A stretch of DNA of 64,000 bases. Source: a phage. The notes under the pieces are model-generated. The model ran no database searches. It saw nothing but the letters and a program-made list of their open reading frames with translations, and was not told the DNA's origin. The stretch is from the sequence record PZ534511.1; one strand, 5' to 3'. Positions 1-64,000 of this stretch are shown here, one piece after another. Numbering within the stretch: position 1 is the first letter of the stretch; each line of letters begins with the position of its first letter. The translations under genes were made by a program, and so were the position numbers.

Positions 1-120
1 CAGCGTGGCGGTGAAGTCTTTCATTTCGTCACGTGGTGTTTTAGTGCAATACCAGATCTCAGGCTTGCCGATCTGTAAGTTGCGTAAAAATTCTGTTTTG
101 CCTGTTTTGTTAGTGATCAT
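1..120 (-). CDS. hypothetical protein (N-terminal part; gene continues beyond window start)
   Basis: Minus-strand ATG at 118-120 with GAGGT upstream; translation MITNKTGKTEFLRNLQIGKPEIWYCTKTPRDEMKDFTATL runs off the window edge. Confidence 0.3.
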   Translation of the reverse strand, partial: MITNKTGKTEFLRNLQIGKPEIWYCTKTPRDEMKDFTATL

Positions 121-324
121 TTGCCAACCTCACCCGATACCGTTGGAAGACAAGATCATATTAGACATGGTTGCAATCAGGCCAATACCCAGGGCAATAG
201 CTAGGATCACCGCATCAATTAATTTCTGTTTCATCTTGTTTTCCTCTTCTTGTTCCAGGTGGCGGACCATTCCACCGCCTTATGTATTATGCTTTGTAAG
301 ATGGTTGTTTGTTTTCAAACTATT

Positions 325-504
325 TTAACGATAATCATCGTACGCTTTATTAACCTGGCGAATATAACATTCAAAAGCCAGATCAATAGATTTATATTCA
401 CGGATATACTCACCATAGGAAACCACATACATTTCTATAGCTTCCTCATATGCGAGGAGAATAGAATCCAAGCCTACGATCTCAGTCTTTGCAATAATAG
501 CCAT
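325..504 (-). CDS. hypothetical small protein (~59 aa)
   Basis: Minus-strand ORF below the 60 aa track cutoff, found by manual translation (MAIIAKTEIVGLDSILLAYEEAIEMYVVSY...); co-directional with neighbours. Confidence 0.3.
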   Translation of the reverse strand: MAIIAKTEIVGLDSILLAYEEAIEMYVVSYGEYIREYKSIDLAFECYIRQVNKAYDDYR

Positions 505-689
505 GATTTTTATCCTCTTTGTGGTTGGTGGGGCTTGCCCCTTTGATTTATATACTACAGTCTTATATGGTCATGTCAACTATTTTCAAAAAATTTTTCT
601 GCTGTGATATTTTTCCCGGTAGGGTTCGCTACTTTCAAAATTCTATCATGCACCGGACGCCCAAAAGAATAAGCGCCGTACACAGTAAA

Positions 690-881
690 CTAATAATCGC
701 CGTCAGGTTGTACTATTACCGCCGCATAGGGTACGCCTTTTTCGTTATTGCTGACAAAATAGATCACGTTGCCATTAATAGCCTCGGTGCGTTTAATTTG
801 TTCCATCATGATGATTTGCCTCTCTTTATTTTCATAATTGGGGGCCTTTTCGGCCCCGCCAGGTTTATTTGTTGATAGCAT
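690..881 (-). CDS. hypothetical small protein (likely starts at internal ATGATG near 806)
   Basis: Track ORF; internal Met pair preceded by AGAGAGG RBS; the upstream part overlaps a GGGGCC..GGCCCC hairpin. Confidence 0.3.
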   Translation of the reverse strand: MLSTNKPGGAEKAPNYENKERQIIMMEQIKRTEAINGNVIYFVSNNEKGVPYAAVIVQPDGDY

Positions 882-1149
882 GCAGCGGGAAAGGTACGCC
901 AGGTTGATAGATAACTTTTACAACCTCATCAGGACAAAAGAAGTTGCAGAACTCACCGCAATAGGCCTCATCCTCTTTTAGCTCTTCATCGACATACTCA
1001 AAAAAGTAGTCGATGCTTGGATAATCCTGACCGGGATTATAGTCAACCATTGTCAGGACTAGTTCAAGATCGTTGCGTAGGATATGCATACCCGCTTTTA
1101 AGTATTTTGCTTCCATTTCTACTACATCGCCAACGGTAACAATAGCCAT
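865..1149 (-). CDS. hypothetical acidic early protein
   Basis: Track ORF 94 aa; RBS ATAGGAG upstream; promoter-like TTGCAT..GATAAT plus 5'-UTR hairpin upstream. Confidence 0.5.
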   Translation of the reverse strand: MAIVTVGDVVEMEAKYLKAGMHILRNDLELVLTMVDYNPGQDYPSIDYFFEYVDEELKEDEAYCGEFCNFFCPDEVVKVIYQPGVPFPLHAINK

Positions 1150-1374
1150 GGTTTTAACTCCTATCTATCCGGTTAATGATTGGGGGCCGCCCCCCTGACA
1201 CGTCCTATTATCCATATTGTAGGGCTTGATGCAAGTACTTCTTTAAAAATTTTTTAAGCGCCTTGGGGGCCGCTGTAGCGCCAAAATAATAAAGGCCATG
1301 CAACCGCATAGCCTTTATGTGATTATATCGCTGCAGGCCCTGCCATGGGCCTTATTTTGCATCATTTGCTGGAA

Positions 1375-1695
1375 TTATTCAGAGAAAACATCGTTCACAA
1401 TAGCGATCACAATGCCGCCCACCTTGTCACGGTCAACAATGCACAAATCACCATAGATCATGTGGTAGTCTGGATGATCTTTCACGGAATAGTCAATGAG
1501 TGTCTTCTTATCGTCCAGCTTTTTGACTTCCATGGTCATTGTAATGAATTGATCGTTAAATGCACTATTGCGGAAGATCATTACCTGGCCGCCTTGACAT
1601 CCAGTGATCTCAACTTCCACGCCGTCTACGATCTGACCATCAAAGAAATAAAGATTATTGGCGGGTATAAACATGATCATTGCTCCTTTTTGCAC
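1375..1695 (-). CDS. hypothetical protein
   Basis: Track ORF 106 aa; RBS AAAGGAG before ATG; preceded by a copy of the 45 bp promoter-hairpin repeat. Confidence 0.5.
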   Translation of the reverse strand: MQKGAMIMFIPANNLYFFDGQIVDGVEVEITGCQGGQVMIFRNSAFNDQFITMTMEVKKLDDKKTLIDYSVKDHPDYHMIYGDLCIVDRDKVGGIVIAIVNDVFSE

Positions 1696-1718
1696 TGATT
1701 ATTTTAACAGGGTTTAAA

Positions 1719-1763
1719 TTTACTTTATTGATGGTCCTGGAGTCAAGACCATCTAAAAATAAA
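1719..1763 (-). repeat. 45 bp intergenic promoter-hairpin repeat, copy 1 (GATGGTC..GACCATC variant)
   Basis: Near-identical to copies at 5426-5470 and 6059-6103; contains TTGACT -35-like element and TAAAYT -10-like element on the minus strand; stem carries a compensatory C>T / G>A change. Confidence 0.7.
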
Positions 1764-1765
1764 TT

Positions 1766-2035
1766 TTACAGGCCTACAATCTCTTTGATTCGTTTAACTG
1801 CTGCCTCAGCGCCTTGGGGGTAGAAATTATGATAACCAATCACGCGGGTAATACTGATCGCCACCTGATGATCTTCATAATACCCCTTGAATATTTCTTG
1901 ACCATCAACCAGCACAGCAATTTTTTCTTCTTTTTTGAAGTTAATAACGCGGATATTGTTGCTCATTTTGTTTCTCCTTTTGGAACTTTGTCTATGTGGT
2001 GGGGGAGTGTCTCCCCGTTGATTGTTATTATCCAT
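1766..2035 (-). CDS. hypothetical protein (probable start at internal Met near 1966, MSNNIRVINF...)
   Basis: Track ORF; internal ATG preceded by AAAAGGAGAAAC RBS; promoter TTGCAA-16-GATAAT and GGGGAG..CTCCCC UTR hairpin upstream. Confidence 0.5.
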   Translation of the reverse strand: MDNNNQRGDTPPPHRQSSKRRNKMSNNIRVINFKKEEKIAVLVDGQEIFKGYYEDHQVAISITRVIGYHNFYPQGAEAAVKRIKEIVGL

Positions 2036-2213
2036 ATTCTGGACCGGATTGCAACACCCCGGAAGAAAAATTTTTTGAAAAGTTAGGCCCCCAGGGATCG
2101 GGGGCCGTTATCAGGTGCGTACAGCGATAAAATACATCCCTACGCCTAACAATATTTCAAGGGCGATGATCTCCAGCCATACCATAACACGGCGCGCCTT
2201 ATCGGTGCGGGGC

Positions 2214-2396
2214 TTATCCTTGGGTGTCATCGTCTCCCCCTTTCCTCCTGTTAGTAGTGACGTGGTTTGCAATGGCCCCCAGGAGTATTATCACCACGCA
2301 CATTACAAGAAAAATTATCTCTGTCGTTGTTCGATCCATTGTTATAAAATTCCTTAAGATCAGGCCTGAAAATAAAGCTTTCATTATTGAATCCAT
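2214..2396 (-). CDS. hypothetical small membrane protein (probable start at internal Met near 2339)
   Basis: Track ORF; hydrophobic stretch IIFLVMCVVIILLGAIA; AAGGAA RBS before the internal ATG. Confidence 0.3.
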   Translation of the reverse strand: MDSIMKALFSGLILRNFITMDRTTTEIIFLVMCVVIILLGAIANHVTTNRRKGGDDDTQG

Positions 2397-2449
2397 CCCG
2401 CCAGGCGGCTGGCCTCAAATCTTCACTAAATGGATTAATTAACGTGGTA

Positions 2450-2854
2450 TTATTTAAACGGCTGGCCCACATATTTTCTATTCCTCTCAAATAAGCGATC
2501 CGCCTCAGTTAAACAAATCTCATGGGCGTGATCTCTGGTTTTAGCTTCATCGAAAACCTGTTGTGCAAGGCTGCAACGTAGGGAGACTGGAAGATCACTA
2601 TAATAGGCGTTGACAAACGTTTGAGCGTCGTACAGGTCTGAAAATACTTTACCCTTTCTATTATTCCCCTTGTCAACAATTGCAAGGATAACCAATACAA
2701 TAGTTGCAACCACCCCCAGGAAAATAGATATAATAAACCATAAAAAGGCGGATCTTCCCATCTTGCCAGCGATCCAGGCGTTAAACAAGGCAACCAATAC
2801 AGCCAAAATAATAAATTCCATTCTATGTACCTCTTTTACAGTTCTGATTAACAA
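2450..2854 (-). CDS. hypothetical membrane protein
   Basis: Track ORF; two predicted TM segments (FIILAVLVALFNAWIAG, FLWFIISIFLGVVATIVLVILAIV); probable start at MEFIIL. Confidence 0.5.
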   Translation of the reverse strand: MLIRTVKEVHRMEFIILAVLVALFNAWIAGKMGRSAFLWFIISIFLGVVATIVLVILAIVDKGNNRKGKVFSDLYDAQTFVNAYYSDLPVSLRCSLAQQVFDEAKTRDHAHEICLTEADRLFERNRKYVGQPFK

Positions 2855-2885
2855 TAAGGCGGCAAATATGCCGCCTGTTACCTGA

Positions 2886-3266
2886 TTAAAAATTATCGCC
2901 GTAAATCTTTCCGCTTTCTACCCATACCACCACGCGAGGCATACTATCCCACACGTCTTGTTTTAGATTGAGCGCGTGCAATTCTTCGGTGGTGCTCATA
3001 CCGGGCACGGGCTGATTGTATACTGCAAAACGACCACCCGCATAATCATAGGCTAGAGTTAAATCACACTGGATCATCTTTTTGATCATGGCATTAAGCA
3101 TGGCGTTAGCCGCATACTGATCACGTTTTAAAGGCAACTCTTTGATTAGTTTGCGATAGTTTTCGATATGGTCGCACACTGTTTCACGCGGAAGATCTTT
3201 CATATCCTCGCGAAAGGTAACCAGGTTAAACATAACGGTGTCAATAGCTTTAGTAGTGTTTTTCAT
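2886..3266 (-). CDS. hypothetical protein
   Basis: Track ORF 126 aa; RBS AGAGGAAAAC; promoter TTGCAA-16-TATATT at 3321-3348. Confidence 0.55.
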   Translation of the reverse strand: MKNTTKAIDTVMFNLVTFREDMKDLPRETVCDHIENYRKLIKELPLKRDQYAANAMLNAMIKKMIQCDLTLAYDYAGGRFAVYNQPVPGMSTTEELHALNLKQDVWDSMPRVVVWVESGKIYGDNF

Positions 3267-3320
3267 GATGTTTTCCTCTTTGTTTTGTGTGGGGGCAAAC
3301 GTCTTGCCCCCTTGAGTTTT

Positions 3321-3348
3321 AATATAGCAGGTTTTTAGGTTATTGCAA
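3321..3348 (-). promoter_or_regulatory. sigma70-like promoter (TTGCAA-16-TATATT) followed by GGGGGCAA..TTGCCCCC 5'-UTR hairpin
   Basis: Hexamers and spacing read directly on the minus strand upstream of the 2886..3266 gene. Confidence 0.5.
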
Positions 3349-3356
3349 CACTTTAT

Positions 3357-3980
3357 TTATGAAAAAGTCATCTCGCCATCTTCATCCACATCAAACCGCC
3401 AATCATTGGCCTCGATAAGGCCGATCAGGTTTTCGGTAGTGAATTGTTCAAGATAGGCCCCCTCCAGGTCTACGTAAACCTTGCGGGATAGCTCCCGTAC
3501 CGTCTCGGTGATCAGCTCTTCCAGGTCTTCCACTTTGTTTTCTTGTTTGGCGGTCAGATCTAGCCAGGTGGTATCAATGTATCCGCTTACAGTGTTTTCA
3601 TGGCTGTAATGGCTGTACTTGTCGCGTTCAACACTGGCTGATAACTCGCCATCGTGCATTGTGCCGAACAAGTGACGAATTGATCGGAACTTGGTCAGGG
3701 CCTTTACTTTACGCAAAAATTTTTCTAAATCCACGTTTTCAGCACTGATTGAAGCGCCGTCACCCTGGCACCAAAAGCCGGACCAATGTACTTCGGTATC
3801 TTCAAGGCCGTACTCTGGAAAGATATATTCTTTGTAGTGTTCAATTACACTTTCTGCAAAAAAGTCATCCCCGCTGTGTTCTTCTCTTTCGCGTACCATT
3901 TCAATGGCTTTTTCTTTTTGTTCGTCGGTCAGCACGTCGAAAGATAAATTGTAACCTGTGGTAATGTTAACGGTGGTCAT
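3357..3980 (-). CDS. hypothetical acidic early protein (207 aa)
   Basis: Track ORF; strong RBS AACAGGAGAAAATATC; highly acidic; preceded by promoter TTGACA-16-TATACT. Confidence 0.6.
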   Translation of the reverse strand: MTTVNITTGYNLSFDVLTDEQKEKAIEMVREREEHSGDDFFAESVIEHYKEYIFPEYGLEDTEVHWSGFWCQGDGASISAENVDLEKFLRKVKALTKFRSIRHLFGTMHDGELSASVERDKYSHYSHENTVSGYIDTTWLDLTAKQENKVEDLEELITETVRELSRKVYVDLEGAYLEQFTTENLIGLIEANDWRFDVDEDGEMTFS

Positions 3981-4036
3981 GATATTTTCTCCTGTTTTCT
4001 TTGTTAGTGGCGGGAAGTTTTCCCGTTTACGTGTTT

Positions 4037-4064
4037 AAGTATACTTATCAAGATTTACTTGTCA
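4037..4064 (-). promoter_or_regulatory. sigma70-like promoter (TTGACA-16-TATACT) with downstream GGCGGGAA..TTCCCG 5'-UTR hairpin (4010-4026)
   Basis: Read on the minus strand: TTGACAagtaaatcttgataagTATACT, then hairpin, then RBS and ATG of the 3357..3980 gene. Confidence 0.6.
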
Positions 4065-4315
4065 ACACTATTTTTTAAATTATTGTGGCGCAAAATGTTT
4101 AAAATCTCCTCAACGTCATCAACACGGCGGCAATTTTTAAACGCTACCAATTGCCCCATGATTTTAATCACTGGGCGGCCTTGCCAGTGCCCCTGGAGAA
4201 AGCGCGCCTTGACTTTATCGGTGGAACTATCACGCCACCAAATAGCCTTGTTGTTGCAGTAGTAAAAATTATTCAGGACAACATCAACTTTATCAAAATT
4301 TTTTAATTTACGCAT
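4055..4315 (-). CDS. hypothetical protein
   Basis: Track ORF 86 aa; co-directional early gene. Confidence 0.45.
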   Translation of the reverse strand: MRKLKNFDKVDVVLNNFYYCNNKAIWWRDSSTDKVKARFLQGHWQGRPVIKIMGQLVAFKNCRRVDDVEEILNILRHNNLKNSVDK

Positions 4316-4533
4316 GGCGTTTACTCCTTTCTCTCTTTGATGTGGTTAGTATAGCTAACCTGTTGACGATGTCAATGATATTTTTAACGCCATAAAACGG
4401 CCTTGGGCGATGTTTTCAGGTTAAAGGGGGCGATTGCATAGGTGGGGGCCTTTTTGGCGCTTACAGGGCCAACCAGGGGCGCTATTCGTAGGATAGAAAT
4501 AAAAAGCCCCGCACAATGGCGGGGCGTTGGTTG

Positions 4534-4755
4534 TTATTTGTCTTTATGGCGGTATCGTTCTGCCTGTCGTTCACGTTCCAAAAGTAGGCCGGGCAATTTA
4601 CGATCATAATGATTACGCCAGATCTTCCCAAACCTTTTTGGCTTATTCAGTTTATTGTTACGCTGGCGGCGTTCTGGCAGCTCTTCGGAATCATGAGGGC
4701 GCTTTACAATTTTCTCGAAATTAATTTTCATATATTCCCCCCTTGCTAACTTCAA
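4534..4755 (-). CDS. hypothetical small basic protein
   Basis: Track ORF; Arg/Lys-rich; probable start at MKINFEKIV. Confidence 0.4.
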   Translation of the reverse strand: MKLARGEYMKINFEKIVKRPHDSEELPERRQRNNKLNKPKRFGKIWRNHYDRKLPGLLLERERQAERYRHKDK

Positions 4756-5137
4756 TATTGGCCTGAATAGCCCGGATACGGCGCTTTATAACTTCCTGAT
4801 CTGTGTGATCGTATCCCCAAAAGTCTACAATTTTTGCGCCCCCAGCCTTTAGGCGGTATAGTGTTTCCTGCATTTTGTAAGCCGGGATCGGTCGCGGTGT
4901 TACCTGGTCGCCCTTCTCATTCTTGTACTTGATAATGTAGTCTTCATTGTCGTTGAATACCCAAAATGGGTATTCTGTGAGCGCGTTGCTCTCTTTTTCG
5001 TTTTTAGATTGGATCTTGTTTACAATTAAAGCCGTAGCAATAGCGCCAATAATAAAACTTGCCCCGCTGATCATGTACTTTCTCCTTTCATTGTGTTGAT
5101 AAACTGTCTTTATAGATGGCCCTGCTACCAGGACCAC
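4721..5137 (-). CDS. hypothetical membrane-anchored protein (probable start near 5074, MISGASF...)
   Basis: Track ORF; internal ATG preceded by AAAGGAGAAAG RBS; N-terminal TM helix FIIGAIATALIV. Confidence 0.5.
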   Translation of the reverse strand: MVLVAGPSIKTVYQHNERRKYMISGASFIIGAIATALIVNKIQSKNEKESNALTEYPFWVFNDNEDYIIKYKNEKGDQVTPRPIPAYKMQETLYRLKAGGAKIVDFWGYDHTDQEVIKRRIRAIQANIEVSKGGIYEN

Positions 5138-5149
5138 CGAAAAAACAGC

Positions 5150-5395
5150 TTATTTGACGATACCGACAAAACAGATCCCGCCTTCCCCTATATAGGCAAT
5201 ATCGGTAATTTTATAATTTGTCAAGATCCGCGTGTTCAGATCATTAATAAAATCGGTCATCGCGTTGGTGTAGTTGTCTTCCGTGTCTAAGGCATAATCC
5301 CAGGTGTAAACCTTTTTACGTCCGAAGCCTTTTACCATGATACGGGCGCTTTTGGTGTTGGTGGGCGCATAATATTTTGTGATTAGTGCTGCCAT
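5150..5395 (-). CDS. hypothetical protein
   Basis: Track ORF 81 aa; RBS AATGAGGAG; preceded by 45 bp repeat copy 2. Confidence 0.5.
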   Translation of the reverse strand: MAALITKYYAPTNTKSARIMVKGFGRKKVYTWDYALDTEDNYTNAMTDFINDLNTRILTNYKITDIAYIGEGGICFVGIVK

Positions 5396-5425
5396 GGTTT
5401 TAACTCCTCATTAGTTCAGTGTTAA

Positions 5426-5470
5426 CAGTGTAAAGTTTACTTTATTGATGGCCCTGGAGTCAAGGCCATC
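5426..5470 (-). repeat. 45 bp intergenic promoter-hairpin repeat, copy 2
   Basis: TTTACTTTATTGATGGCCCTGGAGTCAAGGCCATCTAAAAATAAA; identical to copy 3. Confidence 0.7.
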
Positions 5471-5482
5471 TAAAAATAAATT

Positions 5483-5824
5483 TTACTCGTTTTCTTCCAG
5501 CTCTGAAAGCTCTTCTTTCATTTCTTCCAGCTCTGTCTGCAATTCCTGGTATTCTTCATCGTCCTCAATATCCAGGCTGTCGATGTAGTCGCTAAATCCG
5601 CAGCGGTAAGCGATAGGATCTAACTCCTTGAGGATACGCGACGGAAGAAAAGAAATGTTTCCGATCATAATTTCGCCGTAGATCTCGTCTAACCATTCAT
5701 CATAGTTTTCGTCGTACTTGTCCTCGTCGATTTCAAAGTTATCGATCTTATTCTCAAGGTCTGCGATCTGTTTTTTCAGTTCAGCGATCTGCATAGCTTT
5801 TTCTGCGGCGGTCATAGTAGTCAT
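5483..5824 (-). CDS. hypothetical highly acidic coiled-coil early protein (113 aa)
   Basis: Track ORF; Asp/Glu very abundant (EELQTELEEMKEELSELEENE); driven by consensus promoter at 5875-5902. Confidence 0.55.
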   Translation of the reverse strand: MTTMTAAEKAMQIAELKKQIADLENKIDNFEIDEDKYDENYDEWLDEIYGEIMIGNISFLPSRILKELDPIAYRCGFSDYIDSLDIEDDEEYQELQTELEEMKEELSELEENE

Positions 5825-5874
5825 GGTGTTTTTCTCCTTTTGTGTATTCTGGGAAGTTTTCCCGTTTATGTGCT

Positions 5875-5902
5875 TATTATATCGATTTAAGTTAGCTTGT
5901 CA
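5875..5902 (-). promoter_or_regulatory. consensus sigma70-like promoter (TTGACA-16-TATAAT) followed by GGGAAGTTTTCCC 5'-UTR hairpin (5850-5863)
   Basis: Minus strand reads TTGACAagctaacttaaatcgaTATAAT; both hexamers perfect consensus. Confidence 0.65.
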
Positions 5903-6058
5903 ATTAAAAGTTTAAGAAAAATTTTGCGACACCGTTGGCGCTACCCATCAACATTTGCGCCAGGATGTACCCAATGATGCAAACGATAATAGTTACCTTT
6001 GTGTGCTGGCGTGTAGTACTCATCTTTAAGCCCCCCTTTCCGCTCAACTGTGGTTAGT

Positions 6059-6103
6059 TTACTTTATTGATGGCCCTGGAGTCAAGGCCATCTAAAAATA
6101 AAC
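6059..6103 (-). repeat. 45 bp intergenic promoter-hairpin repeat, copy 3
   Basis: Identical to copy 2. Confidence 0.7.
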
Positions 6104-6499
6104 TCAGTAAGTTTTCAGTACTTTCCCGTCCAACCTGTCTAACTGAATCTCAATAGCTGCAGAAAACCTATTGTAAACCACATCGCCCAGGGAGTCCAGC
6201 CAATCTATGACGTTATACACCTGCTCTTTATTCTTGCAAGTCCGGATCCGTTTCATTACGTAAGACGGATCAATATTAGCGCTCTCGTTGTTGTGGTCAT
6301 GCGCCTGGCCTGCTGCGCTAGTTATAGATTTTACAACCACCTGAAAGGGCTTTAAGGTGCCTTTTGCGTTCATCTCACGCGCTTTCGCGGCGCGGTTGTT
6401 GTATGTTACACAACGGTGGCAAATGTTGACCAAATGCATATCAATAATTTTTTCATCGTTTGCCAGTTCGTTCATGATGCGGCGTACGTTCTTATTCAT
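6104..6499 (-). CDS. hypothetical protein
   Basis: Track ORF 131 aa; RBS AAAGGAAAAAAGATC; promoter TTGACA-16-TAAACT at 6549-6576 with 5'-UTR hairpin 6523-6540. Confidence 0.55.
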   Translation of the reverse strand: MNKNVRRIMNELANDEKIIDMHLVNICHRCVTYNNRAAKAREMNAKGTLKPFQVVVKSITSAAGQAHDHNNESANIDPSYVMKRIRTCKNKEQVYNVIDWLDSLGDVVYNRFSAAIEIQLDRLDGKVLKTY

Positions 6500-6548
6500 G
6501 ATCTTTTTTCCTTTGTGTTGGCGGGAAACATTCCCGCCTTTTGTGTAT

Positions 6549-6576
6549 AGTTTACTTGAATTTTGCAGCGTGTCAA
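6549..6576 (-). promoter_or_regulatory. sigma70-like promoter (TTGACA-16-TAAACT) with GGCGGGAA..TTCCCGCC 5'-UTR hairpin
   Basis: Read on the minus strand upstream of the 6104..6499 gene. Confidence 0.55.
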
Positions 6577-6583
6577 TAATTTT

Positions 6584-6982
6584 TTATTCGTGGGCACATG
6601 TTACAATGTGTTTTTTATAGCCCAGGTGGTCAGCAAGTGCCGACAAAAACTCTTCTTCGTAGATCCAGCCGTCGGCAGTGATCCCCATAGCATTTAATGC
6701 GCCCTCAAGTGCTGCGTTAGCTTTATCGTAACCGTGACCGCTCGCCTTGCCGCCAGTATAACCGTACTTATTGTTCTTGTTGTCGTGAATCCAAAACACG
6801 CAGTAGTGAGTGTTCCCGCTGGCGGCGGCATAATACCGGATCTCAGCTACTTCGTGCAAATTATTGTCATCGTCCAGGCCCACCAGATTATAAGCCTTGT
6901 AAAATCCACGATCACGGCGGCAGTTCTTGACATCAGAAAAAGAAAAGTCCGCATTATCAAAATTAAAGGTAGTGGTTTTCAT
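6584..6982 (-). CDS. hypothetical protein
   Basis: Track ORF 132 aa; RBS AAGAGGATAAAATC. Confidence 0.55.
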   Translation of the reverse strand: MKTTTFNFDNADFSFSDVKNCRRDRGFYKAYNLVGLDDDNNLHEVAEIRYYAAASGNTHYCVFWIHDNKNNKYGYTGGKASGHGYDKANAALEGALNAMGITADGWIYEEEFLSALADHLGYKKHIVTCAHE

Positions 6983-7046
6983 GATTTTATCCTCTTAGTG
7001 TCTTTTGTGCTTTTAGTGTATTTGGTGTCGGACTATATGTCAATAC

Positions 7047-7322
7047 TTATTTTTTATTAAACCAGTGGTTGATCTGTCCTTTTGTCAGGGCGCAACGATC
7101 AAGCTGTTGCAGGGTATAGCTATGACCGCGACGAAATTTATAAAGGCCTTGCCCGTTGTTAATGGTTACATCCACCCGGCAAATCACTTGATTGGTGACC
7201 ACCTGGCGAGTGTTGCGACGTACTTTGATCCCGTATGCGTTCATAAATTTATCCTCTTTACTGGTTAGTGCGGTGTTGTTCACCTTGTAGGGTAATAATA
7301 CCATGATTAACCTTGTTGTCAA
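7047..7322 (-). CDS. hypothetical small basic protein (probable start near 7244, MNAYGIKVRR...)
   Basis: Track ORF; internal ATG preceded by AAAGAGGATAAATTT RBS; promoter-like TTGACA..TATTAC upstream. Confidence 0.45.
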   Translation of the reverse strand: MTTRLIMVLLPYKVNNTALTSKEDKFMNAYGIKVRRNTRQVVTNQVICRVDVTINNGQGLYKFRRGHSYTLQQLDRCALTKGQINHWFNKK

Positions 7323-7325
7323 CGA

Positions 7326-7571
7326 CTATTTTAAATTATTTTTATGATAGAATCCACCTGCCGCCCCCCGCCAGGTTAACCACCATTTTTTTTCGTACTC
7401 TTCTTTATGTTCCAACGCTCCCGCCATAACCTTTTCAACCAGGGCGATAGCTTCCGTATCATTAATCACTACATTTCCCAGGCGAGTAGCATTACCTTTC
7501 ATTTTTGTACCTCTTCTGTAGCTGTTTACTTTATAGTGCGGACCTGCCAGGCTGGCCCCGCCAGGTTGCAA
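7326..7571 (-). CDS. hypothetical small protein (probable start near 7502, MKGNATRLGN...)
   Basis: Track ORF; internal ATG preceded by AGAAGAGGTACAAAA RBS; the N-terminal extension overlaps GC-rich hairpin sequence. Confidence 0.4.
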   Translation of the reverse strand: MQPGGASLAGPHYKVNSYRRGTKMKGNATRLGNVVINDTEAIALVEKVMAGALEHKEEYEKKWWLTWRGAAGGFYHKNNLK

Positions 7572-7610
7572 CGGTTAGCGCATCAGGTTAGAAAAATTTT
7601 TTGAAAAGTG

Positions 7611-7639
7611 TTGACAGCGGCCCCGCCAGGCGGCATAAT
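7611..7639 (+). promoter_or_regulatory. plus-strand sigma70-like promoter (TTGACA-17-CATAAT)
   Basis: Near-consensus hexamers with 17 bp spacer; faces away from the minus-strand early genes into a noncoding region. Confidence 0.55.
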
Positions 7640-7645
7640 ATACCT

Positions 7646-7745
7646 ATCGAAAGGACGGCAGGCACCGGTGACGGGGGAGACAACCACCGGGGATGGGCGC
7701 TTCATAAAATGAGAACGGTTATCATTATCATTTAAAAATTTATGC
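7646..7745 (+). ncRNA. candidate small structured RNA, unit A (GC-rich stem-loop with GAGACAA loop motif, then AT-rich hairpin and U-rich tail)
   Basis: Lies just downstream of the 7611-7639 promoter; no ORF with RBS; shares GGGAGACAAYCACCGGG and GAGAAYNNTTATCATT motifs with unit B. Confidence 0.35.
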
Positions 7746-7789
7746 AAAAAATCCTTGCCTTCTTTGTCCTGTGTGATACTATAATAACA

Positions 7790-7880
7790 AGCCGGGGCAG
7801 CAGGGGCCGGGAGACAATCACCGGGCCTGCCCGTTATTCTGCAAACGAGAATAATTATCATTCAAAATTCTAAATAAGAA
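7790..7880 (+). ncRNA. candidate small structured RNA, unit B (paralogue of unit A)
   Basis: Preceded by TTGCCT..TATAAT promoter-like sequence (7755-7785, 19 bp spacer, weaker); stem GGGCAG..CTGCCC enclosing GGCCGGG/CCGGGCC with loop AGACAATCA. Confidence 0.3.
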
Positions 7881-7945
7881 TCCCTCGCATTTAATAAATT
7901 TAATTAGCATGCTAATTACCCTCCGTAACAATTTCCTATAAAACA

Positions 7946-8160
7946 GTGCCCCATAAAATATTCCCATATAGAAATTTTAAAAATCCATTTCTGAAAACGA
8001 AAAATAGATTTCGTCCCCAAAAATTTCAGGTCGAGATCCGGAACGATTTCCAGAAAATCCGATTCAGAAAACGAAAAACAGATCGAGTACTGAGAAATTT
8101 ATCGAGAAAAATTTTCAGAAAATCCAAGCCCTGGAATGAAAAGTAGATCGAGTACCTGGA
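7946..8160. repeat. AT-rich iteron-like direct repeats (GAAAACGAAAAAYAGAT, AGATCGAGTAC x2, CAGAAAATCC x2, AAATCCATTT)
   Basis: Short imperfect direct repeats read directly; the only large noncoding stretch in the window (about 7.87-8.46 kb). Confidence 0.5.
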
Positions 8161-8467
8161 AAGCTGCACCGCAACTTCAAGATAGTGGTTAGATTGTTAC
8201 CATAGAAGGTCAAGGGTAAGTGGAGGAAGTTCTAGTAGAGGGAGGTTAGCATGTGTGGGAAATCTATAATGGTGGTCTGGAATATGGTGCAAACGATAGG
8301 ATGAGCTATTCAGCTTGTCGCGCCTACTCTGAAAAATCCATTTTAGTTTTCGATCCATTTTCTGATTTTCTAAGAATTTTAAAATATCCAGCCCGGTGAA
8401 ATATCAAAAGGAGGAAATCCATTTTAGAAATCCCCCTTATACTTGATATGCCAGGAATTTTCAAGTA

Positions 8468-8797
8468 TCAGTTGTCTTTGTTTTTAGGTTTGTACATGCG
8501 CAGAGGTATGGTCTTTGTAACATTCCATTTCCTCAACCCTTCCCAGCTCCAGTTGTGGGCGTGGTATCCGGTTATGCATGCACTACTGGAGTGATCGTAA
8601 GCATAAGAGAACGCTAAGCGCACCAGGTGGGGCCAGTCCTTCCATGGTTGTGGACCGTAAGCTTTTCTCCAACACCGACACAAACTAAATGTCTCAAGAA
8701 TAGGAAGGATAACAAATCCATACACCGCCACCAGAATAGCCAGCGCAATGATTGTCAGGAATACATACCCTGCAGTTGAAATGATGATCTCTGTCAT
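8468..8797 (-). CDS. hypothetical membrane protein
   Basis: Track ORF 109 aa; N-terminal TM segment IIISTAGYVFLTIIALAILVAVYGFVILPIL. Confidence 0.5.
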   Translation of the reverse strand: MTEIIISTAGYVFLTIIALAILVAVYGFVILPILETFSLCRCWRKAYGPQPWKDWPHLVRLAFSYAYDHSSSACITGYHAHNWSWEGLRKWNVTKTIPLRMYKPKNKDN

Positions 8798-9057
8798 TTG
8801 TCCTCCCCTTTCTTACGAATATAGATGTGAGAGCCTGCCTGTATATAAATTTCTCGACCATCTTCTGCAAAGATATGAAATACACGATCACCTTCGTACT
8901 CGATACGAGATATTTTCATAATGGTCTTTCCACCTGGGATACGGATCTCGTCCCCCACAGCGATGTTCCATGCAGATTTAAGCTTAAACATCTGCACCTT
9001 CCTTTGGGAGCTCGAACTCTGGCATAGCCATATACGCCACAACAGGGTTGTAATCAA
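8794..9057 (-). CDS. hypothetical protein
   Basis: Track ORF; 4 nt overlap with the downstream gene suggests translational coupling. Confidence 0.4.
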   Translation of the reverse strand: MITTLLWRIWLCQSSSSQRKVQMFKLKSAWNIAVGDEIRIPGGKTIMKISRIEYEGDRVFHIFAEDGREIYIQAGSHIYIRKKGEDK

Positions 9058-9229
9058 AGTAGAAATGACCGTTAATTATCCCAGTTTTGTGAGCATAGTC
9101 ACCAGATCCTGCAAGAACAACCTCGCAAACTCCGAAATCAACCTTGCCATTCTCATCTGCCATGGCTACAATATACTTTCCTAGAGGCATGTTTTTAACG
9201 CCGTCTACAAATGTCCACCCTTTGTTCAT
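8984..9229 (-). CDS. hypothetical protein
   Basis: Track ORF 81 aa. Confidence 0.4.
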   Translation of the reverse strand: MNKGWTFVDGVKNMPLGKYIVAMADENGKVDFGVCEVVLAGSGDYAHKTGIINGHFYFDYNPVVAYMAMPEFELPKEGADV

Positions 9230-9250
9230 AACTTTATCTCCTGGACTTTC

Positions 9251-9583
9251 TTAAGGTAACCAGTAAACAATTTCGCCTTTCAGTTCCATGTCGTTACCGA
9301 CATAGATTTTCCAGCCATCCATTTTAGCCACTGCAGGAGTGAAGTCCGAAGAACCACTAACCTCTTTCCAAGTCCCGTAGTCAGGTTGCCAGATATAGAA
9401 TCCACCTTCCTTGTCCCATGCTCCATATACCACATCGAGCAGGTTGCCCATTGCAACAATAGTAGGCCGTGGGAATAATACATCTACAGATGCGCCACAA
9501 TTTCGGGTATCTTTTAAGTTGCAATCCCAAAAGATGTCTGCCAGTGTGGCGGCGATAGCTTTACGTCTTTCCAATGTTACCAT
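9251..9583 (-). CDS. hypothetical protein
   Basis: Track ORF 110 aa. Confidence 0.45.
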   Translation of the reverse strand: MVTLERRKAIAATLADIFWDCNLKDTRNCGASVDVLFPRPTIVAMGNLLDVVYGAWDKEGGFYIWQPDYGTWKEVSGSSDFTPAVAKMDGWKIYVGNDMELKGEIVYWLP

Positions 9584-9593
9584 GGCACGATAC

Positions 9594-9785
9594 TCACTTG
9601 TTGTTAATAAGTTCTAAAACTTTCTGTCTTACTTTGTCAAGGTCTGTGGATTCAAAAACTGCACGATATCCCCAACTTTGCCCATAGGAGTGACTGCAAT
9701 CCCCGTAGCACCATTGCTCAATTTGATAGTATTCAAGGAACGGGTGCTGTCTAACTATGATACCATCCCGGTTAAAAATTACCAT
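9594..9785 (-). CDS. hypothetical small protein
   Basis: Track ORF 63 aa. Confidence 0.35.
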   Translation of the reverse strand: MVIFNRDGIIVRQHPFLEYYQIEQWCYGDCSHSYGQSWGYRAVFESTDLDKVRQKVLELINNK

Positions 9786-9848
9786 AATACATCACCCTCT
9801 GTTAGTTTATGCGTATATTATACACTGCAGTTTTCAGATGTCAACCTC

Positions 9849-10100
9849 TTACAGATTGCTCCAGTACAATCGGCATTTACATTTTGGGCAATGAGGTTCT
9901 TTTATGTAGTAACCGTCAGTCTTTGGAACACTTTTTGGTGCAGTTTTAAGATTGTACCTGGTAAAACATCGGAAGCAGGTTACCTCTCCCACCTGTTGAT
10001 CGTTGATCCACTCACCGGAGTAAAGTTCTTTCTTGTTTCTCATAATTCTCTCCCAAATCCTCTGCAATCTTATACCAAAATCTCCAGCCAGAAAGCACAC
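9849..10100 (-). CDS. hypothetical zinc-ribbon protein
   Basis: Track ORF; paired Cys motifs CFRCF ... CPKCKC. Confidence 0.45.
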   Translation of the reverse strand: MCFLAGDFGIRLQRIWERIMRNKKELYSGEWINDQQVGEVTCFRCFTRYNLKTAPKSVPKTDGYYIKEPHCPKCKCRLYWSNL

Positions 10101-10294
10101 GGGAACACTTTGAGGATTGAATCTTTACTTGGCTCGGAAGTTCTTTTTCCGTATGGTAGGTAGAAATACCCTCCTGCAGATTCGAATATAGCTCCTTCGG
10201 TTGTATCTACCACAGCAAGAATTAAGATTTTAGTCTCCACAGTGCTCTCCTCTCTTAGTTGTCGTGGAAACTATATCACCTCAGAAGATGGTCG

Positions 10295-10834
10295 TCAACA
10301 CTTTTTGTACTCCACCACGACAATATCTATGTCGAAAGTGGCAAGGTTAATAACGTCCTCTACGTGTTCCAACTTCAAACCGCCTATGCCGCACCCGATC
10401 TTAGGGATGTAGAATGGTAAAGTCGATCCGCTGAATACTTCATTGACTAGCTCAAAGCCTTTCAGGATTGAGAAATACTCAGCATTAGGTCCTGGGTAGA
10501 ACTGGGTATATAGATTGATTCCGTAGACAATACCTATCGGAGATAAGTGCTCCCATCGGGAGAACGCACCCAGTTTACTTAGGCAACCGTATCTAGTCTC
10601 TTTGTCGGCTGACAGTGCTTGAGGAAACTCACGGGCAATCTGTTTTGCTATACCCTTGCCCATTGTGTGGAAGCAGTTACAACCGTGGATCAGGTGACCA
10701 GCACCACTCTTAAAAAGGGAGATTAAATCTCCCTCTACAGTATCAATAATCACGGTAAGCCAGCTCCTCTTCCGCAATTTCAAAAAACTCAGTCCAGCAC
10801 TGTGGCATATTGGAGTTACCGAAGTGGCTTTCAT
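10295..10834 (-). CDS. macro-domain protein (ADP-ribose binding/hydrolase fold); probable GTG start near 10747
   Basis: Motif GAGHLIHGCNCFHTMGKGIAKQIAREFP resembles the macro-domain N-terminal Gly-rich signature; AAGAGGAG RBS precedes an in-frame GTG that overlaps the upstream stop (GTGATTATTGA). Confidence 0.55.
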   Translation of the reverse strand: MKATSVTPICHSAGLSFLKLRKRSWLTVIIDTVEGDLISLFKSGAGHLIHGCNCFHTMGKGIAKQIAREFPQALSADKETRYGCLSKLGAFSRWEHLSPIGIVYGINLYTQFYPGPNAEYFSILKGFELVNEVFSGSTLPFYIPKIGCGIGGLKLEHVEDVINLATFDIDIVVVEYKKC

Positions 10835-11168
10835 AGTAAAGGTTCTTACCGCTAGGAAGGTAGAAATCTGTTACCTCATAAAATCCACAATCGTCGCACT
10901 CACCTTCTTCAAACTTGGCCTTAACCTTAATACCGAGGAAGGTGAAAAGTTTATGGACATCTTCAGTTTCGAACTCCCAGGGAATGTTGTTTTCCGCATC
11001 GGTGTAGAACTGGATCAGCAGACCATTGTCCAGTTTACCAAAATACTCTGTGAAGTAACTTCCTTCCCAGAAATCTTTATGACAAATAATATCCATGCGT
11101 TTGCCCATAATAATGGTGTGAGCGTTTTGGGCATCGTCACGAATCAGTTTTGGCATTTCATAGATCAT
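10743..11168 (-). CDS. hypothetical protein
   Basis: Track ORF 141 aa; stop overlaps the proposed macro-domain start. Confidence 0.5.
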   Translation of the reverse strand: MIYEMPKLIRDDAQNAHTIIMGKRMDIICHKDFWEGSYFTEYFGKLDNGLLIQFYTDAENNIPWEFETEDVHKLFTFLGIKVKAKFEEGECDDCGFYEVTDFYLPSGKNLYYESHFGNSNMPQCWTEFFEIAEEELAYRDY

Positions 11169-11236
11169 CTTAGTTCTCCGGGTTCAACAGGTGGTGGTGC
11201 TACAGGAAGATCATAAAACATGGCTATCACAGTCTC

Positions 11237-11434
11237 TTACACAGGAATTGCTTCAAATAGACCGTTATCTATACCGTCCTTCAGATAGAGATTATATTCT
11301 ATGTCGGTATCTGTATAAAGGGCAGCATCCAGCATTCTATCTGTGAGTCCATCCATCGGGTGGAGAAACCACCACCCACGCCAGTCAAAGTAACAGCCTG
11401 GTGCATCTTCTCTTACACGGATTCGATAAATCAT
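11237..11434 (-). CDS. hypothetical small protein
   Basis: Track ORF 65 aa. Confidence 0.35.
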   Translation of the reverse strand: MIYRIRVREDAPGCYFDWRGWWFLHPMDGLTDRMLDAALYTDTDIEYNLYLKDGIDNGLFEAIPV

Positions 11435-11530
11435 GGGCAGTGGCCTCCTGTTAGTTATACATCCCAGTTTTCTTCGTTCATCACGTCCTCCCGTTCTATG
11501 AAGTTATAATTACACACCTTTCAACTTGTG

Positions 11531-11947
11531 TCAACAGAAAACTTCAACAAATTCTTCCACAGTTTTAATGTCGTGGGAAAAAGGTTTACGGCTATAACGG
11601 GCAATAGCACTATCAACCACCGCCCGGTACTCCAAATCTTCAGAATATTTCATGAAGCATTGCAGCGTCTCTGGGCAGATAGCTAAATAGCTCCACCACC
11701 CCTCTTCAGATTGGTAGTCGAATCCCATACTCTCCAACCATGAAGCATATACGCCTGCACCTTCAAGCCAGTGAGTATTTTCATCCAGAAACTTGTTAAT
11801 AGACATGTGAGCTTCTAAGCATTTATCCAGCTCTTTTCCGTTAACCAGCCATGCACTGACTGTGGCGCATCCAAGGTCTACAGATTGAGTTGACAGGTTG
11901 TATTGGTCATAGTTCTCAGGTTTAACAATGATATCTTCTAATGTCAT
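11531..11947 (-). CDS. hypothetical protein
   Basis: Track ORF 138 aa; RBS AAGGAGATCTGAAAA. Confidence 0.5.
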   Translation of the reverse strand: MTLEDIIVKPENYDQYNLSTQSVDLGCATVSAWLVNGKELDKCLEAHMSINKFLDENTHWLEGAGVYASWLESMGFDYQSEEGWWSYLAICPETLQCFMKYSEDLEYRAVVDSAIARYSRKPFSHDIKTVEEFVEVFC

Positions 11948-11961
11948 TTTTCAGATCTCCT

Positions 11962-11995
11962 TATACAAAAATGCCCCACCATTTCGGGCAGGGCT
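11962..11995 (-). terminator. rho-independent terminator (minus strand)
   Basis: Minus-strand hairpin GCCCTGCCCGAAATGGTGGGGC followed by ATTTTTGTAT; G-U wobbles make the stem minus-strand specific. Confidence 0.55.
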
Positions 11996-12009
11996 ATGTT
12001 AACTAGATG

Positions 12010-12588
12010 TTAGAAGTATTCATAGAGGTATCCATCGGGAGCTGGAATTTTTTCATGAATGTAGTAACCAACATATATTCCGGTTTCTCTGCTGCAAGAG
12101 TTGTGGGATACCCACTCTTTAAGAACGTTGCCATTCATGTCCAACCTCCTTACATTTTTGCACCGTCTACCGCTGGTGCTTCTATGTAACAAAATATCCT
12201 CTGTCTGCTTGTCTTTATTTTCTCCCCAGGTCGTTAAACGGATATTATCAAAAGAGTACCCTTTGAAATCATCTATCCTGTCACAAGAAGGCTTTTTCCT
12301 TTTGTCGTATCCGCTGGCTACCCACTGATCATACAACTCTTTGTAACCGTTCAGGTATAGCCACTCCTTAAACTCTTTTTTGGTGTAAGTCGGAGGAGGG
12401 TGACCTCTTTGCTTGCTGTTGCACTTTTGAGTCTTGTACAACACACGTATTACACCTTTTTCTGAAGAGTCTTTAGCAAATTGGTCAGCCTCCCTGCTGG
12501 CCTTCTTACAGCACTCTTTGCACGTTGATTTGTTGCTGGTATAGAAGTCGGAGGCCTCCTTGTCCTCCCCACAACGTTTGCATTTCAT
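12010..12588 (-). CDS. putative homing-endonuclease-like protein (zinc finger plus degenerate HNH-like motif)
   Basis: N-terminal CKRCG..TCKECC; PSCDRIDDFKGYSFDNIRLTTWGEN resembles an HNH core with His replaced; free-standing between replication genes. Confidence 0.4.
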   Translation of the reverse strand: MKCKRCGEDKEASDFYTSNKSTCKECCKKASREADQFAKDSSEKGVIRVLYKTQKCNSKQRGHPPPTYTKKEFKEWLYLNGYKELYDQWVASGYDKRKKPSCDRIDDFKGYSFDNIRLTTWGENKDKQTEDILLHRSTSGRRCKNVRRLDMNGNVLKEWVSHNSCSRETGIYVGYYIHEKIPAPDGYLYEYF

Positions 12589-12596
12589 AACTGACC

Positions 12597-13823
12597 TTAG
12601 AAAGGGATCGAGTCATCGAACTCATACTGCGCCGGATTCTGATCCATCGGGTCATCTTCCTCATCATTTACAGGAGGAGCGTCTATAGTGTTTTGCTGTG
12701 GAGCAGCTTCCTGCTTGGCAGCTTGAGGTTCTTGATGGTCAGTGGACCCAGCACCGTTCTTGATCCAATCGTACAACGGCTCAGCCAGATTAGTCAAGAC
12801 ATCTTTTGCTTCTGCAGTAATTGCCGCTGCAAAATCCTCAACTTTCGTTTTCTTGTCAATACGGCGACAAGCGTTCAACACCGCATTACCGACACTGGCA
12901 CCTACTTCATCTTCGGTTCGGTTGGTGGCTTGAGCATACTCTTTCTTAAGCTCAATGGTGACTACGTGCAGTGTTTTAGCCACACCTAGTGGGTCGTCTA
13001 CCTTAAACCCGCGATCCAGGATGATTTGCAACGCGTTGATGCTATGTCCCGTCTCCACACCAATAGGGTCGTAAGAGGATTTACGCTTGCCACCAGAGCC
13101 TTGAGTGCCGTTCTCTGCCTTAGGGGGATAGGCTTTGAAACCACTGATAATGTTTCCGGTGTCTTTGTCAACAATGGCTGCAACACGACCACCTACCACC
13201 AGGTCTTTAAGCTGCTCATCAGTTACAACCATAGCACCTTCGCCAATCTTGTGGTCATTAACAGTAACCACGTTGCCAACAATCTGAGTCACATCGCCAT
13301 AGATGCGTAAAACGTCCTGATTGGCATTCTGCTGAGGTTTCTGCTTCTGGCCTTGTGATTGTGCACCTTGTTGCTGTTTTTGCTGCTGAGTCGCTGCTGG
13401 AGCCTCTCCTGCACCCAGCTTGACCATCTTAGCCAGTGAGCCTTTGTAATAGGTCTTACCGTTATGCTCGTTTGCCTTCAAAGGGATATTTACGATCCAT
13501 CCCGGCGTTACGGTTTCCCACTTGTCATCAATTTTAACAGAGACAGAGTCTTGATGACCAGGTTTAAGCAGCTTATCACCCATGCTGATCCAAACTTCTT
13601 CACCACCTTGAAGCAGGTTATCAGAGGAATCCAGTTCAGAAATCAGTAAAGAGATGGTGTGGCTGGATTCAATTTTCTTACCTTGCCACACAGTGGTTTT
13701 AATACCTGTTGTAGGATCAGCACCTTTGATAGGCTTGATGCTGACACGTTTAATCATGCCGTGAGCCAGTAAAACAGTTTCACGCGGATTCATCGGGTTA
13801 GCGAATTGTTGAATAACGCTCAT
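12597..13823 (-). CDS. single-stranded DNA-binding protein-like with acidic C-terminal tail
   Basis: C-terminus YEFDDSIPF matches the canonical SSB acidic tail ending in IPF; Gln-rich linker; location in the replication module. Confidence 0.6.
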   Translation of the reverse strand: MSVIQQFANPMNPRETVLLAHGMIKRVSIKPIKGADPTTGIKTTVWQGKKIESSHTISLLISELDSSDNLLQGGEEVWISMGDKLLKPGHQDSVSVKIDDKWETVTPGWIVNIPLKANEHNGKTYYKGSLAKMVKLGAGEAPAATQQQKQQQGAQSQGQKQKPQQNANQDVLRIYGDVTQIVGNVVTVNDHKIGEGAMVVTDEQLKDLVVGGRVAAIVDKDTGNIISGFKAYPPKAENGTQGSGGKRKSSYDPIGVETGHSINALQIILDRGFKVDDPLGVAKTLHVVTIELKKEYAQATNRTEDEVGASVGNAVLNACRRIDKKTKVEDFAAAITAEAKDVLTNLAEPLYDWIKNGAGSTDHQEPQAAKQEAAPQQNTIDAPPVNDEEDDPMDQNPAQYEFDDSIPF

Positions 13824-14188
13824 TATTTGTCTCCTTGTTCTTCGTTAGTGTTTGCCGTATGTGCAAACCCTGCTTGAATTAATTTGTCCTGAACTTGAGC
13901 CAACAGCCCCATTGCAAAACTTGTAGTCCCAGAGAGGGCCATTAGCATATCTCGTTGTTGAGCTACCCAACCTAAGGCATAGTCCAAACGACGATATTTT
14001 TCTTCTTCACGCAGAGCCTGAAATAATTGTTCAGCCTCCGGTTGTTGTGTGAGCTCCTGAAGTCTTCCCATGAAAGAAGAAAGCACTAGCAAAAGAGACA
14101 CTTGATCTTTACTTAACCCTAAGAAAAATTCTTGAGGTTGTTCTTGCTCGTTCATTGCAACCGACGTTTGATCGTTCATTTGTTCCAT
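13823..14188 (-). CDS. hypothetical protein
   Basis: Track ORF 121 aa; start overlaps the stop of the upstream gene. Confidence 0.45.
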   Translation of the reverse strand: MEQMNDQTSVAMNEQEQPQEFFLGLSKDQVSLLLVLSSFMGRLQELTQQPEAEQLFQALREEEKYRRLDYALGWVAQQRDMLMALSGTTSFAMGLLAQVQDKLIQAGFAHTANTNEEQGDK

Positions 14189-14271
14189 TATGGAATCTCC
14201 GATTTTATTTGAACAACATAGAAGGAGACACTATTTTAGCATCCCCTTCTGCAAATTACAATAGGTATTTG

Positions 14272-14517
14272 TTAGCCAATCACTTCAAAAGTTCCCCAAT
14301 TCCCGTCTAGCAGGCAGGTGATCGGATCCCCATCGTCGTCAAAGATTTCAAAGTTTTCAGCATCCAGGATGTGGTCCTCGAACACAATACTCTCGTCGCC
14401 ACCACCAGAAATAACAGCGTATTCCTTACCTTGAGTCAAGTTTTGACACCCTTTGCCACCAAAACCTACTTCCACACAACGTACTTTCTGTCCTGCGCGA
14501 GCAACTGCTTCAGCCAT
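14272..14517 (-). CDS. hypothetical protein
   Basis: Track ORF 81 aa; RBS AGGAGACCTTAAG. Confidence 0.45.
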   Translation of the reverse strand: MAEAVARAGQKVRCVEVGFGGKGCQNLTQGKEYAVISGGGDESIVFEDHILDAENFEIFDDDGDPITCLLDGNWGTFEVIG

Positions 14518-14534
14518 CTTAAGGTCTCCTGATA

Positions 14535-14855
14535 TTAATCGTCAAGTTCAAAATAGATTTTAACAGCTTCATCAAAGATTGGAATCCCGATGTTGTTGAT
14601 AAGCTGCCAAACTACCATATCTTTACCTGGGTCTGGGAGAATGTCAACCTTTCTCCATGCGCTGTATATCCAGTTTGGACCACCTTCTGCACTAACTGGC
14701 AGATTTTCACCAGCCTCCTGCAGATACTTATACAGCAAAAGATATTCTGGATACTCTAGAACACTGTCCTCTGTAGTATATAGCAGTTCACGGTATACTT
14801 TTAAAAACCCTGCTGGGGTGATGTTTTCAGTCTTCATTTGCTGCTTCTCCTGCAT
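14535..14855 (-). CDS. hypothetical protein
   Basis: Track ORF 106 aa. Confidence 0.45.
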   Translation of the reverse strand: MQEKQQMKTENITPAGFLKVYRELLYTTEDSVLEYPEYLLLYKYLQEAGENLPVSAEGGPNWIYSAWRKVDILPDPGKDMVVWQLINNIGIPIFDEAVKIYFELDD

Positions 14856-15219
14856 TCATCAGATCTGCCATAGCGTCACCCACGAAGAGAACAACCACAT
14901 CGTTGACAGCGTCAGCATCATCTTTATTGACGTTGCTGAATTTAGGACACACAGCAATGATCATATAGACACCGTTACCAACCTGAACTGTCCGTGTGGT
15001 GCACATCATGGCGGTATTTGTGCCTTCTTTGAAGGCGAAGCCTTGAAGACGCTCCTCTAAAGTGTTACCGGTAGATTTCAGAAGCGCCAGCTCGTCCAAG
15101 TCATAGATGATATCTCCGGAAGTTAGTGTTGCCTTGCCATCAGACACCATAATAACTCCATCAGCACCGTCAAGCTTAGAGGCTTCAAAGATATCAATAT
15201 CCCAAATATTTTTCATCAC
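14827..15219 (-). CDS. hypothetical protein
   Basis: Track ORF 130 aa. Confidence 0.45.
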   Translation of the reverse strand: MMKNIWDIDIFEASKLDGADGVIMVSDGKATLTSGDIIYDLDELALLKSTGNTLEERLQGFAFKEGTNTAMMCTTRTVQVGNGVYMIIAVCPKFSNVNKDDADAVNDVVVLFVGDAMADLMNAGEAANED

Positions 15220-15536
15220 GCTTCCTCGTCGTCTAAGGAGTTGAAGATTTCACCGAAGTATTCTAAGACTTCTAGCTCCCGTGTGGTGCAGAAAACACAG
15301 TCACCGTTGTCATCCTCGATAACGGCCTCTTTACCCAGCACATCTACTTCAAGTTTATCGTTCAACAGGACGGCCCCTGTGTAAACTTTGTCAGCTGTGC
15401 AGTCCCGAAAAGCGGAGTCCTTCTCCAGATAGTCTGGCTTAACCTTGGCTTTAATTCGTTGATATTGTTTGGTCATTGCTATGGTCTCCTTTTTCTTAGA
15501 TGGGGCCATTATATCTGGCCCCATCTTTCTTGTCAA
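15216..15536 (-). CDS. hypothetical protein, paralogue family A (FRDCT / DxxGDxVxCT motifs)
   Basis: Shares AF[RK]DCT and DD[NE]GD[CS]V[FW]CT motifs with the adjacent 15540..15794 gene. Confidence 0.5.
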   Translation of the reverse strand: MTRKMGPDIMAPSKKKETIAMTKQYQRIKAKVKPDYLEKDSAFRDCTADKVYTGAVLLNDKLEVDVLGKEAVIEDDNGDCVFCTTRELEVLEYFGEIFNSLDDEEA

Positions 15537-15539
15537 GTA

Positions 15540-15794
15540 TTAATGTTCAGGTTTTACAAAAACCACTTCGTTAACGGTGCACCAGACAGAATCTCCTTCA
15601 TCATCTTTAAAGGTAAGGCACTGGGCTGAGTTTTCCAGCTCATCAATCTCTTCTTGTGATAAAGGAGCCCCTTCTTCCAAAAGGGCTTTTACTAAAGGGT
15701 TCTCACAAAACTCTGCTTCATAAATAGCACCAAGCGTGCAATCTTTAAAAGCTCGGTCATTTGCAACGCATGCTGGTTTCAACATGATTTTCAT
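15540..15794 (-). CDS. hypothetical protein, paralogue family A
   Basis: See 15216..15536; tandem paralogue. Confidence 0.5.
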   Translation of the reverse strand: MKIMLKPACVANDRAFKDCTLGAIYEAEFCENPLVKALLEEGAPLSQEEIDELENSAQCLTFKDDEGDSVWCTVNEVVFVKPEH

Positions 15795-15870
15795 TTTAGC
15801 AGTCTCCTCAATTATTTAAAAATCAACTCTCTGTTTGTGTGAAGCATCTTATATCTAATCTTACTTCTTG

Positions 15871-16269
15871 TCAATGACTATTTTCAATCAGCCACACAGG
15901 GTCGAGGTAAATTTGTTGGCGTGTTGCCCAATGACAAACTTCATTGTACGTCTGAACCTCTTTGTCTGTCAATTCACGAATAGGCTCATCTATACCCTCA
16001 TTTTTGTGGTAATCCCATTCTGCGTCTATCTCCCACAGCCATGACTTGTTGTCACCACGCTTACGCACACAGAAGTCACCAGGGCGGCCTGCCAGTGCAT
16101 TTAAGAACTCGTTCTCCACTCGCTCCTGGAGAATACTGAGGAGCAAAACGTTGGAGCATGATCGTAAAATATGCTTCAGCTCACAGTCATCGATCTCAAC
16201 TTCGATACGTTGTTTGACTGTGTGGGTACCTTTTACTAACATTCTACCTCCTCTAAACGAACTCTGCAA
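15871..16269 (-). CDS. hypothetical protein
   Basis: Track ORF 132 aa. Confidence 0.45.
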   Translation of the reverse strand: MQSSFRGGRMLVKGTHTVKQRIEVEIDDCELKHILRSCSNVLLLSILQERVENEFLNALAGRPGDFCVRKRGDNKSWLWEIDAEWDYHKNEGIDEPIRELTDKEVQTYNEVCHWATRQQIYLDPVWLIENSH

Positions 16270-16447
16270 GGGTTGTGTTGTTCACTGCACCACAGTAAAT
16301 GGAGTATCCCAGCCCATTAGAGTGCAGAAACCACGGAGTGCCGAAATTATCTTTCACGTAGACATCGCCGTTGCTTGTAAAGGGCCAATATTCTTCACCA
16401 AGGGTGAAATACCTACTCATACCCTCAGCCAGATACTTTACTTTCAT
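16253..16447 (-). CDS. hypothetical protein, paralogue family B
   Basis: Shares the pattern W[FY][IL]xH..NG.Y.IY...L..FV with 16444..16671 and the C-terminus of 16668..17042. Confidence 0.45.
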   Translation of the reverse strand: MKVKYLAEGMSRYFTLGEEYWPFTSNGDVYVKDNFGTPWFLHSNGLGYSIYCGAVNNTTLAEFV

Positions 16448-16671
16448 AGGTCCTCTTCAACAGCTACAAACTTGGCAAGCAGGGTGGTTCCGTAGATATG
16501 ATACTCACCGTTTGCCAGATGGGAGATAAACCAGGCAATCCCTTCCTCGTCTTTAATCATCTTGTTTGCACGATCTTTATCGTAATAAACCTCGTAGGTC
16601 TTTCCTTCTTTAAAGAAGGACAGGTCTGTCATCTTTTCTTCTACAAAAGTAGCTTTAACCAAAGTTGTCAT
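16444..16671 (-). CDS. hypothetical protein, paralogue family B
   Basis: See 16253..16447. Confidence 0.45.
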   Translation of the reverse strand: MTTLVKATFVEEKMTDLSFFKEGKTYEVYYDKDRANKMIKDEEGIAWFISHLANGEYHIYGTTLLAKFVAVEEDL

Positions 16672-17042
16672 TGATCGGTCTCCTTCTTGTTAAGTCTGAA
16701 TACTGCAATAATAGCATTCCCAAGGTGCAGTGTCAAATCATTTCCAAGATACCACAACATTCCACGGTCATCTTTAATGAAAGGGTAACAATCTGGTGCC
16801 TTCCAGACATTGTACACTTTCCCAACCTGAAAGAAATCAGGCCCTGTTGGGATTTTGGTGCCAGGCCACACTTGAGATACCTGAACACACTCCACCTGCA
16901 TAATAACAGGAATAGTCATGGATGTAAATGTTTTTGTTGGTTCTACTACCATAAAAGTCTCCTCTTTGCTCAACAACACTTCCATGTGTTGATAGTTTAC
17001 ATTAGTGACAATCACCCCAATTACGACCACACAAGTATTCAC
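16668..17042 (-). CDS. hypothetical protein, paralogue family B
   Basis: C-terminal half matches family B; overlaps the end of DNA polymerase exon 2. Confidence 0.45.
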   Translation of the reverse strand: MNTCVVVIGVIVTNVNYQHMEVLLSKEETFMVVEPTKTFTSMTIPVIMQVECVQVSQVWPGTKIPTGPDFFQVGKVYNVWKAPDCYPFIKDDRGMLWYLGNDLTLHLGNAIIAVFRLNKKETDQ

Positions 17043-17355
17043 CTGTGATCTGGAACGGGACTCCCATCATTTTAGAAGCTTGCCAGAAGCAATGCACCAC
17101 CATTTCACCCACAGGGCTCCAGATAAGTTCAAGCTTTCCGTCATCGTTCAGGATAGGATCGTACACCGTGTTTCCGTCTCTGTCAACCACTTCGTTTCCG
17201 TCCTCATCCTTGCGTGCCTTTTTGTACTTATGACCGTCGAACACATGAAGTTTGGCTTCCTGCTCTGCCTTAAATGCTTCCAATTCTTCAATTGTGTCGA
17301 AGGTGTACACAGTCTTATACTTAGGCGTGTCAGGGACCTGAAGTTGGTACTCATC
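17002..17355 (-). CDS. DNA polymerase (family A), exon 2 (C-terminal part carrying the DE of motif C)
   Basis: Begins GAU GAG (DEYQLQV...), which joined to exon 1 ...YYH gives HDEYQLQV, matching T7 gp5 motif C VHDEIQV; C-terminus GRNWGDCH matches T7 gp5 GPNWAICH. Confidence 0.75.
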   Translation of the reverse strand, partial: DEYQLQVPDTPKYKTVYTFDTIEELEAFKAEQEAKLHVFDGHKYKKARKDEDGNEVVDRDGNTVYDPILNDDGKLELIWSPVGEMVVHCFWQASKMMGVPFQITGEYLCGRNWGDCH

Positions 17356-18198
17356 CATCTGTTCAGGTAGGTCGTTAAGCTACCCCGCACCATTACGTGC
17401 ATAGCCATACAGTTTCCTGTATGGATCGGACTACCTCACTGCCTTGGTAACAAGGCACCTCCCATTTCGACCGCACTTGCTGGCCTACTCTACTCGCTTC
17501 TTCACACCAACCTGTGTTGGAGCTATGCTTTCGATAGTCTCTGAACGTTACTACCAGGTGTAGTTTTTAGAGATATGTTTCCACTGTCTTCTTTGCTTTA
17601 TAGCCCTGACGGTCTCATAAGGATATCCAAGATCCCTAATCTCGCATTGTCGTAGACCACTCTGCAACAGTTCGCAAATCTCTATTACCTCATCTTCTGT
17701 CAGCACAGCGTTGGCATTATACTCACCAACTGGCCTTACTCTGAGGTCATTATCATAGGCGTGCTTGATATTTCCACCAGGGGTGGTCCATTCCAGGTTC
17801 CAGTATGCATTGTTGTACTTATTCCCATCCTTATGGTTCACCCATGTGAGCCTTTCAGGATCCGGGTTTGATACAAAGCATTCAGCAACCAGGTGGTGGA
17901 CACCTTTTGTGCACTGCTTCCCCTCGATTAGCATGGTTACGCAAAGGTAACCTCTACCATTATCAAAACAAAACATTGTTGTATGATCACGTTTCGATAA
18001 AGGTATTGTTCCATCATCAAACACGGTATACCCGTGATAATCAGCTGTTCTAGCCATTTTAACTACACCCCTTTAGTCTTCGCTGCGGATTAGCATATTG
18101 AGCTTTTACCATACTCAGGTGTAAAAGTCAACTTAGCTTTCCCGTCAATTAAAGAGGTTATTCGACATAGATCACTCTATGAAGCCACAATGTTATTT
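17356..18198 (-). mobile_element. group I self-splicing intron interrupting the DNA polymerase gene, with HNH homing endonuclease ORF in the P6 region
   Basis: Minus-strand RNA carries conserved elements P (AAUUGACGGGAAAG, 18137-18150), Q (AAUCCGCAGC, 18082-18091), R (GUUCAGAGACUA, 17535-17546), S (UAGUCC, 17428-17433), and a P9-like hairpin with GAAA loop (17406-17424); 5' exon ends in U, with GUGG available as guide sequence; intron ends in G. Confidence 0.75.
17551..18057 (-). CDS. HNH homing endonuclease (intron-encoded)
   Basis: Motif WVNHKDGNKYNNAYWNLEW (HNH core); C-terminal helix-turn-helix-like region; lies between intron elements Q and R. Confidence 0.8.
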   Translation of the reverse strand: MARTADYHGYTVFDDGTIPLSKRDHTTMFCFDNGRGYLCVTMLIEGKQCTKGVHHLVAECFVSNPDPERLTWVNHKDGNKYNNAYWNLEWTTPGGNIKHAYDNDLRVRPVGEYNANAVLTEDEVIEICELLQSGLRQCEIRDLGYPYETVRAIKQRRQWKHISKNYTW

Positions 18199-20622
18199 AT
18201 GGTAATAGATAATACGACGGACACCTTCATCGTACCACCCACGCTTCACCATTTGGTGGTGCATGAGTATCCCAACTAAGTCACACAGCGATGCACCACC
18301 ATTCTGTTGGTATGCATTAAGTAAAGAGTGTTTAGATCGGGTCCAGATAGCATGACCATCAAAAGAGTAGATAAACTTCTTACCCGTTGCTTCCCAGAAT
18401 TTCTCCAGATCCTCTTTACGCCCCTTAAGACCAGGGTTGGCATCCCAAAGTGCATCGATTACCCTTTGTCCCAACTCTGGAGAGATGTCCAGCATATCTG
18501 CAACTTTATCTTTTTGTGCCCCGTACATAACCCCATACGTGATAGGTTTACCGTCGTTACGAGACACCTCTCTGCCTGCTACTTTTGTATATGCCTCAGC
18601 ATTGTTTTGGTGTGCGTCCCCGTTACTTACAACATCATAATACAAGCCGTTGTCGAACTCAAAGGCACCCCAAGCCCCGATAAGCTGCTCTAAGTTGGAC
18701 CCGTCAATACCGATCTGAAAGTATCCAGGAGGAACACCCCACAGACTACGCATCTCTTTACCCATAACCACTTTAGGAGATGGTTTAGGCATGTTTGCAC
18801 AAATACTGTGTTTCTGTCGTGAAGTGTTTGTTAACCCAGAACTTTTAGCAGGAAGCTTATGGTCAATCTTCAAACGTGGGTGATTAAGAAGACCAGTATC
18901 AACCTTATCCTCCTTGATTGGATCAAGGACCGATCTGCGGTTTCGCAATGATAACCACAAGACGATATCTTTAGCCATCTCTCCGTTCAATTTTTCAAGA
19001 TTCGGGCATAGGTGTCCAAACGTATCTTTCAGTTGCGGAGAAGTAATAAGTGCCCTAGCTTTTCTACGTATTTTCCCGAATACTTCCTTTTTAATCCTTT
19101 CGGAGTTAGGAAAGCTTCGGAACTTGTGCACGGTTGTCTGGAACTTAGCATCAGTTTTGTTCCAGAAGTTGATAATCAGGTCACAATACTCTGACTCTAA
19201 AAGCTCGTCCATATATGCATATACTCGTGCATCAACATCTGCATCAGGTAGAGCTTTCTTCTTGCTGTCTTTAGTTACATCCTTAGTTCTCCACATTGTC
19301 GGAAGCCAACCAGCACTGATCAGGTATCGCTTAATGTCGTCCTGGTTGCTGATTTTCATAGGTATCTTGCAGTCCGGCATTCGCTTCTGCTGTAGATCAC
19401 TTATTGCCTGATCCATTAGCTCTTTAGGTAAAGGTTGTGGTGTGGAGGTGCCCTTAATATAGCCTCTCAAGAAATCAGCCATCTTATCGGGGTCTTTGCA
19501 GCCCATCTCTTCACACCATTTTATCCCTATCTTACTGACATCTCCTGTAGAGGTAAATGCTCGCTTAGGTGGGGCTTTGAACTCTAAAGCGCTCATGTCT
19601 ACAGGGTAGCCAAGCTTATCTTTTAACCATTTCCAGCCATTATTGGAAATTGTCCCATCTTGGTTGAACGGCTTTTCAGGGAATTTAGGCCGCTGAGATA
19701 TTGATAACTCTTTTAAAGGAAGTTGAGGTTCAACACGATCAGCGATCTCTTTCATCCACGCATCACAGCGGTCACGTAAAGCAATAGCCCCGTCTATGTC
19801 GAAATACACACCCTGACGGGCCTGCAGCTCCATCAGGAAGTGCTGCAGCATGCCTCGGCGTAATGCGTTCTTCCAGGTGATCTTCTTGAACCCTTTCGGC
19901 TTCTCTTTGGCAGGATCGTACATAAAGTTCTGCATGTCAGATTTGCCGTAGAATACACCTTTTGATTCCGCTACCAGCTCTTTCCAGAGCAGCTCCTGGA
20001 TGATAACGTCCTCGAATACACGATCCACATACTTCCACAACGGAAGATCGCGCCAGTCATCAATTTGAACTTTCTGGTTACCAAGGGCGTAGCCCCATGC
20101 CATAAGGCCGTGAGGACCAACAGGCTGCATTTTCTTAGTAACCGGGTTGAATACAGAGTCCGGACAACCTTTTGGTAAAGGGCGATCAGGCCACAAAATT
20201 CGACTCATCGCCAACGTATCAAACAGGTTAACCTGGTGGTCGTTGATAGTCCCCATGCATTTAGGATCACGGAACATATCAAAATGAATACCGGATAATC
20301 TTTCCATCAGCATAAAGTCATAACTGTAGCAGTTATGGCAGTTCAAAGCTGTTGGTGACCAGTCGGAATTGCCTGTAAGCCAACCTTCCAACTCCGAAAA
20401 ATCTGCTATGCGAACTTCAAAATCTTTATAAAGAGTTTTCTTTGCCAGAATGAAGTTCTTGGCCTTTTCTATATCCTCCTCGGAGTAGTGTGTGCGGTCA
20501 TTTAGAGGAAGGAACAGCATAAAACGGTTCTTATTCAGCTCTTTAAACAGACCGCAGTGATAATAAAGATCTGGGTCTTCCAAAAGCCCAGAGGCCTCCA
20601 GATCGAAGCACCAATTACTCAT
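18199..20622 (-). CDS. DNA polymerase (family A, T7 gp5-like), exon 1 with 3'-5' exonuclease and polymerase motifs A/B
   Basis: N-terminal FDLEASGL (Exo I, DxE); motif B RNDGKPITYGVMYGAQ; ORF stops 2 codons after ...YYH, before motif C, which is supplied by exon 2. Confidence 0.8.
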
Positions 20623-21353
20623 ACTGTCCCCTCCTGTTTCTTCTCAGCATTCTTTCTTGCAGCTATTGCATCGTCCCTATTCTTGAAATACCCAAGGCAT
20701 TTCCTTTTACCATCTACATAAATTCTGGCTACCCATCTTTCATGGGTTTTATCCCAATTCACCCCTGAGCAACCGCTGGTATTATTATACTGCACGGCTC
20801 TTCCACTCTTGTGCGAAAAACCATTATCTTCGAAGAACTTTCTTGCCCACTCTGCCTCTTCAAAAGTTCTGTACTGGCCTAGCCAGACCCTTTCCCCTAC
20901 AGAGTCTGTGCCTTGAGCTATCCATGCATCTCTTTCTTCAGAATAGTGCACCCCGACCCTGCCAGATTTGTTGTTGCTACGAGGTATCTTGCAACTTTTC
21001 TTTTTGTTATCTGTGGGCTCGAGTAGTTGCAAATTTTGAATACTGTTATCAGCCACACCACCTGTTTCCCTTATCTCCTTGATGTGGTCAACCTCATACC
21101 CTTCCGGTACAGGGCCGTTAAACATTTCCCAGATTATGACGTGGGCACCTTTAGTGCAATGCTTTCCTAGACTAACTACAGGCCTGCCATCAGCATCTTG
21201 CCCCTTGTCAGCTCTGGAGCCTGCTGAAGTTTTAACATATCCTACACCGCTACCTGCCAGAATGTCTATCTTCCAAAAAAGATTTTGACCGTCATACTCC
21301 AGTATCTCTGACCACAGGTGGTTGGCTACACAGTGGTCTCTGAACTCGTTCAT
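20619..21353 (-). CDS. HNH endonuclease with C-terminal AP2 DNA-binding domain (free-standing homing endonuclease)
   Basis: HNH core GYEVDHIKEI..NSIQNLQLL; C-terminal AP2-like segment VGVHYSEERDAWIAQ..WLGQYRTFEEAEWARKF; 4 nt overlap with the polymerase start. Confidence 0.75.
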   Translation of the reverse strand: MNEFRDHCVANHLWSEILEYDGQNLFWKIDILAGSGVGYVKTSAGSRADKGQDADGRPVVSLGKHCTKGAHVIIWEMFNGPVPEGYEVDHIKEIRETGGVADNSIQNLQLLEPTDNKKKSCKIPRSNNKSGRVGVHYSEERDAWIAQGTDSVGERVWLGQYRTFEEAEWARKFFEDNGFSHKSGRAVQYNNTSGCSGVNWDKTHERWVARIYVDGKRKCLGYFKNRDDAIAARKNAEKKQEGTV

Positions 21354-21411
21354 AAAGTGTTCTCCTTAAAGGGGAGGCGGTTGTACTACCCCTCCCACTC
21401 TTTGTTAAACA

Positions 21412-23490
21412 TTAAAAAGGTGTTTCATCATCTTCAAAACCGGGGACCGGATCAGAAGATGGATCATCGTACTGGAGGTCTTCCTGCGTGTCAACAGGCT
21501 TAATAGTAGGAGTTACAACCTTATCAGCTACAACCTTGCCCATAGGTGTTTCTACAACTGCATGCTCTTGGTCCTCAAACATGGCCTGAGGTCTCCAAAC
21601 AACCTCCCCACCTTCTCCGTCTGTAAACATCTGCATTTCTTTGTCCCAGTACCAATTACTGGCATCATGGAACTTACCTGTATGTGGGTCCATAACCAAA
21701 GTATCCGCAATACCCAATGTTTTTGCTGGACGGTTTTTAAGACCTACTAAACGGACACGACCACGAGAACGATCTACCATTTCTTCAGCCTCAACACCTA
21801 TGACTACCCAACTCAACTGTTCAAGCCCAGCCGATCCTCGCAAATTCTCTTTTCGCACAGGATACCAGAAAGGTAACGGGTTACCATCCTTGTCCTTAGG
21901 AGGCACAATCTCTGTACGTTTGAGGTGAGCGATCACTAGGATAAACACGTTAAACTGCTTACAAAACGCAGCCAGTTGGGTCATAGCCATGTCCAGCTCT
22001 TTTCGCTCATCCTTAACATTAAGCCCTGAAATTACCATGGACAGGTGATCCAGCACAATATAACGGCAATGGTACAGGCAAACCATTTGCTTAAGCTTGG
22101 TAATCAACTCGTCCACCGGAATAGATCCGAAATGTTTGAACACTTTGATTTTTCCAGCTTTTGCCCATGATTGGTGAATCTCTGCGTGTTCTTGATCAGT
22201 TAAAAACTGGCTAGGATCTTCAACAAACTCTTTAACATCAAACCCTAACTGGTTTGCATACAAGGAGTTAATTGCTTCCTCTGGGTCCTCCTCAAGATGA
22301 ATCATGCATAGACGATCATCCTCTTCGTAATCATCAGCCTTTGGACATGTCGGGTCCATTAGGTATCTTGCAATACAGTGTTCCAGTTTTTTAGCTACAG
22401 TTGTTTTACCGCCTCCTGATGGACCTGTAAGCATTACAAGTGTCCCTTTGTGCAAGCCTTTCAGCATTTTTTGCAGTTTTGGGAACTCTGCGCTGATATC
22501 TACCCCGTTGGAAGTCTTTTTCCGCAAAGATTCGATAGAGAAGTCTTCTAAATCCGACACAGCATCCGGCACATACTTAACAGGATGCCGGAACATGTTT
22601 ACAATATCTTCCAGCTTTTTAGCCTTCAGCATGTCACGGATATCTTTTACACCATCAGGGTCGTTTACCTCGCCAGGATATTCCACGTGGTAAACGTTAT
22701 CAGCCATCAAAAATGCTGCGATATTATGTGTGGCTTCAACACCTTTGATAACGTGTTTTTGCTTCTCTATCTCGTTAGCTGCATCGTTGTCCATTGCAAG
22801 GACCACTGTTCCGTAGCTACGGATAAATTTCTCATTGTTTGCAAAAGTATCTACTGCGTTTGCACATCCACAGTTAATTCCAACAAAAGGTAGGCAGGGT
22901 TTTCCTGCCAGATCACCACCGTTGATAACTGCGTCGATCCCGTCCTGGACCTCTTTAGCCCACTGCTTCACTTTTGCCGGGGCTTTAGCGTTGGTGAGAA
23001 TCCCTTTTACTTGTATCTGATATGCAGCCTGCCATGCTGCAATAACATCACCTTCTCCCTCACAAACGTTAATCTGCTTACGGTTGTTGGAAGATGCACA
23101 CAGCTTTTGACCAAACATCTGGGAGTTAGCCTTCACTATGCCTACTACAGACCAGTGCCCTTTCTGCTCTTTCGGCTTAGTCCAGTCACGCTTTTTGAAA
23201 CCGGACAGATTTCCGTAGCGGTCGTAATATGGGAAATATGTTGCAGTGACTGTCACACCATCTTCTTGGGACAATGCTGATCGCACACCAAAATATTGTG
23301 CAGCCATCAGACCGATATTTTGTTGTGGGACAGGGACAATTTTAGTATTTTCTAAAACAGTCTCTACAGTTTCAACCTCTTTTTCATCACGATAGTCTCG
23401 TTTCATACTACCCCCACTTTTGTATCTTGTTGCAACCGGGTTTGGCTCACCGAAACGGTTGTATGCAGATGCCATAAATTTACTTCCCAT
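21412..23490 (-). CDS. bifunctional DNA primase-helicase (T7 gp4-like: TOPRIM plus DnaB-family helicase)
   Basis: TOPRIM motifs CEGEGDVIA and MDNDAANE; Walker A GPSGGGKTT; Walker B IVLDHL; acidic C-terminal tail EDDETPF. Confidence 0.8.
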   Translation of the reverse strand: MGSKFMASAYNRFGEPNPVATRYKSGGSMKRDYRDEKEVETVETVLENTKIVPVPQQNIGLMAAQYFGVRSALSQEDGVTVTATYFPYYDRYGNLSGFKKRDWTKPKEQKGHWSVVGIVKANSQMFGQKLCASSNNRKQINVCEGEGDVIAAWQAAYQIQVKGILTNAKAPAKVKQWAKEVQDGIDAVINGGDLAGKPCLPFVGINCGCANAVDTFANNEKFIRSYGTVVLAMDNDAANEIEKQKHVIKGVEATHNIAAFLMADNVYHVEYPGEVNDPDGVKDIRDMLKAKKLEDIVNMFRHPVKYVPDAVSDLEDFSIESLRKKTSNGVDISAEFPKLQKMLKGLHKGTLVMLTGPSGGGKTTVAKKLEHCIARYLMDPTCPKADDYEEDDRLCMIHLEEDPEEAINSLYANQLGFDVKEFVEDPSQFLTDQEHAEIHQSWAKAGKIKVFKHFGSIPVDELITKLKQMVCLYHCRYIVLDHLSMVISGLNVKDERKELDMAMTQLAAFCKQFNVFILVIAHLKRTEIVPPKDKDGNPLPFWYPVRKENLRGSAGLEQLSWVVIGVEAEEMVDRSRGRVRLVGLKNRPAKTLGIADTLVMDPHTGKFHDASNWYWDKEMQMFTDGEGGEVVWRPQAMFEDQEHAVVETPMGKVVADKVVTPTIKPVDTQEDLQYDDPSSDPVPGFEDDETPF

Positions 23491-24274
23491 TAATTCTGCT
23501 CCTTACTACAGGCTCGTTTGCTAAGAATACGGCTTTTGCCCAGCCACGTGGTGTGAGGCTTCGAATCATCTTCGTTCTTGCACTCTTTCCACCCAGCTTG
23601 GCGTGTTGCATGGAATACCCGCTAACCACGTCAACTATTTGCGGGACAGGTTTTGTGGCTGGGATTATAAATCCATTACCTATCCAGCCGCAAGTTATTT
23701 TTGGATAGGCATCACGTGGAGCTATAAATTCAGGAAACCATGGATTTACATCATCTTCCGGTAAATACCCGCCATAATCCGAAGGGTGAAAACGGTAATC
23801 AGGTTTGCGCCACAGTGTGGACATAACACCTACAGGATTCTCTACATGCCACGGGCAATCGTAAATCTCTCCCAACTCTTCCGCAACCCGAGCATCCTTT
23901 ACAGCATTAATTTGGATCAGTGGGTCCTTAGCCAGCTTTTTCTTAAAGTGTGCAGCTCCTGATACCGCTAAATGCGTGCACGGAGGAAATGCAAGAATAA
24001 AGTCTGGAGCTGGATACATGCAAAAAGTTTCTTGAGGGAACCATGGGTCAATCCAATAATCCACATAGTGAATGTTAGGATGATCGGTTATCACCTCTGC
24101 ATAACTGCCGTGGTCAGCACCTTCTGCATTAAAGCACAGGCACAGGTACCCAGCTTTTGCCCAGTCAATAACTGCACCACCAGACCCGTCAAATAGACTC
24201 CACACAACACCTTTGTGGTAGTGTTCTTTGTAGATGAATTTCAATTTGCTGTCTCCTAATGCAAAAAGCCCCAC
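23480..24274 (-). CDS. C5-cytosine DNA methyltransferase-like protein
   Basis: Motif I SLFDGSGG, motif IV FPPCTHLAVSG (Pro-Cys), motif VI HVENPVG (ENV); small size (264 aa). Confidence 0.55.
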   Translation of the reverse strand: MGLFALGDSKLKFIYKEHYHKGVVWSLFDGSGGAVIDWAKAGYLCLCFNAEGADHGSYAEVITDHPNIHYVDYWIDPWFPQETFCMYPAPDFILAFPPCTHLAVSGAAHFKKKLAKDPLIQINAVKDARVAEELGEIYDCPWHVENPVGVMSTLWRKPDYRFHPSDYGGYLPEDDVNPWFPEFIAPRDAYPKITCGWIGNGFIIPATKPVPQIVDVVSGYSMQHAKLGGKSARTKMIRSLTPRGWAKAVFLANEPVVRSRINGK

Positions 24275-24290
24275 CCTTTCGGGCAGGGCC
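24260..24290 (-). terminator. rho-independent terminator (minus strand)
   Basis: Minus-strand hairpin GCCCTGCCCGAAAGGGTGGGGC followed by TTTTTGC. Confidence 0.5.
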
Positions 24291-24295
24291 TAGTG

Positions 24296-24778
24296 TTAAA
24301 CCCGGATACCTATTGTATACTCGGTGGATACCAATGTCAAATCTAAATTTAAAATTTCTTGCATCTCATAGTATGCGTCCAGGGTGAGATACATTTCCCC
24401 ATCCTTTTCTACATACTTGTCCAAGTGCTTGAGGCATTTCGGATAACTATCGAGTGCAGCTTTCAGACACTCAAATTCTGTGCTGTTGATGAATCCTTCC
24501 ATCTTGGCTACCCGTTCTGGAGTAACGATAGCACTGTAGTGAGATTTAGCTTCCTGGATGCAATGGGTCCAAGCATCAACTTTCTCTTCGAAAAGTCCGA
24601 AGAACTTCTTTTTAGTGAGCTTCAGATTCTTTAAGTGCTTAAGCACTCGGTTGCCGATCACAGCCACATCACGAAACTTAAGGATCACTTTGTCGATATC
24701 CTCGCGGCCTATTTTCACAAAGCAAGCCTCACACATTTCAGGAGCTGCGTAACCTACTTTCCACATAAAATCTGACAT
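24296..24778 (-). CDS. hypothetical protein
   Basis: Track ORF 160 aa; RBS AATAAGGAGATAG. Confidence 0.5.
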   Translation of the reverse strand: MSDFMWKVGYAAPEMCEACFVKIGREDIDKVILKFRDVAVIGNRVLKHLKNLKLTKKKFFGLFEEKVDAWTHCIQEAKSHYSAIVTPERVAKMEGFINSTEFECLKAALDSYPKCLKHLDKYVEKDGEMYLTLDAYYEMQEILNLDLTLVSTEYTIGIRV

Positions 24779-24790
24779 AACACTATCTCC

Positions 24791-25189
24791 TTATTCTTCC
24801 TGAAAAGCTATGATATCATATGAACTTGCAGATGATCCTGGTGAAGAATGACTCCAATCCAGGTCATCAGAGTAGTCAGCGTACTGTGCACCGCTACGTA
24901 GTTTGTATTTTACCCACTTACCTGGTGCAGGGTTTTCACCACCTTCCCATACTTCCCAGCCTTCTGGCAGGCCGTCCTGAGCATAGTCATCCACCTCACT
25001 AATGATCTTAGGGTTTGGCACCAAGATCCCCGCAGGCTCTTCCTTCCGGATAAGTGTCCACACAGCGTAGGTATCTGAGCAGGCGCATGATAGCAAAGTA
25101 TATCCACTATTCAGAACTTCTGCAAGCTCTTTTTCAGCATCTTCCAATTTAGTTAAGTGGTATTGGATAATCTTCACACCTGTAATCAT
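24791..25189 (-). CDS. hypothetical protein
   Basis: Track ORF 132 aa. Confidence 0.5.
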   Translation of the reverse strand: MITGVKIIQYHLTKLEDAEKELAEVLNSGYTLLSCACSDTYAVWTLIRKEEPAGILVPNPKIISEVDDYAQDGLPEGWEVWEGGENPAPGKWVKYKLRSGAQYADYSDDLDWSHSSPGSSASSYDIIAFQEE

Positions 25190-25533
25190 CAGAAACCTCC
25201 CACTTCTTCAGCAAATGCAGCTGCTGTCGTCGCTGCATCCAGATAGGACTCTAGTTCACGGGCTGCACGTTTGTAAATTGAGTGTCGCAAATCGTTTGGC
25301 AGTTGGTGGAAGTCCACCTCTTCACCGTTGTGGTAAACATGCACATCGGTAATTTGTCTAAATCCGTAATAGTCAACATCAGAATCACGGCACTCCGGGT
25401 CTGGCAACTGGACAACTGCCTGAGCTTCTACAGTAAACATATCGTCAAGTTCGAAATCGATTTCAAAAGTGTATGGTTTATAACGTTTCATCATTTGATT
25501 GTACTCTTTATTGATCAGACATATCTTTCGCAA
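25189..25533 (-). CDS. hypothetical protein
   Basis: Track ORF 114 aa. Confidence 0.45.
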   Translation of the reverse strand: MRKICLINKEYNQMMKRYKPYTFEIDFELDDMFTVEAQAVVQLPDPECRDSDVDYYGFRQITDVHVYHNGEEVDFHQLPNDLRHSIYKRAARELESYLDAATTAAAFAEEVGGF

Positions 25534-26833
25534 TTAAGGCCGGGGTAAGTTTGTAATAACGGAAGCCACCACCACCTTGCCAGTTTACAGACTTAGAAAT
25601 ACCACCTTGATCTTCGCCATCGATCACTTTTTCCAAGCGCGGAATAATATGGGTATGACAATGATCACCCAGTTCGATCAAGATCCAACGTCTTTTCATT
25701 TTGTGAGCTACAGCAGCAGTAGTTCCCGAACCACCGAATGAATCCAATACCAAATCGCCTTCTCGCGTACACATCTCGAAAATCCGCTTCAAAAGCGCTT
25801 CTGGTTTTTTACCATTTTTGAAACTAACGCCACCTTCATTTGCTATTCCATTCCAACTAATATCTGTCCAAACATCAGTTATTAGTTCCGCAGGCTGCAT
25901 CTCACCGTCAATTTCCAAAAGCCTGTTGGAGTAAAAGACCATTTGCCTACCATTTGCGATATAAAATCCTTCAACATCCTCATTTGGATGTACATAAACC
26001 TTATCCCTGTCTTTCTTTGACTTCTCGATAGTTTCTTTTCTCTTTATTTTAGCACCACCACCAATTGCAACAGATTGAAATACACGTTCTGCATTATCAA
26101 TTGCGAATTGTGCTAATTCATCATCGAATGTGTCAGGCAGTTTTTTCTTGGCTTCTTTTGCATCTTTATAGCCATTGGCCTTTGCAAACGCATCGGCAAT
26201 ACCACACCACGTCCAATTTTTATAATGGTCATCCGGGTTTAATAGGTATTTGTTATATCCTGTATCATACCCTTTAGGTATATAGATTTTGTTAAGCGGT
26301 TTCTGGTTGCGATCTTTTGCATATACAAGCAAAAAGTTTGCTGTGGAGAAAACTGTGGCTCCTGTTGCCTTAAATCCTGAAGGGGAATTTGTGGTCATCG
26401 AGATGGTATTTAACTGATTTGCACGACCAAAAATCTCGTCCATCAAAACTTTTAAATACGCCATTTCGCAACCATCTAAGTGAACGAATATTACCCCATC
26501 ATCACTCAGAAGATTACGAATTATTTCTAACCTATCCCTCATTAAGCCCAGCCAAATGGAATGCTCCAGGCTATCATCGTAGTGCTCAAAAGCCCTCCCG
26601 GTATTGAATGGTGGGTCTATGTAAACACACTTCACTTTGCATGCATACTCTTGCTCTAGCGCCTTCAATGCTAATAAGTTATCTCCAAAAATCAGTTTAT
26701 TATCAAAAATATCGTTTTCGGTCACCTTCTGGCTGTGGTAAGATTTGCTAGAATCTTCTAACAAAATGTGCGGCTCTAACTTTTTGCGCTCGTTTTTACC
26801 TATCCAGGTAAGTTCTAATTTGGTTTTACTCAT
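25508..26833 (-). CDS. DNA N6-adenine/N4-cytosine methyltransferase (beta-class amino-methyltransferase)
   Basis: Catalytic motif IV VYIDPPFNTG followed C-terminally by the AdoMet motif LVLDSFGGSGTT (beta-class order). Confidence 0.7.
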   Translation of the reverse strand: MSKTKLELTWIGKNERKKLEPHILLEDSSKSYHSQKVTENDIFDNKLIFGDNLLALKALEQEYACKVKCVYIDPPFNTGRAFEHYDDSLEHSIWLGLMRDRLEIIRNLLSDDGVIFVHLDGCEMAYLKVLMDEIFGRANQLNTISMTTNSPSGFKATGATVFSTANFLLVYAKDRNQKPLNKIYIPKGYDTGYNKYLLNPDDHYKNWTWCGIADAFAKANGYKDAKEAKKKLPDTFDDELAQFAIDNAERVFQSVAIGGGAKIKRKETIEKSKKDRDKVYVHPNEDVEGFYIANGRQMVFYSNRLLEIDGEMQPAELITDVWTDISWNGIANEGGVSFKNGKKPEALLKRIFEMCTREGDLVLDSFGGSGTTAAVAHKMKRRWILIELGDHCHTHIIPRLEKVIDGEDQGGISKSVNWQGGGGFRYYKLTPALIAKDMSDQ

Positions 26834-26894
26834 CGTTTGGTGCTCTCCTTAGTTTTTGTGGGGAGGAGTGCCTCCCCTTTATACTCACACCTTA

Positions 26895-27236
26895 CTACTC
26901 AAGGTCTTCAGAGTCAAGCTCAAAAAGAATCAAACTGTGCATGCCTGCAGAGAGATTAACACACCCTGCAACAATAAGGGTTTGATAGTAAGGTCCAGCA
27001 CCCTCAATGTCTTCGTTAAAATCTACAACAAGGTAGTCACCTTTGTTAAAGGTGTATTTGTCCGATGTAAACGCAAAACCTGCCCAGTCTCCTACTGCAG
27101 GATCTTTATCAGTCACCTTTGTTAGCAGTAGATCTTTTTCACGAGATCTTTTAGTAAAATCGTGAATCACAACATTCTTCTCTTCAGGAGTCGGATTGCC
27201 ACACACGTAGTTAACGATATTTCTCCACAAACTCAT
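26895..27236 (-). CDS. hypothetical protein
   Basis: Track ORF 113 aa; start overlaps the stop of the helicase gene. Confidence 0.45.
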   Translation of the reverse strand: MSLWRNIVNYVCGNPTPEEKNVVIHDFTKRSREKDLLLTKVTDKDPAVGDWAGFAFTSDKYTFNKGDYLVVDFNEDIEGAGPYYQTLIVAGCVNLSAGMHSLILFELDSEDLE

Positions 27237-28603
27237 ACGTCCCCCTCTTCTGCTCTGGTTTCAAAATCTTTCCTGACAATTTTGTCTAAGTCAGGGAATG
27301 TTGTATTGTAAAACTCTACGACTCGCGGGTCAACAATAATGTCAACTTCTCTTAGTGGACGCAACAAGTTTATTCCTTGTATTGTCTTAACCCGACTCAA
27401 AGCAACATACGTCATCCCAGGAGAGAAAGCTCCGTTCTTTCCAAGGTCCAGGTTGTAACAATCTAGCGTAAGTCCTTGACTTTTATGAGATGTTACGGCG
27501 TACCCAGATTTCAGAGGAAGTTGCTTGTATGACCCAATCACTACCCTCTCTATAAACTTCTCCATCTTCCTTTCTGCAATGTTGTATCTCTGAGAGGGCT
27601 TATACTCGTTATTCTCCCACAACCTCTGCTCTATGTCAACCTGTGTTCCATCTTCAAGCTCTACCACCACCGCCTTGTTCTTAAATTTAACAATTGTGGC
27701 ACGTGTTCCGTTAACATAATAAGGTACCTTGTGCGTCGGGTCAACATCGTTGGCGGTTATCATAACTTTCATGCCAATTTTCAACTTCATCTCCTGCTCA
27801 ACTGGCAGGGTGGAGGGAAACTTACCCTTCATTTCACCAGTGTATACCTTCTCTGGGGCGTTGATGGCATCATAGAACCTTCTGTTCACTTCCTCTGCTT
27901 GTTTGTTGGTGGCGCAAATTGTGAGAGCGTCTGTTGGTACACCGCCTTTGTAACAGCGAGCATTAAGTTCTGCTACAACCTCTTTTATGCGACGACCCTC
28001 ACGAACACAGTTGAGCATTGTGGCAAATCGAATAGACTCCTGTCGGAACTGATCTACTAAGGCTATGTTGTGGAGGTCAAGCTCTTTCCAAGATTCGGTA
28101 TAGCAACACAGGTCCGTATGGTAGAAGTTGAAGTAGGCTTCCTTCTCCATAGAAGAGACAACAGGAGGTGCCTGGTAAAAATCGCCAAACAATATGACCT
28201 GTATGCCTCCGAAAGGTTTGTCATTTTTTCGAAGGAAGCGGAGTTTCCTATCCATCTCTATAAACTTATCAGCACGGATCATAGAGATTTCATCGATAAT
28301 CAGGATGGTAAATGCCTTGCTTTTCAAAGGCTTTGCTGTTTTTGCCCTTATTGCGGTCCAGTCTGACTCCATGCTCACACCTGCTGCAAGATCGAAGGTT
28401 CGGTGTGCTGTTGCTCCATTAACGTTTAAAGCGGCTACCCCTGTCGGGGCAACCGTTATGCAAGAGTCTCCATACATTGACTGGATCATGTTGATGAGAT
28501 ACGTCTTCCCACAACCTGCAGGTCCTGAAACGAAGACATTCTCACCACTCATGATTGCAACGAGGGCAGCATCTGTGCCTACATCATACTGCCCTTTTTC
28601 CAT
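27233..28603 (-). CDS. Dda/PIF1/RecD-like superfamily 1 DNA helicase
   Basis: Walker A GPAGCGKTY near the N-terminus; Walker B-like IIDEISM; size and position typical of phage Dda-like helicases. Confidence 0.7.
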   Translation of the reverse strand: MEKGQYDVGTDAALVAIMSGENVFVSGPAGCGKTYLINMIQSMYGDSCITVAPTGVAALNVNGATAHRTFDLAAGVSMESDWTAIRAKTAKPLKSKAFTILIIDEISMIRADKFIEMDRKLRFLRKNDKPFGGIQVILFGDFYQAPPVVSSMEKEAYFNFYHTDLCCYTESWKELDLHNIALVDQFRQESIRFATMLNCVREGRRIKEVVAELNARCYKGGVPTDALTICATNKQAEEVNRRFYDAINAPEKVYTGEMKGKFPSTLPVEQEMKLKIGMKVMITANDVDPTHKVPYYVNGTRATIVKFKNKAVVVELEDGTQVDIEQRLWENNEYKPSQRYNIAERKMEKFIERVVIGSYKQLPLKSGYAVTSHKSQGLTLDCYNLDLGKNGAFSPGMTYVALSRVKTIQGINLLRPLREVDIIVDPRVVEFYNTTFPDLDKIVRKDFETRAEEGDV

Positions 28604-29808
28604 TACGCCTCCTCGTAAAGAATGTCGATAGTGTTACCGTCACGATCAACTACATATTCAATAGGGTCTCCATCTTTGCGTGCTTCCGGAGCTACCACAA
28701 TCTCATAGCGGCATGCACGGCACTTAGCGCTATTGTGTTGGTATGGCACACTAACCACATCTGCAGGGTCAACCATAACAGTCATTACAGTGCCGTAGCT
28801 CTTTGCATACTCTTTGCTGGCGCAGTGTAAGCCATAAGAGCACGCAGCTTCCGGATCATCCTCTACAAAGTTACGAGGCATGGATACAAAAGCCCCCTGG
28901 TATTGTGGAACTTTACCACTGTGCCAATCCACCCACTTGCTGCCGTTAAACTGAACCCCTTTGTAGCAAATGATTCGACCATCTTCTGCAATCTGGATAT
29001 CGTTGGCCTGCATAAAATCGTAGAGCATGTTTACAGATTTTGCAGAAGGATTGCGCAGCAGGCGAACGAGGAATTTCACATAGCGGTCATCCAGTGTTCC
29101 GTCTGCATAATCTTTCTCAATTTTCTTTGCAATGGTGGATCGCATCTCTACACCGTAGTAGTAGAGCTTACCATCTTTCATGACCAGGTTGTCTGCAAGT
29201 GTGGTGAACTCATTCTTGCGTTCCAGCCAGACAAGGATTTCACCAATTGCCTCATCATATTCCTGAACAGAGATATGGTCGAAGACTTTCTGGTAAACTT
29301 CCTCACTTTCGCTGCGGCGAATTTCAAAAATGCCTTCGTTGCAGGTGATCTGGAGGAGTTCCCCACAAATAACTACCAAAGGCTCAATACTTCGAGTCTG
29401 TTGCTGAGATACGCTGCTCACCACCTCCAGCACCGGATCTTTGACTTCTACTAAAGGTTCTTCTGACTTGATTGCTACCCCAGTGAACCCCACACCATGA
29501 ACAACACACAGTGGGTATACCACGCCCCAACGTTTAACGGACCCTTCGCCTAAATCTAAGATCATGGCGTACTTACCGTTATCTTCCAGACCGTATCGAA
29601 ATAAACGGGCCTCTTCGCGGGTTTCAAAATCCTCACGGGTGTAGCAGACGCTGTCACGGTCAGGATCGAACAACTCTGGGGCACCAACTGCCAGTGTCCA
29701 GGTTGTGTCGCCTTTCTCAATGGCACATGTGAAACCCTTCTTCTCAAGTTCTGCACGGCGGTCTCGTGCTTCTTTACGGGTTTTGAAATGTTCGTAGATG
29801 AAAATCAT
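28603..29808 (-). CDS. hypothetical protein (possible rIIB-like partner of the adjacent GHKL ATPase)
   Basis: Track ORF 401 aa immediately downstream of the rIIA-like gene; assignment by synteny only. Confidence 0.35.
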   Translation of the reverse strand: MIFIYEHFKTRKEARDRRAELEKKGFTCAIEKGDTTWTLAVGAPELFDPDRDSVCYTREDFETREEARLFRYGLEDNGKYAMILDLGEGSVKRWGVVYPLCVVHGVGFTGVAIKSEEPLVEVKDPVLEVVSSVSQQQTRSIEPLVVICGELLQITCNEGIFEIRRSESEEVYQKVFDHISVQEYDEAIGEILVWLERKNEFTTLADNLVMKDGKLYYYGVEMRSTIAKKIEKDYADGTLDDRYVKFLVRLLRNPSAKSVNMLYDFMQANDIQIAEDGRIICYKGVQFNGSKWVDWHSGKVPQYQGAFVSMPRNFVEDDPEAACSYGLHCASKEYAKSYGTVMTVMVDPADVVSVPYQHNSAKCRACRYEIVVAPEARKDGDPIEYVVDRDGNTIDILYEEA

Positions 29809-29818
29809 CTTGGTCTCC

Positions 29819-31801
29819 TTATTTGATGTTATTCTTTGTATCGATCAGTTCACGGTATTCAATCATAGCAGGAGTGTCCCAATATTTCAAGCCTACATGC
29901 TTCAAAAGTGGGTATTTCTTTTCCAATCTTGCAATATAGGCCTTCCCGCATTTAACTCGGTTGGCGATTAAGATTTTGGCACGATGATTTAGCTCACTGT
30001 GCTTCCACGCGGTGTTACCTTCCCACTTGTGGAAATGTGGCCGATAATTTCCAAAATCTTGCATGGGAATAATTTTCCCTAATTGTCTATACAGGCTGTC
30101 ATATGAAGTTTCATTTGCTGCGCGAGTCAGTAAGAATTTCCAAGCATCCTCTTTCAACAAATGTTCCACATTTTTCTCTGTAACATACTGGCAATCAGGA
30201 TCAGTCCAAAGCAGACGGGATTCTGATACCAGGTACAGGTCTTCCCCTTCAGGAATCTGGAGTGCCGCACGCACACGGTCATAATTTTGCTGGTAGATGT
30301 TACTCAGCTGTCCCAGCCAACAACTTCCACGTTGGATATCACCTTCATAAGGAATGCAGTGCTTAATCTTCTTGAACTCTGCCTTAGTAATACGTTCACG
30401 ACGGAAGTAACCATCCTTCTCAAGCTTTTTAACCCAATAACCTGGCTCGTAATGAGTTTTTGTTTCACCTTTCTTCGCAGGTCGGCGAGGGAGCTCTGAT
30501 AACAATTTGACAGTATCTGCAAAGAACGGATGGTGTGCCGCCTCTTTAAACTCTTTCACTAGATCCGTATTCCGGCAATAGAAAACGTTGCGTCCGGTGA
30601 TTTCGCTTAAATAGTTACACTTATTTCGGTTATATTTGCCATCTCCGTCGTTAAATACAAGGTATACACCTCGTAAGAACTCCGACTTTCCGTAACGAGC
30701 ATAGCCTATGCGGCCTTTATTTAAGCCTCCAGCGAAAATTTCACAATCGCCTAAGTCGCCAAGCCCTGTTTCTTCCCATCTGTCCCACATAAAATTCTTA
30801 CCGAAGATGTGCCCGAACACTCCACTGTTCTTCATCATCTCACGTGCTTCTGAGGATGTTTTTGCTGTCTCCAATTCCGCAACAACTTCTGCCCCACGAA
30901 GACGGATACCCTCTTTGACAAAAGCCTCCAGACGCTCTTGGAATCCACCATCGTCGTGCCCCTCTATGGTCCATTCGCGCCCAGGGTTAATATTGCAATC
31001 CCCGATAGGGATCTCTACACAGATTGCAGGGTAGTCTGTCAATGTTTCCAGAAACTTAGAGCGGTAAGGTTGGTGTCCCATCACCACACGGCTCTCATCA
31101 GAGCTGGTATAACCTTTCAGGATGGTCATTTTCCAACCATCCTTCTCGTAGTGATACTGCGCCTCAACCTTATCACCTTCCAGCATCTTACTGGTCATAG
31201 GGTCGGTAACGGTAAACGGAAACTTTGCATAGCGTAGGCATGACGCAATAGCAGTGCGATATTTCAGGACATGCTCTTTCTTAACATGGAACTGAACTTT
31301 TACCCCGTTGTGCTCTTCAGTCTTCCGCTCACGGATCTTGGTAACGTTTGGGATACCCTGATCCAAGAACAATAGATATGTGCTTTCAACACCATTGTGC
31401 ACACTGATAACATCGAAAGTGTCCACCATACTGAACGGAGCCTTTGAACCAACACCTTTATTACCTACCAGAGCGTTGCTGTTGCGCTTGGTTGACTCCC
31501 CGAGATTCATGAAAGTGTTGCGGACCATCTCTTCTGACATGCCCAATCCAACGTCCTGCACAAAGAAGTATGGTTCAAGGTCTGTAGGAGAGTGAATAAT
31601 GATCGGTACATCACCCCGTCCAGACTCAACATGGGAGTCCACGGCATTGAAGATTGGTTCACGGCAGCTTGCCAGCACCTTATCTTCGTAAATCCCTTTA
31701 ATGATTAGCCCAAAAGTCTCTTTGTTCAGAGAAATTGAGCCCCTGGTGACCTCCATATTCCCGGTTAGTACCGCTTTAGTTTCATTACTGTTTACAATCA
31801 T
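29819..31801 (-). CDS. GHKL/HATPase_c-domain protein, rIIA-like
   Basis: Bergerat-fold motifs NAVDSH (N box), QDVGLGMS (G1), GNKGVGSKAPF (G2) in the N-terminal third; 660 aa. Confidence 0.5.
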   Translation of the reverse strand: MIVNSNETKAVLTGNMEVTRGSISLNKETFGLIIKGIYEDKVLASCREPIFNAVDSHVESGRGDVPIIIHSPTDLEPYFFVQDVGLGMSEEMVRNTFMNLGESTKRNSNALVGNKGVGSKAPFSMVDTFDVISVHNGVESTYLLFLDQGIPNVTKIRERKTEEHNGVKVQFHVKKEHVLKYRTAIASCLRYAKFPFTVTDPMTSKMLEGDKVEAQYHYEKDGWKMTILKGYTSSDESRVVMGHQPYRSKFLETLTDYPAICVEIPIGDCNINPGREWTIEGHDDGGFQERLEAFVKEGIRLRGAEVVAELETAKTSSEAREMMKNSGVFGHIFGKNFMWDRWEETGLGDLGDCEIFAGGLNKGRIGYARYGKSEFLRGVYLVFNDGDGKYNRNKCNYLSEITGRNVFYCRNTDLVKEFKEAAHHPFFADTVKLLSELPRRPAKKGETKTHYEPGYWVKKLEKDGYFRRERITKAEFKKIKHCIPYEGDIQRGSCWLGQLSNIYQQNYDRVRAALQIPEGEDLYLVSESRLLWTDPDCQYVTEKNVEHLLKEDAWKFLLTRAANETSYDSLYRQLGKIIPMQDFGNYRPHFHKWEGNTAWKHSELNHRAKILIANRVKCGKAYIARLEKKYPLLKHVGLKYWDTPAMIEYRELIDTKNNIK

Positions 31802-32298
31802 TTATTGCGCTCCTTGTAGTAGATATGGCTCCCGAATTGAGCTGTCCTCTGCATCTTTTTTGCCCATTTCGGTCGTACTTTGGTTGTATGGTAGTGTGTT
31901 GCTCCACCTGTTATGTCCATAGCCATGTATGCAACATGGTTGTTATTATAGACCTTTAGAAGCATCTTTGCAAGACTTTTAGCGTGATCCCATGAATCTT
32001 TTTCTGTCACCTTAAAAGTTTTGCCGTGGTTTGTCCACGAAAACTGGTTAGGTTGGTAGACAATCTTTCTTATAGTGTCTGGGTATTTAGGGTGGGATTT
32101 CCTGTTTAGTGTGGCAAACCCAGATGCCAGCATACCCATCGTGCCATCTCCTCTAGCTTCCCTGTAGATATTGCATGCCAGAATGTTTTCCTTAGTATCT
32201 GATGGCTTGCAAGTATGATATACTTTTTGTTTTGGTGCTGCAACAACAGGCAGCGATAAAAGTGCGCTCAAAATAATAGCAAAGATCTTAATTTTCAC
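31798..32298 (-). CDS. SleB/CwlJ-family cell wall hydrolase with N-terminal signal peptide (candidate secreted endolysin)
   Basis: Signal-like N-terminus MKIKIFAIILSALLSLPVVAAP; motif NIYREARGDG..LNR typical of the SleB hydrolase family. Confidence 0.55.
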   Translation of the reverse strand: MKIKIFAIILSALLSLPVVAAPKQKVYHTCKPSDTKENILACNIYREARGDGTMGMLASGFATLNRKSHPKYPDTIRKIVYQPNQFSWTNHGKTFKVTEKDSWDHAKSLAKMLLKVYNNNHVAYMAMDITGGATHYHTTKVRPKWAKKMQRTAQFGSHIYYKERNK

Positions 32299-32330
32299 AA
32301 TGACTCCAAATAGAAAATCCCCGCCGAAGC
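32295..32330 (-). terminator. rho-independent terminator (minus strand)
   Basis: Minus-strand hairpin CCCCGCTTCGGCGGGG followed by ATTTTCTATTT. Confidence 0.55.
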
Positions 32331-32347
32331 GGGGGAGGTCTTAGAAA

Positions 32348-32776
32348 TTAATCGTAGTGTGCCAAAATCTCTCCATCGTTGCAAGTTCCCTCTACAAAGT
32401 TATGAAGATTCATGCACTCATCTTGATAGAAGAATTTACCGCTTTTCAGCCGTAGGCCAAACAACTCCGCATCTCCACGATGGCAAGCCTCTACAAGTTC
32501 ATAGATTTCATACGGCAACTCTCCGTCGTCATGGAAGAATCCAGCCTTATCGTTGACATAAATGAAGAAATAATCACTGCTATCGCAAGCGTCCAATATT
32601 TTAAACCAGACTTCATCTACATCTTTTTCTCGGATATCGATCACGCAAGTGGAGCTGCATTCGTACTCCTTCTCCGGCTCCTCGGTCAATACCACCAGGT
32701 AGTTTCCCCGCTTACCTACTTTAGCCATACAACCCCCCTTAAGCTTTAGCCAAAATGGCGCTAAACTCTTCACCAA
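32348..32776 (-). CDS. hypothetical protein
   Basis: Track ORF 142 aa. Confidence 0.45.
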   Translation of the reverse strand: MVKSLAPFWLKLKGGCMAKVGKRGNYLVVLTEEPEKEYECSSTCVIDIREKDVDEVWFKILDACDSSDYFFIYVNDKAGFFHDDGELPYEIYELVEACHRGDAELFGLRLKSGKFFYQDECMNLHNFVEGTCNDGEILAHYD

Positions 32777-33923
32777 ACTCTTTTACAATCTTCATCAGGT
32801 TTGGGTATGCTTTGATCAGCTGAGCAACAATCTTGTCACGCCCTTTACCGATAAGCAAGGCATTTCCTAAGGCATTAGGTTTCATCATCGCCATAAAGAC
32901 TGAGAATACAAAATCTCGGTTCTCGTCCTTGAAGTTTTCCCAAAGGAAATCGAGGAAGTTTGCCACGCAGCTGACAAGATCTTCGTCTGAGATACTTGCA
33001 TTTTCCATCATATTGCGAATAGCGATACAACCTTCAGATCCAAGAATCCACAAAATGTCTGGCTGCTTAGGACCTACGTATTCTTTGCAGCCACCTGCCA
33101 TAATCCGACCGATTTCCGGTAAATTACGTTTCTTGGTGTGGTAAGTCCAGATCTCTACCGCTGCAGTGTGACCAATAGCACCTTGTAGAAGAACACGGGC
33201 CATAGCGTCAGAAATAATACCGCTGTCAAAATCGTGCAAGATGTCAGATGCAGCAACCCAAGATCGTGGTGTGGCAAAAGATGGACAATTAATCTCAGCC
33301 ATAGCCTCATAATTATCAATAGCTGATGGAACTCTTTTCAGATACCCAATTACAGAGGAGTGAACCCCGTTGAGGAATGCGTAGTCCTCAATAAACACCT
33401 CTGCATTGCTTGTAACCTCTACAATGATAAAACGGTTAGCCAGAGGGGCTTCGAGCGCCGAAAGAACCGCACCATCTGTAGAACGGTTACCCGCAGCCAC
33501 AAAAACAGAACCTTTAGGGAATGCATAGGTGCCGCACTTGTGGTCAAGCATAATTTGCATTGCAACCTTTTGCAGGTAGTTATCTGCATGAGTGAGCTCA
33601 TCCAGAAAGATAATTCCGCTCCAGTCAGGATCCGCAGGCCAAAATTCTGGAATTGCAAACACTGTACGTGTAGTTCCATCCGCTTCTACAGGGATAGGTA
33701 GCCCAGATAAGTCGGCAGGATCTTTATCTGACAGTCGCACGTCAACAAGGTTGTCATCTCGCTCACCGAACATATTATCAGCGATCTGCTTCATCACCTG
33801 GCTTTTACCCACACCCATTGGTCCCAAAATTAGGACAGATCGGCTATGACGTTGGGCAAACTGAATAATAGCTGGCAACTCACGGACAGTGATTTGACCA
33901 CTTTCGAATACGTTTCTTGACAT
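32739..33923 (-). CDS. MoxR-like AAA+ ATPase
   Basis: Walker A ILGPMGVGKSQ; Walker B IIFLDELTHAD; size about 390 aa. Confidence 0.65.
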   Translation of the reverse strand: MSRNVFESGQITVRELPAIIQFAQRHSRSVLILGPMGVGKSQVMKQIADNMFGERDDNLVDVRLSDKDPADLSGLPIPVEADGTTRTVFAIPEFWPADPDWSGIIFLDELTHADNYLQKVAMQIMLDHKCGTYAFPKGSVFVAAGNRSTDGAVLSALEAPLANRFIIVEVTSNAEVFIEDYAFLNGVHSSVIGYLKRVPSAIDNYEAMAEINCPSFATPRSWVAASDILHDFDSGIISDAMARVLLQGAIGHTAAVEIWTYHTKKRNLPEIGRIMAGGCKEYVGPKQPDILWILGSEGCIAIRNMMENASISDEDLVSCVANFLDFLWENFKDENRDFVFSVFMAMMKPNALGNALLIGKGRDKIVAQLIKAYPNLMKIVKEFGEEFSAILAKA

Positions 33924-34192
33924 TAGTAAAAGTCCTCTACTTGTGTGTAAGTGTTTTCAAAGTTTTCCAAAACAGATATCACATCGAATCTGTCAATATC
34001 ATACGTGACTCTCCAGTTGTACGCAACCCTTTCTGCTGTTGCCTCTTCTGGCGCTAGTCGTCTGCTGGCATAAAAGAGTGTTGGAGTACACTTTCTTGCT
34101 TGCCCTCTAACTTTCCCATAATAATATCTGTGAATATCTTTGTCAAAATTTAACTCTTTTTCTGCACGAAGTTCATATTGCTGGTATAACAT
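33923..34192 (-). CDS. hypothetical protein
   Basis: Track ORF 89 aa. Confidence 0.4.
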   Translation of the reverse strand: MLYQQYELRAEKELNFDKDIHRYYYGKVRGQARKCTPTLFYASRRLAPEEATAERVAYNWRVTYDIDRFDVISVLENFENTYTQVEDFY

Positions 34193-34236
34193 CTCTACTA
34201 CTCCTTAAGCAGCATCCTTGCCGCCATTCCTGCCCA

Positions 34237-34617
34237 CTAAAATGCAGTCCGAATCCAGACAAGGTTCTTATCTGCCCAATCATAGAGGCAAGTCATTGCA
34301 CTATTGAATTGCTCACACGGAGGATAATCTTCTTCCATCTGGCGCATAGCAGAGCCTTGTGGGTAAAGCTCCCGTGCTGCAAACCACGCGTCGTAGTCAT
34401 CAACGGTGTCGAAGTAGTATACAACATCCTCTAACTCAGGATCGAACTTTGAACTATCAGGATCCAGTTGTTCAGGGAACTTGGAGCGTAACTTGCCAGC
34501 CACAATACTTGCCAACTCGCTAACATGCTTATTGTCCCACTCCACTAGCTTCCCGTCTTCAGTGATGCGTCCTAACCACTGATCATGAAGGTCAACTGTT
34601 GTCTTCCACTGAGCCAT
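34237..34617 (-). CDS. hypothetical protein
   Basis: Track ORF 126 aa. Confidence 0.45.
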   Translation of the reverse strand: MAQWKTTVDLHDQWLGRITEDGKLVEWDNKHVSELASIVAGKLRSKFPEQLDPDSSKFDPELEDVVYYFDTVDDYDAWFAARELYPQGSAMRQMEEDYPPCEQFNSAMTCLYDWADKNLVWIRTAF

Positions 34618-34619
34618 TA

Positions 34620-34877
34620 TCAGTCCACCTCTTCTTCTCGTTGTAGTTCAAGATACCCGTAGGTCTGGACATCTTGAAGGGTGTGGAACTCCCCCTCTGC
34701 CGCTAAGGCACGAACAACTTGGCACAAAACCTTATGAGGAACTTCATCCAAACCTAGATTCAGTGCAGGAAACACCTTATCTAAGTCAACAAAATAAACG
34801 AACTGTAGCTCACCAGCTTCAAAAGGTGTATCTTCAATAAACATCTTCTCGGCATTAGTCAAGATCTGCACTTTCAT
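34620..34877 (-). CDS. hypothetical protein
   Basis: Track ORF 85 aa. Confidence 0.4.
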   Translation of the reverse strand: MKVQILTNAEKMFIEDTPFEAGELQFVYFVDLDKVFPALNLGLDEVPHKVLCQVVRALAAEGEFHTLQDVQTYGYLELQREEEVD

Positions 34878-35254
34878 TATTCTACCTCCTCTTCTTTTTC
34901 TTCGGCATTAGTTTCATGGCTACCCCACTCGGGAGTTTCCACCTCGATAGTAAACTCACGCACTACACGGTAATTGCCCATGAAGCGCTCTACTTCGTCA
35001 AGGCTTATGGAGAGGCCATTGGCAACCAGGTCTGCAGCACCCTCTTCTACCAGGTAGTCCAGATTGGCTTCCAGAGCCTTAGGTTCAAACCCTGTCAATG
35101 CAATCAGATAACCTTCCCCTTCATCAGGGAGGACAATACAGCCCAATTGATTTTCTTTAAAAAGGCAGTGACCATCATTATTGATTGGGTGTTCATTGCA
35201 GTAAATAGCTGCACGATAAGTAACTTTAGACATCGGTAAGGTCTCCTTAGGCAA
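34877..35254 (-). CDS. hypothetical protein (probable start at MSKVTYRA, near 35233)
   Basis: Internal ATG preceded by AAGGAGACC RBS; its first codons lie within a 28 bp inverted repeat shared with 37072-37099. Confidence 0.45.
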   Translation of the reverse strand: MPKETLPMSKVTYRAAIYCNEHPINNDGHCLFKENQLGCIVLPDEGEGYLIALTGFEPKALEANLDYLVEEGAADLVANGLSISLDEVERFMGNYRVVREFTIEVETPEWGSHETNAEEKEEEVE

Positions 35255-35525
35255 TTGTCATTTTACATTCTTGAAATTTTAACACAAGACGGTGATTGTG
35301 TCTAGTGTCTAAAAAGATTTTTTCAACCATCAGGCACACGGTATAACCGTCCATCTTGTTGACAACAAAATCTCCAGGATGAGGGAGGATGTCTCCCGGA
35401 TTGGGGAAACATAGTCCACTCAGAAAGGCATCGTCAGTGGTGGACTTAATAGATTTCCACACACTGTCTGCCTGAACATGTTCACCGACGTAATATACAT
35501 TACCACATGCCTTCATCATAGTCAA
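35247..35525 (-). CDS. hypothetical protein
   Basis: Track ORF 92 aa. Confidence 0.4.
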   Translation of the reverse strand: MTMMKACGNVYYVGEHVQADSVWKSIKSTTDDAFLSGLCFPNPGDILPHPGDFVVNKMDGYTVCLMVEKIFLDTRHNHRLVLKFQECKMTIA

Positions 35526-36421
35526 ACCCTCGCATAAATTAAACTTGTATCAGTATACTTCTTTAATGGGTAAATATCCTGTCCATAGATGCAATCATTA
35601 AACACCTCATCTACCCAAAGGCTACACTTATATCCCATCATTTCTAAAACACCCATCTCTTCTTCGGTAAACTTATCACCGCTCTTGCAAGATGTCAATA
35701 CCTCATTCTGAACTCTTGCTACCTCGAAGCGGTTATTGGCAATATCGCTATTGGCGATCAAATACTCACCTAGAGGGTGTGCGGCATTAAAGATGCACAG
35801 CGGACGGCTGACGTAATAGTCTCCAGGTGTATAAAAATTGTTGAGGTCTTTCACTAGAACATTCTTATCAGTCACTTCATTTATAACATCATGCATATCG
35901 CACATCTTTATATGTTTGAGGATTCCATCCCCCATCACAAAATAAAAACTTGCTGAGACACTTTCGGCATAGATCTTACTAGATCCGTTGTAGTTGTATT
36001 TTACTCGGATGCTAACGGGGGTTTTTCCTGTCGCGTTAGCCATCATCCAAAGAAATGGCAGCTCATACTTCTCCTCTGAGGAAACAAAAGGTGAGGTAGC
36101 CAGAGATCGAAAACCTCCAGAGAAGTTGAAAGTTACAGAACCGCTCCGGCGGTATGATACCGCGTATTCTACTTTTATATCGACATACCCATTGGAATAG
36201 GTGTGTCCTTCATTATCTAAATATGTCCACTTATCAGACCCAGATACCAATCTACGCTCAATAACCTTCATCACTATAGGAATTAATGGGTTGGTACAAA
36301 CCGCTTTTGAAGTAGCTTTATCATCTAAAGCCTCGTAAATTGCAGAAAGGATGTCCCCAGCTGAAAGATTGGTTGTTATGTCCTGTTTCCACCGCGTACT
36401 AAAACTGTTAAGATTTGCCAT
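35522..36421 (-). CDS. hypothetical protein
   Basis: Track ORF 299 aa; RBS TAGGAGCAC; promoter TTGACT-17-TATAGT at 36452-36480. Confidence 0.5.
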   Translation of the reverse strand: MANLNSFSTRWKQDITTNLSAGDILSAIYEALDDKATSKAVCTNPLIPIVMKVIERRLVSGSDKWTYLDNEGHTYSNGYVDIKVEYAVSYRRSGSVTFNFSGGFRSLATSPFVSSEEKYELPFLWMMANATGKTPVSIRVKYNYNGSSKIYAESVSASFYFVMGDGILKHIKMCDMHDVINEVTDKNVLVKDLNNFYTPGDYYVSRPLCIFNAAHPLGEYLIANSDIANNRFEVARVQNEVLTSCKSGDKFTEEEMGVLEMMGYKCSLWVDEVFNDCIYGQDIYPLKKYTDTSLIYARV

Positions 36422-36451
36422 AAGTAAGTGCTCCTATGTTAGTTTTCTTTC

Positions 36452-36480
36452 GAATGGGTGCACTATATTGTGGAGTTAGA
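36452..36480 (-). promoter_or_regulatory. sigma70-like promoter (TTGACT-17-TATAGT), divergent partner of the 36504 promoter
   Basis: Read on the minus strand upstream of the 35522..36421 gene. Confidence 0.5.
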
Positions 36481-36497
36481 GTAAAGTCAACACGTTT

Positions 36498-37541
36498 TTG
36501 ATGTTGACATCTGTTGAGACAATTGATACGATTTCTTCACTTACAGAGCACGAGAGACGACTCATGAATCTTGAAAAATATTATACACCAGAAGAGTTAG
36601 AGCGCTTGCTCAAAAAATATAGACGCAAACAGAATAACGCACGGAAACGAGATATAGAGTTCGACCTGTCATGGGAAGAATACCTCCTATTTGGTAAAAA
36701 ACTTTTAGGAGATGGAGTATGCGACTATACCCTTATACCTTTTGACATGCACACAGATGAAAACGGGCTGGGGAATCCTTTCTACCCATCTCTGGAGCGG
36801 ATAGATGATGAAGGTCCTTATGCGGCTGATAACTGTTGTGTGGTGGGATTGAGATGCAACTCTCTAAAGGACTGTCTGGTAGATAAAAAGACTGCAGTCT
36901 TGATTAAAGACGAAACTGATCGAAAAATTGTCCAGCAGATGATGCTCCACCTGAGCGAAGAGCGTATGGAGAAATTGAAAGGTGATTATACTTTTGAAGA
37001 TTTCATCTTGCAATATGGAACGGAAGAGGATAAACTAGCACTCTTTGACGAAGAAGAGGAGGAAGATATGCTACCGATGTCTAAAGTTACTTATCGTGCA
37101 CCCAAGAAGCACATTTCCGACATTGTAAACGAGCCTATCACAGAAGAGATTGAAGAAATGACGCAACAGGTGCATGAAGAGGAAAAAGAGACTCAGGAGG
37201 TCGAAGAGGAGCTTACAGAAGAGGTTCCTGCACTACCTGATGATGTTGAGATTGCCAAAGCTTACACTTTCTATTGTCAAACGTTCTACGATGTAGGTAT
37301 GAAAGTTGATCTGTCATTCAGCCAATTTAAGAGTTCGTATATTCGCAAATGCTGTGCTTTAACTGGTGAACGTCTTGGAGCTGGACTTAAACCCCTGTTG
37401 GTGACCGACTGGAATAAAGGTTTCACTAAAGGAAACTTTATGGTAGTATCTCCAATTATGGAGAAAGCTATGACAGATCTTATGAAGACCACCCGCATGA
37501 CAATGACCGAGTTGGCAGGTATTTTCAAACACGTTAAATAA
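36498..37541 (+). CDS. protein with two tandem degenerate HNH/endonuclease VII-like domains (probable true start about 36564, MNLEKYY...)
   Basis: Internal duplication (DLSWEEY..GVCDYT.. and DLSFSQF..CCALTG..); CxxC..N..CN..K-like remnants; track start is TTG inside the promoter; contains internal MSKVTYRA start-like repeat. Confidence 0.4.
   Translation: MMLTSVETIDTISSLTEHERRLMNLEKYYTPEELERLLKKYRRKQNNARKRDIEFDLSWEEYLLFGKKLLGDGVCDYTLIPFDMHTDENGLGNPFYPSLERIDDEGPYAADNCCVVGLRCNSLKDCLVDKKTAVLIKDETDRKIVQQMMLHLSEERMEKLKGDYTFEDFILQYGTEEDKLALFDEEEEEDMLPMSKVTYRAPKKHISDIVNEPITEEIEEMTQQVHEEEKETQEVEEELTEEVPALPDDVEIAKAYTFYCQTFYDVGMKVDLSFSQFKSSYIRKCCALTGERLGAGLKPLLVTDWNKGFTKGNFMVVSPIMEKAMTDLMKTTRMTMTELAGIFKHVK
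36504..36532 (+). promoter_or_regulatory. sigma70-like promoter (TTGACA-17-TACGAT) driving the plus-strand island
   Basis: Hexamers read directly; overlaps the first codons of the over-extended track ORF. Confidence 0.5.
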
Positions 37542-37553
37542 TGACAGGGGCCA

Positions 37554-39035
37554 ATGGCCCCTTCTGGAGTTTTAATGGATAGCAGAAGTTCAGAAATCAT
37601 TGCCTCGCAGAAAGATGATGCCCTGAGAATGTTGCAGGCTGCACGTATGTATCTCCTTGAAAAGCTGCCGTTTTATGGCACACTACTGTCAGGGTTGCAG
37701 TTCGTAGAAAACCACACATGGTGCTCCACCATGGCAACCGACCATAAACGCATCTACTACAGCCCTGAGTTCATTATGGGGTTGGCGGATGAGCGTAAAA
37801 CCATTCTTAAAGCATCTCTGACTGACAAGCAGTTTGAGATGGCTGAGGTTTTCTATTCCCCAAAATCTGTGAAAGAGGTGGCCTTTCTTCTGTCACATGA
37901 GGTGGGGCATATTATCTGTGATCATCTGGTCCGTGGTAAAAGCTTTGAGCCGGAACTGTTCAATATTGCTTGTGATCACGTTATCAACACAGGTCTTGTG
38001 GTTGACTTTAGCAAGCCTCCTTGTGTTTTCTTCCCGAAGGGGAAAAGCACTGAGTTCGTAAAAGGTAAGCCTTTTGGCTTCTTAGCTAATTGCTACTGCG
38101 ACATGAGGTTTCATGGATGGATTGCTGAGAACGTCTATGCAGTTCTTGATAAACAAAGAGATCAGAATGGCGGTAAAAGTAAGAACGGTAAAGGTGAGAA
38201 CTCCCAAGGAGATAAACGACAAACCGATGATCACATGAGCGGGAACGGTGGCACTAGTGATGATCTTGGAAAGGCTATGGGGTATGATCAGCCGCAACCA
38301 GTAATCAGTCAATCTGACAAAGATCAGGCCATGCAGGACTCTGGTGACATGTTGGAAGCAGCAATGCAAGCTTCAGGAGGTCGTTGCCCCGAGGCGGTGC
38401 GCGAGTTTGTCAAAAACAGAGGCAAGCCTGTAATCAATTATATAGATATTATTAAGCAACGTATGTTATCTAAAAGAAAGGCTGAGTTAACCTACAGAAA
38501 ACCTGGTCGCCGATCTGGGTCTTTGACCACCACAATGCGAAAAGTTGGAGCTATAAACAAGAATCAACACGTTATTGTTCCTGGTCGTAATCCGGAAAAC
38601 ACTATAGATATTGTAGTGGCTTTAGACGTTTCTGGGTCGATCTCACAAAGAACTTTAAAGAAAATGTTCAATGAGATCACCGGGTTGTGCAATTTGTATA
38701 AAGAGTTTAAGGTTACTATGTTCTGTTGGTCAACGGAGGTTGGAGAGGTTAAAGTATACACTCGCGGTAACATCGATGAGATGATTAACTATGAGGTCCA
38801 CTCAACATGGGGCACAACAGCCGCCTGCGTGTTCGAGTATCTGGATGCTAACATACCGAATGCAAAAGATGTCATCGTCCTTACCGACCTCTACTTTGAG
38901 CATAACTTTGAACAAAAGGCTGTTGACAACAAGTGGAAAAAGTACGATACTTTATGGGTTCTCACCGAAGGGTATAATAAAAATTATATCCCGAGCTTTG
39001 GGAAAACTGTGGAATTAATCGAGTACGCTAAGTAA
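37554..39035 (+). CDS. VWA-domain protein with N-terminal HExxH metallopeptidase-like motif
   Basis: HEVGHIICDH motif near residue 115; MIDAS motif VALDVSGSIS in the C-terminal half. Confidence 0.6.
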   Translation: MAPSGVLMDSRSSEIIASQKDDALRMLQAARMYLLEKLPFYGTLLSGLQFVENHTWCSTMATDHKRIYYSPEFIMGLADERKTILKASLTDKQFEMAEVFYSPKSVKEVAFLLSHEVGHIICDHLVRGKSFEPELFNIACDHVINTGLVVDFSKPPCVFFPKGKSTEFVKGKPFGFLANCYCDMRFHGWIAENVYAVLDKQRDQNGGKSKNGKGENSQGDKRQTDDHMSGNGGTSDDLGKAMGYDQPQPVISQSDKDQAMQDSGDMLEAAMQASGGRCPEAVREFVKNRGKPVINYIDIIKQRMLSKRKAELTYRKPGRRSGSLTTTMRKVGAINKNQHVIVPGRNPENTIDIVVALDVSGSISQRTLKKMFNEITGLCNLYKEFKVTMFCWSTEVGEVKVYTRGNIDEMINYEVHSTWGTTAACVFEYLDANIPNAKDVIVLTDLYFEHNFEQKAVDNKWKKYDTLWVLTEGYNKNYIPSFGKTVELIEYAK

Positions 39036-39041
39036 GAGAGG

Positions 39042-39308
39042 ATGGTATTTATGGCAACAGAGGTAGTAATTAAAGCTGAACGCCCAGTTAAAAAAGCTAT
39101 CAACACGTTCCCTGTAGGAACCATTGTGAGCATGATTACAGAGTCAGGCCGTGTATCTACACTGCTAATCGTGAAATCTGCATGCTCATCTTGTGTGTGG
39201 GCATACGATCTTGACGAGAAAGAACTGAAAGATTTTGTTGGGGAGCTGAAAGCAACAGAGCTTGACGCTCGTATCGAAGTATTTGGTGAAACTATGAAGG
39301 AAGAGTAA
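39042..39308 (+). CDS. hypothetical protein
   Basis: Track ORF 88 aa; RBS AGAGAGGATGG. Confidence 0.45.
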   Translation: MVFMATEVVIKAERPVKKAINTFPVGTIVSMITESGRVSTLLIVKSACSSCVWAYDLDEKELKDFVGELKATELDARIEVFGETMKEE

Positions 39309-39571
39309 TGACTACAAAAATCACTATTGCAGAACCAAAAGCTAACACGCAACCTATCGAAAAGTTTAAATGCGGTGAGGTGGTAACATTCACACCGGAT
39401 AATGAAGATGCTAAGATTTTTGCCATGGTCACAGCCGAGTGGATGTGTGACAATACCACACAGGTGCTGCGTTTTGACACCTATCTTACAGATGAAATCA
39501 GGAACGACAAGATTGTGACTGGTGTGGATACTGAGATTATTTTCTACAAGAGCTTTTTAGAGGGTTTCTGA
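39308..39571 (+). CDS. hypothetical protein
   Basis: Track ORF 87 aa; start overlaps the upstream stop. Confidence 0.45.
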   Translation: MTTKITIAEPKANTQPIEKFKCGEVVTFTPDNEDAKIFAMVTAEWMCDNTTQVLRFDTYLTDEIRNDKIVTGVDTEIIFYKSFLEGF

Positions 39572-39572
39572 T

Positions 39573-39806
39573 ATGGCAAAAATTCGTAAATTATCCAGCA
39601 ATCAGGTTGTGAAAGACTTTGAATCTGGAGAGATTTTGTATGTTCGTGATGCAGATGATGAAGGTGAAGATCTTGTTATGCTGGTAGGGCACGCTGAAGA
39701 CGGATGCATACAGGCTGTTTTTCTTGAAACAGCTATGGTGCACTGGATAGAGCTGGACCTGAAAGCACGAAAACCTAAAGCAGAAATCCTGATTTACGAA
39801 GATTAA
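39573..39806 (+). CDS. hypothetical protein
   Basis: Track ORF 77 aa. Confidence 0.45.
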   Translation: MAKIRKLSSNQVVKDFESGEILYVRDADDEGEDLVMLVGHAEDGCIQAVFLETAMVHWIELDLKARKPKAEILIYED

Positions 39807-39822
39807 CAAAAAGGAGATAACC

Positions 39823-40272
39823 GTGTTGAGCAAACGTGAATGCGACAGCATTAGCCTGAATTCTTATAAGAAACAATGGTTTGGGGTGGAAGTTTGCCGA
39901 CTGCGGCTAGGATCCTACCTGAACTTCGTCTATTATGAGAGTGACAGTCGTATCGTTTCTTATGAAGTGTTCTACACTAAGAACACATTCGAACTGCGCC
40001 GTAAAGTAGATGGCGGGAGAACTACCGCTCAGAATAATTGGGAAACTATCCTACCTACAGATGTTATAGGAAGTCCCCTGAATGTATCTGAAGATGAAAA
40101 TCTTATGGTTCATGCTATGATGGGACTTGACAGCTTAGAGCTGGCAATCTATGATATGTCCATCGAAGCAGTTAAGCTGGACTACATCGAAAACACTTTA
40201 GAGGAAGGTATCAAGAAGTTTCTCAGTGAGAAATTAAAAGACCACTTTCATAAGGAGCTATACCTGTTATGA
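39823..40272 (+). CDS. hypothetical protein
   Basis: Track ORF 149 aa; RBS AAAGGAGATAACC. Confidence 0.5.
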   Translation: MLSKRECDSISLNSYKKQWFGVEVCRLRLGSYLNFVYYESDSRIVSYEVFYTKNTFELRRKVDGGRTTAQNNWETILPTDVIGSPLNVSEDENLMVHAMMGLDSLELAIYDMSIEAVKLDYIENTLEEGIKKFLSEKLKDHFHKELYLL

Positions 40273-40514
40273 AGACCCGTAAAGAACGTAACAAAATTTT
40301 ACCTGGAGCTCTAGAACACCTGATGAAGTGCAGATCTATTTGGCACTCTGCCAAGGAAGGGCAGAAGGTGGTTGTGGTTAGTGACAATACCAACCCGTTT
40401 GGAGATTATACCACTATGATGGCCCCGTATGTCCGTGATGGTGTTGTGGAAGTGGTCCCTTACAACGGTCTGCATGAACGGCACTTTGAAAGCACTTTGC
40501 TAGTGGAGCTATAG
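40269..40514 (+). CDS. hypothetical protein
   Basis: Track ORF 81 aa; 4 nt overlap. Confidence 0.45.
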   Translation: MKTRKERNKILPGALEHLMKCRSIWHSAKEGQKVVVVSDNTNPFGDYTTMMAPYVRDGVVEVVPYNGLHERHFESTLLVEL

Positions 40515-40516
40515 TC

Positions 40517-41083
40517 ATGGCGGTCAATGTGGCTTACAACACAGGAAAGCTTGACAGAGACATTGGGTGTCTTGTCCTTTCAGATACAGAAGAGTATTGG
40601 GGTTATGGGTTGCTGTCAGACCCACACCCGAGCAACCTTGTATCAACAGTGCTATACCGCTACGACCCTGTGCCAACGGTACACGACAAAGACATTCACG
40701 ACCTTCGGATCAAGTGTCTGGAAGATCTGCTGAACAATGGTTGCAACGATCTGCGGGTAGCCAAAGAGAAGCTTACAAACATTCACAAAGAGGAAGTGAT
40801 GAGCACCCTCAGTAAGAGATCAGTGCACAAAAAGATGATGCTGAACTTTGCAATGGGTATCTACATGGACGGGTATAAGGGAGGTGATCCGGTCCTCAAG
40901 CTTCGCTGCCCGACACTGTGGGAAAGAGTGGTTGACAGTAAGGACGGCACTGCCCTGCTCGAACTCCACACCGCAGGTTGGATTTGGCGGTATGTAGACG
41001 GATACCCTCTGTGGGCATGTGGACCTGGGGAATTTGTTGACAGACCTAGCGCGGTAGTGGACTTGCTATTACAGTTTGAATAA
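40517..41083 (+). CDS. hypothetical protein
   Basis: Track ORF 188 aa. Confidence 0.5.
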   Translation: MAVNVAYNTGKLDRDIGCLVLSDTEEYWGYGLLSDPHPSNLVSTVLYRYDPVPTVHDKDIHDLRIKCLEDLLNNGCNDLRVAKEKLTNIHKEEVMSTLSKRSVHKKMMLNFAMGIYMDGYKGGDPVLKLRCPTLWERVVDSKDGTALLELHTAGWIWRYVDGYPLWACGPGEFVDRPSAVVDLLLQFE

Positions 41084-41142
41084 AAGGTGAGTTATAAGGT
41101 ATTCATGCACCTACCAACAACAATACAACAGGAGAGACTGAG

Positions 41143-41418
41143 ATGACGAAAGAAGAGGCCGACGTATTAGATTTTGCACTAGAGGCTACGCAGGAGGCTT
41201 TGGTGTTAGCTTGGAAAATGAACCAGCGTGCTGCAGAATGCAACCGTCGCATCAATGAGATTCTGGGCATGTCTATGTATGATTTCACTATGCATGCCGG
41301 AGAGATTCCTGAACTAACTGCAGAGATGAATGATCTTGACAATAAAATTAATATCATTCTGAAGACAGCAGAAACAACCCACCAAACCGCCCGTAAATTT
41401 ATCAACGAGAAGGTGTGA
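41143..41418 (+). CDS. hypothetical protein
   Basis: Track ORF 91 aa; RBS CAGGAGAGACTGAG. Confidence 0.45.
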   Translation: MTKEEADVLDFALEATQEALVLAWKMNQRAAECNRRINEILGMSMYDFTMHAGEIPELTAEMNDLDNKINIILKTAETTHQTARKFINEKV

Positions 41419-41894
41419 ATATGGACTACAGCTACTGCGGGGAAGAAGTTCCTTTTAACTACAGTAATCTTACCACAAGCAATCCATACGAGACTCGCCA
41501 CGGCACACACATCATTGCCATCGACTTTGATGGAACGTTTAATGCGAGCCCTTTCATCTTCTCCCGCCTGATCAGGGATCTGAAGAAGGAGGGGTGGACA
41601 GTCTACCTTGTGACTTTCCGATTCATTACTCAAGACAATGTAGACATTGAGTATTGGCGCAAGGAGCTCGATGTTGGTGTGTTCTACACAGGCGGTGTGC
41701 AGAAGGCAGCCTACTTGGCGCAGTTTGATATCTACCCAGATATCTGGATTGATGATTCTCCGGCATGTATTCCGGCTAAGAATCAGTTAGAGTTTGCAAT
41801 GAAGGAGATTGAGTACAAGTCTGAGGCTAAGCGGAACGGATGGCCCTTTATTATTGAAGATTACCCAGATCCTGAACCGGAGAAAGAGCCATGA
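41415..41894 (+). CDS. HAD-superfamily phosphatase (candidate 5'-deoxynucleotidase)
   Basis: HAD motif I IAIDFDGTF and C-terminal acidic motif IWIDDSP. Confidence 0.5.
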   Translation: MNMDYSYCGEEVPFNYSNLTTSNPYETRHGTHIIAIDFDGTFNASPFIFSRLIRDLKKEGWTVYLVTFRFITQDNVDIEYWRKELDVGVFYTGGVQKAAYLAQFDIYPDIWIDDSPACIPAKNQLEFAMKEIEYKSEAKRNGWPFIIEDYPDPEPEKEP

Positions 41895-42091
41895 GGCGAA
41901 GATATCATTACCTGATGTGGAAGTTATATCATGGTGCTGCTAAAGCTTACCGCACCGTGTTTGGTAATGACAATCACTGCATTATGTTACACCTTACCGC
42001 CATTGAACATCACAATGAGTGGATTCGTGCAATCGTAATAGGTGACAAAGATTTTAAGTAAAGTATTGCTTTCTAGATGGAGACTGATTAA

Positions 42092-42472
42092 ATGTGCAAG
42101 TGTAAATCCTATAATTGGAAAGTGAAAGGTGCCAAGCATCAAAATGTTATCGTTGATGTGCCTAAAAAGCTCCGTGACGGCAAAAAACGTGTGTGCCTTG
42201 ATAAGTGCATGGCTAAGCCTATCATGAGTCTATGGGCGGCAGGATTGAAAACTCTAAACTGCTGCTGTGGTCATAACAAAGATGTTCCAAGTATCATTAT
42301 CCCAGAGGATGCAGACCCTAAAGCTTATGCCAAAATACTGACCCGCTACCCCAGCACCTTCCTGATCGGAAAATGGTGTCACGATGAACTTCAATGGTGG
42401 GTAGCATACGGTAGTATAGGTACTGCTTTTGGCTTCCCAGCTTTGTCAGAGCGCTACGTCAAAGCGTCATAA
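42092..42472 (+). CDS. hypothetical Cys-rich protein
   Basis: Track ORF 126 aa; CKCK..C..C..CCC cluster. Confidence 0.45.
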   Translation: MCKCKSYNWKVKGAKHQNVIVDVPKKLRDGKKRVCLDKCMAKPIMSLWAAGLKTLNCCCGHNKDVPSIIIPEDADPKAYAKILTRYPSTFLIGKWCHDELQWWVAYGSIGTAFGFPALSERYVKAS

Positions 42473-42577
42473 CCTATTTTAAGGCCTCAAACGAGGCCTG
42501 TGCCTTCATAAATTGCCCTACCCTGTGTGATTACCCTCCTGAACAAAATACCCCCCCAGAATCGCTTAAAATTAAAC

Positions 42578-42606
42578 TTGACACCAACACCAGATCTATG
42601 TATGAT
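42578..42606 (+). promoter_or_regulatory. sigma70-like promoter (TTGACA-17-TATGAT)
   Basis: Hexamers read directly; overlaps the first ATG of the track ORF, so the gene probably starts at the RBS-supported Met near 42637. Confidence 0.5.
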
Positions 42607-43044
42607 TATCTCACCAACCGAACAGAGGAGATCGTCATGGATAATCTTGCGGATGTAAATGTCGAAATTGTTAAACTAAAGTTCTTAGGCTTTCGAGACC
42701 CTTATTCTTTAACAGCTATACTAATGGACACTCACTTCACACCAGGTAAAGAGTACACTGCCTTCCGTTATATTTGCGGAGATCACGAATCAGCTTATAG
42801 TGTGAATACAAACCTCGGTGAGGGATATTTCATCAGAGATATCGCAGATCACTTGTGGGGTATGTGGGAGTTGGTGGAGGAAGAGAATAAATCCCTTCCT
42901 AAAGAGATTTGGGTGCACACCTTCCACACAGGTAAGTTTGGAGGTACGGAACATAAATCTATCCACTATGATGAAGAAAGTGCCATTAAACAACAAGCTG
43001 TGCTTGGTGGATCTGTAGAAAAATTTGTTAAATGCGAGGACTGA
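42598..43044 (+). CDS. hypothetical protein (probable start about 42637, MDNLADV...)
   Basis: Internal ATG preceded by AGAGGAGATCGTC RBS. Confidence 0.5.
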   Translation: MYDYLTNRTEEIVMDNLADVNVEIVKLKFLGFRDPYSLTAILMDTHFTPGKEYTAFRYICGDHESAYSVNTNLGEGYFIRDIADHLWGMWELVEEENKSLPKEIWVHTFHTGKFGGTEHKSIHYDEESAIKQQAVLGGSVEKFVKCED

Positions 43045-43047
43045 GAA

Positions 43048-43248
43048 ATGGCTGATTTTTGCAAAGATTGTTCTGAAGAGTTGTTTGGTCGTGACTGCGG
43101 AGATCTGAAAGGACTGATCACAGAGGACCAGTGGAAGGAAGGTTATGCGGCCCCTGTTATCTGTGAAGGCTGTGGTTACACCTATGTCGATCATGAAGGT
43201 AAGCGTGTCCAGCCGTCTGAAGATGGGTCGTGTTGGGAATATTACTAA
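43048..43248 (+). CDS. hypothetical zinc-ribbon protein
   Basis: CKDC ... CEGCG motifs; RBS upstream. Confidence 0.45.
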   Translation: MADFCKDCSEELFGRDCGDLKGLITEDQWKEGYAAPVICEGCGYTYVDHEGKRVQPSEDGSCWEYY

Positions 43249-43253
43249 TTATA

Positions 43254-43287
43254 AAAAGAAAGGGGCCGTCTGGCCCCTTTTTATTTG
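43254..43287. terminator. bidirectional rho-independent terminator between convergent gene blocks
   Basis: AAAAGAAAGGGGCCGTCTGGCCCCTTTTTATTT: perfect GGGGCC/GGCCCC stem flanked by an A-run and a T-run. Confidence 0.7.
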
Positions 43288-43294
43288 CCTCCTG

Positions 43295-46200
43295 TTAACT
43301 AGGGAAGTTTGTATAAGCTTCGAGATGGTATTGCTGGTTACCAGGTAGCATAACACCTATGCTTGCAACACCTAATGTTCTACCACCAGGGTTCCACTGA
43401 AACTTAAATCCAATCCAACCCGAGCTTCTGGCTGCATCAATGTTGTCACTGTACCCAAAAGTGGCTAGACCATCAACACCTGCTCCGAAAAGCAGTTGTA
43501 TCTGGTTCCTTGGTAGGCCAATAATTTCAGGTATGTAAGCACCAAAAAATGTAGGGTTGGTGGTTGTGGTCGGATTGTTCATGACCGGACCGGTAAAGAC
43601 CCTCATATTGGACGTTCCTGCAGGTCTAGGGTAAGCCCCGTCAAGAGGATTTCCTTCCCAAATAAACCACTGAGGTGCCATCTGTCTGACAGTAAACGAT
43701 GTTGAAGACGTTTTGCGGCCTGCATCATCTCTAACTACAAACTTTATGGTGACATTCCCAGTAGCTTTAAATGTTACCAGCCCTGTGGTGGCATCCACTG
43801 TTGCAATGTTGGTATTACTACTTTCCCAAGTCTTTCTAATCCCGGATACGTTGGAAGGGGTGATAGAAGGTTCCTGCATCTGCAGTTTACCGCCCACAAT
43901 CCCTATGCCGTTGCCCGGATTATACAGCACACCGACCTCGTCTATAATGTTCCCTGCTTTGAGACTATACTTCCTTGAGAAGTTGTAAGTTCCGTTATAA
44001 GTGTGTGTCCCTGAGAATGTGACATCTGCCTTCCCGTAAGAGATGCAAACCAACGCATACTTCCTGTCAGGCAACGTTTCTCCAGTCTCTGGGTGAGTTT
44101 TACCTACCTGGAACACACTCGGGTCAGTAGAGTCGTGACTATCACTAACGGAGCTTGGACCGCCCATCAACTGTGACAAACAATTCCTTACCCATGTCCA
44201 GTTATTATCGCTGGAGAAGTCCACAGTCAAATCAAACACAACCCACTCATTTGGCTTCCACACAGGTGTTGCAATGGACTTGCCTACACCGCCTCCTTGG
44301 AGTGTTGCCGACTGTTCGGTGATCAGTGCCGCATAGGCCAGAGTTCCTAAACTCAGAGTCTGGCTTGCTGTCCTCACTACCTTAGAATCAGCATCTGTGA
44401 AGTTGTTGATGATTTGGAATGTGCCATAAGTGTTTTTACAGGTAATTCTGGCGTTCAGCGTGTCAATCTTCCTCACATCTGCCATAGCAGTGTTAGACAC
44501 AGAGAAGTCAGAAGCTTTAGCTGAGTTTGCCGCAACAGCAGGATCAACGTTAAGAGTTGCGTTGAACTGACAGGCAGGGGTAACCAGCAGCTTGTTATCA
44601 CCTATTTGCTTCCATGAAATACTTTGGACAGGTAGATTCCATTTAATACCTGAGAAAACTTTAGCAACCCTTGGCCCCAAAGCTCCAGTCCTGTTGTCTT
44701 TACAGCACATAGACATGGTGATCGTTGACGGAGTTGCCTGACCGAACAATTCCTGTGCTTTTGCAGAGGACATGGTGTAGAAATTGTCCTTAACAAACTC
44801 ATCAGCGGCTAAAGATCCATCAGCCCTCCACCACTGGACCTGATACCCTGTTTTATCCCAGCCTCCAACCTGCTTCAAGTCCTCCCAAGAGATTTCCAGA
44901 TCCCCCGTGGTAGGGTTGATTGCAGCAGTTCCTGGTGTACCGGATGACCACAATGGGATATCAAACCACGCAGGTTTAACAGATTGCACTGCATTAGGAC
45001 CTATTGCAGCAGCAAGTTGTTGACCCATCAGCACGCGAGCATCTTTCACCAGGCCCCATTCTATCATAGACCCAGAGTAACCTTCTTTCTTGTAGGCAGA
45101 GGATCCGTTCAAATGGATGAGCCTGCTGCAGTCGAAGCCATACGCTCCACCACCGTTAGGATCTGCAAAGTTGGTTATGATTCTATCCCTAATATTTTTC
45201 CATGCCCTACCTCCAATCTCGTAGTCATGGTCATAACATCTTTGCAACGTTGTCCAGCAAATGATTGCCATTCTTCTGCCGCCTGTGAACCCGAAAGCGC
45301 CGTCATTCAGCTCTTTCCACAGGTAACAGTTGGTTGTCCACATAGCCCTGTGGATATTGAACCAGTTTATAGATTTGGCTGAGTTGTTCCACTGAGTCCC
45401 AGGTAATTCAGGCCACACTGCATTGACTAGCATGTCCTCTGTACCGGCATCTATTAAGAAGCCTCTTACCTTCTTGCCCATACCTACCCTGTCTTTAGCA
45501 ATCCAATTGCCAAACAGTCTCAGTTTTGGACCATAAACAACATCCTCTGGGTGCTCAAAAGAGACATACTTTAAGTAGATTGTTGGGTCACCGTAGGTGC
45601 CATCACAAACACTTTTGTGCATGTTTTCGCCAAGGTCTAGACGAAGCCCCGTCACTACTTTAGACGTGTCGGTGAATTTGTCTGTTAAGTCAAATTCATA
45701 CCACCACCACCCACCACCTAGCATAAATTTCTTGCATCGCACAGCGTCTGTGTCAGATATTCTCTTATCCCCTGCAAAAGGTGAATCAGCAAACTGATAG
45801 TGCAGAGCAGTCTCAAATAGGTGGGTGGAAGTTCCGTTCTCTGCAAGAACTTGCTTACCTATCAGATCGCACTTAATGATCATCACAACACGCTTGTATC
45901 CGTTTGTTACCGGAACTTGCATAGATATGGATGTTCCATCCATGTTCGATCTTAGATCACTCATGATGATATAGGGGTCGACAGCGTTGCCTAAAGTTTC
46001 AGGCCCTGGAATTATCTTGTATTTCTTGACCTGGCCCATAAATCTGTCACTGGCGTAAGTTGCAGCCTCAAAACAAGAGCCACCACCAGGTAATTCTCCA
46101 GGTCCCCAGAAAAATGCCCCATAGCAGTTATAGAACCACTTATTAGGGTCGTATTTGTTCTTGAAGGTCTGGACCTCGTTGGCCTGTTTTGTCAAGAAAA

Positions 46201-48922
46201 CCTGCGTGTCTGTGAAGATTGCAGGGTTTACTCTCGCCTGTCTTGGAGGGTAACCTGTAGTTTGGTTAAACCACAAATTACAAGAGTAATCCCTCATATA
46301 GTCATAATCAGAGTATTTGTTTACATCTTCGTTCCAACACATGTTTAGGTTGGTACCGCCCATGCATACAATATATTCTGCGACATACTTATCACTTCTG
46401 GTAGGAATACCTATGAACCATCTGTTAACAGGCTCATCCCAAGCTGTGCGCTCATCTTTAACGCAGATAGCAATCCAGTCATGTGTTCCTGTTTTCTTGC
46501 ACACATCTCGCTTCATACCATAGTAGAACTCTTTAGTATTCGGCTCAGGTGCATTTATCAGGTAACTCCATGCCTGATTTGCATAAGTTCCATTGGTGCG
46601 TGGATCATGATCAAAGGCATACATGATGATCCTTTCCCCACCAAGATGTTCGCCAAGAGTAACTTTGACATTCACATCGCCGTAACCATTGCGAACAACA
46701 TCCATATTATCAATAGAGATACCTCTGGGCGTGTAGGCAATTTTCAGCGAGTTATCTTCACTAGTGCCGCCAAGTGTAATCCCTATGTTGTTTGTTGTCC
46801 CGTCGACATATCTTACTGTAGCTTCCCAGCGTATTCCGAAATACCCTGCATCATGGCTGACAATTTTCAGTGTACGAGCTCCTGGGTGAGGTTTTCCAGG
46901 ATCAGGCCAAGGGTCTGGGTGTTCGTGAACAGTCAACGACGTTCCGTTCTGCTCATTAACCTGCAACATTTTACCACCCTTGCCATTAGGATTGAACTCC
47001 CACAAGGCTTGTGTTTTCACAATATTGTCATACGTGGCGCGTCTTTGATCGTAGATCTCTTGGGTCACATCATAAGTGACTGATCCAGCATCCATTCTGT
47101 GGAGTCTGACCATATACGATGTATCCCCTTCTACTGCAGGCTGGGTCCCATTCAGCCCAAAGTATACAGTATCATTAACATGGAACTGTTTGTTTCTACC
47201 GACAGTATGCCATTTACCATCAGACGGGTACGCAGGAACTATGGTGTTCCAGTTCAAAGTCCTTGTCGTATGGGTTCTGCCTGTGCCATGCTTGTCATGA
47301 TAGGTTATTTTTACAGAGTACAGGCCACGTCTGTTAACATTTCTGTTATACTGGGTGACAACAACTTCATTGGCCCCTCCGTGGTTCCAGTTGGTGGAGA
47401 ATTGGTAATTTGCATCTGTAACAACCGTGCCTGCAGCATTTACCAGTTCAATCTTGTCAATAATGAACGTAGCCCCCTCTGGCTGAGGCTTCAATTTCAT
47501 CTTGACCGTGTCACCAATGTAAATATTGCTAACGCTGCTAACACCGTTAACGTCGAAAATATCCTCAACACCCCAACTGTCTACCGGGACATTTTTATAC
47601 CAATTCTCCGGAATCTCTGTGAACCCTTGGCTGTTAAGTCTGCCGCCAAAGAGGTTATTAGATCCTGTAAAACTTCCCCTTGGGATACCTGACCACCAAA
47701 GTTTACCATTAACAACAGTAAAGGTACCTAAGAAACCTTCTCTGTGGATGCCTTGGAAATAAACACTCTCTGTCCAGCTGACTGGCAGGCGTTGCTCAAC
47801 ATATTTAGCTGTAGCAAGAGCTTGATAGTGGATAAAATCGGCCCTAGGACTATTGTTTGCAGATTGTGCACCAATATCATTACATAAGTTGCGAGAGAAC
47901 CCACGATACTGCTTAGTGCCATTATTGAAGAAAATGCCACTTGTGCCGTACCCACGAGCCATCATTACCTCATGGGTGTAGGTGATATTCAGTTCCCGCC
48001 ATGTATCATCTCCCCAAATGTTTTGACCATAAAATACGTTAACAAGCTGCTGGTCATCGGGTCTATGCATCCTCTGTGTAGCAATTACTGCCCCGTTAGG
48101 ACCACACATAAACCCTTTCCACTCCTCATCTGCAGGAATGCCCCTCAAATCGTTACGAGTAATCTGCACAGGAGGCCAAACAAGGTCGTTTCTACTGTTA
48201 TTTCTCAGAAAGTCGTAACCTGCAATCCAGAATCCGTTAGGACCACCAAAAATAACCGAGTTGTCATGAACTTCACAATTAATTCTTGGATTTTTCCAAG
48301 GACCTGTCTCTGGACTTTCAGATGTTTCACCGATCTTAACTGGAGTAGCGTGTTGACTTTTGTCAACATGAAGAGAGCCGTAAGTATTATTGCCAGAGCC
48401 GTACAGGTGAAGCATACCATCAGCCTCTGGTGCAGCAATTACCCACACGGTATTGTTTACGCCACCCATTACTTCAACAAGTCTCTCAGGATGGGTGTCC
48501 AAATGCAACCCTGTTACGATCTGTTCCGGCAAAGGTGTCCACTCTCTGACACAAACATCGTTTCCACCTGCTGCCTCCGATCCGATAAGACCAGCTGTGC
48601 AACCAATATAGAAAAATTTATTATCGAATGTGCGGATTACAAATGCACGGTCAGCTCTCCAAACATGGTCTACGTTCCAAGCTGCCTCATTAGGATAGTT
48701 TATTGTATCAAGATCTCCAGTCCGACACTCTCCGAACCTATTATAGCCAGTAATATTAAGCTGACCATCATCAAAAAGTATAGCTAAGCTATTTACATAG
48801 GATACTGTGTTGCTTGTACCATCACTGTTGTCTATTGGGTATGACAGAACAGCAAGTTCCTTAATTCCACCCCTCTTATCGAGGAAATGACGACCAAGTT
48901 TTAGCAAAGGGATTGGAAGCAT
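43295..48922 (-). CDS. giant tail fibre / host-specificity adhesin (1875 aa) with Ig-like (Big_2-type) domains
   Basis: Single uninterrupted ORF; Ig-like segment NIATVDATTGLVTFKATGNVTIKFVVRDDAGRKTSSTSFTV; Gly/Asn/Thr/Trp-rich beta-rich composition; last gene of the tail module. Confidence 0.6.
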   Translation of the reverse strand: MLPIPLLKLGRHFLDKRGGIKELAVLSYPIDNSDGTSNTVSYVNSLAILFDDGQLNITGYNRFGECRTGDLDTINYPNEAAWNVDHVWRADRAFVIRTFDNKFFYIGCTAGLIGSEAAGGNDVCVREWTPLPEQIVTGLHLDTHPERLVEVMGGVNNTVWVIAAPEADGMLHLYGSGNNTYGSLHVDKSQHATPVKIGETSESPETGPWKNPRINCEVHDNSVIFGGPNGFWIAGYDFLRNNSRNDLVWPPVQITRNDLRGIPADEEWKGFMCGPNGAVIATQRMHRPDDQQLVNVFYGQNIWGDDTWRELNITYTHEVMMARGYGTSGIFFNNGTKQYRGFSRNLCNDIGAQSANNSPRADFIHYQALATAKYVEQRLPVSWTESVYFQGIHREGFLGTFTVVNGKLWWSGIPRGSFTGSNNLFGGRLNSQGFTEIPENWYKNVPVDSWGVEDIFDVNGVSSVSNIYIGDTVKMKLKPQPEGATFIIDKIELVNAAGTVVTDANYQFSTNWNHGGANEVVVTQYNRNVNRRGLYSVKITYHDKHGTGRTHTTRTLNWNTIVPAYPSDGKWHTVGRNKQFHVNDTVYFGLNGTQPAVEGDTSYMVRLHRMDAGSVTYDVTQEIYDQRRATYDNIVKTQALWEFNPNGKGGKMLQVNEQNGTSLTVHEHPDPWPDPGKPHPGARTLKIVSHDAGYFGIRWEATVRYVDGTTNNIGITLGGTSEDNSLKIAYTPRGISIDNMDVVRNGYGDVNVKVTLGEHLGGERIIMYAFDHDPRTNGTYANQAWSYLINAPEPNTKEFYYGMKRDVCKKTGTHDWIAICVKDERTAWDEPVNRWFIGIPTRSDKYVAEYIVCMGGTNLNMCWNEDVNKYSDYDYMRDYSCNLWFNQTTGYPPRQARVNPAIFTDTQVFLTKQANEVQTFKNKYDPNKWFYNCYGAFFWGPGELPGGGSCFEAATYASDRFMGQVKKYKIIPGPETLGNAVDPYIIMSDLRSNMDGTSISMQVPVTNGYKRVVMIIKCDLIGKQVLAENGTSTHLFETALHYQFADSPFAGDKRISDTDAVRCKKFMLGGGWWWYEFDLTDKFTDTSKVVTGLRLDLGENMHKSVCDGTYGDPTIYLKYVSFEHPEDVVYGPKLRLFGNWIAKDRVGMGKKVRGFLIDAGTEDMLVNAVWPELPGTQWNNSAKSINWFNIHRAMWTTNCYLWKELNDGAFGFTGGRRMAIICWTTLQRCYDHDYEIGGRAWKNIRDRIITNFADPNGGGAYGFDCSRLIHLNGSSAYKKEGYSGSMIEWGLVKDARVLMGQQLAAAIGPNAVQSVKPAWFDIPLWSSGTPGTAAINPTTGDLEISWEDLKQVGGWDKTGYQVQWWRADGSLAADEFVKDNFYTMSSAKAQELFGQATPSTITMSMCCKDNRTGALGPRVAKVFSGIKWNLPVQSISWKQIGDNKLLVTPACQFNATLNVDPAVAANSAKASDFSVSNTAMADVRKIDTLNARITCKNTYGTFQIINNFTDADSKVVRTASQTLSLGTLAYAALITEQSATLQGGGVGKSIATPVWKPNEWVVFDLTVDFSSDNNWTWVRNCLSQLMGGPSSVSDSHDSTDPSVFQVGKTHPETGETLPDRKYALVCISYGKADVTFSGTHTYNGTYNFSRKYSLKAGNIIDEVGVLYNPGNGIGIVGGKLQMQEPSITPSNVSGIRKTWESSNTNIATVDATTGLVTFKATGNVTIKFVVRDDAGRKTSSTSFTVRQMAPQWFIWEGNPLDGAYPRPAGTSNMRVFTGPVMNNPTTTTNPTFFGAYIPEIIGLPRNQIQLLFGAGVDGLATFGYSDNIDAARSSGWIGFKFQWNPGGRTLGVASIGVMLPGNQQYHLEAYTNFPS

Positions 48923-48932
48923 TGTGTTCTCC

Positions 48933-48964
48933 AGATAAGAAAACCGCCCCGTCAGGAGCGGTTA
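48933..48964 (-). terminator. rho-independent terminator or attenuator (minus strand)
   Basis: Minus-strand hairpin AACCGCTCCTGACGGGGCGGTT followed by TTTCTTATCT. Confidence 0.45.
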
Positions 48965-48972
48965 GATATATA

Positions 48973-50718
48973 TTAACGTTGTGCAATTACTACGTCTACG
49001 ATATCACCAACACCACAATATGTTAATTGCAGCAAGGTAACACTATTAGCCTTGTTATTAATAACAGGCGTTGCCGACAGGATAGCATACTTATCGTGCA
49101 AAGTCACGTTGTGACCTACAGCATCCTGAATGACATAGATAACCGCAGTGAATGGATAAGGTTTATCTTCCGCTGATGTACCAGGCCATTGTCCTATTGT
49201 AAAATCCCCTTTCGCGTGGACAACATACATACTGGCCTGCCCGTTAGGTGTCCATGTCCCACTGGACGCGTCAACCTCCTCTAAATCAAAATCTACCTTT
49301 CCTGCGTGGAAAGTAGGGGCAGTAATGGTTTTACCCGCCTCAATTTCTTGAGAGGTGGTTATCTTGCCACTGGAGTTAATGCCATTACAAACAAAGTTGA
49401 CATTAGAGAAGTCTGGCAGCCACCCAGTCACTGTGCCGGATATTTCAAGGTTGTGAAGGTAGGTGGTGCCCGTCCCTGCTGCGTTTAAACTAACATCTCC
49501 ATTTACCTGCAAGTTTCTGGTAACGTTGCAGTTTTCAGAGTTTGCAGTTGTTGCAGTTAAAGTAGTGGTTGTCAGCTCGGTAATTACACCTTTGTTGGCT
49601 GTAAGCCCTTCCCCTTCAAAAGTTGCACGCTCATTGACTCTTAGGGTATTCAGAGCTATGTTTTGGATAGAGGCTGTACCTCGAATAACTACAGATCCGC
49701 CAACTTCTAAATCACCATTTATTAATGCGTCCCCCGTGCTTTCAATATAGCTAGGGTAAATCATGGTGCCATCGACAGAGTAGGTTATCCCTGTAACAGT
49801 GCCTGTCACCTCAAGGTTCTTAACCCTGGTGGTTCCATCTACCTGCAATGTCGGTTCGGTTGCTGCCTTCATGGCATTACCACGAATGTACACGTAGTCA
49901 AAAAAGTTATTACCTAGACCATCAAAATGCACATCGTTATTATTAGCCACTGGTTTCCCAGAAGTTATAGTGTCAGCTATAACCCTGTGGGTGGACACTT
50001 CATGAGGTTGCAGCTCTGTGCTTCTCCAGTCTGCATGCTTAGGATCACTCCACGCAAAAGTAAGTGTAGAAGTATTTGCCGTGAGGATTAGGTTCCTGAA
50101 GCGTGCAGTAGAATCTGCTCCATTAACAGGCCCATGTAAGGTGAGTGTGCCACCAACTATAGTGTTAGCAAGTTCTGTAAGACCTTTTACCACCAAAGAT
50201 CCTACAGTAACTTTCATTCCCTCCATGGCTTCAAATATGCTATCCACATAGTCAACAACAAACTCTGTGTTTGCTATAGACTCGGATTTGTCGTCCATTG
50301 GAGGCGTAGGTACTCGCGGGTCACCTTCGAACCTCGGACTGTTAAGTTTTGCGTAGTATTTTGCCATTACTGCAGAATCGGTATATAATCTCCAGTTTGG
50401 AGATTGTGAAGGATCTGCTGGCATTCTAACCGGGTTAGATTTTGATGCTGCGGGAGCGTACCACCACTGAGGGCCTGTGTCCCCTTTAAACTCGTACAGC
50501 TGGTTAAAAACTGTTGTGGATGCACCATACGCCCAAGGGATCGGTGGCGTTTTAAAATAAAGGGTGTCAAGCATGGCTTTTCGTACCGTAGGGATGGTGG
50601 TCCCATCCTCTACGACAACTTCATCCACAGCGTTACCGTTGACAATCAGGTGCAAACGTTCAGAATCAACAATTACTTGATCTACCGCCTGCTCAAAGCT
50701 TGTCATGTCTTGCGCCAT
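48973..50718 (-). CDS. tail fibre / tailspike protein (581 aa)
   Basis: Thr/Gly/Asn-rich repetitive beta-strand composition; position in the tail module. Confidence 0.5.
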   Translation of the reverse strand: MAQDMTSFEQAVDQVIVDSERLHLIVNGNAVDEVVVEDGTTIPTVRKAMLDTLYFKTPPIPWAYGASTTVFNQLYEFKGDTGPQWWYAPAASKSNPVRMPADPSQSPNWRLYTDSAVMAKYYAKLNSPRFEGDPRVPTPPMDDKSESIANTEFVVDYVDSIFEAMEGMKVTVGSLVVKGLTELANTIVGGTLTLHGPVNGADSTARFRNLILTANTSTLTFAWSDPKHADWRSTELQPHEVSTHRVIADTITSGKPVANNNDVHFDGLGNNFFDYVYIRGNAMKAATEPTLQVDGTTRVKNLEVTGTVTGITYSVDGTMIYPSYIESTGDALINGDLEVGGSVVIRGTASIQNIALNTLRVNERATFEGEGLTANKGVITELTTTTLTATTANSENCNVTRNLQVNGDVSLNAAGTGTTYLHNLEISGTVTGWLPDFSNVNFVCNGINSSGKITTSQEIEAGKTITAPTFHAGKVDFDLEEVDASSGTWTPNGQASMYVVHAKGDFTIGQWPGTSAEDKPYPFTAVIYVIQDAVGHNVTLHDKYAILSATPVINNKANSVTLLQLTYCGVGDIVDVVIAQR

Positions 50719-50727
50719 GATTTCTCC

Positions 50728-50994
50728 TTAAGCTTTTTGCTCTTCGTTTTTAACGTGGTCAGGGTGCTGGCAACCCCACCGGAGCGAGATGAATTTGCTA
50801 ATAAGCTGGGGGCAAGCTACTGAAGGCGCGTATATCCACGCATACCATTCAGGAAGCGTATCATTATACCCCATATGAATAAACACCCCAGTCATCACCG
50901 CCATGCCTATGTTCGACCATAGCTTAGATTGGGACACTTTCGTAGGGTCATCAGATGCCGCAACCAGTCCCCATAAAAACTGAGTTAGTTTCAT
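50728..50994 (-). CDS. hypothetical small membrane protein
   Basis: Predicted TM segment WSNIGMAVMTGVFIHMGY; sits between fibre genes. Confidence 0.4.
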   Translation of the reverse strand: MKLTQFLWGLVAASDDPTKVSQSKLWSNIGMAVMTGVFIHMGYNDTLPEWYAWIYAPSVACPQLISKFISLRWGCQHPDHVKNEEQKA

Positions 50995-51005
50995 TTACCC
51001 TCTTT

Positions 51006-52052
51006 TTAAGCATAAGATATAGTGATCCATTGACCATTTACAAGTTTTTGGATAGCACCTGTCCAGTAATCACCTTGATAAGGGTGTTTATAAGCGTAGT
51101 TACCAGAGCACATCACATGTCCAGGGTAGACTCTTGACTCTCTGTAGGTGGTTTTAAAACGGTTTGCTATCCTTACATCATCAACCCCTCTGCTAGGCAT
51201 AGGGATAGTAAGGTTACCGCTACTGTCTGCGCCGTTACCATTTACCCTGCGGACCACGTTTCTTCCACCAACTGTTGCATATTGGCCCCTGACGGTTTCA
51301 TCGTTACAATCAACTCTTCCACCTATTTGAGCGCTTCCGCAGGATTGTTGTCCATTAACAGTGGCTCTTGGTATCGTGACCGCATTGGCATTTGCAGAGG
51401 AACTTTTTGCATCGTTGCATTCAAGATTTCCTTGGATAGCCAGTCTTGCACGGTTGGCAGTTATAGCATTGAGCTTCATAGCTGAAAACACAGGCTGCCC
51501 ACCAGAAGGTTGAAATCTCCAACGGAACCCATCTATTTGGTGAGAAGGATCATCAAGGTCTGTGCCGTCAGCACCACCGATGTTGTCCATAATCCAGAAA
51601 TCCATCGTCGTCTTGTCTGGAGTTATGGTGGTATATATTGCCGCACTGTCTGTTGACGCAGATGCAAACTCGATTCTTTGAAGACCTAAAGTTTGAGTCT
51701 GAGTCATTATGTCTCCAGACTTGTCAACATATAGATCGTCCATTTCTTCAGGTGAGTATACATTGAGAACTTGACGTGCAGCAGCTTTGTCTGGAACGTC
51801 TGCTAGATTATTAGTGACCCTTAAGAATCTATTATCCCATCCTGGGACAACATCTTCTGTTAAATGCTTCAACCACGCAGAAAGCATGTGAAGTTCAAAG
51901 TTAACAACTTCACATGCCATTCTTTGTGTCATATCCCAACCTTTCAATCTCTCTTCTTTTTTTGGTTGAGATTTATTCAACTCTCCCGTATTTTCAAGCA
52001 CAACATCCTGATTGGCCCAAATATCAAGAGGGATAACTGGTTTAGTCATCAC
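51006..52052 (-). CDS. tail fibre protein, paralogue 2 (348 aa)
   Basis: N-terminus (PLDIWANQDVVL..KGWDMTQ) and C-terminus (QKLVNGQWITISYA) conserved with 53064..54104; 30 bp identical DNA at the 3' ends (51011-51040 vs 53069-53098). Confidence 0.6.
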   Translation of the reverse strand: MMTKPVIPLDIWANQDVVLENTGELNKSQPKKEERLKGWDMTQRMACEVVNFELHMLSAWLKHLTEDVVPGWDNRFLRVTNNLADVPDKAAARQVLNVYSPEEMDDLYVDKSGDIMTQTQTLGLQRIEFASASTDSAAIYTTITPDKTTMDFWIMDNIGGADGTDLDDPSHQIDGFRWRFQPSGGQPVFSAMKLNAITANRARLAIQGNLECNDAKSSSANANAVTIPRATVNGQQSCGSAQIGGRVDCNDETVRGQYATVGGRNVVRRVNGNGADSSGNLTIPMPSRGVDDVRIANRFKTTYRESRVYPGHVMCSGNYAYKHPYQGDYWTGAIQKLVNGQWITISYA

Positions 52053-52138
52053 GTTCTCCTGAGAAAATTCCTTAGGACTATTTTAACACTTTAGAGAACA
52101 AAATGCAAGAACGGAGTCCTTTCCGTTCTGACCTTTGT

Positions 52139-52453
52139 TTACCTTTTACTATGCTCTACGAGCATGTGCAAAATCTTTTGTACATCAGCTCGGATGCCGG
52201 AGACATCTGTCCTGACATCCTGCTTAAGGTCGTTAATATCGGCCTCTAGCTTGCTTAACCGAGTCTCGATAACGGAATCAAGTCTATCTTTTGTAACCAT
52301 ACTGTTTTTCACTAAGATGAGGTCTTTCTCCAGCTCATCCAACCTCTTGGAAATGCCTTTCCATTTGGTGTGCCACTGGTTGAAAGCCCATACACAGATC
52401 GGGACAACGGTACCCATGCAGATACCGTACAATGCCGCCAAATCCAACTCCAC
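52139..52453 (-). CDS. hypothetical membrane-anchored coiled-coil protein
   Basis: N-terminal TM LAALYGICMGTVVPICVWAF followed by heptad-like region. Confidence 0.4.
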   Translation of the reverse strand: MELDLAALYGICMGTVVPICVWAFNQWHTKWKGISKRLDELEKDLILVKNSMVTKDRLDSVIETRLSKLEADINDLKQDVRTDVSGIRADVQKILHMLVEHSKR

Positions 52454-52464
52454 AACACCTCCTC

Positions 52465-53049
52465 TTAGAGGGTAGGTCGCTCCGGGAAGAAAATGTCAGG
52501 GGCTTTAGATGTATCTATTTCAAGAAGTTTTACCCTGTACATTTTCAAATCTCTGATGTTACGTTTCTGGTCATCAGTAAGATCATATTCAAGGTCAATC
52601 ATGTCTTGATAGGCACCAATTCTAGCAGTAGCCCAAGCAAGTTCTGTCTCTATGACACCCTCTGCCTGTTGAACAAAGAATTCATTGTCTGTGACAAATT
52701 CATCACCAACTAAACGCAAAGCGTCGTGGTGAAGCATAATGTTTTCTGGTACCTCTTCTTTTTTGGCGATAACCACACGAAGACCTGGAGCAGGCCATAA
52801 GGCATCAGGTTCTTCTGTAGATGTCTTAAGAATTCCCTTCTCGTCAACAAGTAGGAAGATACACCCTGGATTTTCTTGTCGTAATGTTCGTGACTGCACA
52901 TACCAATCACCATCATCATTACGTAAAAAATACCCAGTGTATGCGGTGTAATCCTCGACCTCTTGAGGGGTCAGCTCCTTGGTTTCCTTGTTGGAGTAGT
53001 ATTCGCCAGATCCCGGTTGGTAAAGTTTAAACTCTTGAAGTATTTTCAT
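52465..53049 (-). CDS. putative tail fibre assembly/chaperone protein
   Basis: Immediately downstream of a fibre gene; size about 190 aa; assignment mainly by synteny. Confidence 0.35.
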   Translation of the reverse strand: MKILQEFKLYQPGSGEYYSNKETKELTPQEVEDYTAYTGYFLRNDDGDWYVQSRTLRQENPGCIFLLVDEKGILKTSTEEPDALWPAPGLRVVIAKKEEVPENIMLHHDALRLVGDEFVTDNEFFVQQAEGVIETELAWATARIGAYQDMIDLEYDLTDDQKRNIRDLKMYRVKLLEIDTSKAPDIFFPERPTL

Positions 53050-53063
53050 GCTAGTCCTCCGAT

Positions 53064-54104
53064 CTATGCATAATTAACAGTGATCCATTGACCATTTACA
53101 AGTTTTTGTAAAGGTCCTGCCCAGTAGGTTGAACCACGCATCTCTTTTTTGTCACCGAAATGCCAGCCTGTGACAACGTAGCCGTTGCGGATTGGAGATT
53201 CAGAAACGCCGTCCACAAGTCTTGCACCGATTCTGATGTCTTGCACACCTGTCTGCGGGATAGTGATCGTTACATCACCGTTACCGTTAGCCGTCACTCC
53301 ATTCACGGAGCGCACCACATTTCTGTTACCGACAACACAGTGCTGGCTTCTTACAACCATACTGTCACAACTTGCACCACCATTAACATATACTGACCCA
53401 GCCGTCAACTGACTAGCCACATTACAGTTGGTGAATGTTGCTGTATTGCTGATAGTAAGGTTATTGCACCTCATGTTATCGACAACTTCAACATTGCCTA
53501 CCACTTTCAACAGCGCACGATTAGCCGTGATCGCGTTAAGGTACATCAAAGTGAACTCTGGATTAATATCCGGCTGAGTTGGCTGGAATCTCCAACGAAA
53601 CGCATCTACTGTAGATGTACCACCATCATCAAACGACCCGGTATTATCACTTAACCCAAAGTCGAGAGTTGTCTTATCTGGGCCAATAGTTGTCTCTATC
53701 CAAGCCTTATCTGTCTCGGCAGCTTTAAAGTTGATACGTTGCAACCCCAAGGGGCCTGTCATTGTATCACCTGTAACTTTTACATACCTGGCGTCTGCCT
53801 CTTCCTTAGTGATAATCCCAAGGTTTCTACGGGCAACAGGGATGTTCAAAAGATCGCTCAAGTTATTATCACGTACCAGATAACGGCCTTCTTGAGCGGG
53901 GATCTGCTCGTCAGCAATGTATTTTGCCCAAGTTCCGAGCATATTGAAAATATAGTTAAGTTCTTCACAGGATGGCTTTTGACCAAGATCCCAACCTTTT
54001 CTCCACAAATCATCAATCGGGCGTAGCCTGTTCTGTCTGTGGGTGTTAGGCAGAACCTGATCCTCCTCTGCCCAAATCTCTAATGGAAAACTAGGTTTTG
54101 ACAT
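53064..54104 (-). CDS. tail fibre protein, paralogue 1 (346 aa)
   Basis: See 51006..52052; conserved termini, divergent central region. Confidence 0.6.
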   Translation of the reverse strand: MSKPSFPLEIWAEEDQVLPNTHRQNRLRPIDDLWRKGWDLGQKPSCEELNYIFNMLGTWAKYIADEQIPAQEGRYLVRDNNLSDLLNIPVARRNLGIITKEEADARYVKVTGDTMTGPLGLQRINFKAAETDKAWIETTIGPDKTTLDFGLSDNTGSFDDGGTSTVDAFRWRFQPTQPDINPEFTLMYLNAITANRALLKVVGNVEVVDNMRCNNLTISNTATFTNCNVASQLTAGSVYVNGGASCDSMVVRSQHCVVGNRNVVRSVNGVTANGNGDVTITIPQTGVQDIRIGARLVDGVSESPIRNGYVVTGWHFGDKKEMRGSTYWAGPLQKLVNGQWITVNYA

Positions 54105-54116
54105 TTTATCTCCTGA

Positions 54117-56189
54117 TTATGAGAAGTCTGGAGGGACAACATCTTCTACATACCCTTTCAGAGCAACCTGCCCCATATGAAGCACGGTAGAATCTCTGGC
54201 TGTAACAGTGATGCTGTCAGACATTACTTGCGGGTATGCCCACACATACTGTTTTACCTCAGGGTATCTATACTCTATGGTTGCCATGTTTCCGCAGATA
54301 CATCTCCATAAAAATTCTTGGTAATTCCTGGTTGGGTCGTAGCCATATACCGGAGCAAGCTCTTTACTAGGAACGAACCCTGCAAGGTATTGTATTTCAG
54401 ACGGTTGCCAACCTAACTTAACGATAGGTATGTTTACAGACTCTTTTGCCTTTTCAATACCTCCCTGCATCACCCAATCGTAGCACTCGGTGCAGAAGAA
54501 ATCAAGAGCACCTGCTTCTTTTTTATATTGGTCAGCAAGGTTCAGCTTTTGCGTAAGCTCTGTTTCCATAATGGTTGGGAAAAACAGCAGAGCTGTCATC
54601 TGAGCTGATGCAGCGTGTGCCTTTATTGCCTTTGAAATGGCCGCAATACGAGCGCCAAGCTTACCACGACAAAATGCTACATACTTGTCGTAAACACCGC
54701 CAGTTTTAGGATCGTCAATAGTCCCAATATCTAATGCATACTCACCTGTCTCATCATAAAACGCCTGCTTTGTAGGGTAATCATAAATACAAGGTCTACG
54801 AGTATCGGTATTGTACCACCACCACGGTTCACCAACCTGCATAATCACTGGCAGGTTGTTTCTCATAGCGGCTGATGCAAAATTCTTAAATACTGCAGTA
54901 AGGAAATTCATACCCTCTTCAATGGTTGGAGACAGGAGGTAGCTACAGGGTGTATACCCTGTTTTAGCGTAGTTATCGTTCCAGTCTCTTTGGGTCCATT
55001 CCAACGGGCAGGCATCGCTGAAAAGCTCAAAACTTACAGATTGCATAACGTCGAAGTTATGTCGTTTGGCATTGTACATAAAATCATCATGCCATTTATA
55101 AGCTGCAGCGTTTAGCGCCCCTGTTCTGTTTATAGACCATTGGGTTCCTGACCATGTGTAGTCATAATAATGACTCATACCAACATAATGGTTTATGGTT
55201 CCGGTATAGCCCAGACGCTTGATATTGTTCAACACCCTTAAAGGAGATACGTTCCACATATCGTCATATGCGGTGCAGATCCCAACGTCGTGCTCTTTAA
55301 CCTGAATATTGTTAAGTTGCATCATTTTCCAGCCTGTGTCTGGCTGGAGCAGATCTAGGCGCAACTCACACTCTACATTTTCCGTTCTCGGGTCTGTGCT
55401 ATTACTTACCCAGTCTTTAGGCATAAGCGGTATTAAAATCCTTCTCACCTGTCGAGGATCAACACCCATCATGTTGTTGTTCTGATCCATCCCGACGCAG
55501 TCCTCGAAATCAATATGAATCTCTGCAACATTCTTATCCTCTGAGATGCTGACAGCATATTGAGCTAAAGGAACATAGATGATTGTGCCATCAACAAGGT
55601 CTACAGTCATAATCATCTTTTCAGGGGTGGAGAAGTTGCTGGCATTGGTTATTGACATTCTGAACCAAAGCTTGGTGTTTCTCATCTCATAGTGATCATC
55701 AAACCCAATACCGAAATGGTCATACTTGTCAACTGTTTCCCAAATGCACCCAGCCATACCTCCATATGTTCTTGACACTAAACGGTTAATACAACAGTTG
55801 TTATCTGCAACAATACAGGTACTTTCAGTCTGCTGAGTAGTTGTAACCCAATACCTTGGGTGAAACATTCTCTCCTCAACAGTATCCCAAGATATCCTGT
55901 CAAGATTCTCATCTGAAACTATTGTACATTTCGCCCTTTGTGTTCCAATCATCACCCCTTGAGATTTTGATGAAAACTCCATAAAGAAGCTTCTTGGCAA
56001 CCTGTTGGGTAATTTGTCAACAATTTCCACTGGGATCTCAATACTGGTTGCCCCAATTGGGATAGTTACATCACCCTCAACATGATTATAATCCCTACCA
56101 GGAACGGCAGTATCCTGAACTGTGCGGTAATGAAACCGTGCAGCCATTGTAGAGTAATCACGGTAAGGTTTAAAAATAGCTGTTGCCAT
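54117..56189 (-). CDS. tail/baseplate-associated structural protein (690 aa)
   Basis: Large ORF in the tail module; Trp/Tyr-rich; function not assignable by eye. Confidence 0.45.
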   Translation of the reverse strand: MATAIFKPYRDYSTMAARFHYRTVQDTAVPGRDYNHVEGDVTIPIGATSIEIPVEIVDKLPNRLPRSFFMEFSSKSQGVMIGTQRAKCTIVSDENLDRISWDTVEERMFHPRYWVTTTQQTESTCIVADNNCCINRLVSRTYGGMAGCIWETVDKYDHFGIGFDDHYEMRNTKLWFRMSITNASNFSTPEKMIMTVDLVDGTIIYVPLAQYAVSISEDKNVAEIHIDFEDCVGMDQNNNMMGVDPRQVRRILIPLMPKDWVSNSTDPRTENVECELRLDLLQPDTGWKMMQLNNIQVKEHDVGICTAYDDMWNVSPLRVLNNIKRLGYTGTINHYVGMSHYYDYTWSGTQWSINRTGALNAAAYKWHDDFMYNAKRHNFDVMQSVSFELFSDACPLEWTQRDWNDNYAKTGYTPCSYLLSPTIEEGMNFLTAVFKNFASAAMRNNLPVIMQVGEPWWWYNTDTRRPCIYDYPTKQAFYDETGEYALDIGTIDDPKTGGVYDKYVAFCRGKLGARIAAISKAIKAHAASAQMTALLFFPTIMETELTQKLNLADQYKKEAGALDFFCTECYDWVMQGGIEKAKESVNIPIVKLGWQPSEIQYLAGFVPSKELAPVYGYDPTRNYQEFLWRCICGNMATIEYRYPEVKQYVWAYPQVMSDSITVTARDSTVLHMGQVALKGYVEDVVPPDFS

Positions 56190-56875
56190 TAACCCTCCTG
56201 TCTAGTTGCGTTTACTGTAATACTTTCACAATAAATGGTTGTGGTGTCCCAATCAGGTCTTACGTCAGGAACATACAGCAAAGTAGCCAGCCCACCAACT
56301 CCGAATTGGTTTTCTTCCCACACTGATCCGAAGCCAAGAGCTGTAGAGTCCCCTTCAAAACCAAAAGCTTGCCCTTGCGATTCTGTAAGACGCAAATGAC
56401 AAGGTAATGGTAGCATATCTAAGATCTGATCGATAGACTGCAATATGTCAAAGCAAGTTTTTCTAATATTTATGTCAAACCTGAAGTTGTCTCCTTTCCA
56501 CGTATCGAAATTGTCTCTTCCGAACAATTGTCGCAAGGTGGAGATGACATCTTCGCGAGTCCCGCCCCTTGATGCTGCGGCCTGCTGAATAATTAGTGTG
56601 GCACGAAAATCAGCATCTGAAAGTCCATTCCTAAGAATACCAAGTTGATTACCAACTTCGTCAAGGTATCTTCCGCTGGCATTGTTAAGCAATCTTCCTT
56701 CAGCCAAACCTACCAGCATCTTATCAACATCCTCCAACCTTTTAAGGTATACGGTTAAGAATGTGACTAAATTAACCTTCTCAGCCAGAAAATCTCCAGG
56801 CAGGTAGTCAAGACCTCCCTGAACAAAATCTGGCAGAGTGTGGATGTGGTTAACATCCGACTTAATCTCTGCCAT
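56189..56875 (-). CDS. tail/baseplate-associated protein (228 aa)
   Basis: Track ORF; start overlaps the upstream stop. Confidence 0.45.
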   Translation of the reverse strand: MAEIKSDVNHIHTLPDFVQGGLDYLPGDFLAEKVNLVTFLTVYLKRLEDVDKMLVGLAEGRLLNNASGRYLDEVGNQLGILRNGLSDADFRATLIIQQAAASRGGTREDVISTLRQLFGRDNFDTWKGDNFRFDINIRKTCFDILQSIDQILDMLPLPCHLRLTESQGQAFGFEGDSTALGFGSVWEENQFGVGGLATLLYVPDVRPDWDTTTIYCESITVNATRQEG

Positions 56876-56886
56876 ATCTCGCCGCC

Positions 56887-58377
56887 TTAAATAGTTTGTT
56901 GGAAAGTTATATTACTTTCGTCGAGGTCAAACACCTCGGTCATGTTCGCAACAATATCGTTTGTAGTGTAAGCTTCATCAGAAGCTCCTACGGATTTAAC
57001 TTGAATTACCAGCCTATTAAATCTGCCTATTGACACAGCAGCAGATGCAGCACCTACCAATTGGATATTATACAACGTATCTGCAACATCCAGTCCGTTA
57101 ACAACCTGCAAAAGAGCCTCTATAATGGCATCTTTTTCGGTTGTAGAAAGCGCAGCACCGGAGTAGGTAATTCTTACATCTAGGCGGTAGGTGTTTGCCT
57201 TGGAGTAATAAATTCTTTCAGTTTGACCGTCAGATGTAGTGACATCGTAGAAAATATTACCATAAGTCCTGTTCGTACAGGCTATAGTTTGGTAAAGTGC
57301 TTGGCAAATGTCTTCCGTTGCACCACCAAACACAACCACTTGGAACTTGTAAGGGGGTATACCTTTAGCATCAGTTTTATCGGTGTTATTGGAGAACACT
57401 CTCACTTTCTCAACACCTTTCACCTCGCTTACAGCGCTAAGGATTGCAGGACGGGTAGCCTTAGATGTTAACTGTTTTGTGCTGGAAGCTCTTAAGCGAT
57501 ACTCTGAGTCTTTCTCAACATCCCTGCCCTCATTGAATCTTTCTCGGTTGGTAAGCTTGATAAATCCACTGGGAGTAGGTGACATTGTTGTCACGGTTTC
57601 TGCCTCTCTTGACAACTCACCCGCCTCGTTAGCGATAACATCCAGTGTGATAGTTCTTTCCCCTACAATCGGGGATACTCTGAAATCTACTCTACTATTA
57701 AGTCCAACTTGATCAAGATTCGAATTGTACCCTATCCACAACGTTCCTGTCAACATATCTATCTGAATCAAATCGTCGTTCAACAGGGTTGTATTATCGA
57801 CAATGAACTGCTTAATCTCTCCGTAAAAGCTTGGCAGATCAGAAGAGTCCAGAGACTTATCTGTTAAAACCAGACTTTTTGTTTTGATACTTCCATCTGT
57901 CTGGTTGGTAATTTGAAAGTTGTATTTACCAATCCTTAGGTCTGGGGCATTTATTCTGTGAGCAATAAGATTCCCTGCTACTTGCACATCGTTGCTAAGA
58001 ACAAAGTTGCCACTGTCCAGCGTATAAGTTTTGGAATCATAAATCATATTGTACGGCACAGTTGTGTTGATTGTCAACTGGCAGGTACCTGATGATTTAG
58101 AACGGCCTCTTCGGTAAATACCTTGTCTTCCAAGAAGCTCATCTAGGTAAATACCTTCTGCCCCATACAGCGTCTGTGATGCGTATACAGATGCTGCCAT
58201 AAGAATAAGTTGATACTCTCGCTCGTTGAAGATAGTGGTCAGCTTATCTGCAACGGAGTTACTCTGTACGTTGAAGTTTTCGCCAAAAGCACGGATCAGG
58301 CTTTGCTTAGTTTCAACGATTAGGTCATTTAGGGTTGGTATAACGAAACCAGCCTCTGTCAATCCATACTTAGCCAC
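56887..58377 (-). CDS. putative baseplate/tail-tip protein (496 aa)
   Basis: Immediately downstream of the gpJ-like gene; structural-protein composition. Confidence 0.45.
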   Translation of the reverse strand: MAKYGLTEAGFVIPTLNDLIVETKQSLIRAFGENFNVQSNSVADKLTTIFNEREYQLILMAASVYASQTLYGAEGIYLDELLGRQGIYRRGRSKSSGTCQLTINTTVPYNMIYDSKTYTLDSGNFVLSNDVQVAGNLIAHRINAPDLRIGKYNFQITNQTDGSIKTKSLVLTDKSLDSSDLPSFYGEIKQFIVDNTTLLNDDLIQIDMLTGTLWIGYNSNLDQVGLNSRVDFRVSPIVGERTITLDVIANEAGELSREAETVTTMSPTPSGFIKLTNRERFNEGRDVEKDSEYRLRASSTKQLTSKATRPAILSAVSEVKGVEKVRVFSNNTDKTDAKGIPPYKFQVVVFGGATEDICQALYQTIACTNRTYGNIFYDVTTSDGQTERIYYSKANTYRLDVRITYSGAALSTTEKDAIIEALLQVVNGLDVADTLYNIQLVGAASAAVSIGRFNRLVIQVKSVGASDEAYTTNDIVANMTEVFDLDESNITFQQTI

Positions 58378-58444
58378 GTCACTCCTCCGGTATGAAAATC
58401 TCTACAAGGTATTTTACCAAATTTTGTAACAATAGTCAATCTGA

Positions 58445-58476
58445 GCATAAAAATAAACCCCGCCGAAGCGGGGCTT
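58445..58476 (-). terminator. rho-independent terminator (minus strand) after the gpJ-like gene
   Basis: Minus-strand hairpin GCCCCGCTTCGGCGGGGT (UUCG loop) followed by TTATTTTTAT. Confidence 0.65.
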
Positions 58477-58482
58477 TAAAGG

Positions 58483-61400
58483 TTAGTCGTGAGACTCGTT
58501 CCAAGGTCCCTGGAAGCTAGAGTTTGAACGACTTACTATCACAGTAGGACAGGATATTGTAACACCTGTTATAGCTGAGGTGGACCAGCGTGTGTAAATT
58601 TCAACAATAATGTCTATGGTCTGTTCACCCAGCCCTGTTATCCCGACTGCACACATACCATCGTTGTCGTTACCATACTTCTTGCCAGCGAGCAACTGGT
58701 GCCCCGCTATCCACACATTCAACTGGGAGCCTCCTAGAGTTCCGTTAAGCTTAAAGAAGAATGTTACGTTCTTACCTTGTCCTTGAACGTTATCCACGTA
58801 TCTCCATCTCCAACGGCAAACCTGCTGCTGAGAGTTGTATACTGGAGGACAGTCACCGTAGGTCTTGTGTGCAACTATTGCACCTTCGAACTGGTTAGCA
58901 CGAATAACAGAAGCCTCTACACGCCCACGGAAGGTACCTCCGGTTGCATCTATGGTGCCCCTAAAGCTACCGTTATTGGCATAAACATCCCCACGGAAGG
59001 TACCACTGGTGGCGTTAACTGCCCCTGTGAAGTTACCAGAACTGGCGTTGATGTTGCCTTTCACCCATACATCCATAAATTGGGCGTGCCCGTTCTTGTT
59101 AATATACCAACCGTATTTATGGTACCCGTTGCCATCGTAGTTGTTTGACGAAATTTCTTGTGCGATCTTGGCAGAAGAGATCGTGCCATTCTCTATAAAA
59201 GCGTCTTTCAAGAACGCTTGGTTGTTCTTGATTGCGAAAGCAAGGGTTGCTGTTCCATTTCCGGGGTTGTATACCGCAAAGTTGTTTGCACTAACCATGA
59301 AGTAGGATTGAACTTGGCCCCCAGACCCTTCCATCCCCAACTGGATACCTGCAACATATTTATTCCCTGCGGAGTCTACCTGTATTTTTGTGCCCCATTG
59401 AGCATTTACTTTACCCTCTAAGTCGGTTACAGCCTTAGATGTTGTAGCTACTGCAGCCCTAAGCTCAGATACATCCCCAACATCATTGATGATCTCCTGC
59501 TTAGCGACAGCAAGTTCTTGACGAATAGCTGACGCTGTGCCGTTGATAAGGTCCACAGTGGCTTTGTTGGTATCGGAAATTGTAGCATCCAGCGCTGTTT
59601 TTGTGGAGGTCAGTTTTCCATCCAAAGCATCAATCGCTTGCTTGTTGGTAGAGATCTCCCCACGTGCAGAAGTTATTTGCTCTGACAGTGCAGATGTTTT
59701 CTGATTCAACAAGTCAGTGGTGGCCTTGTTGGTATTGGCAATCAAGGTGTTGAGGTCAGTTTTTGCGGTAGTTATCTTGCCGTCAAGGGTGGTATAGTTT
59801 TTAGATACCGTCGCGTTTGTCTGACTAATCTTTTGATCCAGAGTTTCAGATGTCCTGTTCAAAAGATCTACAGTGGCTTGGTTAGTGCTCAAGATGCTTG
59901 CGTCAAGTTCTGTTCTCTGAGTATTGATCTTACCATCCAGAGTTTTATCTCCGGCTAAATACCCGCTCTCAACTCCCCCTATCTGCTCTACCAGCTCACC
60001 TTTGGCGGCAACCAATTTCTCATCTAAAGCCTCTGTCTTTTTGTTCAGAAGATCAGTAGTTGCTTTATTGGTTGTCTCGATTAGAGATGCCAGTCTGCCA
60101 CTTTCAGTGTTCAGATCGTTGGTGAATTTGTTCTGTGCAGCAACAAGTTTCCTATCCAGCGCTGTAATGTTACCATTGACATCTTCAAACTTCTGAGTTG
60201 TTTCTGTAACTACCGCACCTATTCTGTCCCCAAGTTGCTGGAACGCTTCATCTACCCTACCATCCATGTACCTGTTAAGTTCTGTGACACGATTTTCAAC
60301 CTCTTCAATAGAGGAATCCAAAGTGCTCATCAACTCTTTATAAGTTTCTGTCTTTTTGAATTCAGCATCTATCTGAGGCATCAAATCCTCAATAGAGGTG
60401 TAGCAGCGTGCAGCGCATTCTACAAACTGAGAACTACCAAAAGCGTTTGTGGTTCGAATATACCAATAATAAACCTTATCGTTCTGCAGACCTTCAGATG
60501 TCCAAGTTGAACCAACACCCATACGGGTGGCGTTTGAAGTAACGGTTGCATCACTGGTGTCTGGCAACCTTGTCATACCGGATGTCCAAAAGTCATACTG
60601 GGTGCTAACACTTGCTAAATCCCTACTATGCGGAATCAAGGTGATAGCAAAGTATCCTTGCTTAACCTCTACAGAAACCGGAGCTTCAGGTGCCTGAATG
60701 TTAAACTCACAATACGCTTCTGGAGATACACCACCTTTATAAGATGTTGCAACCACGGTTGCTGTGTATGACCCTTTGGTCAAACCTTCTACTCTGACAA
60801 ACTGCTCAACTGTCTGTGCTGTCCAAACAATCTCTCCGTTCTTTCTTACCTGCACAATATTTTGAGCGTAAGTCCCAACGTTGTCCCAAGCCAAAACACC
60901 GTGAGTTACTTCCCCAGCTTGGAGAACGGAGTATCTGAAGTTTTGCGGTTGAGCTACACCAGATGGAGATATCGGAATATCTACATTGCCAGAATCCGGA
61001 AGTTGCCCTGTGGCATCATTCCACTCTTTAGCATCTTGACGAAGTTTTACCTTGACACCACCCTTTTTGGTAAACTCCCATTCAAGAACCCTCATTTCTT
61101 GGCCCACTATACCTATACTTGGAAGGTTCATTGTAACGTAACGACCAGGTTTAAATTTAAAACCTCGCATATTGCAGGTGACTTCAATAATCCTGCCAGC
61201 TCTCGCGCGTCTTAAGAAGATTGCAGAAACACGCTGAGCTTGATAAGGGCTGGTAACAAAGCGATAGTCTATATCGATTATCTTTCTTTCTCCATCCTTC
61301 TCTATCCACTCTGGGACAAACACTGATGGAAAATCTGTTTCAGAATACCCTTTGGTCGGACTAGTGAATCTGCCGGTTATTGTGTTGGATCTTTTGTCAA

Positions 61401-62322
61401 ATGAGGCTTCCGGGTAGATCTTGACCTCACCACAGACACAATCCTCACTCAGTGTCATTGTTGCCGGGCCATAGTATGCACCAACCAGCAAACCATACTT
61501 ACCAGCTACATAGCTGAGATCTGCGCCACAAGCTTTCAGCATTTCTGCCATAATACTTGCTGGGGCCTCATCCATATCGAACTCGCCATTAATTGTGTAA
61601 CGACGCTCGCTGGTTCCGTCTGCGTTTCTTACAGCCTCGTCGCATATGTTGGCAGCCTCCTTGAAGGACTCCCAGTTGATGGTTTCGTCAGGACATTTAA
61701 GGTACGTTCTTAAATAGTCCAGAATCACCAAGGCAGCGTTATTGGTATACACCTCTTTACTAGTGCGAGGATCATAGCATTTTTTACCAACCTTGACGAG
61801 TGTGACGTTTGGCAACCCAAAAGGAAACTTGTTAGGGTCAAACCTAAAGCTGACCCGTAGCCAACTGATCCCTCTACCTATCATGTCCGGTGACCACGAT
61901 GGGCAGTGTGTGCCCATGAAAGGATCAGAGGTTTTTCTATCGTTATGTAGCTCCCACGATACCAAATCCCCATACGAAGAAATAGGATTACCGTCGATAA
62001 GTATATCTTCTATACCTTCCAGAGGGTGATTGGCAAGAACAATAGCACAATGAAGGGTTCTGTCCCTGTCCTGCTCCAAAAACGCAAGCAATCCAGATGT
62101 ACGTGTCTTCCCATACACTACAGAGCAAGGTGCAGCAGAAGATCTGAGAAGCTTTTGTCTATCTTGCTGACTTCTGTAAGATTTGTTTCCCTCGAAAATC
62201 TTATCCAGAGTTCTGGTGGTAACAGTGTTCAGGCTGTCAGCCAGAGCTGCCTTGGATGCGTTCCAGTCATAACTTGAAGATCTTGCAGAAGCAACGATGT
62301 TATCAATCATTGCAATTGGCAT
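58483..62322 (-). CDS. central tail fibre / tip attachment protein, lambda gpJ-like, with coiled-coil repeat insertion
   Basis: Segments KQGYFAITLIPH..YYWYIRTTNAFGSSQFVE and KIQVDSAGNKYVAGIQLGMEGSGG..FMVSANNFAVYNP align with lambda gpJ regions ([64 protein letters not shown]); repeated TDLLN[KQ]KT..L[DS][EQ]K units. Confidence 0.7.
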   Translation of the reverse strand: MPIAMIDNIVASARSSSYDWNASKAALADSLNTVTTRTLDKIFEGNKSYRSQQDRQKLLRSSAAPCSVVYGKTRTSGLLAFLEQDRDRTLHCAIVLANHPLEGIEDILIDGNPISSYGDLVSWELHNDRKTSDPFMGTHCPSWSPDMIGRGISWLRVSFRFDPNKFPFGLPNVTLVKVGKKCYDPRTSKEVYTNNAALVILDYLRTYLKCPDETINWESFKEAANICDEAVRNADGTSERRYTINGEFDMDEAPASIMAEMLKACGADLSYVAGKYGLLVGAYYGPATMTLSEDCVCGEVKIYPEASFDKRSNTITGRFTSPTKGYSETDFPSVFVPEWIEKDGERKIIDIDYRFVTSPYQAQRVSAIFLRRARAGRIIEVTCNMRGFKFKPGRYVTMNLPSIGIVGQEMRVLEWEFTKKGGVKVKLRQDAKEWNDATGQLPDSGNVDIPISPSGVAQPQNFRYSVLQAGEVTHGVLAWDNVGTYAQNIVQVRKNGEIVWTAQTVEQFVRVEGLTKGSYTATVVATSYKGGVSPEAYCEFNIQAPEAPVSVEVKQGYFAITLIPHSRDLASVSTQYDFWTSGMTRLPDTSDATVTSNATRMGVGSTWTSEGLQNDKVYYWYIRTTNAFGSSQFVECAARCYTSIEDLMPQIDAEFKKTETYKELMSTLDSSIEEVENRVTELNRYMDGRVDEAFQQLGDRIGAVVTETTQKFEDVNGNITALDRKLVAAQNKFTNDLNTESGRLASLIETTNKATTDLLNKKTEALDEKLVAAKGELVEQIGGVESGYLAGDKTLDGKINTQRTELDASILSTNQATVDLLNRTSETLDQKISQTNATVSKNYTTLDGKITTAKTDLNTLIANTNKATTDLLNQKTSALSEQITSARGEISTNKQAIDALDGKLTSTKTALDATISDTNKATVDLINGTASAIRQELAVAKQEIINDVGDVSELRAAVATTSKAVTDLEGKVNAQWGTKIQVDSAGNKYVAGIQLGMEGSGGQVQSYFMVSANNFAVYNPGNGTATLAFAIKNNQAFLKDAFIENGTISSAKIAQEISSNNYDGNGYHKYGWYINKNGHAQFMDVWVKGNINASSGNFTGAVNATSGTFRGDVYANNGSFRGTIDATGGTFRGRVEASVIRANQFEGAIVAHKTYGDCPPVYNSQQQVCRWRWRYVDNVQGQGKNVTFFFKLNGTLGGSQLNVWIAGHQLLAGKKYGNDNDGMCAVGITGLGEQTIDIIVEIYTRWSTSAITGVTISCPTVIVSRSNSSFQGPWNESHD
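59450..60300 (-). repeat. tandem imperfect DNA repeats encoding coiled-coil heptad units inside the gpJ-like gene
   Basis: Recurring units such as GGTCCACAGTGGCTTTGTTGGTATCGG, GTCAGTGGTGGCCTTGTTGGTATTGG, ATCTACAGTGGCTTGGTTAGTGCTC, ATCAGTAGTTGCTTTATTGGTTGTC. Confidence 0.6.
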
Positions 62323-62759
62323 TAATACCTCCAGACATCAACAACGATAGAATCTTTCATGTCGAACATAAAGACCCCTTTATCACCTTTAGCCCAAATC
62401 TGGTTGTTCCAGAACACACCAGCGGTGAGCCCGTTCAGACCTTCGAAAATGACAATATCTCCACGCTGAGCCTGTTTAGGAGTATCCAGCCGAGTCATAA
62501 AGAGATCAAAAATAGTAGGCAGGTGTGTGGTTTTGAAACGAAGCATGCACCATCTTTTGCTTTCCAACTCTGTTTTATACGTTCCTTCAAAGTTAGAAAG
62601 AAAATCTGTTCCGTATTGGGCATCAACACACTTAGCCGCAAAGGTGCAACAATCGTGGAATCCCCATTCAAAAGGTATGGTGGCCTCTTCGTCAAACACT
62701 TTCCACAATCTTTCTTGCCAATCCACTAAACGAGGATGTGTGCTCATTAAACCTCCCAA
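62322..62759 (-). CDS. tail assembly protein, NlpC/P60-like (lambda gpK-like)
   Basis: Cys-containing motif FEWGFHDCCTFAAKCV immediately upstream of the gpJ-like gene, as in lambdoid tail-tip gene order. Confidence 0.45.
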   Translation of the reverse strand: MGGLMSTHPRLVDWQERLWKVFDEEATIPFEWGFHDCCTFAAKCVDAQYGTDFLSNFEGTYKTELESKRWCMLRFKTTHLPTIFDLFMTRLDTPKQAQRGDIVIFEGLNGLTAGVFWNNQIWAKGDKGVFMFDMKDSIVVDVWRY

Positions 62760-63313
62760 ATGATCGGGCGGCTCGCCACCTGATCCACATATTTAAAAAA
62801 TCTGTCGTTATCGTTTCTTGAGCTGTGGCTTTCCTCCGTGTACCGATAAGGAAAACCTCTTAACCAGCTGTTGAAGATGGAGGAGATGGATATGGACAAA
62901 GCACTATTCTCGCCTGTCTGAATAGCCATATCTGTTATAAGGCCGTCAAACAAGCCATTAGTTGTAACAGGCAGACCATTCTCCATAGCGGTAATGTACA
63001 ACGTGGCACGACAACCAGAATACTCCGTCTTCAGCAGATCACCCACATACTTAGGATCAAACCCGTTCAATGTCGCTACCACAGATCCGAAGTTGGTGGC
63101 ATCTTTCTCAGACACAGCAGTTAACGTTGCTGATCCACCTATCCCTATAAAATGTTGCCCCTCAATTACTACAACACCAGTGCCTGAGCACACCCTGACA
63201 GTTCCTGTCGGTAGCTCCAGCTTTGCAGCAATTAAGATCTCAACACCATCAAGCTCCAGCTTTTCAAGAAATAAATTATCTAATGGCGCTCTGATCATCT
63301 TAGAAATCCTCAA
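62747..63313 (-). CDS. minor tail protein (lambda gpL-like by position)
   Basis: Synteny upstream of K-like and J-like genes; 188 aa. Confidence 0.4.
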   Translation of the reverse strand: MRISKMIRAPLDNLFLEKLELDGVEILIAAKLELPTGTVRVCSGTGVVVIEGQHFIGIGGSATLTAVSEKDATNFGSVVATLNGFDPKYVGDLLKTEYSGCRATLYITAMENGLPVTTNGLFDGLITDMAIQTGENSALSISISSIFNSWLRGFPYRYTEESHSSRNDNDRFFKYVDQVASRPIIWEV

Positions 63314-63890
63314 AGAAGTTGATAACTATATTATCACCTTTTTGCATAGCATCGACTTTTTGCTTAATTTTATAAATATCTCTGATATGAAACCTACCCT
63401 TCGGAGATTGAGTTATTATCTTCATGGTGTCCCCTGCGGCAATAGGCTTTCTAAGTCTTGGAGATATGCCTATAACAGCAGACCCAACACCATCACTACG
63501 CACTGGAGCTGTTACCACTTTCAATTCATCATTGACAGATATTTTATCCCCAGCTCTAGCTATGTCTCTGTTTGGCTCCCATCCGACCGTCTTCAAAAAA
63601 TCGTCGTTACCAGTAGGCCCAAGGGCGATTGGCTCATTAGTTGTTACTGAGTGACCGTAAGTTTTAATAAGAAAGATGTTTCCATCTTTATACACCTGAT
63701 CAACAAAGCTCTTAAGCTCTAGCAACTGTGACTCGCTGATATTGGAGACCGTCAAAGTGCCTTTCCAGTTAGGTGTGGCATAGGTTACTTTTTGCGTTTT
63801 ACCTGTAAATGGACTTTTAAACGTAACAATATCTGCCAGCAGCTCCAATCTAATATCTGGAAGATATCTAGGCCTTTCCCATAAAAACAT
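63300..63890 (-). CDS. minor tail protein (lambda gpM-like or distal tail protein, by position)
   Basis: Synteny; 196 aa; overlapping starts and stops suggest translational coupling. Confidence 0.4.
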   Translation of the reverse strand: MFLWERPRYLPDIRLELLADIVTFKSPFTGKTQKVTYATPNWKGTLTVSNISESQLLELKSFVDQVYKDGNIFLIKTYGHSVTTNEPIALGPTGNDDFLKTVGWEPNRDIARAGDKISVNDELKVVTAPVRSDGVGSAVIGISPRLRKPIAAGDTMKIITQSPKGRFHIRDIYKIKQKVDAMQKGDNIVINFFEDF

Positions 63891-63949
63891 TGTGCCTCCG
63901 GGTTAAACAATCATGATAGCTATTTTACCAGATTTTAAGTTAATACGCA

Positions 63950-63983
63950 ATACAAACAAAAAGCCCCCGCCGAAGCGAGGGCA
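63950..63983 (-). terminator. rho-independent terminator (minus strand) upstream of the minor tail gene block
   Basis: Minus-strand hairpin GCCCTCGCTTCGGCGGGGGC followed by TTTTTGTTTGT. Confidence 0.6.
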
Positions 63984-64000
63984 AAACAGTTACTTCAGTT

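Follow-up and report, generated by a model that had tools for sequence, protein, structure and literature searches.

Tandem rightward promoters and predicted Fur operators in a conserved non-coding region of a Vequintavirus genome

We found that two neighboring non-coding units in the genome of an rV5-like phage are best explained as DNA-level control modules, in which transcription would be gated by the host Fur protein; we put the probability of this reading at roughly 60%. Each module would comprise a rightward host sigma-70 promoter, a conserved GC-rich leader, and one or two Fur operators ∼50-90 bp past the transcription start. The AT-rich segments of the units, previously described as hairpins, are predicted host Fur operators that are indistinguishable by sequence from footprinted E. 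coli ones. What is new is the context and arrangement of a known kind of operator, with the Fur identity assigned by sequence and cross-checked against footprinted sites.

The window (the whole stretch of 64,000 nucleotides that we analyzed) comes from a Vequintavirus and is 99.8% identical to phage EmilHeitz. Nucleotide comparison of positions 7300-8200 gave 99.7-99.8% identity to the Escherichia phages EmilHeitz (Bas49), naswa, and magaca, and 90-96% identity to ∼100 further rV5-like phages of the genus. All annotated neighbors of the locus are transcribed leftward, as an initial annotation of this DNA had stated for the surrounding region. The two units, U1 and U2, lie at the left end of a ∼0.9-kb stretch (about 7572-8467) in which we see no convincing genes. 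A sequence search with the unit returned no similarity to any E. coli genome.

The promoter of U1, PU1 (TTGACA-17-CATAAT; plus strand, 7611-7639), matches the sigma-70 consensus at 11 of 12 positions and was the best plus-strand promoter-like site within 6500-9000 in a promoter scan. An A/T tract, AAAAATTTTTTGAAAA (plus strand, 7592-7607; repeat family D4), lies just 5′ of its −35 element and resembles an UP element; a comparable A/T tract (7734-7749) precedes the second promoter. The PU1 spacer contains a GC motif, GGCCCCGCCAGG (plus strand, 7619-7630), that is enriched in the window (10 matches versus 2.2 expected). The −35 element is kept in five Vequintavirus genomes, and the −10 element reads CACAAT in the other four. 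The promoter of U2, PU2 (TTGCCT-19-TATAAT; plus strand, 7755-7785), was read from the sequence, as its 19-bp spacer is beyond the limits of the promoter scan. PU2 is conserved in Vequintavirus, and its position is kept in relatives, with promoter PB (TTGCAA-17-TATATT) as its counterpart in other genera. Across Vequintavirinae and Stephanstirmvirinae, PU1 and PU2 or equivalent promoters occupy conserved positions. We place the predicted transcription starts at ∼7646 (PU1) and ∼7792 (PU2).

The initial annotation had proposed both promoters, the first as near-consensus, and had noted that no RBS-supported ORF follows them; we found both promoters present, and no such plus-strand ORF starts 3′ of either one. 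The prediction that these promoters drive non-coding transcription rightward, opposite to the surrounding genes, is well supported. Two further candidates at the locus were rejected. A 30-aa ORF after GGAGGG had a substitution pattern that was not coding-like, and a minus-strand promoter overlapping a Fur box (TTGAAT-18-CAGAAT) matched the consensus at 8 of 12 positions, which is under the scan threshold and at chance level.

In both units, the promoter is followed by a shared 17-nt motif, GGGAGACAAYCACCGGG, and then by an AT-rich palindrome. The GC-rich leader of U1 (plus strand, 7646-7702) is a paralogue of that of U2 (plus strand, 7791-7834). The U1 leader carries the motif as GGGAGACAACCACCGGG at 7675-7691 and the U2 leader as GGGAGACAATCACCGGG at 7809-7825; the two copies are 94% identical and 134 nt apart (repeat family D7), and an exact 14-mer of the motif occurs only at these two places in the window. 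The paralogy suggested earlier is thus borne out, and the two modules are tandem duplicates. The U2 leader is homologous to the leader of "RNA B" in other genera. In low-stringency blastn searches, only the right half of U2 (from ∼7807) was conserved outside Vequintavirus, with matches in Certrevirus, Seunavirus, Mydovirus, Avunavirus, and Phapecoctavirus (a member of another subfamily), as well as in Erwinia phage Hena1 and one Aeromonas phage. Scans of IMG/VR with IUPAC patterns were loose and returned mostly unrelated contigs; blastn then identified at least ∼10 true relatives among the matches listed. GAGACAAnCAC contains invariant columns in our cross-genus alignment (A1).

The initial annotation had interpreted the units as two paralogous, promoter-driven, structured small RNAs. 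As trans-acting RNAs, they would use the GAGACAAYCACC loop as a recognition or seed motif and the AT-rich hairpins as 3′ ends. We consider this explanation unlikely. In its favor, each unit has its own strong and conserved promoter, and a 12-nt motif between variable flanks hardly changes from genus to genus. However, neither of the proposed GC-rich stem-loops stood out in stability against dinucleotide-shuffled sequences (U1, z = −0.63; U2, z = −0.90). Folding of the whole units gave z = +0.14 (U1) and −2.07 (U2), and that of the AT-rich parts gave −2.2 kcal/mol with z = +0.22 (U1) and z = −1.63 (U2). The AT-rich hairpin and U-rich tail described earlier are not terminator-like, and a terminator scan found no plus-strand intrinsic terminator between 6540 and 9000. 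Rfam returned no match in 7600-7900 even at E ≤ 10, nor any at E ≤ 1 in three relatives.

Folding and covariation analysis across related phages, a check suggested with the initial annotation, yielded no consensus fold and no significant covariation; the RNAalifold consensus for a MAFFT alignment of 25 units was empty. A possible closing helix (AURGCG / CGYYAU) was 87.5% paired and contained one compensatory pair (AU:6, GC:5), but both of its scores were within the range of the control: the shuffles averaged 85.7% pairing and reached the observed value in 52 of 500 cases, and they reached the covariation score in 110 of 500. The inner helix varies between clades by inspection. G.U pairs occupy 20 of the 136 cells of the closing helix, where the other strand would have A.C mismatches, and this hints that the plus-strand RNA may have a structure of its own.

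The neighboring RNA A of other genera, driven by a promoter termed PA, lends the small-RNA explanation further support, as its own structure is well backed: it is 96.9% paired, with three compensatory pairs and a pseudoknot, and none of 500 shuffles reached its covariation score. A structured plus-strand RNA is therefore predicted at this locus in relatives, though not demonstrably for the units of the window. RNA A was absent from the window in an nhmmer search, and Vequintavirus has a second PB-type unit, U1, in its place. Moreover, the AT-rich parts of both units are wholly explained by the predicted Fur boxes. From the initial interpretation we thus retain rightward non-coding transcription from dedicated promoters but not discrete structured RNAs, which gain no support from fold stability, the terminator scan, Rfam, or covariation.

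We then compared the AT-rich palindromes with known Fur sites. Box 1 (7708-7732, no strand assigned), which consists of AATGAGAACGGTTATCATT and one extra ATCATT hexamer, lies at ∼+62 to +86 from the predicted PU1 start and at ∼−84 to −60 from that of PU2. At 7711-7729 it matches the canonical Fur box, GATAATGATAATCATTATC, at 16 of 19 positions, the best match in the 64-kb window. Box 2, AACGAGAATAATTATCATT (7844-7862, no strand assigned; ∼+52 to +70 from the predicted PU2 start), matches the canonical box at 14 of 19 positions in two registers 6 bp apart (7841 and 7847), and the 7-1-7 Fur consensus, TGATAATnATTATCA, at 12 of 14 positions at 7846. It starts 22 nt past the shared motif, as in nearly all relatives; the corresponding offset in U1 is 20 nt. 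The degenerate box 3, AATAAGAATCCCTCGCATT (7873-7891, no strand assigned), is offset from box 2 by 29 bp. In the 64 kb, all of the top three sites for the canonical 19-mer (16, 14, and 14 of 19) fall in the two units. A matrix built only from boxes of other genera also ranked 7708, 7844, and 7873 first to third in the window (24.9, 22.4, and 17.7 bits), whereas the next site scored 11.9 bits and the maxima of 100 shuffled windows averaged 11.0.

The 39 distinct phage boxes have the consensus AATGAGAATSATTCTCATT, and each half-site of its core, TGAGAATnATTCTCA, departs from the 7-1-7 Fur consensus at a single position. At position 4 of the half-site, G (TGAGAAT) is preferred over the canonical T. 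Box 1 of phage 4MG, TGATAATGATTATCA, is a perfect 7-1-7 Fur site. When a matrix of all phage boxes was run on 49 kb of the E. coli K-12 chromosome (595-644 kb), the top four sites scored 15.4-18.3 bits and the fifth scored 7.6. These four lie at fepB|entC (two sites), fepA|fes, and fepD|entS, and they fall on the Fur sites that Chen et al., 2007 (PMC2189734) list from DNase footprinting, once a 768-bp offset that we infer between sequence versions is applied (621437 + 768 = 622205). The footprinted ent-fep operators match the canonical 19-mer at 13-16 of 19 positions, the same range as the phage boxes. The likeness to enterobacterial Fur boxes also covers palindrome length, the half-sites (TGAGAAT/TGATAAT n ATTMTCA), the overlapping 6-bp registers of box 2, which are typical of E. 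coli sites, and the mutual recognition of phage matrix and chromosomal operators. Searches by tblastn detected no Fur homologue in Vequintavirinae or Stephanstirmvirinae records, so the cognate protein would be that of the host.

The arrangement is kept in relatives from at least six genera, which carry one to five boxes between the promoters and a GATC-bearing iteron array; box carriers are Certre-, Seuna-, Mydo-, Avuna-, and Phapecoctavirus, Erwinia phage Hena1, and one Aeromonas phage. Spacing between the boxes is commonly 29 bp, with offsets of 22, 51, 80, and ∼109-118 from the GAGACAA..CACC motif. Reading these loci by eye, we observed a rightward-facing module within leftward-transcribed DNA. 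The module often starts with a small plus-strand CDS (DUF7170 or without a family match in the other genera), followed by PA with a GC-rich spacer, the ∼95-nt RNA A, and GTAAA-N5-GTAAA. Next come PB and the GC-rich RNA B leader, CAURGCGGGG…GGAGACAAnCACCGG…CCUGCCCGYYAU. The module ends with one to five AT-rich palindromes, a third rightward promoter, PC, in several genera, and iterons with GATCGAGA and GAAAAATTTTTTC.

Alternatively, the palindromes could be operators or iterons for a dimeric DNA-binding protein encoded by the phage, such as an origin-binding protein or an early repressor, and their likeness to Fur boxes could be coincidence or mimicry. The regular 29-bp arrays adjoin iterons, as at phage and plasmid initiator sites, and the preference for G over the canonical T at half-site position 4 also points this way. 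We nonetheless regard such a protein as improbable: the same palindromes occur in T5-like (Demerecviridae), Aeromonas, and Vibrio phages, for which a shared host factor would be the simpler explanation; the phage matrix selects exactly the footprinted E. coli Fur operators; and some boxes, such as that of 4MG, are perfect canonical Fur sites.

How might Fur act in the proposed control modules? Two strong early promoters of the host type would send RNA polymerase rightward toward the iterons and against the surrounding genes, and Fe2+-Fur would dock on the boxes during infection. Bound Fur could act as a roadblock that stops or pauses transcripts after the leader, as a factor-dependent 3′ end. 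Alternatively, Fur bound as an upstream array could activate the next promoter or counter its silencing, shielding that promoter and the AT-rich iterons from H-NS in the manner of ftnA. Under either option, use of the cis-acting region and transcription into it would become iron-dependent. Titration of Fur, with three sites per replicated genome here and up to five in relatives, could be an alternative or a side effect. Several points weigh against gating by Fur. The boxes in the window overlap neither the −35 nor the −10 element of PU1 or PU2, unlike the layout of classical Fur repression. The G.U pairs of the closing helix hint at structure in the plus-strand RNA. The GAGACAAnCACC motif is invariant, which Fur binding does not account for; this motif may serve as a loop in the RNA or as a site for a protein.

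The parallels to known Fur-controlled loci are partial. Chromosomal Fur boxes differ from those described here, which lie in a virulent phage genome, 50-90 bp past promoters rather than over −35/−10 elements, in arrays commonly 29 bp apart beside iterons, with no iron-related gene under their control. At E. coli ftnA, as reportedly described by Nandal and colleagues in 2010, an upstream Fur array allows Fe2+-Fur to reverse H-NS silencing. The phage locus is similar in that a promoter is preceded by AT-rich DNA with several Fur sites in a row: in the window, box 1 precedes PU2 at a comparable distance, and in other genera the arrays precede PC. However, a 29-bp spacing is not common among the ftnA sites, which serve a chromosomal iron-storage gene, and a role of H-NS in the phage would be an analogy. 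The units also resemble ryhB in combining a strong sigma-70 promoter with a Fur box and a non-coding transcript, but the ryhB box overlaps its promoter and the RNA ends in an intrinsic terminator, neither of which holds for the phage units.

The region beyond the boxes contains further sequence features. Between the Fur boxes and the iterons we read a perfect 18-bp palindrome, TAATTAGCATGCTAATTA (7901-7918, no strand assigned), from the sequence. The iteron array itself (7962-8162, no strand assigned; repeat family D1) consists of three ∼62-nt copies spaced 74 and 65 bp apart, with the unit …AGAAAATCC…GAAAAYGAAAA..AGATCGAGTAC and GATC sites at 8035, 8081, and 8146. Equivalent iterons bearing GATCGAGA lie 3′ of the Fur boxes in other genera. 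The record of phage EC152 begins inside an iteron, which could mark a physical terminus; the other end of that record does not continue the iteron.

We suggest that the iteron array is probably an origin or another cis-acting site. The T7 primary origin has tandem promoters, 1.1A and 1.1B, that feed an AT-rich region, and origins of lambda and T4 are likewise activated by transcription. PU1 and PU2 stand in tandem upstream of the iterons, in the same order as in other genera, which is the layout of a T7-type origin. The rV5 replisome is also T7-like, with a family A polymerase and a gp4-like primase-helicase (PMC3606486). Because of these two parallels we favor an origin role for the whole region, with packaging or another cis function as the alternative. 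The likeness to the T7 origin includes tandem promoters running into non-coding AT-rich repeats, but here the promoters are of the host sigma-70 type, predicted Fur boxes and GATC iterons lie between or after them, and there is no skew signal. Other points also count against an origin context: GC skew does not shift at the locus, no DnaA box (≤1 mismatch) occurs in 6500-9500, and the rV5 authors were unable to locate an origin (PMC3606486). The IHF consensus had no match in 7300-8500. The initial annotation had offered "part of an origin" as an alternative, and this suits the units better than an RNA does, given that they border a ∼0.9-kb non-coding region ending in iterons.

Fur boxes are textbook control sites of iron genes on the chromosome and also govern a few cargo genes of prophages (stx1, sit). 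In our literature searches, phage Fur boxes turned up only upstream of prophage cargo, such as the sit operon in lambdoid phages (PMC6969025). No paper among those retrieved described conserved arrays of them in the non-coding control DNA of strictly lytic phages, and nothing relevant emerged on transcriptomes or small RNAs of rV5-like phages.

Similar arrays occur well beyond the rV5-like phages. A synthetic three-box query matched 735 phage records, including Demerecviridae (in the terminal repeats), Vequintavirinae, Stephanstirmvirinae, a jumbo Klebsiella phage, and Aeromonas and Vibrio phages. In a matrix scan of viral contigs, T5-like contigs showed arrays of three to five boxes beside DnaA boxes. 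The boxes of T5 itself, at 9552, 9656, and 9691, score 25-31 bits, match the canonical sequence at 15-16 of 19 positions, and lie inside the annotated injection stop signal (iss), where they bracket the reported shear point near 9618. Davison's detailed analysis of the iss mentions neither Fur nor iron, and a 2026 paper describes the iss in terms of repeats, palindromes, and DnaA boxes, with no Fur. Like the region described here, the iss is a long, conserved, non-coding stretch in a large virulent coliphage, rich in repeats and palindromes, with the same predicted Fur boxes. What sets it apart is a position in the terminal repeat, other direct repeats, DnaA boxes, of which none were found at 6500-9500 of the window, and a link to DNA transfer in two steps, a mode of injection that is not known for the phage studied here; the window, for its part, has rightward promoters.

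We tentatively propose, as a possibility that is on balance doubtful, that large virulent phages of Enterobacterales and their neighbors have Fur-operator arrays in common as a cis-element maintained by selection. The phages concerned would be, with the same reservation, rV5-like, phAPEC8-like, and T5-like phages and some Aeromonas, Vibrio, and jumbo phages. If so, Fur would be recruited to a key non-coding region, where origin or early activity could be coupled to iron status, H-NS could be excluded, or Fur could be soaked up, derepressing iron uptake as genomes multiply. As the T5 array coincides with the injection stop signal, Fur would then be a concrete candidate for the long-sought host factor at this site, and the question of its interaction partner would become a simple experiment. 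If Fur does bind the modules described here, a lytic phage would read or manipulate the iron status of its host at a probable control region for replication or early events, which would matter for phage therapy where host tissues limit iron, and for the auxiliary control of the iron-dependent ribonucleotide reductase.

The same DNA has also been annotated as coding. A minus-strand ORF of 92 aa (7583-7861) corresponds to a hypothetical protein in rV5 (ORF 198), EmilHeitz (bas49_0104), and Gotham, and to F10B_0202. Although this frame is open in five Vequintavirus genomes and annotated in several records, it is very improbable that the region encodes the protein. The ATG is not preceded by a Shine-Dalgarno sequence, and many records annotate nothing here. 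In the five genomes, the variable sites are distributed 7:6:8 over codon positions 1, 2, and 3, with no excess at the third, and nearly all changes are nonsynonymous. Furthermore, by inspection of the Mydovirus sequence, the frame is lost where nucleotide conservation extends across genera. Decay of minus-strand tRNA genes is scarcely credible as an origin of the units: the Mydovirus record OY978796.1 annotates tRNA-Met and tRNA-Ile exactly over the homologous sequence, but the annotated coordinates cover a Fur box and leader, Rfam was negative, and ARAGORN found no tRNA in that locus, in four other loci, or in the window. The 92-aa ORF annotation and the tRNA-Met call in OY978796.1 are thus probably both spurious, and the database annotation can be corrected accordingly.

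The annotated injection stop signal of phage T5 (L257, NC_005859.1) contains strong predicted Fur-box palindromes, together with AAATGAGAATCATT half-sites. These palindromes lie at 9552-9710, score 25-31 bits with the weight matrix from phage Fur boxes and match the canonical 19-mer at 15-16 of 19 positions. They adjoin the DnaA boxes and lie around position ∼9618, where the shear point of first-step transfer has been reported. The literature on the T5 injection stop signal that we examined makes no mention of Fur. Four further sequences, L133, L184, L187 and L218, were grouped with T5 for their Fur-box palindromes. Near-perfect palindromes, three to five per contig, were also observed in three IMG/VR contigs of unidentified phages (L228, 1809-1890; L212, 1953-2110; L176, 2657-2790). 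In L228, three identical boxes spaced at 30 bp stand directly 5′ of a strong promoter-like TTGACA…TATAAT sequence.

In relatives of the window phage, a GTAAA-N5-GTAAA repeat (for example, TTTGTAAAGAATTGTAAAGACGCTTGCAA) is kept ∼15-35 nt upstream of the -35 element of PB, the rightward promoter of the GC-rich leader RNA B (L244, L245, L246, L003, L004, L005, and L248); the repeat is absent from the window. It matches the CpxR-P binding consensus and is possibly a second host-regulator site in this control region. A regulator of the phage itself may have its operator in the GC-rich motif GGCCCCGCCAGG, which is over-represented in the window, with 10 matches at up to two mismatches versus 2.2 expected, a count reached in none of 100 shuffles. 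The motif occurs at 852-863, 7364-7375, 7540-7565, and 7619-7630, and is contained in the spacer of PU1, the first rightward promoter of the window (7611-7639). In other genera, comparable GGCCCGGC..GGCCTGG motifs take up the spacers of both PB and a second rightward promoter, PA, in line with an operator role.

PA drives RNA A, a plus-strand RNA of ∼95 nt in relatives (L004, ∼2320-2415; L005, ∼2320-2410; L244, ∼1035-1135), which is absent from the window and has no Rfam match. RNA A combines an invariant CGCC/GGCG hairpin with a covarying distal hairpin, and its loop forms a pseudoknot with downstream sequence in which CCC:GGG changes to CCA:UGG. Pairing was 96.9%, with three compensatory pairs, and none of 500 shuffles reached the covariation score. 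In the GC-rich leader, a 2-3-base toggle recurs at window positions 7826-7827, with CCGGGCCTGCCC or CCGGACCTGCCC in some genomes versus CCGGGGGTGCCC in others. The toggle, found at homologous positions in L244/L254 and L250/L251, distinguishes closely related genomes within two genera or more, with no change in the 5′ half of the leader; it may arise from alternative pairing or from recombination between alleles.

A minus-strand ORF of 30 aa, MLIKFIKCEGFLFRILNDNYSRLQNNGQAR (window 7925-7818), spans predicted Fur boxes 2 and 3 and has a strong GGAGGG Shine-Dalgarno sequence 8 nt before its ATG at 7910. It is probably non-coding because almost all of its differences among Vequintavirus genomes are non-synonymous. 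Two public annotations are likely errors: the 92-aa minus-strand "hypothetical protein" (rV5 ORF 198, bas49_0104, F10B_0202; window 7583-7861) that overlies both units, U1 and U2, behind the rightward promoters, and the tRNA-Met/tRNA-Ile features of OY978796.1 (L003, 2420-2573), which ARAGORN did not confirm.

Right of the units, three iterons of ∼62 nt occupy window 7962-8162, with GATC at 8035, 8081, and 8146. We regard this region as a candidate for an origin or for a cis site of the packaging type. Additional AAATCCATTTTAG repeats occur at 8334 and 8415 (within 8334-8430), and equivalent GATCGAGA iterons are present in all related genera.

Follow-up and report, generated by a model that had tools for sequence, protein, structure and literature searches.

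Classical iterons are direct repeats of 17-22 bp which lie about two helical turns apart and bind a cognate initiator. In the enterobacterial oriC, conserved blocks are parted by variable sequence of constant length. Origins of phages T7 and T4 are promoter-dependent: the primary origin of T7, situated about 15% from the left end of the genome, comprises the phi1.1A/B promoters and an AT-rich region, and T4 oriF and oriG combine a middle promoter with an unwinding element and an R-loop primer. The pac site of phage SPP1 is laid out as pacL, pacC and pacR. In phage T5, the region of the injection stop signal (iss) spans about 1.2-1.7 kb, is non-coding and has direct repeats of 66 bp, palindromes and, nearby, HNH endonuclease insertions; it is better conserved than the neighbouring ORFs, contains paired DnaA boxes (eight) and lies inside a 10-kb terminal repeat (bioRxiv 10.1101/866236).

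The locus described here was found in a stretch of 64,000 nucleotides (sequence record PZ534511.1; hereafter the window) which belongs to the genome of a Vequintavirus (rV5-like) phage. The 1.1 kb around it are 99.9% identical with the corresponding DNA of Escherichia phages naswa, magaca and EmilHeitz, and 83-98% identical with that of >110 other Vequintavirus genomes. No account of the locus or its motifs was found in the literature searched, and the module is newly described in this sense. We propose that a nucleoprotein complex assembles on it and that it most likely serves as a transcription-activated replication origin, a reading that we put first while giving it somewhat less than an even chance. 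Protein binding, promoter activity and a role in replication are all features that we infer from sequence only.

An earlier note on this DNA had flagged positions 7946-8460 as the only long non-coding stretch of the window. Positions 7862-8467 are indeed the longest run (606 bp; the next longest measures 314 bp) free of ORFs of 70 aa or more, and the true non-coding island is larger than flagged, extending from about 7572 to 8471. Substitution periodicity was determined in an alignment of 15 genomes. The real genes flanking the module, all encoded on the minus strand, displayed strong 3-nt periodicity (55:16:25 and 47:19:20). No 3-nt pattern was found in the annotated 'ORF198' (7583-7861; 18:15:14) or in the centre of the island (8160-8330; 44:36:46), and a recurrent minus-strand ORF at 8197-8358 yielded 29:39:34. 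It is the lack of codon periodicity in 'ORF198' that places the left border of the island at about 7572. Small-ORF annotations differ from record to record. Protein-coding genes (the annotated ORF198, ORF199 and others) were rejected because codon periodicity is missing and frames shift between alleles; several of the 'hypothetical proteins' annotated here are thus spurious. Open frames on the minus strand survive frameshifting indels because this strand is pyrimidine-rich. No tRNA or known RNA was found in the locus. The following parts were distinguished (window coordinates):

7611-7639, plus strand: predicted sigma-70-type early promoter (TTGACA-17-CATAAT, 11/12) which aims into the module and opposes the flanking genes
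7655-7729, plus strand: copy 1 of a conserved element (GGGAGACAACCACC...), with a Fur-box-like 19-mer after it
7755-7785, plus strand: second, putative promoter-like site (TTGCCT ... TGaTACTAT / TATAAT), rightward, read from the sequence
7790-7866, plus strand: copy 2 of the conserved element (GGGAGACAATCACC ... ATTCTGCAAACGAGAATAATTATCATTC) with operator-like half-sites ATTCT/AGAAT
7901-7918, no strand: perfect 18-nt palindrome TAATTAGCATGCTAATTA, matching its own reverse complement; candidate operator
7955-8019, plus strand: repeat unit U1 with a degenerate core ATAGATTTCGTCC; most relatives have ATCGATTTCGTCC
8029-8093, plus strand: repeat unit U2 (...AGAAAATCC..GAAAACGAAAAAC-AGATCGAGTAC), near-invariant in 10-15 genomes
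8094-8158, plus strand: repeat unit U3 (AAAAATTTTC-AGAAAATCC...GAAAAGT-AGATCGAGTAC)
8159-8330, no strand: fast-diverging spacer of fixed length, 172 bp, whose plus strand is G-rich and C-poor (GC skew +0.37)
8331-8435, plus strand: right AT-rich block with AAATCCATTT (8334, 8415), ATCCATTTT (8353), AAATATC (8382, 8399) and an invariant AAGGAGG
8436-8471, no strand: AT-rich inverted repeat ATACTTGA / TCAAGTAT, bordering the stop codon of the minus-strand gene 8468-8797

All short direct repeats quoted in the earlier note are present, as pieces of three direct units of about 65 nt (7955-8158) which share one orientation and each terminate in (G)ATCGAGTAC. The units have a common core of 9-10 nt, and the cores are 65-74 bp apart. 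Sequences occurring more than once include GAAAACGAAAAAYAGAT (7994-8010 and 8068-8084), AGATCGAGTAC (8080-8090 and 8145-8155), CAGAAAATCC (8052-8061 and 8116-8125) and exact copies of AAATCCATTT at 7981, 8334 and 8415. The best 60-nt self-match comprised 42/60 positions; in 300 dinucleotide-preserving shuffles the mean was 30.8 and the maximum 35. In the complete 138-kb genome of rV5, AAATCCATTT is present in exactly three copies, all at this locus and all on the plus strand, and two of the three copies of ATCGAGWAC are located here. A-tracts in the array of the window follow a period of 10.5-11 bp (z 6.7 and 4.6). The repeat units were also considered as sigma-70 promoters and rejected, as no acceptable -35/-10 pair was recognised by eye on either strand or in a promoter scan. 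The label 'AT-rich', which the earlier note had applied to the entire stretch, is correct for the two repeat blocks (31-35% G+C) but not for the centre (45%).

Similarity searches seemed to place the module twice in each record. A second genomic copy was rejected, since the apparent extra match is an offset self-match of the internal repeats, and the module is single-copy in the genome. Plasmids and E. coli chromosomes contained no relatives of it; the sole match was a mis-filed phage genome. Pattern scans of IMG/VR and metagenomes added only a few sequences, and a scan for AAATCCATTT-N-AAATCCATTT returned unrelated repeats and was uninformative.

Within the genus, conservation amounts to 96-99.6% at 7620-7920, 93-98% at 7980-8130 and mostly 98-100% at 8340-8430. 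The segment 8130-8340 reaches only 77-83% and varies more than the flanking genes. Comparison of the three main allele types gave divergences of 0.03-0.07 for the array and 0-0.04 for the right block; the corresponding values in the flanking codons were 0.02-0.04 for positions 1+2 and 0.12-0.16 for third positions. Purifying selection on both repeat blocks is as strong as on non-synonymous codon positions.

Homologous DNA was also detected outside the genus. An element of about 90 nt (7807-7910) occurs with 75-86% identity in unannotated DNA of Phapecoctavirus, Mydovirus, Seunavirus and Certrevirus members and of a Pseudomonas phage. In four distant genomes that were fetched, it resides in a gap of about 0.9-1.4 kb between minus-strand genes, and these gaps contain few CDSs, if any, all of them small and probably spurious. 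One order of parts is shared by Seunavirus SSE121, Mydovirus BIS47, Certrevirus CB7 and an unclassified 149-kb contig: tandem plus-strand promoters of the sigma-70 type with the conserved element, a further promoter, direct units, spacer, CCRTTT, and AAATATC. CB7 has five or six direct units and the others have three; the units terminate in CGATCGAG(A/T)AC, and the core of those in the unclassified contig reads CTCAAGTC or TTCGAGTAT. The spacer in these genera is about 175-180 bp long and is followed by two to three copies each of CCRTTT (not seen in CB7) and AAATATC. These repeats occupy a matching position in three or four genera besides Vequintavirus. The last ATCGAG and the first AAATATC are 235-250 bp apart in four genera, and all motifs have one orientation. 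Twelve units from four genera were aligned over 65 nt essentially without gaps, one truncated unit excepted, with the consensus A5T6 .. AAAATCC .. GAAAA .. GATCGAGTAC. The A-tract period of 10.5-11 bp was recovered in all four genera (z 16.9 in SSE121, 4.3 in BIS47 and 3.9 in the unclassified contig).

When the SSE121 array was used as a BLAST query, 69 further records were obtained, with lengths within 0-2 nt and 73-81% identity; they derive from phages of Klebsiella, Salmonella, Cronobacter, Erwinia, Enterobacter, Proteus and E. coli. The module is kept throughout the Vequintavirinae and also in Phapecoctavirus, where other repeats take the corresponding position. The genes on its right flank are unrelated between genera and include a membrane-like protein of 109 aa, an AP2-like endonuclease, NADAR and unknowns; the AP2-like putative homing endonuclease is the right-flank gene in YP-6 and SSE121. 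Selection on the blocks, in-register homology, phased A-tracts and fixed spacing lend good comparative support to the earlier suggestion of a putative protein-binding array.

The spacer combines rapid sequence change with constancy of length. It measures 173-175 nt in 26/26 sequences, and 8100-8370 measures 271-272 nt in 25/26; indels in the spacer are compensated (-2, +1, +1). Divergence is 0.32-0.35 between the three main allele types and 0.46-0.51 to the most distant contig, and the spacer thus diverges 2-3 times faster than nearby third codon positions. Small conserved islands such as AGATAG and GGTGCAAACGA are embedded in it. The allele of DrSchubert is a mosaic with the left part of one type and the right part of another. 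GC skew ranges from +0.27 to +0.49 in every Vequintavirus allele and amounts to +0.10, -0.17 and +0.18 in three other genera; the G-rich composition is restricted to Vequintavirus. Relaxed constraint alone cannot give a rate above the synonymous one. Possible causes are (i) ancient alleles kept by recombination, (ii) diversifying selection, or (iii) local hypermutation of a segment that is often single-stranded. The spacer hence poses a small evolutionary puzzle, as its sequence evolves faster than neutral while length and G-richness are frozen.

An improbable explanation of this pattern is that a structured non-coding RNA is encoded by the plus strand of the spacer (about 8160-8330), with the AT-rich blocks serving as promoter and terminator or processing regions. 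Divergence at preserved length would then result from compensatory evolution or from pairing specific to each allele, like that of ColE1 RNA I / RNA II. Such an RNA would be in line with the upstream promoters, with the fixed length and the compensated indels, and with a plus strand rich in G and in G-U pairs. RNAalifold assigned more structure to the plus than to the minus strand, and one hairpin (8186-8203), the sole convincing one in the spacer, has three pairs with both sides changed. The consensus fold is weak, however, with -10 to -14 kcal/mol (-10 kcal/mol for 190 nt). Paired cells amounted to 95.2% compared to 92.9% after shuffling, and five pairs were changed on both sides where 3.0 were expected, a number reached in 32 of 500 shuffles. 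A separate helix scan of the spacer detected no long covarying helix. Rfam likewise did not support the RNA: no match at gathering score was obtained with the window, only chance-level matches with 7500-8600 at E values up to 10, and no match with four related loci. A CsrA-type sponge was rejected because, by inspection, its GGA motifs are not kept between alleles. Moreover, the conserved blocks are low-complexity direct repeats, and helical phasing of A-tracts is a property of bent duplex DNA. We conclude that the conserved blocks function at the level of DNA; the spacer may in addition hold a small RNA element.

To the left of the array, sequences typical of transcriptional control were recognised. 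The predicted promoter at 7611-7639 has the AAAA-N3-TGTTGAC form of the early promoter consensus described for this phage family (PMC7344957). The site at 7755-7785 scored too low for the scan tool; counterparts were predicted in SSE121, where the prediction yielded three rightward promoters, the last of which (10/12, with TG) is directly upstream of the array. The Fur-box-like 19-mer that follows copy 1 of the conserved element (7711-7729, minus strand) matches the Fur consensus at 16/19 positions and is the only match with at most three mismatches in 64 kb (expected, 0.04). The upstream conserved element also carries ATTCT/AGAAT half-sites and GAGAATnATTCTC palindromes. As no consensus RNA fold was found for it, its conservation is of primary sequence. 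The 18-nt palindrome at 7901-7918 is mostly kept in the genus alignment. At the opposite end of the module, the inverted repeat at 8436-8471 is followed by a T-run on the plus strand and fails the criteria of the terminator scan; it may act as a weak terminator for rightward transcripts.

The sole local switch of the window to positive GC skew is located at the module. Positive skew of the plus strand fits rightward transcription; just as well, this skew makes a leftward transcript rich in C, as Rho loading sites are. In Vequintavirus, no protein-coding target is present downstream of the rightward promoters. The small upstream ORFs of the plus strand are not conserved; they belong to two families without relation to each other and do not occur in rV5. 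In CB7 and phiWec179, a small HTH-like plus-strand ORF lies within the module.

These data would also be compatible with a transcription boundary or regulatory hub which includes an antisense or non-coding unit and plays no part in replication. Here, the rightward promoters would collide head-on with leftward transcription, the C-rich and G-poor minus-strand RNA of the spacer would serve as Rho loading (rut) site, and regulators would bind the operator-like palindromes and the repeat units, whereby the leftward gene array would be split into separately timed units. We regard this as unlikely, though of all alternatives it deserves the most attention. The tandem promoters do oppose the direction of the genes, operator-like palindromes and Fur-box-like sites are present, and the HTH-like ORF of CB7 and phiWec179 would suit a site of regulation. 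In addition, minus-strand spacer RNA is C-rich in every Vequintavirus allele and its sequence varies freely, as in rut sites. Yet neither a rut site nor an insulator needs a length fixed within 1 nt or a distance of 235-250 bp maintained across genera, and the C-rich bias is missing in other genera. A hub further leaves unexplained the three helically phased, in-register units of about 65 bp, and its rightward promoters would lack a protein-coding target downstream in Vequintavirus. The specific boundary proposed in the earlier note, between early genes and an accessory cluster, was not confirmed: small minus-strand ORFs of one kind, with annotated sigma-70-type promoters in rV5, are found on both sides of the module.

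The position of the module in the genome was deduced by synteny with rV5, window position 7860 corresponding to rV5 117,059 and the module to about 116.8-117.7 kb of rV5. Phage EdH4 possesses a direct terminal repeat of 459 bp which maps to rV5 104,973-105,431. This rV5 interval falls within a box labelled 'non-coding' by Korf et al. 2019 (PMC6563267), and in the same work terminal redundancy is given as 458 bp. The physical left end is thereby about 12.1 kb (about 9% of the genome) away from the module, which is thus neither a pac site nor a terminus. The alternative brought up in the earlier note, a terminal repeat or a packaging signal (pac or cos), is hardly tenable. Its one attraction is the arrangement of two sets of short repeats around a less conserved centre, which recalls SPP1 pacL/pacC/pacR; the terminal repeat of EdH4, however, is about 12 kb off, and the terminase gene is sited elsewhere in the genome. 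Given the physical ends at rV5 104,973-105,431, a pac or cos site or a terminus at the module was rejected.

The same distance from the left end invites comparison with T5. T5 Repeat Region 3 and the module have in common a large untranslated region at about 8-9% of the genome, repeats of about 66 bp, palindromes and homing endonucleases nearby. A pause site for DNA entry like the T5 iss would agree with the location (about 12.1 kb or 9% from the left end, compared to 7.9% for the T5 iss; bioRxiv 10.1101/866236) and with further traits common to both, namely repeats, palindromes, conservation above that of neighbouring ORFs and nearby endonuclease insertions. Unlike the T5 region, the module has no DnaA boxes (eight in T5), lies outside the terminal repeat, which comprises only 459 bp instead of about 10 kb, and exhibits no sequence similarity to its T5 counterpart. 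Furthermore, no large A1-like gene is present between the module and the left edge of the window, and no report of two-step injection for these phages was found in the literature. An entry pause site is therefore considered very unlikely.

A transcription-activated origin is the reading that we tentatively prefer. That the module nucleates a nucleoprotein complex is suggested by its single copy, the strong selection on its blocks, the phased units, the rigid spacing and a design shared by the entire subfamily. Among functions of such a complex, an origin is ranked first on account of the oriC-like pattern of blocks and spacer, the tandem promoters which lack a coding target and feed the module as at the T7 and T4 origins, and the T7-type replisome. 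Genes for a DnaB-like and a PIF1-like helicase are situated 13-20 kb to the right of the module. The same region contains a match to family A polymerases, with a Pfam score under the curated cut-off, which is annotated as DNA polymerase in rV5. The annotated 'replication initiation protein' of rV5 is encoded about 52 kb from the module.

Compared to iteron origins (lambda ori; P1, F, R6K and pSC101) and oriC, the module similarly has several direct repeats that all point the same way on bent DNA rich in A-tracts, an AT-rich neighbourhood, GATC within the repeat core, and a single-copy site; with oriC it further shares conserved blocks and variable spacers of constant length. It differs from iteron origins in that its units are composite and 65-74 bp rather than about 22 bp apart, that DnaA boxes and an adjoining or overlapping initiator gene are missing, and that a second repeat block follows at a distance of about 175 bp. 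As in T7 and T4, tandem predicted promoters aim into AT-rich, repeat-bearing non-coding DNA, and in Vequintavirus the downstream non-template strand is G-rich. Resemblance to T7 in particular extends to the encoded T7-type replisome and to the placement not far from the left end (about 9% compared to about 15%) in a linear genome that has terminal repeats. In contrast to T7 and T4, the promoters of the module are of the host sigma-70 type and run counter to the neighbouring genes, an elaborate repeat architecture is present which the T7 and T4 origins lack, and the G-rich bias is not kept in sister genera.

In the proposed mechanism, a sequence-specific protein would bind the (G)ATCGAGWAC cores of the three phased 65-74-bp units on intrinsically bent DNA, and the fixed spacer of about 175 bp would set the geometry relative to the second AT-rich block with its AAATCCATTT and AAATATC motifs. 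Two to four tandem early promoters of the host type would transcribe into the module, in opposition to the surrounding genes. This rightward transcription might open or prime the region for the T7-like helicase-primase and the family A polymerase.

Several signatures of origins were searched for. GC and AT skew, calculated for the whole rV5 genome after rotation to the physical ends and correction for gene orientation, were transcription-linked only; a published analysis of the rV5 genome had likewise been unable to place an origin from skew (PMC3606486). No DnaA box (TTWTNCACA) was detected in the locus. An initiator-like gene adjoining the module was not found among the conserved neighbours examined across genera. 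Low-stability 40-mers were scattered, and no consistently placed DUE-like segment of low stability emerged across genera. A replication origin, as put forward in the earlier note, is a plausible, unproven candidate, and the features observed would also fit nucleoprotein sites of another kind, for instance a regulatory hub or transcription boundary, or a pause site for DNA entry. These explanations are not all mutually exclusive.

A bolder variant of the preferred reading, to which we attach little probability, envisages a primary origin of new design, with opposing promoters directed into three phased composite 'mega-iterons' of about 65 bp. By analogy to ColE1 RNA I / RNA II, the spacer might then be an allele-specific primer or R-loop or an incompatibility determinant which would keep the replication control of co-infecting relatives private.

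Among phages of E. coli, Salmonella and Klebsiella, those of the rV5 type are some of the most often isolated, and therapy cocktails make use of them. With its parts defined at the level of bases and its conservation across genera established, the module has become directly testable. Should it prove to be a true origin, it would provide a handle for engineering (replicons, conditional replication, calibration of marker frequency) and would represent a new example of origin architecture.

The part of the module left of the repeat array holds the following features (window coordinates):

7583-7861, minus strand: ORF198, a hypothetical protein in the annotations of rV5, FFH2, EmilHeitz and others
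7711-7729, minus strand, and also 7847-7859: Fur-box-like site, identified by consensus match (GATAATGATAACCGTTCTC at 7711-7729)
7807-7910: element of about 90 nt, GAGACAAnCACC...CTGCC...ATTCTGCAAAYGAGAAT..., also present near position 1500 of L150-L153, the equivalent loci in related phages
7901-7918: perfect 18-nt palindrome TAATTAGCATGCTAATTA, with the conserved element on its left and the repeat array on its right

The annotation of ORF198 probably does not represent a real gene. The stretch is made up of promoter and conserved element in two copies; it lacks both codon periodicity (18:15:14) and a Shine-Dalgarno sequence. The 90-nt element was 75-86% conserved in at least five genera, a Pseudomonas phage among them, and the DNA there is unannotated. 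A further copy was located in rV5 at 108,191-108,230 in reverse orientation.

In four other genera (L150-L153), a second element is conserved in the non-coding DNA. It reads AGAAGAGGAARCGCCACCCCACGGCG.AAAGGCGGGGCTAAC..., with two copies of TTTGTAAAGA after it, and lies approximately 150-250 nt upstream of the 90-nt element and downstream of a promoter of its own. This second element is not present in the window, and it had no match in Rfam.

Site GATAATGATAACCGTTCTC agrees with the E. coli Fur-box consensus at 16 of 19 positions and was the sole match with three or fewer mismatches within the 64 kb (0.04 expected). Related palindromes, GAGAATnATT(A/C)TC, occur one to three times at the equivalent place in other genera. 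GATAATGATAACCGTTCTC and these palindromes may be Fur sites or, alternatively, operators for a phage regulator. Palindrome TAATTAGCATGCTAATTA, largely kept across the genus, looks like an operator and is listed as a candidate. Between repeat units U2 and U3, the minus strand carries TCGATAAATT (8098-8107), which matches the reported high-affinity H-NS nucleation motif; given the AT-rich DNA, this match may be due to chance.

In some relatives, proteins are encoded at or inside the module (local coordinates):

L149 (phage YP-6) 1526-2170 and L152 (SSE121) 2079-2666: protein of 195-214 aa with a weak AP2-domain match
L153 862-1284 (CB7_124) and L150 1011-1277 (phiWec179), plus strand, inside the module: small ORF with the HTH-like motif LGWQGGTVHQVA..TGL

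The AP2-like protein, annotated as HNH endonuclease in one record, is encoded directly at the module edge in only some genomes, and its YP-6 and SSE121 versions share 29% identity (E 1e-21). The protein is probably a homing endonuclease of the free-standing type. The HTH-like ORF, 49% identical between one Certrevirus and one Phapecoctavirus, may encode a regulator of the module's promoters. It is absent from rV5, and in Seunavirus and Mydovirus an unrelated 60-aa plus-strand ORF takes its place.

Over the module locus, 16 or 17 'Campylobacter phage' records (MG0656xx) and a 137.6-kb E. coli 'plasmid' (CP057073.1) showed >90% identity. All are Vequintavirus genomes, and the records look mislabelled or derived from contaminating or carried phage.

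The 459-bp direct terminal repeat of phage EdH4 corresponds to rV5 104,973-105,431, within a 2.6-kb box marked 'non-coding' in the rV5 record. Because the repeat maps there, the physical ends of these phage genomes are placed between the two gene arms, which converge, and the start point is arbitrary in many GenBank records.

What the first reader, a model, noticed from the sequence alone, without database searches (positions are those of the whole stretch)
10295..10834. Phage-encoded macro-domain protein, a candidate counter-defence enzyme against ADP-ribosylation-based immunity
The ORF carries a macro-domain-like signature (GAGHLIHGCNCFHTMGKGIAKQIA). Macro domains bind or hydrolyse ADP-ribose adducts. 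A phage copy could reverse host ADP-ribosylation of DNA or proteins (DarT-like toxins) or degrade ADP-ribose-derived signals. It appears translationally coupled to the upstream gene through an overlapping GTG start, in a cluster of small genes of unknown function.
Basis: inference. Interest (0 to 1): 0.65.

Follow-up and report, generated by a model that had tools for sequence, protein, structure and literature searches.

The report
Phage anti-DarT macrodomain (Tk.4/AdfM-type)
This rV5-like E. coli phage carries a small, well-conserved macrodomain enzyme, a relative of phage T4 Tk.4 (AdfM), that most likely strips ADP-ribose off phage DNA to defeat the bacterial DarTG2 defence. It is a real but fairly ordinary member of a very widespread phage family.

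Summary
The window is a Vequintavirus (rV5-like E. coli myophage). On the minus strand it encodes a 152-aa protein, 10295..10753. It starts at a GTG that overlaps the upstream gene's stop by 11 nt; the ATG at 10834 is not the start.

It is a full-length homolog of T4 Tk.4 (39% identity). A 2025 preprint named Tk.4 AdfM, the factor T4 needs to plate on DarTG2 hosts. Homologs occur in 2,725 phage records.

The DarG/TARG1 catalytic lysine is an invariant glutamine here (NLYTQ). SCO6735 has the same glutamine, needs it, and removes thymine-linked ADP-ribose from DNA. PhiKZ AdfM keeps the lysine. Some relatives are fused to NADAR domains, the guanine-ADP-ribose erasers.

The apparent Bas54 ortholog (matched by gene order only) is non-essential on E. 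coli K-12.

I rate it a new member of a known kind, of modest interest. Activity and anti-DarTG2 function in this phage are untested.

The parts
10295..10753 (-). Coding sequence of the 152-aa single-domain macrodomain protein (Tk.4/AdfM-type); GTG start, TGA stop at 10297..10295
   Evidence: ORF list and sequence. The same gene model is annotated in related phages. Pfam, PHROG, NCBIfam and PADLOC hits. AlphaFold2 model with pLDDT 96.4.
10743..10753 (-). 11-nt overlap GTGATTATTGA between the macrodomain start codon and the stop codon of the upstream gene, giving possible translational coupling
   Evidence: Read directly from the sequence. The same overlap is annotated in HdK5, O157 typing phage 14, APECc02 and Bas48-50.
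10764..10768 (-). Shine-Dalgarno-like AGGAG, 10 nt upstream of the GTG start and inside the upstream gene
   Evidence: Sequence. The ribosome-binding function is inferred.
10634..10705 (-). It holds H23-G24-C25-N26 and the M31-G32-K33-G34 glycine loop. N26 aligns to DarG N22. H23, N26 and K33 align to SCO6735 H24, N27 and K34.
   Evidence: Translation. Family invariants G24, N26, C27, G34. Alignments to PDB chains.
10502..10516 (-). N80-L-Y82-T83-Q84, the invariant NxYTQ motif. Q84 occupies the position of the catalytic Lys of DarG (K80), TARG1 (K84) and PhiKZ AdfM (K78), and of the essential Gln85 of SCO6735.
   Evidence: Translation. Invariance across 89 family members. Alignments. Role of SCO6735 Q85 (PMC9411070).
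10379..10405 (-). P117-K-I-G-C-G-I-G-G125, the second glycine-rich loop that binds the diphosphate in macrodomains. G124 sits where TARG1 has the catalytic Asp125.
   Evidence: Translation. Family invariants P117, G120, G122, G125. Alignment.
10743..11168 (-). Upstream, overlapping gene (141 aa, PHROG 8157, function unknown). Co-transcribed neighbour; no evidence of a functional link with the macrodomain.
11973..11994 (-). Terminator-like hairpin plus T-run upstream of the gene block 11947..9849(-) that contains the macrodomain gene; a likely boundary of the transcription unit
   Evidence: Pattern scan. A terminator is annotated at the equivalent site in HdK5.

Best explanation
The gene encodes a stand-alone, catalytically competent macrodomain of the TARG1/DarG/SCO6735 ('ALC1-like') class. 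It belongs to the phage Tk.4 family, named AdfM in T4.

Proposed mechanism:
1. When an E. coli host carries a DarTG2 toxin-antitoxin defence, infection releases DarT2. DarT2 uses NAD+ to put ADP-ribose on thymine in single-stranded phage DNA, which blocks replication.
2. The phage enzyme is made from the leftward block of small accessory genes.
3. It binds the ADP-ribose through its two glycine-rich loops and hydrolyses the thymine N3-ribose bond, restoring normal DNA so that replication proceeds.

The chemistry is probably that of SCO6735, not of DarG. There is no lysine nucleophile. The invariant Gln84 positions the substrate and a water network.

Shown here: the gene and its start, the fold and class, family membership, the Gln-for-Lys active site, and fusions of relatives to NADAR.

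Inferred: the enzymatic activity, the DNA-thymine substrate, and the anti-DarTG2 role in this phage.
For: - Profile hits against PDB sequences: 9e-16 to 4e-13 for the best chain of each of these five proteins. DarG models hit over the macro part only: NCBIfam 4.4e-10 and PADLOC 9.4e-11.
- Homology to T4 Tk.4: 39% identity, 63% positives, E = 1e-39, end to end. Both belong to one family with invariant G8, G24, N26, C27, G34, N80, Y82, Q84, P117, G120.
- T4 Tk.4 was the single significant hit of a transposon screen on a DarTG2 host, and a clean knockout sensitised T4 to DarTG2 (preprint 10.1101/2025.11.20.689424).
- Q84 aligns to SCO6735 Gln85. SCO6735 Q85A and Q85E are inactive. The wild-type enzyme removes thymidine-linked ADP-ribose from DNA and rescues cells from DarT (PMC9411070).
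- Four multi-domain relatives that keep the same motifs are fused to NADAR, the guanine-ADP-ribose DNA hydrolase domain of DarG1 and AdfN. This links the clade to reversal of base ADP-ribosylation.
- The apparent ortholog bas54_0092, identified by gene order and gene lengths only, took insertions at 31 of 31 TA sites and is non-essential on E. coli K-12. That fits an accessory, conditionally needed gene.
Against: - No assay exists for any Vequintavirus protein. The link rests on 39% identity to T4 Tk.4 and on one preprint.
- The catalytic Lys of DarG/TARG1 and the Asp of TARG1 are absent: Q84 and G124.
- The SCO6735 DNA-contact residue K89 and its long mobile loop are also absent. Activity on DNA therefore cannot simply be transferred from SCO6735.
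- The family is about equally distant from DarG, TARG1, SCO6735/BT1257 and Poa1p, at 50-61 bits. Members of this class also act on proteins, on uracil in RNA, and on ADP-ribose-1''-phosphate (PMC9411070; PMC13036486).
- bas54_0092 was not depleted (log2FC +0.42, adjusted p 1.0) in the one host-comparison table row retrieved. I did not identify that host or its DarTG2 status.
- Whether DarTG2 restricts rV5-like phages at all is unknown. I found no such data.
Confidence: 0.6

Rival explanations
1. It is an active hydrolase of the same class, but its main substrate is not DarT2-modified DNA. It might remove ADP-ribose from uracil in RNA, or from Asp/Glu on proteins, and so counter other host ADP-ribosyltransferase defences or toxins.
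For: TARG1, DarG and SCO6735 all reverse uracil-linked ADP-ribose on ssRNA (PMC13036486). SCO6735 and TARG1 also act on proteins (PMC9411070). The family is equidistant from all class members. Cellular members in Hyphomicrobiaceae sit between genes that look like ileS and lspA (identified by eye, not scanned) with no conserved DarT-sized neighbour among the clustered ORFs, so the family is not tied to DarT.
Against: The only genetic phenotype known for the family is specific to DarTG2. No bacterial anti-phage system that ADP-ribosylates uracil or acidic residues is known to restrict these phages. CmdT-type adenine modification of RNA is described as irreversible.
Confidence: 0.17
2. It processes small ADP-ribose derivatives rather than macromolecules. 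Candidates are ADP-ribose-1''-phosphate (the 'phosphatase' annotation), O-acetyl-ADP-ribose, and immune signals such as His-ADPR or cyclic ADPR isomers. It could service the phage's own sirtuin and RNA-repair genes, or blunt Thoeris-type signalling.
Against: The 'phosphatase' label traces to the old A1pp domain name, not to an assay (note). The profile alignment to Poa1p is unreliable across the catalytic strand. T4 has Tk.4 but its phenotype is DarTG2-specific. The gene is not adjacent to any NAD or RNA-repair gene in this window.
Confidence: 0.13
3. It acts without catalysis, either as a stoichiometric DarT2 binder and inhibitor or as an ADP-ribose-binding module or sponge.
For: Catalytically dead SCO6735 Q85A, DarG K80A and TARG1 K84A still inhibit DarT in vitro, with SCO6735 the strongest (PMC9411070). 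The catalytic Lys is missing here.
Against: Every residue shown to matter for SCO6735 catalysis that can be aligned is present (H23, N26, K33, Q84), and Q84 is invariant in 89 of 89 sequences. That is the pattern expected of an enzyme. The protein also lacks the C-terminal DarT-binding domain of DarG.
Confidence: 0.05

Closest known systems
T4 Tk.4 = AdfM (anti-DarT factor macrodomain), preprint 10.1101/2025.11.20.689424
   Same: Same family (PHROG 335). Single-domain phage protein of about 150 aa. 39% identity over the full length. Identical HGCNCFHTMG and NLYTQ-PGPN motifs. Non-essential in the laboratory host.
   Different: Different phage lineage (Vequintavirus versus Tequatrovirus) and different neighbours: T4 has vs upstream and tk.3 downstream. 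It has K33 and C121 where T4 has S and A. It is closer (67.5%) to the gene at the tk.4 position of Krischvirus phiS. The anti-DarTG2 phenotype is shown only for T4.
Streptomyces coelicolor SCO6735 (PDB 5E3B) and Bacteroides BT1257 (2FG1/2AFC)
   Same: Same macrodomain class. Gln at the position of the DarG/TARG1 catalytic Lys. Equivalents of H24, N27 and K34 are present. No DarT partner gene. SCO6735 removes thymine- and uracil-linked ADP-ribose.
   Different: About 22% identity. The phage protein lacks the longer loop after the Gln and the K89 contact. It has Y82-T83 where SCO6735 has I-G, and GIGG where SCO6735 has GLAGG. SCO6735 is cellular, not viral.
DarG antitoxin macrodomain of DarTG2 (PDB 5M3I, 5M31/5M3E, 7OMU)
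   Different: The catalytic K80 is Gln. There is no C-terminal DarT-binding domain and no adjacent darT. NCBIfam equivalog score is 39 bits against a cut-off of 250.
Chimallivirus AdfM (PhiKZ gp104), Cell Rep 2026, PMC13309987
   Same: Phage-encoded stand-alone macrodomain that removes DarT2-made ADP-ribose from DNA. Same class.
   Different: Only about 20% identity (BLASTP E = 8e-5; hhalign probability 97.5%). PhiKZ keeps the DarG-type PTK lysine (K78), whereas this family has YTQ. PhiKZ gp104 is imported into the phage nucleus, which rV5-like phages are not known to form (my background knowledge, not checked here).
Human TARG1 (OARD1; PDB 4J5R/4J5S)
   Same: Best Foldseek hit (TM 0.78-0.85). 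Shares the PxIGCG loop.
   Different: The TARG1 catalytic dyad K84/D125 is replaced by Q84/G124.
AdfN / DarG1 NADAR hydrolases (T4 gp30.3), PMC11825919
   Same: Analogous 'orphan antitoxin' logic: a phage-borne eraser of DarT-made DNA ADP-ribosylation. Some relatives of this macrodomain are fused to NADAR in one polypeptide.
   Different: Unrelated fold. NADAR is specific for guanine adducts made by DarT1 and does not counter DarTG2.

Membership tests
Macro domain superfamily (Pfam PF01661) | Profile match above the curated threshold | tested here: met
   24.9 bits against a cut-off of 22, but only profile positions 1-31 aligned. Most family members carry PF01661 in precomputed annotation.
Macro domain superfamily (Pfam PF01661) | Three-layer alpha/beta/alpha macro fold | tested here: met
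Macro domain superfamily (Pfam PF01661) | Two glycine-rich loops that hold the ADP-ribose diphosphate and distal ribose | tested here: met
   M31-G-K-G34 and G120-C-G-I-G-G125, with G34, G120, G122 and G125 invariant or nearly so in the family.
Macro domain superfamily (Pfam PF01661) | Binds ADP-ribose | not testable with these tools
   Needs ITC, a thermal-shift assay or a crystal structure.
ALC1-like / TARG1-like macrodomain class | Closest structural neighbours are TARG1, DarG, Poa1p and SCO6735, clearly ahead of the MacroD-like, PARG-like and macroH2A-like classes | tested here: met
ALC1-like / TARG1-like macrodomain class | Catalytic lysine (TARG1 K84, DarG K80) | tested here: not met
   Gln84, invariant in 89 of 89 family sequences.
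ALC1-like / TARG1-like macrodomain class | TARG1 catalytic Asp125 | tested here: not met
   Gly124 at the aligned position. DarG also has Gly there.
DarG antitoxin of DarTG2 | NCBIfam equivalog score of at least 250 bits | tested here: not met
   39.3 bits, covering only the macro part, model positions 3-141 of 338.
DarG antitoxin of DarTG2 | C-terminal DarT-binding domain | tested here: not met
   The protein ends at residue 152, just after the last macro-fold strand.
DarG antitoxin of DarTG2 | Adjacent darT toxin gene | tested here: not met
   Of the flanking genes, three upstream ones (10743..11168, 11531..11947, 12597..13823) were scanned against PADLOC with no hit. The neighbours scanned with Pfam gave no hit apart from a phage zinc-binding domain (PF23903) in 9849..10100, and all have PHROG families of unknown function. 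The small genes 11237..11434 and 9594..9785 were scanned with PHROGs only.
AdfM, T4 Tk.4 type | Full-length sequence homology to T4 Tk.4 with shared invariant motifs | tested here: met
   39% identity, E = 1e-39, residues 1-150 against 1-152. Both fall in PHROG 335 and alignment A1.
AdfM, T4 Tk.4 type | Phage-encoded, single domain, dispensable without the defence system | tested here: met
   152 aa with one domain. bas54_0092 has the same gene length and the same neighbour order and lengths as the window gene, took insertions at 31 of 31 TA sites, and is called non-essential. Orthology is inferred from gene order, not from sequence.
AdfM, T4 Tk.4 type | Required for plating on a DarTG2 host | not testable with these tools
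   Shown only for T4.
AdfM, T4 Tk.4 type | [quoted passage not shown] | not testable with these tools
   Not yet shown even for T4 Tk.4. It is shown for PhiKZ AdfM and for SCO6735.
Gln-type hydrolases (SCO6735 / BT1257) | Glutamine at the catalytic-lysine position, plus H24, N27 and K34 equivalents | tested here: met
   Q84, H23, N26 and K33.
Gln-type hydrolases (SCO6735 / BT1257) | K89 DNA-phosphate contact and the extended mobile loop after the Gln | tested here: not met
   The phage family has a short PGPN turn. The aligned residue is G88 and the loop is 5-6 residues shorter.
AdfM, chimallivirus (PhiKZ gp104) type | DarG-like active site N23 + K78 and close similarity to DarG2 | tested here: not met
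   The Asn is conserved, but the Lys is Gln. There is 20% identity to gp104.
Poa1p-like ADP-ribose-1''-phosphatase (source of the 'phosphatase' label) | Poa1p catalytic residues and phosphatase activity | tested here: inconclusive

The most novel reading that the evidence does not exclude
The Tk.4-type phage macrodomains, including this one, may form a mechanistically separate, lysine-free (Gln-dependent, water-activated) lineage of nucleic-acid de-ADP-ribosylases with a broader reach than DarG. They might erase thymine adducts on DNA and uracil adducts on RNA, and perhaps soluble ADP-ribose signals. In that case one small gene, found in 2,725 phage records here, would disarm several ADP-ribosyltransferase-based defences, some not yet discovered. 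The macro-NADAR fusions would then be all-in-one erasers for T/U and G/C adducts.
Probability: 0.15. Interest if true: 0.55.

Novelty: new member of a known kind. Interest (0 to 1): 0.3.

Why it matters
If confirmed, rV5-like phages, which are often proposed for therapy and biocontrol of E. coli, would carry a ready-made countermeasure to DarTG2. That helps explain and predict their host range.

The comparative point is of some wider use. Two unrelated lineages currently share the name AdfM: a lysine-type one (PhiKZ, DarG-like) and a glutamine-type one (T4 Tk.4, this phage, SCO6735-like). The two should differ in chemistry and possibly in substrate range, and the Gln84 mutant is an obvious test.

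Otherwise this is a well-populated family, with homologs in 2,725 phage records. The gene is already labelled 'macro domain protein' in several GenBank entries.

Tried and rejected
1. The 179-aa ORF from ATG 10834 as the gene. Rejected: it would overlap the upstream gene by 92 nt, all homologs are about 150 aa, and the T4 alignment starts at the GTG.
3. The Poa1p catalytic-residue comparison. The profile alignment was unreliable in the central region, so I dropped it.
4. A DarT neighbour, or a prophage origin, for cellular homologs. 39 loci were fetched. In Hyphomicrobiaceae the conserved neighbours look like ileS, lspA and an M16 peptidase (identified by eye), and in Rhodobacterales like a hydrolase. 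No conserved DarT-sized neighbour cluster appeared. The search used only two exact peptide patterns, so the sample is biased.
5. A link to phage NAD+ salvage genes in the window. The ORFs at 36498..39035 that I suspected are not Prs/NAMPT. One is a DUF2201 metallopeptidase/VWA protein and the other has no Pfam hit.
6. A first attempt to scan genomes with the 88-sequence alignment failed for lack of a conserved stretch.
7. Literature on DarTG2 against Vequintavirinae. Nothing beyond the two papers cited. LeRoux et al. 2022 is not held in the library.
8. An Rfam scan of the whole window found no RNA family, and there are no tRNAs.

Full report
**Source of the window and the gene model.** Window 9500-12000 is 98-99% identical to many Vequintavirus genomes, the rV5-like E. 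coli myophages such as naswa, APECc02, HdK5 and BASEL Bas48-50. The finding's coordinates match an ORF on the minus strand, 10295..10834, which is 179 aa if read from the furthest ATG. Reading the minus strand shows ...GAAGAGGAGCTGGCTTACCGTGATTATTGATACT.... This contains a GTG at 10753..10751, preceded at 10 nt by AGGAG. The GTG overlaps the TGA stop (10745..10743) of the upstream gene 10743..11168 by 11 nt. The resulting 459-nt, 152-aa gene is exactly what is annotated in HdK5, O157 typing phage 14, APECc02 and Bas48/49/50. Its first residue aligns with the first residue of T4 Tk.4.

**It is a macrodomain of a specific class.** Pfam Macro is just above threshold (24.9 against 22 bits) and covers only the N-terminal motif. 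Deeper evidence is strong:
- PHROG 335 at 2.6e-57.
- A family profile built from 89 sequences hits BT1257, DarG, SCO6735, TARG1 and Poa1p at 1e-15 to 4e-13.
- An AlphaFold2 model built on 88 homologs has pLDDT 96.4 and pTM 0.91.
- Foldseek ranks TARG1, Poa1p and DarG first.

This places the protein in the ALC1-like/TARG1-like class. Several tested members of that class (TARG1, DarG, SCO6735) remove ADP-ribose from thymine in DNA and from uracil in RNA (PMC9411070; PMC13036486).

**Family and its known function.** tblastn finds relatives in 2,725 of 50,697 phage records. These include T4-like phages, where the hit is gene tk.4. The direct comparison with T4 Tk.4 gives 39% identity and 63% positives over the whole length, E = 1e-39. 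The gene at the tk.4 position of Krischvirus phiS is much closer, at 67.5%. A full profile search finds 1,321 cluster representatives at E <= 1e-30 and 18,350 at E <= 0.001.

Function comes from the literature. A 2025 preprint found tk.4 as the single T4 gene depleted on a DarTG2 host. It showed that a clean knockout sensitises T4 and named the gene adfM (10.1101/2025.11.20.689424). This explains why T4 lacking adfA and adfN remained DarTG2-resistant (PMC11825919). Independently, a chimallivirus macrodomain, PhiKZ gp104, was also named AdfM and was shown to remove DarT2-made ADP-ribose from DNA (PMC13309987).

**Active site: Gln in place of the catalytic Lys.** The family has ten invariant positions: G8, G24, N26, C27, G34, N80, Y82, Q84, P117 and G120. 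In both the HMMER and MAFFT alignments, Q84 falls on DarG K80 and TARG1 K84, and on Gln of SCO6735 and BT1257. TARG1 D125 corresponds to G124. I fetched PhiKZ gp104 and compared it directly. It shares about 20% identity (hhalign probability 97.5%) and has PTK where this family has YTQ. The two proteins called AdfM therefore belong to different lineages with different catalytic residues.

The Gln version is not a dead enzyme. In SCO6735, Q85A and Q85E abolish activity, and the wild type is the most efficient of the three enzymes on dT-ADP-ribose DNA and protects cells from DarT. The authors propose a water-mediated mechanism (PMC9411070). The phage protein also has equivalents of SCO6735 H24, N27 and K34 (H23, N26, K33). 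It lacks K89 and the longer mobile loop.

**Context and associations.** The gene lies in a long leftward block of small genes of unknown function, downstream of rIIA-rIIB-helicase-methylases-primase-DNA polymerase. A terminator-like hairpin at 11994..11973 precedes the local group 11947..9849, and sigma-70-like promoter matches are scattered through it. The promoter scan is only mildly enriched, 18 found against 11.3 +/- 3.5 expected, so I do not lean on it.

The upstream overlapping gene is not a conserved partner. It occurs only in Vequintavirus and Krischvirus, and in Krischvirus phiS the gene directly upstream of the macro gene is a different one. Its structure could not be modelled reliably.

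Cellular homologs fetched from genomes show no conserved DarT-sized neighbour among the clustered ORFs. In Hyphomicrobiaceae the gene sits between ORFs that look like ileS and lspA, identified by eye. So, like SCO6735, the family consists of 'orphan' erasers.

Among multi-domain relatives that retain HGCNC...NxYTQ...IGCG, four are fused to NADAR domains and two to DUF4326. NADAR is the guanine-ADP-ribose DNA hydrolase of DarG1 and AdfN. A macro-NADAR polypeptide would be expected to erase both kinds of DarT product, which supports a role in reversing base ADP-ribosylation.

In Bas54, gene bas54_0092 has the same length (459 nt), the same 11-nt overlap, and the same neighbour order and lengths. 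It took transposon insertions at all 31 TA sites and is called non-essential on K-12. That is what one expects of a conditionally needed counter-defence gene. The orthology is inferred from gene order, not from sequence.

**Mechanism proposed.** DarT2 ADP-ribosylates thymine in phage ssDNA. The phage enzyme binds the adduct through its glycine loops and hydrolyses the N-glycosidic bond with Gln84-assisted water chemistry. This restores replication. I put about 0.9 on 'active TARG1-class ADP-ribosyl hydrolase' and about 0.6 on 'its selected role is anti-DarTG2'.

The rivals are:
- other macromolecular substrates, such as RNA uracil or protein Asp/Glu (0.17);
- small ADP-ribose derivatives or immune signals, the origin of the 'phosphatase' and 'Poa1p-like' labels (0.13);
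- non-catalytic inhibition or binding (0.05).

None can be excluded without assays. The class is known to be promiscuous, and the profile is equidistant from DarG, TARG1, SCO6735 and Poa1p.

**Novelty.** The gene is already labelled 'macro domain protein', 'Poa1p-like' or 'phosphatase' in several GenBank records, although many, including the BASEL records, still say 'hypothetical protein'. Macro domains are reported in 41% of myoviruses (PMC9503650), and the family's anti-DarTG2 role is now documented for T4.

This is a new, untested member of a known kind. The modest additions from this analysis are:
- the Gln-type active site shared with SCO6735 and distinct from PhiKZ AdfM and DarG;
- the macro-NADAR fusions;
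- the closer kinship with Krischvirus Tk.4.

Interest: 0.3.

Noticed in passing
window 12010..12588 (-): A 192-aa ORF with a Cys-rich N-terminus matches PHROG 1035 'endonuclease VII' and HNH-type endonuclease families but no Pfam model. It sits between the terminator at 11994..11973 and gene 12597..13823. It is absent at that site in APECc02 and HdK5, but Bas54 has a 'putative homing endonuclease' there. It is probably a mobile homing endonuclease.
   Followed up: partly
window 20619..21353 (-): A 244-aa HNH_3 + AP2 protein lies between the DNA polymerase and the primase/helicase genes. It is absent from APECc02 and Bas54, so it is a second lineage-specific homing-endonuclease insertion.
   Followed up: partly
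window 17002..20622 (-): The DNA polymerase is split into an 809-aa piece (18193..20622) and a 118-aa C-terminal piece (17002..17358), separated by a free-standing 168-aa ORF (17551..18057), whose APECc02 counterpart is annotated 'HNH endonuclease'. Bas54 has one 925-aa polymerase gene. No Rfam group I or II intron was detected.
   Followed up: partly
window 32739..33923 (-): A 394-aa ORF with a weak AAA hit matches, in length and position, bas54_0063 (annotated MoxR ATPase). HIDEN-SEQ found that gene to be required to overcome the predicted defence system DS-28 (log2FC -7.2). So a validated counter-defence gene probably lies in this window. Orthology is inferred from gene order only.
   Followed up: partly
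window 37554..39035 (+) and 36498..37541 (+): A 493-aa protein with a DUF2201 putative metallopeptidase domain plus a VWA-like domain, preceded by a 347-aa ORF with no Pfam hit. These are on the opposite strand to most genes of the window.
   Followed up: no
proteins P0138, P0203, P0222, P0248, P0145 (relatives found): Tk.4-type macrodomains occur fused to one or two NADAR domains and/or DUF4326. P0248 also weakly matches Pfam Phage_30_3, named after T4 gp30.3, which the literature identifies as AdfN. These look like combined thymine- and guanine-ADP-ribose erasers.
   Followed up: partly
loci L006, L009, L010, L015, L017, L019, L024, L031, L039, L043: In Hyphomicrobiaceae and related alphaproteobacteria, a chromosomal homolog of this macrodomain sits just downstream of an ORF that looks like ileS, in most of these loci followed by one that looks like lspA (identified by eye). 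This is a housekeeping context with no conserved DarT-sized neighbour among the clustered ORFs.
   Followed up: partly
L005 (Krischvirus phiS) 2501..2956: The gene at the tk.4 position, between vs and tk, of an RB49-like phage is 67.5% identical to the Vequintavirus protein, against 39% for T4 Tk.4. This suggests gene exchange between rV5-like and RB49-like phages.
   Followed up: partly
public records matched by window 9500..12000: Sixteen GenBank records named 'Campylobacter phage' (for example MG065659 and MG065677, mostly unannotated) are 96-98% identical at protein level to this E. coli Vequintavirus region. They may be mislabelled or contaminated deposits.
   Followed up: no
protein P0017 (121 aa): One database protein matches both the C-terminus of the upstream gene (100% over 39% of it) and the macrodomain (86% over 47% of it). 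This is probably a frameshifted or mis-called gene across the 11-nt overlap in another phage assembly.
   Followed up: no
window 9817..9844 (-) and 10270..10298 (-): A perfect sigma-70 consensus (TTGACA-16-TATAAT) lies downstream of the zinc-binding-domain gene 9849..10100. A TTGACG-17-TATAGT match with an extended TG overlaps the macrodomain stop codon. Both are consistent with host-RNA-polymerase (early) transcription of this block, but this is untested.
   Followed up: no
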